Assembly (NCBI GenBank): GCA_964438815.1
Contig: CAYTKW010000007.1
Span: 19,025-51,024 of the forward strand
Origin: an uncultured Bacteroidota bacterium
Lineage (GTDB): Bacteria; Bacteroidota; Ignavibacteria; Kryptoniales; Kryptoniaceae
Length of the DNA: 32,000 bases
Reading direction: 5' to 3'
Positions within the stretch are counted from its first letter, which is position 1. Every line of letters starts with the position of its first letter. The translations under genes and the position numbers were made by a program. Shown here in pieces: positions 1-32,000 of the stretch. The notes beneath the pieces are model-generated. The model searched no databases, was not told the origin of the DNA, and worked only from the letters and a program-made list of their open reading frames with translations.

Positions 1-1740
1 TGGGAATCCGCAAAGGAAACCAGCAATAGTGTGATTTTTGTCGTGAACAAGCTTGACGCTGAACATTCAAATTTTGATAATGTCGTAAACCAAATAAAGG
101 AAAGATTTGGACATGAAGCTGTTGTAGTTCAATTTCCAGTGAACCAAGGGACAAATTTTGATTCAATTGTTGATTTAATAAGGATGAAAGTTTTAAAATT
201 TTCAAAAGATTTATCCGGAAATTATACTGAAGAAGAAATTCCACAGGATTTACGTGAGAAGGCTGAAAAATTACGCGAGGAATTAATTGAATCAATTGCT
301 GAAACTGATGAAGAGCTTTTAAACAAATTCTTTGAAAATGGTGGATTGACTGATGAAGAGCTTAAAATTGGATTTATAAATGCGCTTGCTGAAAGAAAAA
401 TTTATCCTATCTTCTGCGCTGACGCCTACCATAACATTGGTGTTAAACCGATCCTTGACTTCATCGTTAATTATTGCCCCAGCTCGAACAAAAAAACTGT
501 TGAAGCAATTTTAAAAGACGATACATCCAAAACTGTTAAGTTAAACTATGACGCTTCATCCGAACCTGTGATTTTTGTCTTCAAAACTGTTTCAGAAGCA
601 CATGTTGGTGAGTTTTCATTCTTTAAAGTTTTCTCTGGGACGATAACGCGTGGGATTGACCTTGTCAACCAAAGCAATGGCACACTTGAAAGATTAAGCC
701 AGCTTTACATCATGAATGGCAAGGAAAGGAAAGAAGTTCAAAAGTTTTACGCTGGTGATATTGGCGCTGTTGTTAAACTGAAAAACACCCACACAAATGA
801 TACGCTTTCAACAAAAACATTCCCAGTGATTATTCCACCGATAAAATTCCCAGAACCCGTCATCCAGTTTGCAATTATCTCAAAGAATAAAGGTGAGGAA
901 GAAAAAATTGCAGCTGGTTTACATGCGCTTCACGAGGAAGACCCAACTTTTGTCTTCACAGTTGATAATGAATTGCAACAAACATTAATAAGTGGTCAAG
1001 GTGAAACTCATTTGATGATAATTGCGAAGAGATTAAAAGAAAAATATGGTGTTGAAGTTGAGCTTGGCGAGCCGAAGATACCATATCGCGAAACTATCAA
1101 AGGTAGAGCAAGAGAACAAGGTAAATATAAAAGGCAAACTGGTGGTAGAGGTCAATATGGCGATGTTTGGCTTGTGCTTGAACCATTGCCGAGAGGAGCT
1201 GGGTTTGAGTTCGTTGACGCGATAGTTGGTGGTGTCGTCCCAAGAAATTATATCCCTGCAGTTGAAAAGGGCGTAAGAGATACAATGGCAAAAGGAGTTT
1301 TGGCGGGTTATCCAGTTATTGATGTCAAAGTCACACTTGACTATGGCTCATATCATCCTGTTGATTCATCTGACCTTGCTTTCCAAATAGCAGCGTCAAT
1401 GGCATTTAAGAAGGCATTTATGAATGCAAATCCAGTTTTACTTGAGCCGATATATGAAATTGAAGTTAAAGTTCCGGAAGAATATATGGGAAGCGTAATT
1501 GGGGACATCTCAAGCAGGAGAGGTAAAGTTATCGGTATGACAGCGGAAGGTCCATATCAAGTTGTTAAGGCATATGTTCCGCAGAAGGAACTTTACAGAT
1601 ATTCATCTGCTTTAAGATCTTTGACCCAGGGTCGTGGGATTTTCACAGCTAAATTCTCACATTATGAAGAAGTTCCGAAAGAAATAGCCGATAAAATCAT
1701 AGCAGAGGCGCAGAAACAGAAGGAAACGATTGAAGAATAA
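1..1740 (+). CDS. fusA: Elongation factor G family GTPase, 5'-truncated by the window edge (probably an EF-G paralogue)
   Basis: Frame 1 is open from base 1 (WESAKETSNSVIFVVNKLD...), so the GTG at 31 in the ORF track is internal. NKLD matches the G4 motif NKxD. Domain IV/V signatures: KRQTGGRGQYGDVWL, GSYHPVDSSDLAFQIAA, LLEPIYEIEVKVPEEYMGSVIGDISSRRG. The TAA stop at 1738-1740 is followed by a hairpin terminator. Confidence 0.93.
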   Translation, partial: WESAKETSNSVIFVVNKLDAEHSNFDNVVNQIKERFGHEAVVVQFPVNQGTNFDSIVDLIRMKVLKFSKDLSGNYTEEEIPQDLREKAEKLREELIESIAETDEELLNKFFENGGLTDEELKIGFINALAERKIYPIFCADAYHNIGVKPILDFIVNYCPSSNKKTVEAILKDDTSKTVKLNYDASSEPVIFVFKTVSEAHVGEFSFFKVFSGTITRGIDLVNQSNGTLERLSQLYIMNGKERKEVQKFYAGDIGAVVKLKNTHTNDTLSTKTFPVIIPPIKFPEPVIQFAIISKNKGEEEKIAAGLHALHEEDPTFVFTVDNELQQTLISGQGETHLMIIAKRLKEKYGVEVELGEPKIPYRETIKGRAREQGKYKRQTGGRGQYGDVWLVLEPLPRGAGFEFVDAIVGGVVPRNYIPAVEKGVRDTMAKGVLAGYPVIDVKVTLDYGSYHPVDSSDLAFQIAASMAFKKAFMNANPVLLEPIYEIEVKVPEEYMGSVIGDISSRRGKVIGMTAEGPYQVVKAYVPQKELYRYSSALRSLTQGRGIFTAKFSHYEEVPKEIADKIIAEAQKQKETIEE

Positions 1741-1750
1741 TGTGAAAACA

Positions 1751-1782
1751 AAGGGGGCGCAAAGCCTCCTTTTTATTTTTTT
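1751..1782. terminator. Rho-independent terminator shared by the convergent EF-G and GT4 genes
   Basis: Stem GGGGGC (1753-1758), loop GCAAA, stem GCCTCC (1764-1769, one G-U pair), then TTTTTATTTTTTT. An A-rich run upstream gives a T-run on the opposite strand as well. Confidence 0.7.
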
Positions 1783-2897
1783 AGAAGTGACTCAATTGCA
1801 TTCGCAAGCTCATCCCAACTAAATTTACCCTTTTCAATTTTAATGTTTTCCGAGAATTTATCGCTTAAACCTTCCTTAAAGAATTTAACAACAGCTTTAG
1901 CTATTTCATTTGGATTTGGGTTAACAATAAACCCGGTTTCTCCATCAATTACAACTTCTGGAAGACCGCCAACATTCGTTGCAATTACAGGTTTGTTAAA
2001 GTTATATGCAATTTGGACAATTCCACTTTGCGTTGCAGATATATAAGGCAAAACAACTACATCACATGCGGAAAAGTAAATTTTAACCTCATCCATAGGT
2101 ATATATTCACTTTTAAAAATTACAAAATCAGCGATTCCTTCTTCTTCAACGATTTTATAATATCTCTTTGGGTCTTCATAAAATTCACCAGCTATTAAAA
2201 GTTTAACTGGGAATTCGCTTAAAATAAATTTCATCGCTCTTAAAATTATGTCAAGCCCTTTATATTCTCTTATATACCCGAAGAAGAGAAGCACTTTTTC
2301 ATCTGGCTTTATGCCAAGAATTTTGCGCGCTTCTTTTTTGTCAATTCCTTCACCGAAAATTCCATATACAGGGTGATAAACTTTTTGATATTTTGCGTTC
2401 GGTTTAAGTTTTGAGAGATCTTTTTCAACAATATCAGATTGGACTATAAAATAATCAGCGAAAGCGAAAGCAAATTTTGTCAAAAGTCCAGAAAGTGGAA
2501 ATTTTTCGTGAGGTGTTATGTTATGGCAAATGGAAATTATTTTTGATTTTGAAAAAGTCTTAACAATTGCCGAAATAACCCCGAAACATGGTGCAAGGAA
2601 GGGAAGCCAGTATTTGAAAATTACAAGGTCGGGCTTTTCTTTTGAAATTTTAAACCCTATGTTTACCCAATTTATGGGATTTATTGAATCAATAATTTGT
2701 TCGCTTTCAATTTTATCTGATTTAAAGTTTGGTTCAAATTGCGTTTTGCCTGGAAATAAAAGTTTGGGATATAGCCTTTTGAAGTTAAAAATTTTTACAT
2801 CGTGTCCGCGAGCTATTAAAGTTTTGTATAAAAGCTCTGTGTAATGCGCTATCCCTCCCCTGTATGGATACGATGGAGCAATGATGATTATTTTCAT
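1773..2897 (-). CDS. Glycosyltransferase, GT-B fold, family 4 (Glycos_transf_1)
   Basis: 374 aa. The N-terminus MKIIIIAPSYPYRGGIAHYT and the C-terminal EX7E-type region ATNVGGLPEVVIDGETGFIV are typical of GT4 enzymes. Only 8 bp separate it from the upstream GT2 gene. Confidence 0.88.
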   Translation of the reverse strand: MKIIIIAPSYPYRGGIAHYTELLYKTLIARGHDVKIFNFKRLYPKLLFPGKTQFEPNFKSDKIESEQIIDSINPINWVNIGFKISKEKPDLVIFKYWLPFLAPCFGVISAIVKTFSKSKIISICHNITPHEKFPLSGLLTKFAFAFADYFIVQSDIVEKDLSKLKPNAKYQKVYHPVYGIFGEGIDKKEARKILGIKPDEKVLLFFGYIREYKGLDIILRAMKFILSEFPVKLLIAGEFYEDPKRYYKIVEEEGIADFVIFKSEYIPMDEVKIYFSACDVVVLPYISATQSGIVQIAYNFNKPVIATNVGGLPEVVIDGETGFIVNPNPNEIAKAVVKFFKEGLSDKFSENIKIEKGKFSWDELANAIESLLKK

Positions 2898-2905
2898 AAC
2901 TATGG

Positions 2906-3871
2906 TCAGAGGTGAATTTCTTTAATTGAATAAGTTTCAAGATGTTGATAAGCTCTGGTTATCATCTCACCAAGCAATCCAATTGAAATAAATTGTATCC
3001 CTATAATCATCAACATAATTCCAACTGTGAAAAGGGGTCTATTGCTCAAGGATATGTTTTCAATTATTTTCAAAAGTGATAGATAAAGTGTAATTCCAAA
3101 TCCGAATAAAAATATAAAAATTCCAAGCGTCCCAAAGAAATGCAAAGGTCTTTTAAAATAACGAGTTGTAAACATAACTGTCAATAGATCAAGGAATCCC
3201 TTTAAAAATCTGCTCACACCAAATTTTGTCTTTCCATATTTTCGCGGATGATGTTGAACAACTATTTCACCAATTTTATATCCAGCCCAATGCGCAAGAA
3301 CAGGTAGATATCTGTGTAGCTCGCCGTATACTTTAATGTCTTGCGTTACAGTTTTTTTATATGCTTTTAAACCACAATTAAAATCGTGAATTTTTATCCC
3401 AGTGAGCGTTGAAACAACAAAGTTAAAAATTCGCGAAGGTATTGTTTTCGTTATCGGGTCATATCTTTTCTTTTTCCAACCCGAAACAAGGTCATAACCT
3501 TCGTCAAGTTTTTTGAGAAGGTTTGGTATTTCATATGGGTCGTCTTGTAAATCAGCATCCATAGTTATCACGACATCTCCTTTCGCATATTCAAATCCAG
3601 CTGCAAGCGCAGCGGACTTTCCGTAGTTTCTCCTGAAACTTATTATCTTGACATTTTTATTGTTTTGCCTCAATTTTTTTAAAACATCAAGCGAACCATC
3701 ATCCGAGCCATCGTCAACAAATATGATTTCATAAGAATAACGATTCGCTTTCACAACCTCTTTTATTCGCTCATAAAGCTCTTTCAGTGATTCAACTTCA
3801 TTGTAAAGTGGGATAACGATGGAAATTAAGCGTTTTTCTTCTGGTTTTGCTTTTTTTGAACTTGCAGGCAT
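2906..3871 (-). CDS. Glycosyltransferase family 2, polyprenyl-phosphate sugar transferase type (GtrB/ArnC/DPM1-like)
   Basis: 321 aa. GT-A motifs ISIVIPLYNE, FVDDGSDDGS and MDADLQDDP (DXD). Two C-terminal TM helices (FFGTLGIFIFLFGFGITLYL, LFTVGIMLMIIGIQFISIGLLG), as in membrane-anchored polyprenol-phosphate glycosyltransferases. Confidence 0.88.
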   Translation of the reverse strand: MPASSKKAKPEEKRLISIVIPLYNEVESLKELYERIKEVVKANRYSYEIIFVDDGSDDGSLDVLKKLRQNNKNVKIISFRRNYGKSAALAAGFEYAKGDVVITMDADLQDDPYEIPNLLKKLDEGYDLVSGWKKKRYDPITKTIPSRIFNFVVSTLTGIKIHDFNCGLKAYKKTVTQDIKVYGELHRYLPVLAHWAGYKIGEIVVQHHPRKYGKTKFGVSRFLKGFLDLLTVMFTTRYFKRPLHFFGTLGIFIFLFGFGITLYLSLLKIIENISLSNRPLFTVGIMLMIIGIQFISIGLLGEMITRAYQHLETYSIKEIHL

Positions 3872-4062
3872 AGTAAGTTTCCAATTGATTTTCTATCGTA
3901 TTAAAAATAAATCAACAAATGAACTTTTCAAAATGCCACCCAATATAAGGTTGGATTTAGTTGGTAAGGTGAATTCAGTATCTTTTCCAATGTATTCGTA
4001 TTTCATAGTTGAACATTTTACGCCTTTAGTGTTGGAAAGGAAATTCTGACTACAAGGCATAA

Positions 4063-4245
4063 TTATTCTATTTCAATATCTTGAACGCTACAATCAGTCT
4101 CGCAATTCACACAACGAATTAGACCTAACTCAATATCGCGAGTAAAGTCATCTTCGTATCCGATAATATTCCACCGCTTACTGTTTAAATGTTATACCAC
4201 CACACTTTGGGCATTTTCTTGATTTAAGAGTTCTTTTTCAGTCAT
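4063..4245 (-). pseudogene. Possible decayed small zinc-ribbon gene (open frame interrupted twice)
   Basis: The ATG at 4245 gives MTEKELLNQENAQSVVV*. Shifted by one base at the A-run, the same stretch reads KCPKCGGITFKQ*. A further frame continues as RWNIIGYEDDFTRDIELGLIRCVNCETDCSVQDIEIE*. Together these form a CPxC...CxxC ribbon split over three frames. Confidence 0.3.
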
Positions 4246-4492
4246 AAATATTCTCAAGCAAAGTTTTTATATGAAGTTCTAATGACAATCCCTTTTATTG
4301 CAAATCTATTCAAACCTTTCGTACAAGTTGCCTCTTGACAATTTTAAAAACATTTTCGGGTTTATTACACTAAAATTTTGTCAAGTTTAATTTTAATTTC
4401 GGGGGCAGATTTTGCAGATGTTAAAGTTGATATTAATTTTTTTATTTTTTAATTTTAAACTGAAAAAATCAAAAACATAAGGAGCACTTTAC

Positions 4493-4906
4493 ATGAAGGT
4501 TGAAAAGACACGCGAAGGCTACTTCAAGTTGGTTGCTTCCTACAAAAAAGAGGCTGGGGGATGGGCGTGGATAATTCACAGAATTTCTGGATTAGCTCTG
4601 ACGGCTTATATTTATGTTCATATCTATGCTTTATCTACATTGACAAAGGGTAAGGAAGCTTTTGACGCTGAGATGGCTTTGTTTCAAAAGCCATTGTTTA
4701 AGTTTCTTGAATGGATACTTTTTGCTTTTGTCCTTGCTCATACCTTAAATGGTATAAGGATTGTGCTTGTTGATTTTGGCAAAGGGGCATATTATCACAA
4801 AAAAGTTTTCGCATATCTTATGATAATTGGGATAATCGCTTTTCTTGTTATGGGCTACTTTATCTTTAGTTATGAGATACACCAAGCATTCGCTGGATTA
4901 ATTTAA
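4493..4906 (+). CDS. sdhC: Succinate dehydrogenase cytochrome b / membrane anchor subunit C
   Basis: 137 aa with three predicted TM helices. Conserved His residues in IIHRISG, YVHIYAL and LAHTLNGIR. AGGAG lies 8 nt upstream of the ATG. First gene of an sdhCDAB-ordered operon. Confidence 0.88.
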   Translation: MKVEKTREGYFKLVASYKKEAGGWAWIIHRISGLALTAYIYVHIYALSTLTKGKEAFDAEMALFQKPLFKFLEWILFAFVLAHTLNGIRIVLVDFGKGAYYHKKVFAYLMIIGIIAFLVMGYFIFSYEIHQAFAGLI

Positions 4907-4935
4907 GAACCTAAAACAAACTTGGAGGTTTTTCA

Positions 4936-5289
4936 ATGTCATTTAAATATTATGGTTCAAGAAAAAGCGGTTCAATCGGGTGGCTTCTTCAAAGGATAAC
5001 CGGCATTGTTTTAATTTTCGCTATGGTTGGACATTACATATTGATGCATTATACGCCTGAGACGGGTCATTCGTATGAACAATCTGTTATGAGATTTTCA
5101 AATGCATATTGGAAAATGTTTTATCTTACATTTGTGACGGTTGGTCTATGGCATGGATTAAACGGTGTTTGGTCAATTTTAAGAGACTTTAAAATGAAAA
5201 CATGGCTTGCGATCACGCTCTATGGGATAATTGTAATTTCTGGAATTGCATTTTGGGTTCTTGGTGTTAGCACAGCTTTACATTTTTAA
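4936..5289 (+). CDS. sdhD: Succinate dehydrogenase membrane anchor subunit D
   Basis: 117 aa with three predicted TM helices. His residues in VGHYILMHY and LWHGLNGV. GGAGG RBS. Lies between sdhC and sdhA. Confidence 0.85.
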   Translation: MSFKYYGSRKSGSIGWLLQRITGIVLIFAMVGHYILMHYTPETGHSYEQSVMRFSNAYWKMFYLTFVTVGLWHGLNGVWSILRDFKMKTWLAITLYGIIVISGIAFWVLGVSTALHF

Positions 5290-5325
5290 AGCACTTGTAA
5301 AACAAAATATTTAGAGGTGTAAAAA

Positions 5326-7083
5326 ATGATACATCAATTTGATACAGTAATTGTCGGAGCTGGTGGCGCGGGACTTCGCGCAGCACTTGAAATTCCGGAG
5401 GGTTATTCCTGCGCCGTTTTAACAAAGGTTTATCCAACAAGGTCACATACAGGAACTGCTCAAGGTGGTGTGTGTGCAGCACTTGGAAACGAAGAGGAAG
5501 ACTCTTGGGAATATCATTTTTTTGATACTGTTAAGGGAAGTGATTTTCTCGGGGATCAAGACGCAATTGAAATAATGTGTCAAGATGCGATAAGAGCGAT
5601 AATTGAGCTTGAACATATGGGTATGCCATTTTCAAGAAATGAAAAAGGATTAATAGCGCAAAGACCGTTTGGCGGTCATACGAAACCCAAAGACCCAAAT
5701 AATCCATTCGGCGAAAGAGTCCCTGTGAAGAGAGCTTGCTTTTCAGCTGACAGAACAGGGCATGTGATGTTGCAGACACTTTATGAAAATTGCATTAAAA
5801 GAGGCGTTAAATTCTTCCCTGAATTTTTCGTCACTGATTTAATTGTGCAAGATAATATTGTAAGGGGCGTTGTCGCAATTGAGATTGCAACTGGTGAGAT
5901 TCATATCTTCCACGCTAAAGCCGTGATGTTTGCAACAGGTGGATATGGTAGAGTTTATAAGATAACATCAAATGCTGTCGTTGGGACGGGCGATGGATTT
6001 GCAATTGTGTATAGGAGAGGTATACCGCTTGAGGATATGGAATTTGTTCAGTTCCATCCAACTGGCTTGTGGAGACTTGGAATTCTGGTTTCAGAAGCTG
6101 CAAGGGGTGAGGGTGGAGTGTTAAGAAATAAGTATGGCGAAAGATTTATGGAAAAATACGCTCCTACAATTAAAGACCTTGCCCCAAGAGATGTCATCTC
6201 AAGAGCAATGTATATAGAAATTCGCGAGGGTAGGGGAATTCAAGGACCAGATGGGACATATTATCTTTTGCTTGATTTAACACATCTCGGACCAGAAATT
6301 ATAAACAAGAAACTTCCTGAGATAACTGGATTTGCAAGAATTTACCTTGGCGTTGACCCAGTAAAAGAGCCTATCCCTGTTCAACCGACAACGCATTATG
6401 CTATGGGCGGTATACCAACAAATGTTGATGCTGAAGTTGTAATTGATGATAAAGGGACAAAGGTTGAAGGTTTTTACGCAGCTGGAGAAGTTGCATGCGT
6501 TTCTGTTCATGGTGCTAATCGTCTCGGAACAAATTCTTTGCTTGATATAATTGTCTTCGGACGTCGCGGTGGAAAGAAAATGGCAGAATATATCAAAGAA
6601 CGCGATTTCCCACCGCTTCCAAAGGATGCTGATGAATGGACAAGGAAAACAATTGAGAAACTGCTCACAAGTAATGGGAAAGAGCGCGTTTCAAGGATAA
6701 GGAAAGAACTTCAAGAGATAATGATGGATAATGTCTCTGTATTTAGAACTGCTGAAACGATAAAACAGGCAATTGAGAAAATTAAAGAATTGAAGGAAAG
6801 ATATAAAGAAGTCAAAATAGATGACAAAGGCAAAAAATTTAATACTGACCTAATTGAAGCAATTGAACTTGGCAATTTGCTTGACACGGCAGAAACGATT
6901 GCTTATAGCGCTCTTAACAGAACTGAAAGTAGAGGTGCTCACTATCGTGAGGACTATCCAAATCGTGACGATAAGAACTGGCTCAAGCATACTCTAATTT
7001 ACAAGAATGAGGACAAAGAACCAGTAATAAAATACAAGCCAGTAGTCATAACGAAAATTCAACCTATGGAAAGAAAATATTAA
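5326..7083 (+). CDS. sdhA: Succinate dehydrogenase / fumarate reductase flavoprotein subunit
   Basis: 585 aa. FAD fold DTVIVGAGGAGLRAA. Covalent-FAD His region RSHTGTAQGG. Also HPTG, ESRGAHYREDYP and GANRLGTNSLLD. Confidence 0.97.
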   Translation: MIHQFDTVIVGAGGAGLRAALEIPEGYSCAVLTKVYPTRSHTGTAQGGVCAALGNEEEDSWEYHFFDTVKGSDFLGDQDAIEIMCQDAIRAIIELEHMGMPFSRNEKGLIAQRPFGGHTKPKDPNNPFGERVPVKRACFSADRTGHVMLQTLYENCIKRGVKFFPEFFVTDLIVQDNIVRGVVAIEIATGEIHIFHAKAVMFATGGYGRVYKITSNAVVGTGDGFAIVYRRGIPLEDMEFVQFHPTGLWRLGILVSEAARGEGGVLRNKYGERFMEKYAPTIKDLAPRDVISRAMYIEIREGRGIQGPDGTYYLLLDLTHLGPEIINKKLPEITGFARIYLGVDPVKEPIPVQPTTHYAMGGIPTNVDAEVVIDDKGTKVEGFYAAGEVACVSVHGANRLGTNSLLDIIVFGRRGGKKMAEYIKERDFPPLPKDADEWTRKTIEKLLTSNGKERVSRIRKELQEIMMDNVSVFRTAETIKQAIEKIKELKERYKEVKIDDKGKKFNTDLIEAIELGNLLDTAETIAYSALNRTESRGAHYREDYPNRDDKNWLKHTLIYKNEDKEPVIKYKPVVITKIQPMERKY

Positions 7084-7103
7084 AAATAATTGAGGTCAAA
7101 AAA

Positions 7104-7829
7104 ATGAAGGTGACCTTTAGAATTTTCAGATTCAACCCCGAAATAGACAGCAAACCTTATTACAAAGATTATGAAGTTAACGCAGACCCTAAAGACCGCG
7201 TAATAGATGTGCTACATTATATAAAAAATGAAATAGACGGAACCTTAACATTTCGTCGCTCTTGTTTGCATGGAATTTGTGGTTCTGATGGGATGAGGAT
7301 AAATGGGAAAAATATGCTAGCTTGCTCAATTCTATTGCAAGACCTTGGTTATTCCGACAAAGACAAAACCTATAAAAAGCCTATATTTGTTGAACCATTA
7401 CCAGGGATGCCAGTGATAAAAGACCTTGTGACGGATTTTACCGATTTTTGGAAAAAGTATGAAGCTGTCAAACCGTATCTTATTACGAAAACACCACCAC
7501 CAGAAAGAGAACGCTTGCAAAGTCCTGAAGATGTTGAATTGATTATGGAAGCTTCAAAATGTATCCTTTGTGCGTGTTGCACAACAAGTTGTCCATCAAC
7601 TTGGTCAAATGATAATTACCTTGGTCCAGCTGCATTGCTTAAAGCTTACAGATTTATATTTGATTCAAGGGATGAGGCGGCGGATGAAAGGCTTGACATA
7701 ATTGATACGCCGGATGGGGTGTGGCGTTGTCATACCATATTCCATTGTGTTCAAGCGTGTCCCAAAGAAATTAACATCACTTGGCACATTTCTCAACTGA
7801 AGAAGAAACTCGTTGAAAGGGAAATTTAA
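7104..7829 (+). CDS. sdhB: Succinate dehydrogenase / fumarate reductase iron-sulfur subunit
   Basis: 241 aa. 2Fe-2S region SCLHGICGSDGMRINGKNMLAC. 4Fe-4S motif CILCACCTTSCPS. 3Fe-4S motif CHTIFHCVQACPK. Confidence 0.96.
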   Translation: MKVTFRIFRFNPEIDSKPYYKDYEVNADPKDRVIDVLHYIKNEIDGTLTFRRSCLHGICGSDGMRINGKNMLACSILLQDLGYSDKDKTYKKPIFVEPLPGMPVIKDLVTDFTDFWKKYEAVKPYLITKTPPPERERLQSPEDVELIMEASKCILCACCTTSCPSTWSNDNYLGPAALLKAYRFIFDSRDEAADERLDIIDTPDGVWRCHTIFHCVQACPKEINITWHISQLKKKLVEREI

Positions 7830-7835
7830 ATTGCA

Positions 7836-7862
7836 AGGGGCGGTTTTAGACCGCCCTTTTTT
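7836..7862 (+). terminator. Rho-independent terminator of the sdh operon
   Basis: Stem GGGCGG (7838-7843), loop TTTTAGA, stem CCGCCC (7851-7856), then TTTTTT. It begins 7 nt after the sdhB stop. Its T-tract overlaps the stop codon of the convergent DUF971 gene. Confidence 0.8.
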
Positions 7863-8148
7863 ATTCTTCTTTTAACCCCCTTAAATAATCAAAGCTATAA
7901 ATCCCTGTGTTATGCCCATCGCCCCATGTTATTTGAATTGCATAGTTTCCAACAAGGTTTATTTCTTTTATCTCATATTGACCTGAAACTGGCAATTCAA
8001 TAAGTGATTCTTCTTTTTCTGCAGAACAGGTAGCGCATGGACAATTATCGCGCAAAAATTTTAATGTGAATGTGCTTTCATATCCGTCGTTCCAAGTGAA
8101 TTTTAATTTGTCCCCATTTATCCTCTCAATTCTCGTCGGGTAAATCAT
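7861..8148 (-). CDS. DUF971 (gamma-butyrobetaine hydroxylase-like N-terminal domain) small protein
   Basis: Family-typical features are FLRDNCPCATCSAEKE and WGDGHNTGIYSFDYLR. I place the start at the internal ATG 8148 (MIYPTRIERING...). The first 28 codons of the track ORF are low-complexity and would overlap the divergent gene. Confidence 0.8.
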   Translation of the reverse strand: MIYPTRIERINGDKLKFTWNDGYESTFTLKFLRDNCPCATCSAEKEESLIELPVSGQYEIKEINLVGNYAIQITWGDGHNTGIYSFDYLRGLKEE

Positions 8149-8197
8149 TTGGTATAGAACCAAATTTGTTTTTAAATTTACTTTGAAAAATAAAAAA

Positions 8198-8214
8198 TTG
8201 AAATGAAATTTCAA
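8198..8214. promoter_or_regulatory. Candidate operator: perfect 7-3-7 inverted repeat TTGAAAT-GAA-ATTTCAA
   Basis: Read directly from the sequence. It lies in the 74-bp divergent region between the DUF971 gene and the radical-SAM gene, 9 bp upstream of the ATG at 8223. Confidence 0.3.
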
Positions 8215-8222
8215 ATCAACCA

Positions 8223-9455
8223 ATGGAAGCAATTGGTGAAAGAGTCGTTAAGTTCTTTATCCCAGAAATAGGCGATGTTTACTTTAACCTTCAAAAGTAT
8301 TCAACAACGATTTCGGAGGAGCATAAATTTATTTATTACTTTGATGCAGAGGGAAGGTTTATGGGCGGGTTTTTCAATGGGATAAGCTATAGGCGTGGAC
8401 TTGATAATAGATTGATGAAAAAGTTTTTTGATGAAGATAAATTCAAGGTCAAAGTTTTCATCAATGACGCTGAAAAAAGAAAAGTGATTGAAAATGTGTT
8501 GAATAGAGTTTTTAAAATAAAAATGGCGTTGAATTTTAACAGAAACGCTCACGACATCATTGTAAGACTTGATGATATTTTGAGATGGAATTATGAAGAG
8601 CTTGAAAAAGATGGAATTAAGTTTTTTACAGTTTATAAACCGATAAGTATACTGCCACCGGACCAATATTTCTCACTTGTGTTGCAACCTGCTGAAGGTT
8701 GTTCTTGGAACAGATGCACATTTTGTAGTTTTTATCAAGATAGAAGGTTTAGAGTTAAATCTCCTGCGGAATTTCTTGAGCATGTTAAAAAAGTCAAGGA
8801 ATTCTTTGGAAAGTCAATTGGCTTGAGAAAGTCAATTTTTCTTGGTGATGCGAATGCTTTAATAATACCGCAGAAAAGATTGATTGAATTGATCAAAATT
8901 GTTCATGAGGAATTCCCGATAACGCAAAAGAGAGATGAATTTGATTATGTTTTTGATGGGATTTACTCATTTCTTGACATTTTCGGGGCTGAGAAAAAAA
9001 GTTTAGGTGAGTATTCCGAGTTAAAAGATTGGCAGGTTAAGAGAATTTACATTGGACTTGAAACTGGGGATGAGGAGTTATTTGGATATTTAAATAAACC
9101 TGGTTCACCCGAAGAATGTGTTGAGGTTGTCAGCACTATTAAAGAAGCTGGCATAAATGTTGGAGTGATAGTTCTTGCGGGCGCTGGCGGGATAAAGTTT
9201 TATGATAGGCATGTTCAAAAGACAATTGAGACAATTTTAAAAATGCCACTTGGCAGTGGCGATATCGTTTATATTTCTCCACTTGTCCTTGATAATGCTT
9301 ATGAATATGTGAAAATCATGGACGACATTGGGTCAAGGACTTTAGATAAATTTGAAGTTTCAAGACAAATACAAGAGATCAAAGATGAGCTTAAAGAACT
9401 TAACAAATTTGGATCTAAAGTTACACTTTATGATATACAAGAGTTCATTTACTAA
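8223..9455 (+). CDS. Radical SAM superfamily protein with non-canonical CX4CX2C cluster motif; function unknown
   Basis: 410 aa. AEGCSWNRCTFCSFY (Cys codons within 8700-8726) is followed by TIM-barrel-like elements FLGDANAL, IYIGLETGDEELF and GINVGVIVLAGAGG. The N-terminal ~150 aa contain no motif I recognise. Confidence 0.75.
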   Translation: MEAIGERVVKFFIPEIGDVYFNLQKYSTTISEEHKFIYYFDAEGRFMGGFFNGISYRRGLDNRLMKKFFDEDKFKVKVFINDAEKRKVIENVLNRVFKIKMALNFNRNAHDIIVRLDDILRWNYEELEKDGIKFFTVYKPISILPPDQYFSLVLQPAEGCSWNRCTFCSFYQDRRFRVKSPAEFLEHVKKVKEFFGKSIGLRKSIFLGDANALIIPQKRLIELIKIVHEEFPITQKRDEFDYVFDGIYSFLDIFGAEKKSLGEYSELKDWQVKRIYIGLETGDEELFGYLNKPGSPEECVEVVSTIKEAGINVGVIVLAGAGGIKFYDRHVQKTIETILKMPLGSGDIVYISPLVLDNAYEYVKIMDDIGSRTLDKFEVSRQIQEIKDELKELNKFGSKVTLYDIQEFIY

Positions 9456-9472
9456 AAAAGATAAATTTAGAA

Positions 9473-11011
9473 ATGGACTTTGATAAAGTTCGTGGCAATG
9501 TTGGCTTCTTTCTCGGTTTATTTTGCTTTTTCATAATACTTCTTTTACCAACACCTCAATCTTTCATTGAATATGCAAAGGCAAGAATTGGGGTTGACGA
9601 AATTAATTCAAATGTTTTAAATCTTTCATACAGTATGAAAATTACCTTTGCCCTTATGGTTTTGATGATAATATGGTGGATAACAGAGGCTGTTTCAATT
9701 CCAGTGACATCTCTTTTGCCTGGAGTTATTTTGCCGATGTTCCATGTTTATGGGTTTCAATCTGGAAGATTAGTTCCTCTTGATGGTAAAAGCGTGTTTT
9801 TGAACTACGCCAACCCAATAATTTTTCTTTTCCTTGCTGGTTTTATGATTTCTGGAGCGATGCAAAAGTGGGGGCTTGATAAAAGAATTGCGCTTTGGAT
9901 TCTCACTCGCGGAAATGTGGCTAAAAGCCCCGGGAAAGTTTTGTTTGGTTTAATCATTGCAACTGCATTTATTTCAATGTGGGTTTCAAATACTGCGACA
10001 ACTGCTATGATGTTGCCAATAGCCCTTGGGATATTAAATAAGCTTAATGTTGATTATAGCTCAAAGTATGCAAAGGCTGTGATGCTTGGTGTAGCTTATG
10101 CAGCTTCAATCGGGGGAATTGGAACGATAATTGGAACACCCCCAAATGGCATTGCAGTTTCTATACTTGAAAAGGAAGGAATTGCACATATAAATTTTTT
10201 AAAATGGATGATGTTTGGAGTTCCATTTGTAATTTTAGCTTTGCCAATTTTATGGGTTGTTTTAAAAGTTGTGTTTAAATTTGAATTGAAATTCGGGGAT
10301 GAAATTAAAGAGATACTTTTAAATGAGAAAAGTAAACTTGGAAAATTAACTCGTGCTGAGAAATTAACACTTACTGGATTTTCTATCACTGTCTTCTTAT
10401 GGATTACAAATCCATTTTGGAATTTGATACCTTTTGTTGGACAAAAGCTTGAATGGTTTGATGAGTATTTGATAGCTGTTTTTGGATGTATACTTTTGTT
10501 TATTTTACCCGTTGACTTTTCAAAAAGAAAATTTGTTCTTGATTGGAGTGATTCAAAGTATGTTGACTGGGGAACTTTGCTTTTGTTTGGCGGTGGGATA
10601 GCTCTTTCCGATGTTTTATTCAAAACAGGTCTTGCAAATGTGATGGCTAATGAATTTATAAAACTTTTTGGACACCCTTCGCCTGTATTACTTGTGTTTA
10701 TAGTTGTGATTTTTATGGAACTTTTAACTGAGGTGACATCAAACACAGCTGTGACATCAATGATGGTTCCAATTTTGATTTCAATTTCCTCAGGGCTTGG
10801 CATTAATTCTATCATTTTAGTTTTGCCAGCTACCATTGGAGCTTCAATGGCTTTTATGCTTCCTGTTGCAACTCCTCCAAATGCTCTTGTATATGGGACA
10901 AGATTTGTGACTTTGTTTGATATGTTAAAAGCAGGTTTTGTTCTTGATATAACTACTTGGATTTACATCGGCATTTTTTTCTTTTTAGTGTTTAACATAA
11001 TTGGATTTTGA
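9473..11011 (+). CDS. DASS / SLC13-family sodium-coupled anion (di/tricarboxylate or sulfate) symporter
   Basis: 512 aa and polytopic. It has two hairpin-tip SNT motifs (VSNTATTAMMLP and TSNTAVTSMMVP), each followed by a PPN motif (GTPPNGIA, ATPPNALV), as in VcINDY-type DASS transporters. It starts 17 bp after the radical-SAM stop. Confidence 0.9.
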   Translation: MDFDKVRGNVGFFLGLFCFFIILLLPTPQSFIEYAKARIGVDEINSNVLNLSYSMKITFALMVLMIIWWITEAVSIPVTSLLPGVILPMFHVYGFQSGRLVPLDGKSVFLNYANPIIFLFLAGFMISGAMQKWGLDKRIALWILTRGNVAKSPGKVLFGLIIATAFISMWVSNTATTAMMLPIALGILNKLNVDYSSKYAKAVMLGVAYAASIGGIGTIIGTPPNGIAVSILEKEGIAHINFLKWMMFGVPFVILALPILWVVLKVVFKFELKFGDEIKEILLNEKSKLGKLTRAEKLTLTGFSITVFLWITNPFWNLIPFVGQKLEWFDEYLIAVFGCILLFILPVDFSKRKFVLDWSDSKYVDWGTLLLFGGGIALSDVLFKTGLANVMANEFIKLFGHPSPVLLVFIVVIFMELLTEVTSNTAVTSMMVPILISISSGLGINSIILVLPATIGASMAFMLPVATPPNALVYGTRFVTLFDMLKAGFVLDITTWIYIGIFFFLVFNIIGF

Positions 11012-13258
11012 TTTATGAATTTTATATGCGATAAGTCCAGCAATTGTGATTGATACGACGCCTGATATAAAAATCAAATCTGCAGGAAGCCTTAACCATT
11101 CAATTAATTTCATTAGTTCATTTGACGCAAATTCCGAACTTCTCGCAAAGCGATATCCTTTCTCAATCACTGCTTTTAATTGTAAAATTCCACCTGGGAA
11201 TAATGTAAGAATTGACATCAAAGCAAGACCGACATTGAGCGTCCAGAAAGATGTTTTGACATACTTTTCAATCCTATCCCAATTTTTCTCGTCAAGAATT
11301 TGTCTCATTCCAAAAACTATTAGGGAGATAGCAAGCATTCCGAAGACGCCCATCATCGCAGTGTGACCATGGTTTGAGGTAAGCATTGTTCCGACTTCAA
11401 AATAACTGATTATTGGCAAATTTATTAAAAATCCGAAAATCCCAGCTCCAACAAAATTCCAGAACCCAACTGACATCAGGAAGTAAAATGTCCATTTATG
11501 TGGTATGTTAACTTTTTGCCCACATATATCACACTTTGTTGATGTTAGTTTTATAAAGTCCCATGCCTCAAGCGTTAGCAAAGTAAGTGGGACAACCTCC
11601 ATAGCTGAAAACATAGCACCAAGTGCCATCGTTATATTAGTTTGACCAGTCCAATACCAATGGTGACCTGTCCCGACTATTCCACTTCCAAGATAAAGTA
11701 AAGCATCAAGATATACAACCCTTGCAGCTGTCTTTGGGGAAATTATATCAAGTTTATAGAAGATTATAGCAACTATTGAAGTTAAAAACACTTCAAAAAA
11801 TCCCTCAACCCATAGATGAATTATCCAAAACCTCCAGGTATCAACTACTGTATAATGAGAACTGTGATTGAAAAATAGCGCTGGTGCGTAGAAGATTGGA
11901 ATAGCTATAGCGGAATATATAAATAGCGAAACAACCTCTTTAGTGTCGTTATCTTTGAGCCCTGGTCTGATGAGATTAATAAGTATGAATAACCAGATGA
12001 GAAGTGAAATTGCAAGCAAAATTTGCCATCCTCTTCCAAGGTCAAGATATTCCCATCCTTGATGACCAAATAAAAACCATAATTTACCCATTAAATTATT
12101 AACACCGAGATATTCACCCAACAAACTTCCTACAACAGTTATGAATAGGAGGGAAAATACGATATTTATCAATCTGACAAATTTTTCGTAATTAATTTTT
12201 TCAGCAAATGTTGATGCTATAAAAATTGCTCCACCAACATAAGCTATTGCAACCCAGAAAATAGCGAGCTGAATATGCCAAGTCCTTAAGATATTGCTTG
12301 GTAAAATGTTAAAAATTTTAAATCCGTAAAAACTTGTCGGGTCAGCCCTGTAGTGGGCAACTGCTCCACCAGCAAAAACTTGCAGGAGAAACAGAATTAA
12401 GGATACGACGAAAAATTTTAATGTTGAAGATTGAATTTGATTTGGTTCACCTGGAATTAAAGTTGGATGTGCATGTCCATCTTTACCTTTCCATCCGAGA
12501 TAGTCAAATCTACCAAATACGAAAAGTGCAAGGGCAAGCATTCCAAGAAGGGCGATGAGACTTAACGCGCTCCACATATATGCATCAAGCGTTGGCTTAT
12601 TTTCAAGCTCTGGGAAATAGGGGAAATTATTTGTATATGAATAATTTTTTCCAGGTCTATTTGCAACGGAAGCCCACGCTGTCCAGCTGAAGAAGGCAAC
12701 AAGGGAGCGTAATTCATCTTTATCTTGAATTAAGTTTTCTTTTAACCCAAAATTTAAACTTGGAACACCAAAATAATTTTCCCATGTCTTTATTTGCTTT
12801 GTAAAAGATAAAACTTCTGCATCTGTGTAAACTAAAATTCTGGTTTCCGAATTATATCTATTTGTTTTTAAAAGTTTGGCAACTTTATTCTTTATTTTTT
12901 CTTTATCTTCGTTATTAAGTTCTGAAAAATTTTTCCCGTATTCGGCTTTTGCCATAAATTCAATTGCATCATTATAAAGGTTATACAGGTATTCAGCTGA
13001 AAAATCCGGACCAAGGTATGCTCCATGACCCCATATCGTCCCATTTTCGTGCAAGCCATATTTCAAAAAGACTTCTTGTCCTTTTAATATGTCATCTTTT
13101 GTTATAATTGTATTTCCTTTTTCATCAATGATTTTCTCGGGGATAGGGGGTGCATCTGTATAAGATTTTACTGAAATAAATATCAAGACGCTAAAGCATA
13201 CTATAAATGTGATGATAGCGATATGCTTTAAAAGTGATTGATTTATTTGCTTTTCCAT
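10985..13258 (-). CDS. norB: Quinol-dependent nitric-oxide reductase (qNOR, single-subunit NorB/NorZ type)
   Basis: 757 aa. N-terminal TM helix plus periplasmic cytochrome-c-like remnant domain (GHGAYLGPDFSAEYL). Haem-copper oxidase core with HLWVEGFFEVF and GTGHHWYWTGQ. Its 3' end overlaps the convergent DASS gene by 27 bp. Confidence 0.92.
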   Translation of the reverse strand: MEKQINQSLLKHIAIITFIVCFSVLIFISVKSYTDAPPIPEKIIDEKGNTIITKDDILKGQEVFLKYGLHENGTIWGHGAYLGPDFSAEYLYNLYNDAIEFMAKAEYGKNFSELNNEDKEKIKNKVAKLLKTNRYNSETRILVYTDAEVLSFTKQIKTWENYFGVPSLNFGLKENLIQDKDELRSLVAFFSWTAWASVANRPGKNYSYTNNFPYFPELENKPTLDAYMWSALSLIALLGMLALALFVFGRFDYLGWKGKDGHAHPTLIPGEPNQIQSSTLKFFVVSLILFLLQVFAGGAVAHYRADPTSFYGFKIFNILPSNILRTWHIQLAIFWVAIAYVGGAIFIASTFAEKINYEKFVRLINIVFSLLFITVVGSLLGEYLGVNNLMGKLWFLFGHQGWEYLDLGRGWQILLAISLLIWLFILINLIRPGLKDNDTKEVVSLFIYSAIAIPIFYAPALFFNHSSHYTVVDTWRFWIIHLWVEGFFEVFLTSIVAIIFYKLDIISPKTAARVVYLDALLYLGSGIVGTGHHWYWTGQTNITMALGAMFSAMEVVPLTLLTLEAWDFIKLTSTKCDICGQKVNIPHKWTFYFLMSVGFWNFVGAGIFGFLINLPIISYFEVGTMLTSNHGHTAMMGVFGMLAISLIVFGMRQILDEKNWDRIEKYVKTSFWTLNVGLALMSILTLFPGGILQLKAVIEKGYRFARSSEFASNELMKLIEWLRLPADLIFISGVVSITIAGLIAYKIHKSKSNYVKH

Positions 13259-13322
13259 GTTAAACTGCGAATTTTGTTTTTGTTTTCAAATTAAAATTTA
13301 ATTTGATCTGCGGGTGAAAACA

Positions 13323-13336
13323 TTGACTTAAATCAG
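13323..13336. promoter_or_regulatory. Candidate CRP/FNR-family (Fnr/Dnr/NnrR-type) box TTGAC-TTAA-ATCAG
   Basis: 8 of 10 matches to TTGAT-N4-ATCAA. On the qNOR strand, a -10-like TAAATT (13300-13295) lies exactly 22 nt downstream of the box. That is the spacing of class II FNR promoters, with the box centred near -41.5. Confidence 0.35.
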
Positions 13337-13422
13337 GGTTTGGCAAAAGATGATGTGAAACTTGACTTTTTAATTTTGTTTTATTATATTTAGATTGAGT
13401 CTAAATAAAATATAAGCATGCG

Positions 13423-14343
13423 ATGAAGCTACTTCTTAGAACTATCTTGGCGGTGCTTGTGTTTGAGGTATCTGTTTCGCAAGGTGAAACCTATTATCTT
13501 ATGGGGACATATGCTTATATTGAGTTTCCAAGCAAAGAATGGAATCTCCTTGTATATAAATACCTAAGGGAGATTGAGTCTAAACTTTCAGATTTCATTG
13601 ACACATCTGAAATTTCTCTAATCAACTCAAGTGCTGGAAAAAATTTTGTAAAGGTCTCGGATATCACGATTGAGGTCATAAGGAAGTCAATTGAAGTATC
13701 TGAAAAAACATTTGGATATTTTGATGTAACGGTTGGGGCTTTGACGATTAATTCTAAAAGGTTGGGGAAAATAGATGAAGATTCAGCTCACAAGCTTGTC
13801 AATTTCAAAGATATAATCATCAGTGGTGATAGTGTTATGCTGGCAAAGGAAAGTATGGCGATTGACCTTGGTGGAATAGGTAAGGGGTTTGCGATTGAAA
13901 AAGTTTATCAGCGTTTTAGGACTGCGCGTGGCTTTGTTTCAATAGGTGGAGATATGAAAGTATGGGGGCATAAAAGGACGCTCGCAATTAAAGACCCAAT
14001 AAACGGTGGCTCTCTGGTTCAGATGGTGAATTCAAAAGATGTCAGCATTTCAACATCTGGAAATTACATAAAAAAACACATTCAAACGGAGGACGATGAA
14101 ATTATTCAAGTTACAGTTGCCCATGAAGATGCAACTTATGCTGATGCTTATGCGACTGCGCTTTTTGCAATGTCAAGAAGTGCACGAGAAAAATTTTTAA
14201 AGGAAAATAACCTTGCCGTTCTAATTTTGTATAAAGATGGTTCTATATATATGAGCGATAAATTTAAAGATTTCTTTGCAGTGATAATTTTCAGGGGTGG
14301 CGAAAAATATATTTCAAAAACAAAAAAGGAGAAGAAAAAATGA
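13423..14343 (+). CDS. apbE: FAD:protein FMN transferase (ApbE/Ftp family), secreted
   Basis: 306 aa. N-terminal signal peptide MKLLLRTILAVLVFEVSVSQG. ApbE motifs FGYFDVTVGAL, AIDLGGIGKGFAIEK, SIGGDMKVWG, LAIKDP and ADAYATALFAM. The segment that usually carries HxxDPxTG looks shortened. Confidence 0.85.
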   Translation: MKLLLRTILAVLVFEVSVSQGETYYLMGTYAYIEFPSKEWNLLVYKYLREIESKLSDFIDTSEISLINSSAGKNFVKVSDITIEVIRKSIEVSEKTFGYFDVTVGALTINSKRLGKIDEDSAHKLVNFKDIIISGDSVMLAKESMAIDLGGIGKGFAIEKVYQRFRTARGFVSIGGDMKVWGHKRTLAIKDPINGGSLVQMVNSKDVSISTSGNYIKKHIQTEDDEIIQVTVAHEDATYADAYATALFAMSRSAREKFLKENNLAVLILYKDGSIYMSDKFKDFFAVIIFRGGEKYISKTKKEKKK

Positions 14344-15881
14344 AGGGCTCAATAATCTTGAAAACATTTGCAATCATAAGCGCATTGTTAACATTATTTA
14401 ACTTAAACCTTATTTATGCTCAACAAGATAAAGGGCGAATAATTGGGCTCGTTATTGATGCTAAAACTGGCGAAGGACTTCCAGCAGTTAATGTAGTCGT
14501 AAAGGGAACACATTACAGCGCAACAACTGATTTTGATGGCAAATTTGAGATAAGAGATGTTAACCCAGGAATATATACGCTTGAAATTTTAATTATTGGT
14601 TATAAGAAGGTGACGATTACTGATGTTAAAGTTCGTCCTGGCGAGACCACAGATTTAAAGACTATAAAAATTGAAGAAATATCTGCAGGACTTGAACGGG
14701 AAATTGAAGCGTTAAAGGAAGAAATAAGACGGCTTCGCCTTGAGGTTGCTATGCCAGAAATAGAACTTAAGTCATACTTTGGACTTGGTCCGGCTGCGTC
14801 AAAAATTTACTATACCCCAAGAGGTCTTTCAATAGCAGGATATGGTGAGATAACATATGAAAATTATCTTGATAATTCTAAGACAGACCGCGGTGATGTG
14901 TTAAGGTTTATACCATATATCGGATATAAGTTCACAGAAAAAATAATTGTTAATTCAGAACTTGAAATTGAACATGCAGGAATTGGAAATGTTGGCAATA
15001 GGCAACCGGAAGTTTATGTTGAATTTTTATATGTTGAATTTTTAAACCCGAGGTTTAATTTGAGAACTGGTTTATTCCTTATCCCTGTAAGCAGTATGAA
15101 TGAATATCACGAGCCACCAGTCTTTTTTGCAACCTTAAGACCCGATGTTGAAAGATTTATAATACCAACTGTGTGGCGCGAAATTGGGGTTATGGCTTAT
15201 GGTGAGATAGCTCAAGGTTTGTCTTACAAGATTGCGTTGGTGAATGGTTTGAGAACTGATTTAATAGGTGATTGGATTAGCTCGGGAAGGCAAAGAGGAG
15301 CGAATGTTAATTTTGATAAATTTGCTGGAATAGTCAGAATTGATTTTAATGTAGTTAGAGGATTGAATTTAGGTGGCTCGGTTTATTATGGCAAAGGTAG
15401 CGATAAAAGTGGTGCAAGCGAAAAAGGAAGTGAGGAAGCAAAGTTTACTTTAATTACAGTTGAAGGTGAATACCAGTTTAAGAGTTTATTTTTGAAAGGG
15501 CTTTTTGCTTCGGGTAGAGCTGATGGGAATAATAGTTATAAATCCAAAGCTGGGCGAGCAAGTAAAGTCTATGGCTGGTATGTTGAAACAGGATATAATC
15601 TTATTCCATTGATTTCTCCTGAATCGCTCGTTTCGCTTTCGCCATTTGTAAGATACGAAAGGTATAATCTTAATCAAGGAGTTTTGACAGGAAATAATGA
15701 CTTATCAAAAGATAGGAGTGTGTTAACATTTGGACTTGATTTTAAGCCACATCCTCAAGTTGTAATCAAAGTAGATTATCAATTGCGTGATACGAAGTCA
15801 GGTTTTCCTGCAGGAAAGGGAACTGGCAAGGATGAATGGAAAATTAACCAGTTTAATCTTGGCATCGGATTTATTTTTTAA
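14340..15881 (+). CDS. Outer-membrane porin-like beta-barrel with an N-terminal carboxypeptidase-regulatory-like domain and a coiled-coil linker
   Basis: 513 aa. Signal peptide ending IYAQQ. CarboxypepD_reg-like segment GRIIGLVIDAKTGEGLPAVNVVVKGTHYSATTDFDGKFEIRDVNPGIYTLE. Heptad stretch LEREIEALKEEIRRLRLEV. Long amphipathic beta-strand region ending in the OMP signature ...NLGIGFIF. Its ATG overlaps the apbE stop (ATGA). Confidence 0.8.
   Translation: MKGSIILKTFAIISALLTLFNLNLIYAQQDKGRIIGLVIDAKTGEGLPAVNVVVKGTHYSATTDFDGKFEIRDVNPGIYTLEILIIGYKKVTITDVKVRPGETTDLKTIKIEEISAGLEREIEALKEEIRRLRLEVAMPEIELKSYFGLGPAASKIYYTPRGLSIAGYGEITYENYLDNSKTDRGDVLRFIPYIGYKFTEKIIVNSELEIEHAGIGNVGNRQPEVYVEFLYVEFLNPRFNLRTGLFLIPVSSMNEYHEPPVFFATLRPDVERFIIPTVWREIGVMAYGEIAQGLSYKIALVNGLRTDLIGDWISSGRQRGANVNFDKFAGIVRIDFNVVRGLNLGGSVYYGKGSDKSGASEKGSEEAKFTLITVEGEYQFKSLFLKGLFASGRADGNNSYKSKAGRASKVYGWYVETGYNLIPLISPESLVSLSPFVRYERYNLNQGVLTGNNDLSKDRSVLTFGLDFKPHPQVVIKVDYQLRDTKSGFPAGKGTGKDEWKINQFNLGIGFIF
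15015..15044 (+). repeat. Perfect in-frame 15-bp tandem duplication (TATGTTGAATTTTTA x2) inside the porin gene
   Basis: Read directly: 15015-15029 equals 15030-15044. It encodes YVEFL-YVEFL. Confidence 0.95.
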
Positions 15882-15907
15882 TATCTTTAAAAGCCATTGA
15901 GGTTCTC

Positions 15908-15935
15908 CGCCCGGGTTCTCCCGGGCGTGTTTTTG
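15908..15935 (+). terminator. Strong Rho-independent terminator after the porin gene
   Basis: Stem CGCCCGGG (15908-15915), loop TTCT, stem CCCGGGCG (15920-15927), then TGTTTTT. Confidence 0.85.
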
Positions 15936-16000
15936 AAATTAATATCCAAATGGATTAACCTTTGGTATAACGATTTAACGAAAAATTTAAAAAATTGATA

Positions 16001-16519
16001 ATGGCGCAATTAAAGGTTTTGACATTATTGCTCTCTTTGTTAATTCAAATTCAACAACCAGAAAAAGTTTTAAATGAAATTTATCTTGGTGCAAAAATTG
16101 AAGTTAAAAACATCATACTTTCAGATTCCCAACTTGAAAGAGTAAAAAAATTGTCGGGTGTGAAACTTGAAAGTAAGCTTATTACATTCTACCTTGTTAA
16201 GTATAATTCAAATATCAAATTCTATGGTTATGTTGACATTCACATTGTAAGAACTCATCCAGAGGTAGTTCTATATGTGCTTAACGAGAAAGGGGAAATT
16301 GAGTTAATTAAAATACTTTCGTTTAAGGAGCCACCTGAGTATATGGCTGATGAGAATTGGTTAAATTACCTGAAAGGGAAAACGCTTGAAAAAGATCTTT
16401 TAAGGTTGAGAAGGGATGTTCCGAACATGACAGGTGCGACTTTAACTGCGAAAGCGATAACTGATAACGCGAGGAAAGTTATAGCGCTGTGGGAAATAAT
16501 TTACGGTGATAAAAAATGA
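16001..16519 (+). CDS. Secreted FMN_bind-domain protein carrying an ApbE flavinylation site
   Basis: The track ORF starts at TTG 15995; I prefer ATG 16001. Hydrophobic N-terminus LKVLTLLLSLLIQI. C-terminal DVPNMTGATLTAKAI (16415-16447) matches the D-x3-[ST]-G-A-[TS] covalent-FMN motif of NqrC, RnfG and NosR. The candidate acceptor Thr codon is ACT at 16439-16441. Confidence 0.8.
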   Translation: MAQLKVLTLLLSLLIQIQQPEKVLNEIYLGAKIEVKNIILSDSQLERVKKLSGVKLESKLITFYLVKYNSNIKFYGYVDIHIVRTHPEVVLYVLNEKGEIELIKILSFKEPPEYMADENWLNYLKGKTLEKDLLRLRRDVPNMTGATLTAKAITDNARKVIALWEIIYGDKK

Positions 16520-17466
16520 GATTTTTCTGGACAGGGAATTTTAAAAGCTTAAAGCCAATCCGTATTGCAATTTTGCTTTTCATTTTATTTGTTTTTCTGT
16601 TCTGGGTTGGAAATTTTGTTTATTTCGGTTTTGAGTTTGGTTATTCAATTGATAAAATAGGAAATTACTTCTTTGGCGACTCTGAATTTCCCGTAGAAGT
16701 TTCAGTATCGCAGCTTGCTGAAAATTTGCATGTGAATTTATTTGTTTTTTCTCTTTTGTTTTTATGCATTTCCGCTTTGCTTATTTATACAGTTTTTTCA
16801 GAGGAAGTTAAAATTTTCTTGATTTTATCTTTTGCTTTAATAGGATTTTTATATTCAGTTTCTGATTTTTTGGTTTTTTATCTTGGGCGGGATTTTGCTT
16901 TTTTGAAACTTGTTTTATTTTTCATTTTTCAAATTACATTATTCTTGACGACGCTTGCAATTTTATTTAAGGGCTCAAATGGTAAGAGAAACAATGGCTT
17001 TTCAAAGTCTCTTGCGATTATAATTTTTATTTTCGCTTTTATTAATCTTCTCTTTGTCGTTTTTAACATCATTTTATTCGCAAGCAAAATCGGGTTCAAG
17101 GTTTCAGATGTCATTAATTATCATCTTGGCAATCCGCAAAAATTTATAAAACCGAAATCAATTCATGGTCTCATTGAAGTTTCGTATTTTCACTTTTTGC
17201 CAATGGCGTTGTATTTGACAACGATTTCTCATTTTATTTTTCTTGTAAGCGATAAGTTTAATATAGCGATAACTGTTTCTCTTTTTCTGAGCGCTTTGCT
17301 TGATAATATATCTGGTATTTTTATAGTTTTGTTTTGGTCCGGTTTTGCGATTGTTAAGTTATTTTCTTTCTATCTTTTGCAAATTTTACTTTTGCTTTGC
17401 TCTGTAATTTTAATTTATAAATTGCTGGCTTTGAAATTTAACTTCCCCAATCGCGGGCGTATCTGA
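16516..17466 (+). CDS. Integral membrane protein with about 8 TM helices as two 4-TM repeats; function unknown
   Basis: 316 aa. Its ATG overlaps the upstream stop (ATGA). Each half starts with a TM helix, then a loop of the form NY-x2-G-x8/9-S-[VI]-x2-L-x-E followed by a His-bearing helix (NYFFGD...[14 protein letters not shown] and NYHLGN...[15 protein letters not shown]). I recognise no known family by eye. Confidence 0.7.
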
Positions 17467-18277
17467 AATCTATGTTTATGGTTCTATAAGAAATTTTTGC
17501 TATTATTGGCGGTCTTCGTTTAAATTGATTTCTTTGAACCATCATTTTAACCCTTTCAATCAGTTTTTTCTCAAATCCAAGCTCAATTAACTCTTCATCT
17601 GTCTTCCTCTCATCCACCATAAAATAGAGGAGTTTATCGGCAATTTTATATGAAAGCCCAAGTTCATCTTCATCGGTTTGTCCAACCCATAGGTCAGCTG
17701 TTGGCTTTTTGTCAATTATTTTTCTTGGGACGCCAAGCTCTTCAGCAAGTTGCCATACCTGTGTTTTGTAGAGGTCGCCAAGTGGATTTATTGCGCTTGC
17801 CATGTCGCCATAAAGAGTTCCATATCCCAAAAGTAGTTCGGTTTTGTTGCTTGTTCCAATTACCAAGGCTTTTTCCCTTGCCGACAAATCATAAAGTATT
17901 ATCATTCTCATTCTTGCCATTACATTTCCGCGTCGGACATTATCCATATCTGGGAATTTTTCAAAATATGGGTCGCACATCGGGGTGATATCAACAACTT
18001 CGCTTCTAATTCCAAGGTTTGATATCACAAGTTTCGCATCTTCAATGCTATCTGGCGAACTTGTTTTATACGGCATGATAACGCCGAGAACATTTTCCGG
18101 ACCGAGAGATTCAGCTGATAAGTAAGCTGAAACGGCAGAGTCAACGCCACCTGAAACACCGATTACAGCTTTGTTAAGCCCAAACCTTGTCGTTTCTTTT
18201 CTTATAAAATCAACAAGGATTTTTCTAACTATTTTCATATTGAGCTTTAAATCCTTTGCCTTTTCAAGTATTTCCAT
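17438..18277 (-). CDS. nadE: Ammonia-dependent NAD+ synthetase
   Basis: 279 aa. PP-loop [12 protein letters not shown]. Also [34 protein letters not shown] and [17 protein letters not shown]. Confidence 0.93.
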
Positions 18278-18300
18278 TTTCCCGATAAATTTTGTTTTTG

Positions 18301-19872
18301 TTAAATTTCAGCTACTTTATCTCTCTTTTTTTGATATCTTCTTCCACACTTTTTGCAAGTTGCTATTCCTCTTGTGAATTTCAATTTTTCTCCACATTCG
18401 CAAATCCATCCTGTAATTTTTGCTGGGACACCAGTGACGATAGCATAGTCAGGAACATTTTTTGTCACTACAGCTCCTGCTCCAACCATAGCCCATTTTC
18501 CAATTGTTATTCCGCATAGTATTGTTGCGTTTGCGCCAATTGTTGCACCTTCTTTGATTAAAGTTGGAATCCATTTCCCACCTTTTGGATATTTTGCGCG
18601 TGGATTTATGTCATTTGTAAAAACTGCCGAAGGACCAACGAACACATAGTCCTCAAGCGTCACAAAGTCATAAACCGAAACATTGTTTTGAAGTTTTACG
18701 CCATTTCCTATAATTGCTCTTGACCCAATGAAACAATTTTGCCCAATTACACAATTTTTCCCTATTTTTGCACCTTTCATTACATGTGAAAAGTGCCAAA
18801 TTTTTGTCCCTTCTCCAATCTCGCACGGTTCATCAATGATTGCAGTTTCGTGAGCGTAAAAGTTTCTGTCCATTTTTAAAGGTAAACCACCCATTTTGAT
18901 AGATTGATTTACTGTTTCAATAATTTTGAGAACGCGCAAAGCTTCGTTTCCGTCGGTAAGCGGGTTAGTTCTATTTTTAACACATTCAATAAAATGTAAA
19001 CATGCGTTTTTTAATGGCTCATCATCAGCGATATCAACAACTTCTGCTTCTGCTTTTTGCGCAATGGGAATATCACCGAGCCATTTAACTTTGTGTGGAT
19101 AGAGTATGAGTTTATTTTTTGGCTCCGTGTCATTAAAAACTGCCATTTTTTCGTTTCCAATCACAACCAGTTTTTGTTCCTTGAAAGGATGAAGCCAGCT
19201 TACGAAAATATGGGCACGTATTTTATTTTTAAATTCAAGATGCGTCAAAGTTACATCGCATGGAATTTTTGAACTTTCGTTTGGATTATCCGCAAATAGA
19301 TAATTTTCGCCGACGCATGAAACTTTTTCTGGCATTTCTCCAACGATTGAAAGTATAAGCGAGACATCATGTGGGGCAAAGCTCCAAAGTATATTTTCTT
19401 CTTTTCTAAATCTTCCAAAGTTTAACCTATTTGAATAAATGTATTTGAGTTCACCAAGCGCGCCCGAACGAATTAACTCTTTTAACTTAACAATTGCAGG
19501 ATGATAGTGCAAAACATGGTCAACCATTAAAATTAAATTTTTCTCTTGGGCAATTTTGATAAGTTCAATAGCATTTTCAACATTTAAAGTTAACGGTTTT
19601 TCAACAAGGATATCTCTACCGGAGAGCAAAAATTTTCGGGCTAATTCAAAATGTGTTTCAGATGGTGTTGCAATTGCGACTGCTTTTATATCTGGATCTT
19701 TAAGCACATCATCAATTGAATCGGTATAATTTGTTGAAAATTGATTTTTCAGTTCTTCAAAGTTTGTTCTATTAATGTCGCATACTGTTTTTAAAACTCC
19801 AAGTTTATAAAAATTTCTAACAAGGTTTTTCCCCCAATTGCCCGAGCCAATCACAGCTATGAATTTTTCCAT
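18301..19872 (-). CDS. Fusion protein: Gfo/Idh/MocA NAD-dependent sugar oxidoreductase (WbpB/WlbA-like) + left-handed beta-helix N-acetyltransferase (WbpD/WlbB-like) + C-terminal 4-Cys ribbon
   Basis: N-terminal part: Rossmann [12 protein letters not shown] and EKPL. C-terminal part from about aa 335: hexapeptide repeats [32 protein letters not shown] and [40 protein letters not shown]. Tail [24 protein letters not shown] prefer ATG 19872 (MEKFIAV...) over the track's TTG at 19881. Confidence 0.82.
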
Positions 19873-19873
19873 T

Positions 19874-22237
19874 TCATTCAAAAAGTTTATTAAAAAATAA
19901 TTTTTTAATCATCGCTCTTACAAAGTCATCTGAAAAGCCAAAAAATGATGGAACAGTATAAAATTTGACCTTGTATTCGTCCTTTATCTTTGCTTTATCC
20001 CTTGCAAATTCAATCGCTTTTGCCAATCCACCAAGCTCGTCAATTAATTTTAACTCTAAAGCTTTTGTTCCTGTGTAAACTTTTCCCTGCGCAAGTTCTT
20101 CAACCTCATCAAGTGTCATGTTTCTGTTTTCAGCTACTTTTTCCTTAAATCCAATGTAGGTGTATTGAAGCGCGGTTTCAATCCCTTTTCTTTCAGCTTC
20201 TGTCCAGTGTCTTGTTATTGAGAACATATCCGTATGCTCACCCTTTTTGTATTGTTCAATTTTTATTCTTAGGTTTTCATAAAGTTTTTCAAGCACAGGT
20301 TTTGAATAGACAACGCCGATGCTTCCAGTTAAAGTCGCAGGATTTGCGAAAATTTTATCAGAGCTACATGCTACATAATAACCTCCACTTGCTGCGACAT
20401 TTCCGAACGATACCACAACAGGTTTCTTTTTTCTTGCTTCTTTAAGAGCTGAATAGATTTCATTTGACGCAAATGCGGAACCACCTCCGCTGTTAACTCT
20501 TAAAACTATAGCTTTTACACTTTTATCTTTGACGGCTGCGTTAATTTGGTTTACAATAGTTTCAGATCCTGTGACCCTTTCGCCAAAAAATGGATCTGGT
20601 GGTAGACTTCTTCCAGCCATGATTGTGCCATGAACTCCGATGACAGCAATTTTTGGAATTAACCCCCATGTTGTGCTCCAATATTTCCTCTTACTCAAAT
20701 CAGTTGTTTTTATTTTCTTGTCTTCTCTGTTATTTGCGAGCTTGTTTATGATTTTTTTCGCATCATCATAAGTTCCAATTTCATCAACTATTCCAAATTC
20801 CTTCGCTCGCGGTGGAATTAATCCACCCGATATTTCATCAATAAGCTCATCTGTGAAGTTTACATTTCTTGATTTTGCTACTTGCTCAATCATTTGCCGA
20901 TGTATCTCATTAACGAGACCCTTTATCAACTGCGCTTGTTCTGGTGTTGCTGAATCGGTGTAGGTTGAGTGAAAGGTTGACTTAAATTTTCCAGCCGTCA
21001 TCGCATCCCATTCAACACCGAACTTTTCAAAAAAGCTTTTCAACCTCATGACATCAATTAAAGCTCCATAGCCGACAATTAAGCATAGTGGCGATATTAC
21101 AATTTTATCCGCTACGCTGGCAAGGTAAATTTCATTAATCCCTGCCATTTCACCATAAAGATAGGCGACGACAGGTTTTCCTGATTTTTTAACTTTCATA
21201 ACCGCATCAACAAGCTCTTGCGTTAATCCTTCAAGCTCATAAAGTTTAACTTCACCTGTAAACGGTTGGATTTTGAGCAAAAGCCCGTTTATGTCCTTGT
21301 CGTTTGCTGCTTTTTCAATTTCGCTTACGATATCATGTATGCTTTTTCTCGGTTTTGCAAAAAGTGAAGCTTGCTCTTTATAATCTGGTATTACATCACG
21401 AATTTCAACCTCGGCGATTTTCTTATTCGGATATGCAAAAGTTTTCATAACTTCGCTGGAGTAAAAAGTTGCAACTGTTGTCTTCGTATTTGACTTTTCA
21501 AAATCTGTGAAGAATTTAAGCCCGTTATTTTGAAGGTTAACAGATAGACCAAAAATATATGCACTTTTTCCCGAAAAAATTTTTGAATTGTCAACTATTG
21601 CTTGAAGGTTAATGCCGTTTATTATTTTTAATTCAGCACCGTATTTAAAGTTTTTAACTTTTTGTTTTTCTTTTATGAATAAATCAGCTGATATAGTCAA
21701 AATGTCATTTCCAAACGGGCGAAGACCCATGCCAACAATATACTTTTTTCCAAAATTTGTATTTTCAAAATACCTGCCCGTTAGGTTTTGAGCTACTATT
21801 GAAAGTGAAACAAAGTTAAATGGTCTTGATATAAGTCCAAAGTTTATTGATGGTCTAAATTTTTCATCGTTTATTCTTAAGCAATCAATTCCAAGTCCAA
21901 TAGCAAAATCTTCGCTTCCAAAGCCAGTTGAAGCTGAAATTAAAGTTGAATTTTCATTTTGTGTTTTAGTTCTATTTAACCCAAAACCAAGGCGCATAAT
22001 TTGGAGGAAAAATCCGGCATCATAGTTTTTAAGTGAGAATTTTTCGCGTGTATGAAAGTAAAGTAGGGAGTTTATCTTGTGCGCAAAACCTATATTTGCT
22101 GGGTTGAGCCTCAAGCCTTTTGCACCGTCTGAATTTGCTGTAAAGAGATAGTTTTCAAATTTTGGCGGTTTAATATCTTGGGCTTGGATTCGGAGGCTCA
22201 AAAGCAGGAGGAAGAAAAACGTTGATAGTTTCTTCAT
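19874..22237 (-). CDS. sppA: Signal peptide peptidase SppA, 67K (two-domain S49) type, with a ~270-aa N-terminal beta-rich extension
   Basis: 787 aa. Two ClpP/crotonase-like S49 repeats. The general-base Lys region is TAGKFKSTFHS. The nucleophile Ser region is FGNVAASGGYYVACSSD. The N-terminus has a cleavable-looking signal peptide (LSLRIQAQD) followed by alternating-hydrophobicity strands. Confidence 0.88.
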   Translation of the reverse strand: MKKLSTFFFLLLLSLRIQAQDIKPPKFENYLFTANSDGAKGLRLNPANIGFAHKINSLLYFHTREKFSLKNYDAGFFLQIMRLGFGLNRTKTQNENSTLISASTGFGSEDFAIGLGIDCLRINDEKFRPSINFGLISRPFNFVSLSIVAQNLTGRYFENTNFGKKYIVGMGLRPFGNDILTISADLFIKEKQKVKNFKYGAELKIINGINLQAIVDNSKIFSGKSAYIFGLSVNLQNNGLKFFTDFEKSNTKTTVATFYSSEVMKTFAYPNKKIAEVEIRDVIPDYKEQASLFAKPRKSIHDIVSEIEKAANDKDINGLLLKIQPFTGEVKLYELEGLTQELVDAVMKVKKSGKPVVAYLYGEMAGINEIYLASVADKIVISPLCLIVGYGALIDVMRLKSFFEKFGVEWDAMTAGKFKSTFHSTYTDSATPEQAQLIKGLVNEIHRQMIEQVAKSRNVNFTDELIDEISGGLIPPRAKEFGIVDEIGTYDDAKKIINKLANNREDKKIKTTDLSKRKYWSTTWGLIPKIAVIGVHGTIMAGRSLPPDPFFGERVTGSETIVNQINAAVKDKSVKAIVLRVNSGGGSAFASNEIYSALKEARKKKPVVVSFGNVAASGGYYVACSSDKIFANPATLTGSIGVVYSKPVLEKLYENLRIKIEQYKKGEHTDMFSITRHWTEAERKGIETALQYTYIGFKEKVAENRNMTLDEVEELAQGKVYTGTKALELKLIDELGGLAKAIEFARDKAKIKDEYKVKFYTVPSFFGFSDDFVRAMIKKLFFNKLFE

Positions 22238-22431
22238 TGCTTTACCAAATTTTGTTTATAGCTAACAAAAATAAAATTAATCAAAGTTGGTTGAAAGTTC
22301 AATTTTTAGATTTTTTGTTCTTTTGAATTTTGGGTGAATTGGTGTATATTGGTTGAGAAGCTATCGTTCAAAATTCGGGAGAATCGGTTTTTGAAAAGGA
22401 TCAAAAAGTTGAAACAAAAAATGCAAATCAT

Positions 22432-22827
22432 ATGCAGGATAGAAAGTTAAAATACGGAGAAGAGGCGATTTTAAACGCACAGCTTGAAACTTGGGAGAAT
22501 CCTTACCCGGATAGAAATTACAAAATTGAGATAACATTCCCAGAGTTTACTTGTCTTTGCCCAAGGTCGGGTTATCCTGATTTTGCGACGATAAGGATAA
22601 CATACATACCAGACAAATACATAGTTGAGCTTCGCTCCCTTAAGCTTTATCTTAATAAGTTTAGAAATGAGTATATCTCACACGAAGCAGCGACAAATAA
22701 AATTTACGATGACCTTGAAAAACTTCTCAAACCGAGATTTCTTGAAGTCATCGGGGACTGGAATCCGAGAGGAAATGTTAAGACAATCATAACTGTCTCT
22801 TCAAAAGATAAACAGACTGTTGAGTAA
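22432..22827 (+). CDS. queF: NADPH-dependent 7-cyano-7-deazaguanine (preQ0) reductase, unimodular type
   Basis: 131 aa. Catalytic Cys context [20 protein letters not shown]. QueF motif [21 protein letters not shown]. Confidence 0.94.
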
Positions 22828-22966
22828 CTTTTTAGTTTGAATAAAAAATAACACAGGCATAAAGAGGCTGTGTCATCAGAATTTATTTGCGTGACAAGTT
22901 AAATCAAAATGCTAATTACGACACAGCCACATAAAGCCTGCGTTAACATTTTGGTTGTTTTAAAAG

Positions 22967-24259
22967 TTAAAACGGTGTCCTTCCTCTGAACTGGAATGGT
23001 TGTTGTGAAGTTGCGGGATTATTTGCTGTTGTGAATATATAACCTGTTATAACTTCATCTCCTTCTTTTAGATTTCCACCAATAACCTCAGTATAATTTC
23101 CATCGGTTATGCCCAATCTTACAAAGGTTGGTTTCGGATTTTTATTTTCGTCAAGTATCCAAATAATTGCTCTATTTGTTCCTTGTCCAAATGATTCTCT
23201 TCGCGGAAATTCAAATCCTTCACGTGGTCCTGGGGCTTGAGTTCCTTCTTGTTGTCTTCTTCTCATAAATTCTTCGCGTCTTTTTTGTATTTCCTCCATC
23301 GCCTTTGCAAATCGTTTATCTTGTGGGTCTGGTTTAAATCTTAACGCTTGGTTTGGAATCCGTAAGACATTTTCTCTTTTGTCAATTAAAATTTTGACAT
23401 TTGCAGTCATACCGGGTCTAAGTTTGAGGTCCTTGTTTTCAACATCAATTATTACTGTATAGTTTATGACATTTTGCACGTTTATCGGTTGAAGACGAAC
23501 TTGCACAACTTTTCCAATGAAAGTTTCGTCGGGATATGCATCAACTGTGAAAAACACCGTTTGTCCGGGTTTAACTTTCCCTATGTCAGCTTCGTCAACA
23601 TTTGCTTCAACTCTCATTTTTCTAAGGTCATTTGCTATGGTGAAAAGTGTTGGTGCTTGCAGACTTGCTGCAACTGTTTGTCCAACATCAACATTTCTTG
23701 ATATAACAATTCCATCAATTGGGGAGTAAATGGTTGAATATTTAAGGTTGACTTTTGCTCTTTCAAGTTGGGCTTCTGCGGATTTAAGCTGTGCAAGTGC
23801 AGTTTCGTAATTTGTCAATGCTTGGTCATAATCAGCCTGTGAAACAAGATTTTTCGCGTAAAGTTCTTTTATTCTATTTAAATCGCGACTTGCTTGATTT
23901 ACTTGTGCTCTTGCTCTTTCAACTTGGGCTTCTACGTCTTTGACTTGAGCTGCAAGGAATGTTGAATCAATTTGCGCTATTACTTGTCCTTTCTTCACAA
24001 TATCGTTAAAATCAACATAAATTTTCGCTATCGTCCCGGATACCTGCGTTCCAACTTGAACAAGCGTGACTGGATTTAACGTCCCTGTTGTTGTGACATA
24101 GACCTCAATATCTCCAACATCAGCTTTCGCAGTTTTTATTTGGAGGGTCTTGGAGTTCTTGTTGTTAAGATAAAAGGCGACCGCCAAGCCTGATATAGTT
24201 AAAATTACCGCTATTATTAGAAAGCGAGTCAGTTTTCTTCTCATTTTATCTTCTTCCAT
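22967..24259 (-). CDS. Efflux-pump periplasmic adaptor (membrane fusion protein, HlyD/MacA-like)
   Basis: 430 aa. N-terminal anchor FLIIAVILTISGLAVAF. Lipoyl/beta-barrel segments GTLNPVTLVQVGTQVSGTI and YSPIDGIVISRNVDVGQTV. Long alpha-hairpin AQVKDVEAQVERARAQV...AEAQLERAKVNL. The alternative start ATG 24244 would remove the 14-bp overlap with the upstream gene. Confidence 0.88.
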   Translation of the reverse strand: MEEDKMRRKLTRFLIIAVILTISGLAVAFYLNNKNSKTLQIKTAKADVGDIEVYVTTTGTLNPVTLVQVGTQVSGTIAKIYVDFNDIVKKGQVIAQIDSTFLAAQVKDVEAQVERARAQVNQASRDLNRIKELYAKNLVSQADYDQALTNYETALAQLKSAEAQLERAKVNLKYSTIYSPIDGIVISRNVDVGQTVAASLQAPTLFTIANDLRKMRVEANVDEADIGKVKPGQTVFFTVDAYPDETFIGKVVQVRLQPINVQNVINYTVIIDVENKDLKLRPGMTANVKILIDKRENVLRIPNQALRFKPDPQDKRFAKAMEEIQKRREEFMRRRQQEGTQAPGPREGFEFPRRESFGQGTNRAIIWILDENKNPKPTFVRLGITDGNYTEVIGGNLKEGDEVITGYIFTTANNPATSQQPFQFRGRTPF

Positions 24260-24596
24260 TTTTTTCTTTTACCATTCTTTCAAACTCTTTCAATTGCTCT
24301 GGTGTGAGAATTGACCTTATTGAATCATAAAGTGCACTTTTTAATGAATCAAACTTCGGGCGAAATTCCTTACTTAAGTTTTTAAATTCTCTCTGCGACC
24401 AGCTTAAAATTGAATCAAGCCTTGTCTGTTGTGTTTTATCAAGATTCAATCTCTTGATGAGCTCTTTTTTATAACTTCTTTCTTTTTTCGGGTGATATAA
24501 CTTCAATAGAGCTACTCTGTCAAGCGCTATTCCAAGGATTAAACCAATTAAAATGCAACCAATTATTAGGAGTACCGCTTTAGTTTTACTGTTCAT
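24246..24596 (-). CDS. Periplasmic LTXXQ-motif (Spy/CpxP-like, 'heavy-metal sensor' family) protein with N-terminal anchor
   Basis: 116 aa with one N-terminal hydrophobic helix. Repeated motif LDKTQQTRL and LTPEQLKEF. Overlaps the anti-sigma gene by 4 bp. Confidence 0.7.
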   Translation of the reverse strand: MNSKTKAVLLIIGCILIGLILGIALDRVALLKLYHPKKERSYKKELIKRLNLDKTQQTRLDSILSWSQREFKNLSKEFRPKFDSLKSALYDSIRSILTPEQLKEFERMVKEKNGRR

Positions 24597-25045
24597 TTCT
24601 TTTCTCCATTTGATAGTGTTAATTCAAGAACTTCATCTTTCGTTGGACTGTCGCTTGATGAGATAACTTTTTGAACTGATAGCATCTCGCTTAAAATCAC
24701 TTCATCAATTTTCAAAGAAGTTTTGCTTGACATCACTTCTATGCCAATTAAAATAAAAAGCAATAAAACCAACGCAAATACAATTTTGTGCGCTAAACCC
24801 GCCACATAAGCCCAGAATTCAGCTTTACTTCTCACTTCACTTAACTGCGCTTGTATTCGGGTGAAAAGATATGGCGAAACCTCAATTGTATTTTCTTTAA
24901 GTGATTCTCTTACCAATTCATGAACTTTTACAAGATATGAACATTCTTCGCATGATTTCAGATGTTCTTCAACAAGTGCGATGTTGTTTTTTAATTCGCC
25001 GTCAATATATTCGGAGACGAGTTTTTTTATTTTGCTGTGTCTCAT
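24593..25045 (-). CDS. Anti-sigma factor (zf-HC2 type), single-pass membrane protein
   Basis: 150 aa. N-terminal H-x3-C-x2-C motif (HLKSCEEC). One TM helix, IVFALVLLLFILIGIEVM. 4-bp overlap with the ECF sigma gene. Confidence 0.78.
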   Translation of the reverse strand: MRHSKIKKLVSEYIDGELKNNIALVEEHLKSCEECSYLVKVHELVRESLKENTIEVSPYLFTRIQAQLSEVRSKAEFWAYVAGLAHKIVFALVLLLFILIGIEVMSSKTSLKIDEVILSEMLSVQKVISSSDSPTKDEVLELTLSNGEKK

Positions 25046-25623
25046 TTTAAAATTCCTCTATATTCTTTTAGATACTCTGCGAGAAGTTTTCTTGCTCTAA
25101 AAATTCTTGATTTCACAGTTCCAATACTTATTTTCAAAATTTTCGCTATCTCTTCGTATGGTAAATCTTCAAAGTCTCGCAAAATTATTACGGTTTTATA
25201 TTCAGGCGGAAGCTTGGACATCGCCTTTTCAATTATTTCTCTCATTTCACTTCGTTCAACATTTTTTTCAACCGGCGAATAAGAAGGTTCAGCTTTTGGA
25301 TTTTGGCTCAAGACATCAAATAGGGAGTAAGCCCTTGAGCGTTGTCTTTTCCTTATTTCATCAATACAGATGTTCACGGTTATTCTATAAATCCAAGTGT
25401 AAGGAGCTGAACTAAATTTGTATTCTTTTAAAGACTCAAAAACTCTCAAAAAAACCTCCTGCGTTAAATCTTCAACTATATCTGAATCGCCGATAATTTT
25501 AAAAATTAAGTTAGCAACCCTATTCTGATACTTTTTTACTATTACCTCAAATGCCTTCTTATCTCCATCCTTTGCTTTTTTGACGATTTCAACCTCGTCA
25601 AATGTTTCATTTTGTTGCTTCAT
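25042..25623 (-). CDS. ECF-type RNA polymerase sigma-70 family factor
   Basis: 193 aa. Region 2: DLTQEVFLRVFESL and YTWIYRITVNICIDEIRKR. Region 4 helix-turn-helix: LPYEEIAKILKISIGTVKSRIFRARKLL. Confidence 0.92.
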   Translation of the reverse strand: MKQQNETFDEVEIVKKAKDGDKKAFEVIVKKYQNRVANLIFKIIGDSDIVEDLTQEVFLRVFESLKEYKFSSAPYTWIYRITVNICIDEIRKRQRSRAYSLFDVLSQNPKAEPSYSPVEKNVERSEMREIIEKAMSKLPPEYKTVIILRDFEDLPYEEIAKILKISIGTVKSRIFRARKLLAEYLKEYRGILK

Positions 25624-25637
25624 ATTTCTGAAATTAT

Positions 25638-25662
25638 GACGATTGGATTTTATCTAAGTTCC
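25638..25662 (-). promoter_or_regulatory. Candidate ECF-sigma-dependent (autoregulatory) promoter GGAAC-N16-CGTC
   Basis: The minus strand reads GGGAACTTAGATAAAATCCAATCGTCATAATTTCAGAAATATG. GGAAC lies at 25662-25658, followed by a 16-nt spacer and CGTC at 25641-25638. The sigma-gene ATG follows 14 nt later, which implies a very short leader. Confidence 0.4.
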
Positions 25663-26925
25663 CTAAAATTCATCTGTTTGTTCTCTCCATATTTGTGCCC
25701 CAAGGCGTTGGAGTTTTAGCTCTATTCTTTCGTATCCTCTATCAATGTGGTAAATTCTCAATACCTCGGTTTTTCCTTCAGCAACAAGCCCTGCAAGTAT
25801 CAGGGACGCACTCGCTCTCAGGTCAGTTGACATAACCTTTGCACCTTTAAGTTTTTTCACACCGCGAACAACAGCGACATTTTCGTTAACTTCAATATCA
25901 GCACCAAGTCGCACAAGTTCAGGGACATGTTTAAACCTGTCGTAAAAAATTGTCTCGGTTATAACTGATGTTCCTTTTGCGATTGACATAAGTGCAATCC
26001 ATTGCGCTTGCATATCCGTTGGAAAGCCTGGGTAAACTGCAGTTATGACATCTACAGGTTTAATTTCATCTGGAGCTTCAATTTCCACGAAATCTTCTCC
26101 AACATTTAGATGACAACCTGCGTCTTCAAGTTTAAGAAGCACAGCTTCAAAATGTAAAGGGTTGCATTTTTCAACTCGGATTTTTCCGCCAGTTATAGCT
26201 CCTGCTACGAGAAATGTTCCTGCTTCAATTCTGTCTGGGATTGTCACAATATCGGCTGGGTATAATTCTTCAACGCCTTCAATTTCAATTTTATCCGTTC
26301 CAAGTCCATTGATTTTTGCTCCCATTGATATTAAAAACTCCCCAAGTTGGACAATTTCTGGCTCTTTTGCTGCGTTTTCAATCAATGTCGTTCCTCTGGC
26401 GAGGGCAGAAGCCATCATTATGTTTCCCGTTGCTCCGACGCTTGGTTTGTCAAGGTGAATTTTTGTCCCATACAATTTTTTTGCTTTTGCAATGATATAG
26501 CCAGCGTCAAGCTCAACTTCAGCGCCGAGTTTTTTTATGCCTTCAATATGCAGGTCAACAGGTCTTGGACCCCAAGCACATCCGCCCGGTAGGGAAACAC
26601 GCGCATAGCCGAATCTTCCGACAAGCGGACCAAGGACATAGATAGAAGCTCTCATCTTTTTTACAAGTTCGTATGGAGCTTCATACTTTGAAATGTTTTC
26701 TGTGTTAATGGTTAAGGTGTGGTTTTCAAATTTGACATCAACTCCCATTGCAGTTAAAACTTGGCTCATCGTCTTAACATCTCTAAGGTCGGGGGCGTTA
26801 TAGATTTTGTAAGTTCCGCTCGCAAGGATTGTAGCTGGCATCAAGGCAAGGACAGAGTTTTTAGCTCCGCTTATTTCAACGCTTCCGGAGAGTTTTTTCC
26901 CTCCAATTATGACAAATTTTTCCAT
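25663..26925 (-). CDS. murA: UDP-N-acetylglucosamine 1-carboxyvinyltransferase
   Basis: 420 aa. Motifs ISGAKNSVLALMPATILA, the active-site Cys loop LPGGCAWGPRPVDLH, and DLRASASLILAGLVAEG. Confidence 0.97.
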   Translation of the reverse strand: MEKFVIIGGKKLSGSVEISGAKNSVLALMPATILASGTYKIYNAPDLRDVKTMSQVLTAMGVDVKFENHTLTINTENISKYEAPYELVKKMRASIYVLGPLVGRFGYARVSLPGGCAWGPRPVDLHIEGIKKLGAEVELDAGYIIAKAKKLYGTKIHLDKPSVGATGNIMMASALARGTTLIENAAKEPEIVQLGEFLISMGAKINGLGTDKIEIEGVEELYPADIVTIPDRIEAGTFLVAGAITGGKIRVEKCNPLHFEAVLLKLEDAGCHLNVGEDFVEIEAPDEIKPVDVITAVYPGFPTDMQAQWIALMSIAKGTSVITETIFYDRFKHVPELVRLGADIEVNENVAVVRGVKKLKGAKVMSTDLRASASLILAGLVAEGKTEVLRIYHIDRGYERIELKLQRLGAQIWREQTDEF

Positions 26926-27057
26926 TTTTAAACCTTCTTGTTTTTAGTTTAATCAAAATTCCAAAATTAAACTCAAAAAACAAAATTTTGCAATACTTCA
27001 CTTTTTTAGTAATTTTAAATGTGTAAAGGGTATTTAGAAACAAAATCCCGAAAGTAA

Positions 27058-29778
27058 ATGAATTTTGAAGATAGATTTTTTGAAAAAATTAAGTCGGATA
27101 TAGAAGAAAAAATTTTACCATTCGTTGAGAAGCCAGGAAGATATATTGGTAATGAGTTTAACATAATCGTAAAACCAGACGCAAGAATTCGGATTGCGCT
27201 TTGTTTTCCCGATATTTATGAGATTGGTATGTCTTATATAGGTTTTAAAATTTTATACAACATCGTAAATAAAATTGAGTGGGCAAGCGCCGAAAGAGTT
27301 TACGCTCCATGGGTTGATGCCGAAGAAATAATGCGTAAAGAAAACATACCGCTTTTTTCACTTGAGACTAAAAGACCGCTGAAATTTTTTGATGTCGTTG
27401 GTTTTACATTTCAATATGAACTTCACTATACCAATGTTTTGAATATACTTGAGCTTGGTGGCATTCCTGTTTTCTCTAAAGATAGAACTGAGTCTGACCC
27501 AATTGTGATAGCTGGTGGTCCTGTTGCTTGTAATCCTGAGCCGATGTCTGCTTTCGTTGACGCATTTTTGCTTGGGGATGGTGAAACATTGCTTCCAAGA
27601 TTTCTTGAACTTGTATACAAAATGAAAAAAGATGGTGCTAAAAGGGATGAAATTTTGTTAACAGCTGGGAAAACTTTACAAGGTGTTTATGTTCCGAAGT
27701 TTTATGAACCTATTTATGAGGATGGCAAGTATAAAGGTATAAAAAAATTACACGATGAATTACCACTCCCAATTAAAAGAAATGTCATCGCTGAGCTTAA
27801 ACCTGAGTATTATCCTGATAAACCAGTTGTACCGCTGATAGAAGTTATTCACGATAGGTTTCAGCTTGAGATAATGCGTGGATGCACTCAAGGTTGTAGA
27901 TTTTGCAACGCTGGGATGATTTATAGACCTGTTCGCGAAAGATCGGTAGATGACTTAATAAATGAAACGAGGCGTGTTATTGAAAACACTGGCTATGAGG
28001 AGATGTCTCTTGTTTCACTTTCAACTTCTGATTATTCTCTTTTGCCCGAGCTTATGAGCAAGAACTACGAGCTTGTCAGGGAGAAGCGGGTGATACCAAG
28101 CTTTCCATCTCTTAGACCTCAAACTTATAATGAAGGTATTGCGAAATTTGTTCGTGAAGGTGGGACAAGTGGTTTAACATTTGCACCTGAGGCTGGGACT
28201 GAAAGGTTAAGAAGAGTTATAAACAAGCAAAGCTCCGAGGAAGATTTCTATCGTGCTGTTGAAATAGCGATTGATTATGGTTGGAGGTTTGTCAAGCTTT
28301 ATTTTATGATGGGGCTTCCGACGGAAACTTACGAGGACCTTGATGGGATTTTGAGGATCGCTGAAAATGTTGTAAATATCGCTTGTCGCAAAAAAGTTTA
28401 CAATATGGAAGTTCATGTCTCCGTATCTCCATTTTCCCCAAAAGCTCACACACCATTTCAATGGGAAAGACAAAATTCCATTGAAGAACTCCTTGATAAA
28501 ACAAAATACCTGAAATCAAAGAACAAATGCAAAAATATCAGGCTTGACATTCGTGACCCAAGAGTGACAACGCTTGAGACGATACTTGGTCGTGGTGATA
28601 GAAGGATTTCAAATGTAATATATTCAGCGTGGAGAAAAGGTGCAAAGTTTGACGCATGGACGGATAAAATGAGATTTGACATATGGATGGAAGCTATGGA
28701 TGAGAATGGGTTGAAAGTTGAAGATTATACGCGTGAATTTGGAAAAGATGAAATTTTCCCGTGGGACCACATATTTATGGGTGTGCTTAAAAAATTTTTG
28801 TGGAGAGATAGGCAAAAAGCGTATCAAGAGGCAATGATACCTGATTGTAGACCCGAAGATATATGCCATGCTTGTGGTGCTTGTGATTTCAAAACGATCA
28901 AAATGCTTATAAGAAGTCAAATTGACAAGAAAGTTGAATCAGATTTTGTGAGTGAAGTAATTAACACAGGAGAAGATTCAATATGGGTTGATAAATCAGA
29001 TGCGATGAAAAATCCAAAGCCGTTGAAAACTTACTCATACAGAATGAAATACACTAAAGAGGGATATTTGAGGTTCATATCTCACCTTGATGTTGTAAGG
29101 TTATTCAACAGAGTTTTTAGAAAGTCGGGTTTAAAGGTTGCTTACACGCAAGGTTTTCATCCGCTTCCGAAGTTTTCTTTCTCTCCACCGCTACAAATTG
29201 GATACACAAGCATTTGTGAATATCTTGATTTTGAGCTTTTTGAGGACCTTGAACCAGAAGAAATTAAAAATCTCTTGCTCCCAAATCTTCCAGACGGTAT
29301 GAGGATAATTGACATAAAGAAAATTGAGAAACAAAGGAAATCTCTTGATAGCCGGATAAATCTTTTTGAGTATAAAGTTTATTGGACATCTGACGATTTA
29401 AGGGATAAAATTTTTGCATTTCTTGCGAATGAAGAGATTTTGGTTCAAAAGTCTAAATCAAATGGAAAAGCGAAAATTATAAATCTTCGCAAGTATGTTG
29501 ATGAAATTGTTTTTGAGTCTGATGGTTTCAGATTAAGGATAAAACGTGACGATAATGGGGTAATGCCAAAGGTTGAACAGGTTATTGAAAGTATCATGGG
29601 TTTAAGTGGTAGCGAAATTAAGAAAATTAGAGTAGAAAGGACGGGACAGTTTATTTGTAAAGATGGTCTTTTAATTGACCCAATTGAGATAAACCAGAAA
29701 AACAAAGAGAGGGTTTTTTATGGTGAAGGAGATTTATATCAGCACAAAGGGCAAGGAGACTCGTATAGCAGTTCTTGA
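27058..29778 (+). CDS. Fusion of a B12-binding-domain radical SAM protein (TIGR03960-like) with a radical-SAM-associated DUF2344 (TIGR03936-like) domain
   Basis: 906 aa. N-terminus VEKPGRYIGNEFN. Canonical cluster motif MRGCTQGCRFCNAGMIY. The C-terminal ~250 aa carry YLRFISHLDVVRLFNRVFRKSGLKVAYTQGFHPLPKFSFSPPL. Confidence 0.85.
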   Translation: MNFEDRFFEKIKSDIEEKILPFVEKPGRYIGNEFNIIVKPDARIRIALCFPDIYEIGMSYIGFKILYNIVNKIEWASAERVYAPWVDAEEIMRKENIPLFSLETKRPLKFFDVVGFTFQYELHYTNVLNILELGGIPVFSKDRTESDPIVIAGGPVACNPEPMSAFVDAFLLGDGETLLPRFLELVYKMKKDGAKRDEILLTAGKTLQGVYVPKFYEPIYEDGKYKGIKKLHDELPLPIKRNVIAELKPEYYPDKPVVPLIEVIHDRFQLEIMRGCTQGCRFCNAGMIYRPVRERSVDDLINETRRVIENTGYEEMSLVSLSTSDYSLLPELMSKNYELVREKRVIPSFPSLRPQTYNEGIAKFVREGGTSGLTFAPEAGTERLRRVINKQSSEEDFYRAVEIAIDYGWRFVKLYFMMGLPTETYEDLDGILRIAENVVNIACRKKVYNMEVHVSVSPFSPKAHTPFQWERQNSIEELLDKTKYLKSKNKCKNIRLDIRDPRVTTLETILGRGDRRISNVIYSAWRKGAKFDAWTDKMRFDIWMEAMDENGLKVEDYTREFGKDEIFPWDHIFMGVLKKFLWRDRQKAYQEAMIPDCRPEDICHACGACDFKTIKMLIRSQIDKKVESDFVSEVINTGEDSIWVDKSDAMKNPKPLKTYSYRMKYTKEGYLRFISHLDVVRLFNRVFRKSGLKVAYTQGFHPLPKFSFSPPLQIGYTSICEYLDFELFEDLEPEEIKNLLLPNLPDGMRIIDIKKIEKQRKSLDSRINLFEYKVYWTSDDLRDKIFAFLANEEILVQKSKSNGKAKIINLRKYVDEIVFESDGFRLRIKRDDNGVMPKVEQVIESIMGLSGSEIKKIRVERTGQFICKDGLLIDPIEINQKNKERVFYGEGDLYQHKGQGDSYSSS

Positions 29779-31369
29779 AGATGGTCAACTCGCTGAGTTG
29801 TTCTTTGAAAGCCCGGAACAAGAGAGAATGGTTGGGGATATTTATTTGGGCGAGGTTGCAAGAGTTTTACCTGGGATTAAAGCTGCATTTATAAACATTG
29901 GACATAAGCAAGACGCATTTCTTCATTTTGCTGACATTGACCAAGCTTCAATTGAGGAATATGCTGATTTGCTTGGGGATGATACAAGCGTTGATGAAAT
30001 TTCAGAGGCGGGCGTTGAAGAGAGCACACAAGAGTTGAAATCCCTTCAGCCAATTACAACATCTCAGACATCAAGCGCTGTTGAAACTTATGCACCGCGA
30101 AGGTCTCATCTTTTGAGAAAAGGTCAACCTATACTTGTTCAAGTTATTAAAGAACCACTTGGACGGAAAGGGGCTCGGGTCACGACAAGGATAACTTTGC
30201 CTGGTAGGTTTCTTGTTTTGATGCCATTTATGGAAAATAAAATTGGGATATCACGCAAAATTCAGAATCCGAAAGAAAGAAGAAGGTTGAGGAACATAAT
30301 TAAGGCTTTGCTTCCAAGTGGTTATGGTGTAATAGTTAGAACAGCAGCTGAAGGTAAAGACCCGAGAACTTTGCGTGGCGAGCTTGAGCAGTTAATAGCG
30401 GTGTGGGAAAAAATTGAAAAAACTATAACTAATGAGAAACCACCAGCTTTACTTTACAAGGACCTAAGCGTCACTTCAAGCGTGATGCGTGACCTTTTGA
30501 CGAAAGATGTTGAAAAGGTTGTGGTTGATTCAAAATCTCTCTTTCGTGAGGTCGTAGCCTATGCAAGGTGGGCAGCTCCGGATTTAGTTGATAAAATTGA
30601 GCTTGATGAGACAAAAGACATTTTTGAAAAGTATGGGATAAATAGAGAAATTGAAAATTCACTTGCAAGAAAAATTTATCTTCGCGGTGGCGCTTATATT
30701 TTAATTGAGCAAACGGAGGCGATGACGGTTATTGATGTCAATACAGGTAGATATGCACCGAGGCAAAATCAAGAGCAGGTATCTTTAAGGATAAACCTTG
30801 ATGCAGCGAAAGAGATAGTGAGACAGTTGAGGTTGAGAGATATTGGTGGATTGATTGTGGTTGATTTCATTGATATGGAAGATGAGAGGAGCAGAAAGAG
30901 ACTTTTTGATGAACTTCGTAAAGAATTTAAGAAGGACAGGGCGAAGGTGACTGTCTTGCCGATGACTGAATTTGGGCTTATTCAGGTAACAAGGCAGAGG
31001 GTGAGACCGAGTGTTTTTGAGAAGTTTAGCGAACCGTGCCCGACATGTGCTGGAACTGGGACGATTTTCCTTAGAAATTTGATTTTTAGAAGAATTGAAA
31101 GATGGTTTTCAAAATTTAGAGCTATTTCGTCCGAGAGGAATTTAATTTTGAAATTACATCCAACCATTGCAAATTATGTTAAGTCAAGTTTGGCGGGCAG
31201 ATTGAAAGTTTTGAAACTTATTCTTAAACATTTTGTGAAAATTAAAATTGAGCCAGACCCGACTTTGTCGGTTGAAGAATTTAAAGTGATTTCAAACAAA
31301 ACTGGAAAAGAGTTAACTGAGCCAGGCATGGCACAAATGTCCGTTGTAAAAGAAAATCAAAATAAATAA
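29720..31369 (+). CDS. rng: Ribonuclease G/E family endoribonuclease (Rne/Rng)
   Basis: 549 aa. N-terminus KEIYISTKGKETRIAVLEDGQLAELFFE. S1 domain GDIYLGEVARVLPGIKAAFINIG. VQVIKEPLGRKGARVTTRITLPGRFLVLMP. DNase-I-like and Zn-link regions TVIDVNTG, GGLIVVDFIDM and CPTCAGTG. The start overlaps the upstream gene by 59 nt. Confidence 0.93.
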   Translation: MVKEIYISTKGKETRIAVLEDGQLAELFFESPEQERMVGDIYLGEVARVLPGIKAAFINIGHKQDAFLHFADIDQASIEEYADLLGDDTSVDEISEAGVEESTQELKSLQPITTSQTSSAVETYAPRRSHLLRKGQPILVQVIKEPLGRKGARVTTRITLPGRFLVLMPFMENKIGISRKIQNPKERRRLRNIIKALLPSGYGVIVRTAAEGKDPRTLRGELEQLIAVWEKIEKTITNEKPPALLYKDLSVTSSVMRDLLTKDVEKVVVDSKSLFREVVAYARWAAPDLVDKIELDETKDIFEKYGINREIENSLARKIYLRGGAYILIEQTEAMTVIDVNTGRYAPRQNQEQVSLRINLDAAKEIVRQLRLRDIGGLIVVDFIDMEDERSRKRLFDELRKEFKKDRAKVTVLPMTEFGLIQVTRQRVRPSVFEKFSEPCPTCAGTGTIFLRNLIFRRIERWFSKFRAISSERNLILKLHPTIANYVKSSLAGRLKVLKLILKHFVKIKIEPDPTLSVEEFKVISNKTGKELTEPGMAQMSVVKENQNK

Positions 31370-31381
31370 GGAGCAATAAAG

Positions 31382-32000
31382 ATGAAAATTTTTCTTGACA
31401 CAGCAAATGTTGAAGAAATAAGGGAAGCCGCAAGTTGGGGAATTCTTGACGGGGTTACGACAAATCCAAGTCTTGTCGCAAAAGAGAAAAGAGATTTTAA
31501 AGGGCTTTTGCAAGAGATATGTTCTATCGTTGATGGTGATGTAAGCGCTGAGGTTATTTCAACTGATTTTGAAGGAATGGTAAAAGAGGCAAGGGAACTG
31601 GTTAAAATTGCGGATAATATAGTTGTGAAGATACCATTGATCAAAGATGGATTAAAAGCTGTTAAGTTTTTAAAAGCCGAAGGGATCAGGGCAAATGTGA
31701 CGCTTTGTTTCTCTCCTGCGCAAGCGATTCTCGCAGCAAAAGCCGGTGCTTATTACATCAGCCCATTTATTGGAAGGCTTGATGATATATCAAGTGATGG
31801 GATGAATCTCGTAAGGCAAATTGTGCAGATATACAGAAACTATAATTTTGAGACAAAAGTTTTAGTTGCAAGTGTCAGGCATCCGATGCATGTTGTTGAA
31901 GCTGGTTTAATAGGTGCTGATGTTGTGACGATGCCGTTTAAAGTTCTTGAGCAGTTGATAAAGCATCCACTTACTGACATAGGTCTTGAGAGATTTTTAA
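31382..32000 (+). CDS. tal: Transaldolase, short (fructose-6-phosphate aldolase-like) type, 3'-truncated by the window edge
   Basis: Absent from the ORF track because it has no stop in the window. ATG 31382 is preceded by AAGGAG. Reads [32 protein letters not shown]...[31 protein letters not shown]...[10 protein letters not shown] (Schiff-base Lys context KIP). Confidence 0.93.

Follow-up and report, generated by a model that had tools for sequence, protein, structure and literature searches.

A conserved ApbE, porin, FMN_bind and 8-TM protein quartet as a candidate envelope redox module for iron acquisition

Described systems closest to the locus

Flavinylation has repeatedly been tied to iron reduction and assimilation, as described in the survey of Meheust et al. 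2021 (PMC8238504). The nearest described relatives of the locus studied here are the PepSY-like/DUF2271 systems together with VciB and FoxB, which, as presented by Meheust et al. 2021 (PMC8238504) and Huang et al. 2024 (PMC11334425), combine like our locus an ApbE gene, a small secreted flavinylated protein (predicted to be such in our locus) and a His-bearing inner-membrane protein. Their transmembrane His residues bind haem b and periplasmic Fe(III) reduction has been proposed for them, and the systems have been connected with Fur regulation, with TonB receptors and with the uptake of ferrous iron (PMC8238504, PMC11334425). The four-gene module found within the 32-kb stretch of DNA analysed in this study (the window), in contrast, has no match to PF03929, PF16357 or PF10029 and, in Foldseek, none to FoxB (7ABW). 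Its presumed flavin carrier is an RnfG-like FMN_bind protein and not DUF2271, its membrane protein repeats a 4-TM unit in which one helix bears both His, and its outer-membrane partner is a modelled 16-strand porin and not a TonB-dependent receptor.

DUF4405 and FezC are also small polytopic membrane proteins with conserved His, encoded beside apbE or iron transport genes, and their haem has been shown by the pyridine haemochrome assay, as reported by Huang et al. (PMC11334425). In FezC the haem site lies across the homodimer interface, and the single 4-TM relatives of our membrane protein (family Aq_1264_TM, PF27139) would work alike; cytochromes that are homodimeric, ligate haem through His and act in connection with flavinylation or iron have a precedent in FezC, DUF4405 and FoxB/PepSY, as described in that paper (PMC11334425). 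However, even a threshold of E≤10 brought out no sequence similarity between DUF4405 and Aq_1264_TM, which possesses 4 or 8 helices instead of 6 and shows another His layout. Haem binding, which is experimental for DUF4405/FezC, is predicted from sequence in the case of Aq_1264_TM.

RnfG and NqrC belong to the same FMN_bind fold family as the secreted protein of the module, and share with it an [ST]GAT motif whose Thr is flavinylated by ApbE (predicted in our case), a periplasmic location and a neighbouring polytopic partner for docking. Whereas RnfG and NqrC are N-terminally anchored, the module protein is secreted and soluble and matches them weakly (TIGR01947, E 0.031; RnfG in the PDB, E 0.75). 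The genes rnfA-E and nqrA-F are all absent, and RnfD and NqrB show no relationship to the membrane partner. In the DsbD/DUF3570 system, as in our locus, apbE is found immediately beside the gene of a beta-rich envelope protein, there of ~420 residues, but DUF3570 is itself described as flavinylated at two conserved [ST]GA[ST] sites (PMC8238504), whereas the module porin has no conserved site: its single SGAS, at residue 357, is absent from 118 of 119 other homologues, and the remaining one (1/119) has an unrelated site. Moreover, the porin gave no match to PF12094, the signature of DUF3570-type barrels, in Pfam, and genes for DsbD, thioredoxin and DUF4266 are missing. An FMN_bind gene also accompanies P19 and FTR1 (FtrABCD-type uptake) in some lineages, where a redox step has been proposed in the survey (PMC8238504). 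The Nitrobium and NC10 loci of our module show the same co-location, but P19 and FTR1 are both absent from the window and from most module loci, and the module has a membrane partner and a porin of its own.

Gene products of the module

The module consists of apbE, a 16-strand porin gene, an FMN_bind gene and an 8-TM gene in two coupled pairs with a hairpin between them (13423-17466; Table 1), and each of the four genes is predicted to encode an exported or a membrane protein. An earlier sequence-only reading of this DNA had described two translationally coupled pairs, and the ATGA overlaps on which this was based were read directly from the sequence at 14340-14343 (apbE/porin) and 16516-16519 (FMN_bind/8-TM). 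Its other sequence statements, on the open reading frames, the flavinylation site, the strong GC hairpin and the qNOR gene, also held when they were re-read, and profile searches in Pfam found the ApbE, FMN_bind and CarboxypepD_reg domains.

Table 1. Features of the module and its surroundings (positions in the window)
Feature	Position	Strand	Description	Basis
qNOR	upstream of apbE	divergent	NorB_cytochrome_c-like + COX1	Pfam
Module promoter	13362..13390	+	-35 TTGACT 13362-13367, 17-nt spacer, -10 TATATT 13385-13390	consensus scan, 10/12 match
Putative operator	13389..13405	.	palindrome TTTAGATTGAGTCTAAA, 7-1-7 type, TTAGATT-N-AATCTAA; overlaps -10 and +1	
apbE	13423..14343	+	secreted FAD:protein FMN transferase (predicted), 306 aa	PF02424
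Porin gene	14340..15881	+	513 aa: signal peptide, CarboxypepD_reg beta-sandwich aa 32-111, coiled coil 116-136, barrel 162-513	Pfam + AF2
GC hairpin	15908..15935	+	CGCCCGGG-TTCT-CCCGGGCG + T-run in porin/FMN_bind gap; 8 GC pairs, 4-nt loop, TGTTTTT tail	
FMN_bind gene	15995..16519	+	secreted, RnfG/NqrC-like, 172-174 aa; gene callers begin at ATG 16001 (172 aa)	PF04205
Predicted flavinylation site	16415-16447		DVPNMTGATLT; Thr149 codon 16439-16441	
8-TM gene	16516..17466	+	inner-membrane protein, 316 aa, PF27139 (Aq_1264_TM)	Pfam annotation of identical P0001; AF2
His codons of 8-TM gene	16729-16731, 17191-17193, 17230-17232		His72, His226, His239	

The ApbE protein matched PF02424 with an E value of 7.6e-41 and 140.8 bits (cut-off 25.6) over profile positions 1-265 of 266, and its N-terminus (MKLLLRTILAVLVFEVSVSQG), read by eye, is Sec-signal-like without a lipobox Cys. 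It is predicted to transfer FMN from FAD to the target Thr. The FMN_bind protein scored 29.5 bits against PF04205 (cut-off 22), and AXA-type signal peptidase sites are present in its homologues. Many of its orthologues match PF04205 only at the 'faint' or 'weak' level, therefore the FMN_bind proteins of the module form a divergent subfamily. The claim of a textbook flavinylation site was supported by 19 aligned orthologues, which represent at least 8 phylum-level lineages: in the T146-G147-A148-T149 motif G147, A148 and T149 never vary, and position 146 holds either S or T; Thr149 is hence the predicted flavinylated residue.

The porin model (AF2, pLDDT 88.5, 16 strands) was matched by Foldseek to OmpT (5.7e-14, TM 0.74), OmpU, OmpC, OprP and OmpM1 with E values of ~1e-13 and TM up to 0.74, and also to OprO, and on this modelled structure the protein is a 16-strand porin of OmpC/OprP type. 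It shares this fold with OprP/OprO and OmpM1, and its N-terminal periplasmic domain and coiled coil resemble the OmpM1 layout, but the N-terminal domain is CarboxypepD_reg and not SLH, the barrel conserves Glu/His and not an arginine ladder, and, unlike all three, the porin is dedicated by its genomic setting to a flavin redox pair. Across phyla, homologues share 50-60% identity, and the CarboxypepD_reg domain is limited to the porin's own sub-clade. The invariant residues of the barrel are E207, E209, E211, H212 and N254-E255-x-H257-E258-P259; the last motif (NEYHEP) falls between the modelled strands 240-247 and 280-291, in a position which we take to be that of the constriction loop L3 of OmpF-type porins. 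These invariant charged residues imply selectivity of the pore.

In the AF2 model of the 8-TM protein (pLDDT 83.7) eight TM helices were obtained, in line with the earlier prediction, and the protein is an internal 4+4 TM duplication. The assignment to PF27139 comes from Pfam's precomputed annotation, which is the same for P0001 (100% identical) and for all 21 close homologues; the whole protein gave no local Pfam or NCBIfam match at E≤0.1, the local Pfam copy being older than PF27139. His72, His226 and His239 do not vary among 27 diverse full-length members, Lys191 and Lys281 are invariant across the family, and K131 and K281, also invariant, are placed inside TM4 and TM8. His72 is located in TM2 and His226 in TM6, and Glu69 and Glu221, invariant or nearly so, are in transmembrane helices as well. 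The single 4-TM relatives match both half-profiles and carry His-x12-His, and both His residues, 13 positions apart on one helix, are found in 84 of 98 aligned half-length sequences (96 database proteins and both halves of the window protein), the fused 8-TM form having three invariant His and not four. The statement that this protein has no obvious cofactor motif was wrong, as the invariant His triad shows the spacing typical of transmembrane b-haem ligands. The protein is presumed to be a haem-b transmembrane electron carrier.

That the 8-TM partner stands outside the described flavinylation classes was also supported within the sources covered. The flavinylation-associated membrane classes compared (NapH-like PF12801, MsrQ-like PF01794, PepSY-like PF03929/PF16357, DsbD PF02683, NqrB/RnfD-like and DUF4405) gave no match at E≤10 to either half or to the single-unit relatives, and no sequence or fold match was found in the PDB, FoxB (7ABW) being included in the Foldseek search. 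The family is not mentioned in the main text of the flavinylation surveys (PMC8238504, PMC11334425), under the terms searched in the 2025 review (PMC12052999) or via its locus tag, and in the literature covered, locus-tag search included, no described function of PF27139 was found.

Distribution, regulation and neighbourhood

The sequence-only reading had proposed a compact, uncharacterised periplasmic flavin module centred on ApbE and left its recurrence to a neighbourhood survey. The quartet was found in ~49 lineage groups, including Kryptoniota, Aquificota, Nitrospirota, NC10, Elusimicrobiota, Proteobacteria and Binatia, and its association is beyond chance because the same four genes recur jointly in dozens of unrelated lineages. 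The core of the module is the 8-TM-family gene directly 3' of the FMN_bind gene (40/42 lineage groups); a porin gene is found no more than 2.6 kb from the FMN_bind gene in 25 of 29 groups, and an ApbE gene no more than 3.5 kb from it in 14 of 24. ApbE-membrane protein fusions also occur (P0143, P0184, P0216, P0225 and, with 600 aa, locus L081). The module moves between phyla as a unit.

The qNOR part of the survey had the opposite outcome. The start codons of qNOR and apbE are 164 bp apart in the window, but qNOR adjoins the module only in the window and in L007-L009, which represent one organism, and in 0 of the other ~48 lineage groups; among the 49 lineage groups neither norZ/qNOR nor any other denitrification gene was found to be linked to the module in a conserved manner. 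As the adjacency is restricted to this organism and is missing even from its closest Kryptoniota relatives, the suggested link to NO and denitrification is unsupported, and qNOR is an unrelated neighbour of the module. Metal handling across the envelope, another of the functions that had been offered, is the one favoured by the iron evidence given below.

The TTGACT-N17-TATATT promoter is kept 5' of apbE, whatever the upstream gene, in those Kryptoniota loci where the DNA preceding apbE has been sequenced. The palindrome overlapping it is presumed to be the binding site of a Fur-family-like repressor: it has a single match in the window, and in 20 Kryptoniota loci exactly one copy per locus was found, always 17-35 nt 5' of apbE. 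A sister motif, TGAGATT-N-AATCTCA, occurs in Aquificota module promoters and also 16 nt 5' of feoA-feoB in L024. No canonical Fur box above chance was detected in the window; in six other lineages canonical Fur boxes (15-17/19 matches) overlap the module promoters, and at a threshold of ≥14/19 they are present in 7 of 36 module promoters as compared to 4 of 121 control promoters (Fisher p=0.003). The hairpin at 15908-15935 is the sole terminator-like site with 8 GC pairs in the region, and a GC hairpin with T-run, of differing sequence and in the same position, is found in most of the other Kryptoniota loci listed. It presumably serves as an intrinsic-terminator-like attenuator or as an mRNA 3' stabiliser. 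Because the promoter, operator and hairpin appear to be conserved in Kryptoniota loci, it is more likely that the two coupled pairs belong to a single regulated operon, attenuated by the hairpin inside it, than that they are independent units.

Iron or metal genes neighbour the module in only 4-5 of the ~49 lineage groups, and neither the window nor the 10-kb flanks of any Kryptoniota locus contain iron-transport genes. Where they occur, Fur/FeoAB, FTR1-P19-FtrD and TonB receptors are arranged operon-like with the module, which is found repeatedly among genes of iron uptake or co-regulated with them. In the Nitrobium locus porin, FMN_bind and TM genes are followed by FTR1, P19 and an FtrD-like gene. 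The Elusimicrobiota locus has, on one strand, TonB receptor-Fur-HMBD-porin-FMN_bind-...-FeoB-DtxR_C/FeoA, the NC10 locus has Fe ABC transporter-P19-TonB receptor-...-ApbE-porin-FMN_bind-TM-CDF, and in Sulfurihydrogenibium FeoAB is 1.6 kb from the module. In P0254 the 4-TM unit is fused to Fe_dep_repr_C (DtxR-C) and FeoA. The HMBD, PCYCGC and CDF neighbours are also compatible with copper or another metal.

Proposed mechanism and alternative explanations

We consider it about an even chance (probability near 0.5) that the module is a self-contained, metal-regulated envelope redox unit for reductive iron acquisition; it would then add a new variant to the known extracytosolic electron-transfer systems based on flavinylation. 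In the proposed mechanism ApbE would attach FMN to Thr149 of the secreted RnfG-like protein, and the Aq_1264_TM protein would bind haem b, with a periplasmic-side haem held between His72 (TM2) and His226 (TM6) and with Lys131 and Lys281 serving the haem propionates. His239 may belong to a second haem site on the cytoplasmic side; in the homodimeric 4-TM relatives, two His would ligate the haem of this site. Electrons would thus be moved from the quinol pool to the flavoprotein, which would reduce Fe(III) species, or possibly another metal cation, arriving via the dedicated cation-selective porin. Feo- or FTR1-type permeases, whose genes are close to the module in some lineages and at other places of the genome in this organism, may then import the Fe(II) formed, and the Fur-family-like repressor would switch the module off at the 7-1-7 palindrome when metal is replete. 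The wider proposal is more tentative and in our judgement falls somewhat short of even odds: Aq_1264_TM may be an unrecognised class of transmembrane cytochrome (4-TM homodimer, heterodimer or fused 8-TM) working in Fur-regulated, envelope-spanning reductive iron uptake with a flavinylated RnfG-like protein and a metal-selective porin. Deep-branching and thermophilic lineages (Aquificota, Kryptoniota, Nitrospirota, NC10 and others) would share this pathway, probably through horizontal transfer that took the operator along.

Two other explanations assign the membrane protein a transport role. Small 4-TM homodimers of the SMR type can work as transporters, and the Aq_1264_TM protein may supply ApbE with FAD or FMN by exporting it to the periplasm, with the electrons of the flavoprotein supplied by components encoded elsewhere. 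Several independent relatives, L081 included, join the 4-TM or 8-TM unit to ApbE and not to the FMN_bind protein, but other module components are fused to ApbE too, such as ApbE-DUF2271 described in PMC8238504. FAD delivery to periplasmic ApbE in Gram-negatives is raised as an open question in the 2025 review (PMC12052999). We regard flavin export as unlikely, since the tightest gene coupling is with FMN_bind and not with ApbE, and since two His 13 residues apart on one helix, one per leaflet, together with a conserved membrane Lys are a classic di-haem and not a transporter pattern. That the 8-TM protein is itself a permease for Fe2+ or another cation, with His- and Glu-lined helices, and the flavoprotein a periplasmic reductase with another donor, appears improbable as well. 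The (near-)invariant His and Glu residues in the transmembrane helices, the member fused to FeoA (FeoA domains partner iron permeases) and the lack of a separate iron permease near most loci, window included, would suit such a role; however, K131 and K281 inside TM4 and TM8 are unfavourable to a cation path, the flavoprotein is left without an electron source, and the family is unlike any known transporter family or fold.

A function in NO or oxidative-stress defence, or in support of qNOR, for instance by reducing periplasmic oxidants or by MsrPQ-like repair of envelope proteins, is in our opinion very unlikely. Besides the divergent qNOR gene of this genome, an OsmC gene neighbours the module in L030, and a comparison of half-sites suggests that the 7-1-7 palindrome could equally be of PerR type, but the sister operator stands 5' of feoAB and canonical Fur boxes are found elsewhere. 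Furthermore, promoter and operator are conserved independent of the upstream gene, the qNOR adjacency is missing from all other lineages, and no reductase or repair enzyme is among the conserved partners. It is also unlikely, though it keeps the architecture of the favoured iron-reduction reading, that the module reduces cupric or other metal ions, or that it works as a route by which a periplasmic substrate feeds electrons to the quinone pool. STEAP/FRE-type ferric reductases also reduce Cu(II), the porin Glu/His would suit several divalent cations, and PccH occurs besides HMBD, PCYCGC and CDF near some loci. Against the reverse direction, the low potential of covalently bound FMN would favour donating electrons over taking them up from Fe(II), and against another metal, it is iron systems that recur as specific partners of the module (Feo, FTR1/P19, Fur, DtxR-FeoA and Fur boxes).

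Proteins encoded by the module

The four same-strand reading frames, their ATGA overlaps, the flavinylation site, the hairpin and the divergent quinol-type NO reductase (qNOR) described in the sequence-only reading were all confirmed by ORF, profile and direct sequence analysis, and their coordinates are collected in the table together with those of the other features discussed.

Coordinates of features in the window and at homologous loci (L-numbers) of other genomes
Locus	Feature	Coordinates	Strand	Remarks
Window	qNOR	10985-13258	divergent	upstream of apbE; NorB_cytochrome_c-like + COX1
Window	TTGAC-TTAA-ATCAG	13323-13336		in 164-bp divergent region
Window	Module promoter	13362-13390		TTGACT-N17-TATATT
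Window	Palindromic operator	13389-13405		unique within the 32-kb window
Window	ApbE	13423-14343	+	PF02424, E 7.6e-41
Window	Porin, 513 aa	14340-15881	+	CarboxypepD_reg N-terminal, beta-barrel C-terminal
Window	ApbE/porin overlap	14340-14343		ATGA
Window	Porin beta-sandwich and coiled coil	14433-14750		aa 32-136
Window	GCCATTGAGGT	15894-15906		between porin stop codon and hairpin
Window	Hairpin CGCCCGGG-TTCT-CCCGGGCG + T-run	15908-15935		after porin gene
Window	FMN_bind protein, 172-174 aa	15995/16001-16519	+	PF04205, 29.5 bits against a cut-off of 22
Window	DVPNMTGATLT site	16415-16447		direct reading
Window	Thr149 codon	16439-16441		direct reading
Window	FMN_bind/8-TM overlap	16516-16519		ATGA
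Window	8-TM protein, 316 aa	16516-17466	+	no match in searched Pfam/NCBIfam versions (Pfam version older than PF27139)
Window	Cys84 codon	16765-16767		TM2 of 8-TM protein
Window	ECF sigma factor gene	25042-25623	-	heads sigma / anti-sigma-like / RND-adaptor cluster
Window	Weaker operator copy TTGGATTTTATCTAA	25643-25657		2 mismatches
L005	Genes for 326 aa and 64 aa	4320-5508		Persephonella; no Pfam match
L005	Fifth gene, PF27085	9272-11275		between porin and FMN_bind genes
L024	237-aa protein	6518-7231	-	outer-membrane-like end ...YRFF; own TGAGATT-type operator
L029	211-aa protein	8905-9540		Elusimicrobiota; between FMN_bind and feoB

In the FMN_bind protein, Gly147, Ala148 and Thr149 were found to be invariant among 19 orthologues, with Ser or Thr at position 146 and further conserved motifs at H83-x-V-R-T and F110-x-E-P-x-E-Y. 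AXA-type signal-peptidase sites are present in the homologues, from which the mature protein is predicted to be a soluble periplasmic single domain, only distantly similar to RnfG.

The AF2 model of the porin (pLDDT 88.5) consists of a beta-sandwich, a coiled coil and a 16-strand barrel, and Foldseek matched it to OmpT, OmpU, OmpC, OprP, OprO and OmpM1 at E ~1e-13. Its homologues are 50-60% identical across phyla, which is unusually high conservation for a porin. Glu207, Glu209, Glu211 and His212 are invariant and alternate along one strand; N254-E255-x-H257-E258-P259, Arg267, Pro268 and Glu271 are invariant as well and sit in the long loop that joins modelled barrel strands five and six, a position taken in OmpF-type porins by the constriction loop L3. 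The invariant Glu and His residues together with this loop suggest a cation- or metal-selective eyelet. The N-terminal beta-sandwich and coiled coil are confined to the sub-clade of the window (homologous proteins P0022-P0025) and are similar in layout to the SLH-stalk-porin OmpM1 and to the N-terminal extension of SusC-type receptors; the other homologues have about 430-455 aa and lack the beta-sandwich. The porin was also considered as a DUF3570-like flavin acceptor, and this was rejected because its lone SGAS (aa 357) is not conserved among the 119 other homologues examined.

In precomputed annotations, the homologues of the 8-TM protein are assigned to PF27139 (Aq_1264_TM). The family gave no PDB sequence or fold match, and no Pfam family match even at E<=10 in a Pfam version predating PF27139. 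The AF2 model (pLDDT 83.7) shows eight TM helices in a 4+4 arrangement, along with two short helices on the periplasmic side; single 4-TM relatives of 160-190 aa score against both half-profiles, and in some genomes, such as Persephonella, the halves are separate genes. Across 27 diverse full-length members, His72 (TM2), His226 and His239 (TM6, 13 residues apart), Lys191, Tyr202, Gly205 and Lys281 are invariant. Both histidines are carried by 84 of 98 aligned half-length sequences (96 database proteins and the two halves of the window's protein), the single-unit 4-TM proteins showing the pattern S-H-x-H...(12)...H, while the N-terminal half retains only the periplasm-side histidine in split and fused forms alike. 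By a positive-inside reading, His72 and His226 would be set back by about 9-11 residues from where TM2 and TM6 end on the periplasmic side, with His239 close to the cytoplasmic end. Cys84 is invariant within the Kryptoniota clade, the group to which the closest matches assign the window's organism, but not in the wider family; its position is one residue short of the site that matches His239 of the other repeat, and it might thus serve as a lineage-specific substitute ligand.

Distribution and gene neighbourhoods

The Aq_1264_TM family is rare, as only 217 relatives reached E<=0.001 when 1.84 billion representatives were searched exhaustively with a profile. Look-ups of porin homologues, a genome scan with the 8-TM alignment and a metagenome scan with an 11-sequence FMN_bind alignment (a subset of the 19) together gave 102 loci in 49 lineage groups, spanning Kryptoniota, Aquificota (Thermocrinis, Aquifex, Sulfurihydrogenibium and Persephonella), Nitrospirota (Ca. 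Nitrobium), NC10, Elusimicrobiota, Deltaproteobacteria, Methylococcus, Binatia and Helicobacteraceae. The Aq_1264_TM gene lies immediately downstream of the FMN_bind gene in 40 of 42 lineage groups, a porin homologue is found within 2.6 kb of it in 25 of 29, and ApbE within 3.5 kb in 14 of 24. Moreover, ApbE is fused to the membrane unit in several relatives (P0143, P0184, P0216, P0225 and L081). The quartet is a conserved and probably mobile module. The sequence-only reading had asked whether both the quartet and its position beside qNOR recur; the quartet does, whereas among the 49 lineage groups a qNOR homologue adjoins it only in L007-L009, the window's own organism, and in its nearest Kryptoniota relatives the genes upstream are different ones. 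Hence, qNOR is no part of the module and its adjacency is incidental.

The genes around the quartet are mostly unrelated housekeeping genes, but those that depart from this form a coherent set. At the Nitrobium locus, genes for FTR1, P19 and an FtrD-like protein come after the module. The Elusimicrobiota locus reads TonB receptor-Fur-HMBD-porin-FMN_bind-...-FeoB-DtxR_C/FeoA on one strand, and that of NC10 has an Fe-type ABC transporter-P19-TonB receptor-...-ApbE-porin-FMN_bind-TM followed by a CDF transporter. In Sulfurihydrogenibium feoAB lies near the module, and in P0254 a 4-TM unit, the C-terminal domain of DtxR and a FeoA domain are joined in one protein.

Several additional genes were observed. 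Between the porin and FMN_bind genes, five Aquificota lineage groups carry a fifth gene of about 560-670 aa (L005, L048, L049, L051, L071, L075 and L077) with PF27085 (Aq_1262) as its only Pfam match; it is missing from the window and represents an accessory part of the module, still uncharacterised. In Persephonella L005, the two extra genes head the FMN_bind/split-TM operon and have a perfect TGAGATTAAATCTCA operator upstream. In two iron-linked loci (L024 and L029), the module and the feo genes are separated by genes for proteins that look small, secreted and beta-rich and lack a Pfam match; the 211-aa one was considered as an Aq_1264_TM relative, and this was rejected. In Helicobacteraceae L028, a Phenol_MetA_deg-type barrel adjoins apbE, and no porin homologue was detected at that locus.

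Promoter, operator and RNA elements

In Kryptoniota loci with a sequenced apbE upstream region, TTGACT-N17-TATATT precedes apbE whatever gene lies upstream, and is directly followed by the palindrome TTTAGATT(A/G)A(A/G)TCTAAA, which occurs exactly once per locus in 20 Kryptoniota loci of about 20 kb. Aquificota module promoters carry the sister 7-1-7 motif TGAGATT-N-AATCTCA; in Sulfurihydrogenibium L024 it also precedes feoA-feoB, at a distance of 16 nt, as well as the gene for a small outer-membrane-type protein situated between feoAB and the module. Canonical Fur boxes, scored as matches of 19 against GATAATGATAATCATTATC, were found in other phyla, in the module promoters of L029 (17/19), of L096, L026 and L003 (16/19) and of L081 and L030 (15/19). 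Boxes with at least 14 matches occur in 7 of 36 module promoters versus 4 of 121 control promoters taken from the same loci as these 36 (Fisher p=0.003). The window holds seven matches to the canonical box against 5.1 expected, which is not above chance, and none is in the module's promoters.

Most of the Kryptoniota loci listed have a hairpin in the corresponding position behind the porin gene, though its sequence varies, and no conserved promoter was found 3' of it in these loci; the four genes therefore probably form one operon with an internal attenuator or stabiliser. The preceding GCCATTGAGGT is conserved in most Kryptoniota loci although the hairpin sequences differ, with equivalents in L010, L012, L033, L038 and L041, and might be a site for processing or binding, or belong to a more extensive RNA structure. 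A search against Rfam identified neither a riboswitch nor another known RNA in the leader and between the genes; matches to PrrF and snoRNA were weak and far below gathering scores. TTGAC-TTAA-ATCAG, which precedes the qNOR start codon by about 70 nt, appears by eye to resemble the FNR/CRP-family (DNR/NnrR-type) box TTGAT-N4-ATCAA, and it probably belongs to the qNOR promoter, not to the apbE operon.

Proposed role and relation to known systems

ApbE-dependent flavinylation is now regarded as a widespread route moving electrons out of the bacterial cytoplasm, and the module appears to belong to this general kind of ApbE-flavinylated extracytosolic electron-transfer system. We propose that ApbE flavinylates Thr149 of the secreted FMN_bind protein and that the Aq_1264_TM protein may be a b-type cytochrome, with one haem between His72 and His226 near the periplasmic face and a second site involving His239. 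Through it electrons would reach the flavin, most simply from menaquinol; the flavoprotein would reduce Fe(III) species entering by the dedicated porin, Fe(II) would be imported by Feo- or FTR1-type systems, and a Fur-family-like repressor would control expression. Each step has a precedent in published work on flavinylation. According to PMC8238504, iron assimilation involves PepSY-like/DUF2271, MsrQ-like and P19-linked systems, and PMC11334425 describes DUF4405 and FezC as demonstrated His-ligated cytochromes, FezC by homodimerisation.

Other explanations have to be weighed against this mechanism. The 8-TM protein might be a flavin exporter serving ApbE or a metal permease, rather than the cytochrome for which the invariant histidines would supply the ligands. 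The module might also act in NO or oxidative-stress defence. The sequence-only reading had named NO/denitrification stress as one possible link, beside flavin or metal handling across the envelope; a functional tie to qNOR is rejected, as the adjacency is seen nowhere outside the window's organism. Finally, the metal may be a different one, or the electrons may run in the reversed direction. Iron-type neighbours occur in only 4-5 of the 49 lineage groups, none of these being Kryptoniota, and the link to iron therefore rests on neighbours, fusion and operators together.

The sequence-only reading had allowed that the membrane protein might map onto a characterised flavinylated system, and no described class was found to fit: it is not NapH-like, MsrQ-like, PepSY-like, DsbD, NQR/RNF-like or DUF4405. 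Unlike the module, none of the described classes has a dedicated 16-strand porin. No mention of the module was found in the main text of two flavinylation surveys or by term searches of the 2025 ApbE review; a literature search on the Aquifex locus tags aq_1262/1263/1264 found nothing, and the module's families stand in Pfam as names only. The general theme of flavinylation linked to iron is already known. Flavinylation genes lacking an assigned membrane conduit are present in thousands of genomes according to PMC8238504. The module would represent one more class of conduit, the sixth or seventh. It would be the first class to include a general-type porin of its own, and the first with its centre in phyla that have hardly any genetics (Kryptoniota, Aquificota, Nitrospirota and NC10). 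PF27139, a Pfam family so far uncharacterised, would gain a testable function, as would the likewise uncharacterised PF27085 by association, and the module suggests how microaerophilic thermophiles acquire iron.

The palindrome and its sister motif offer a candidate Fur-family operator for Kryptoniota and Aquificota which could be used to map their metal regulons. In the window, the weaker copy of the palindrome precedes the ECF sigma factor gene by about 20 nt and could be either chance or a second regulon member; in Elusimicrobiota L029, a homologous ECF sigma factor and zf-HC2 anti-sigma factor are located just downstream of the Feo genes.
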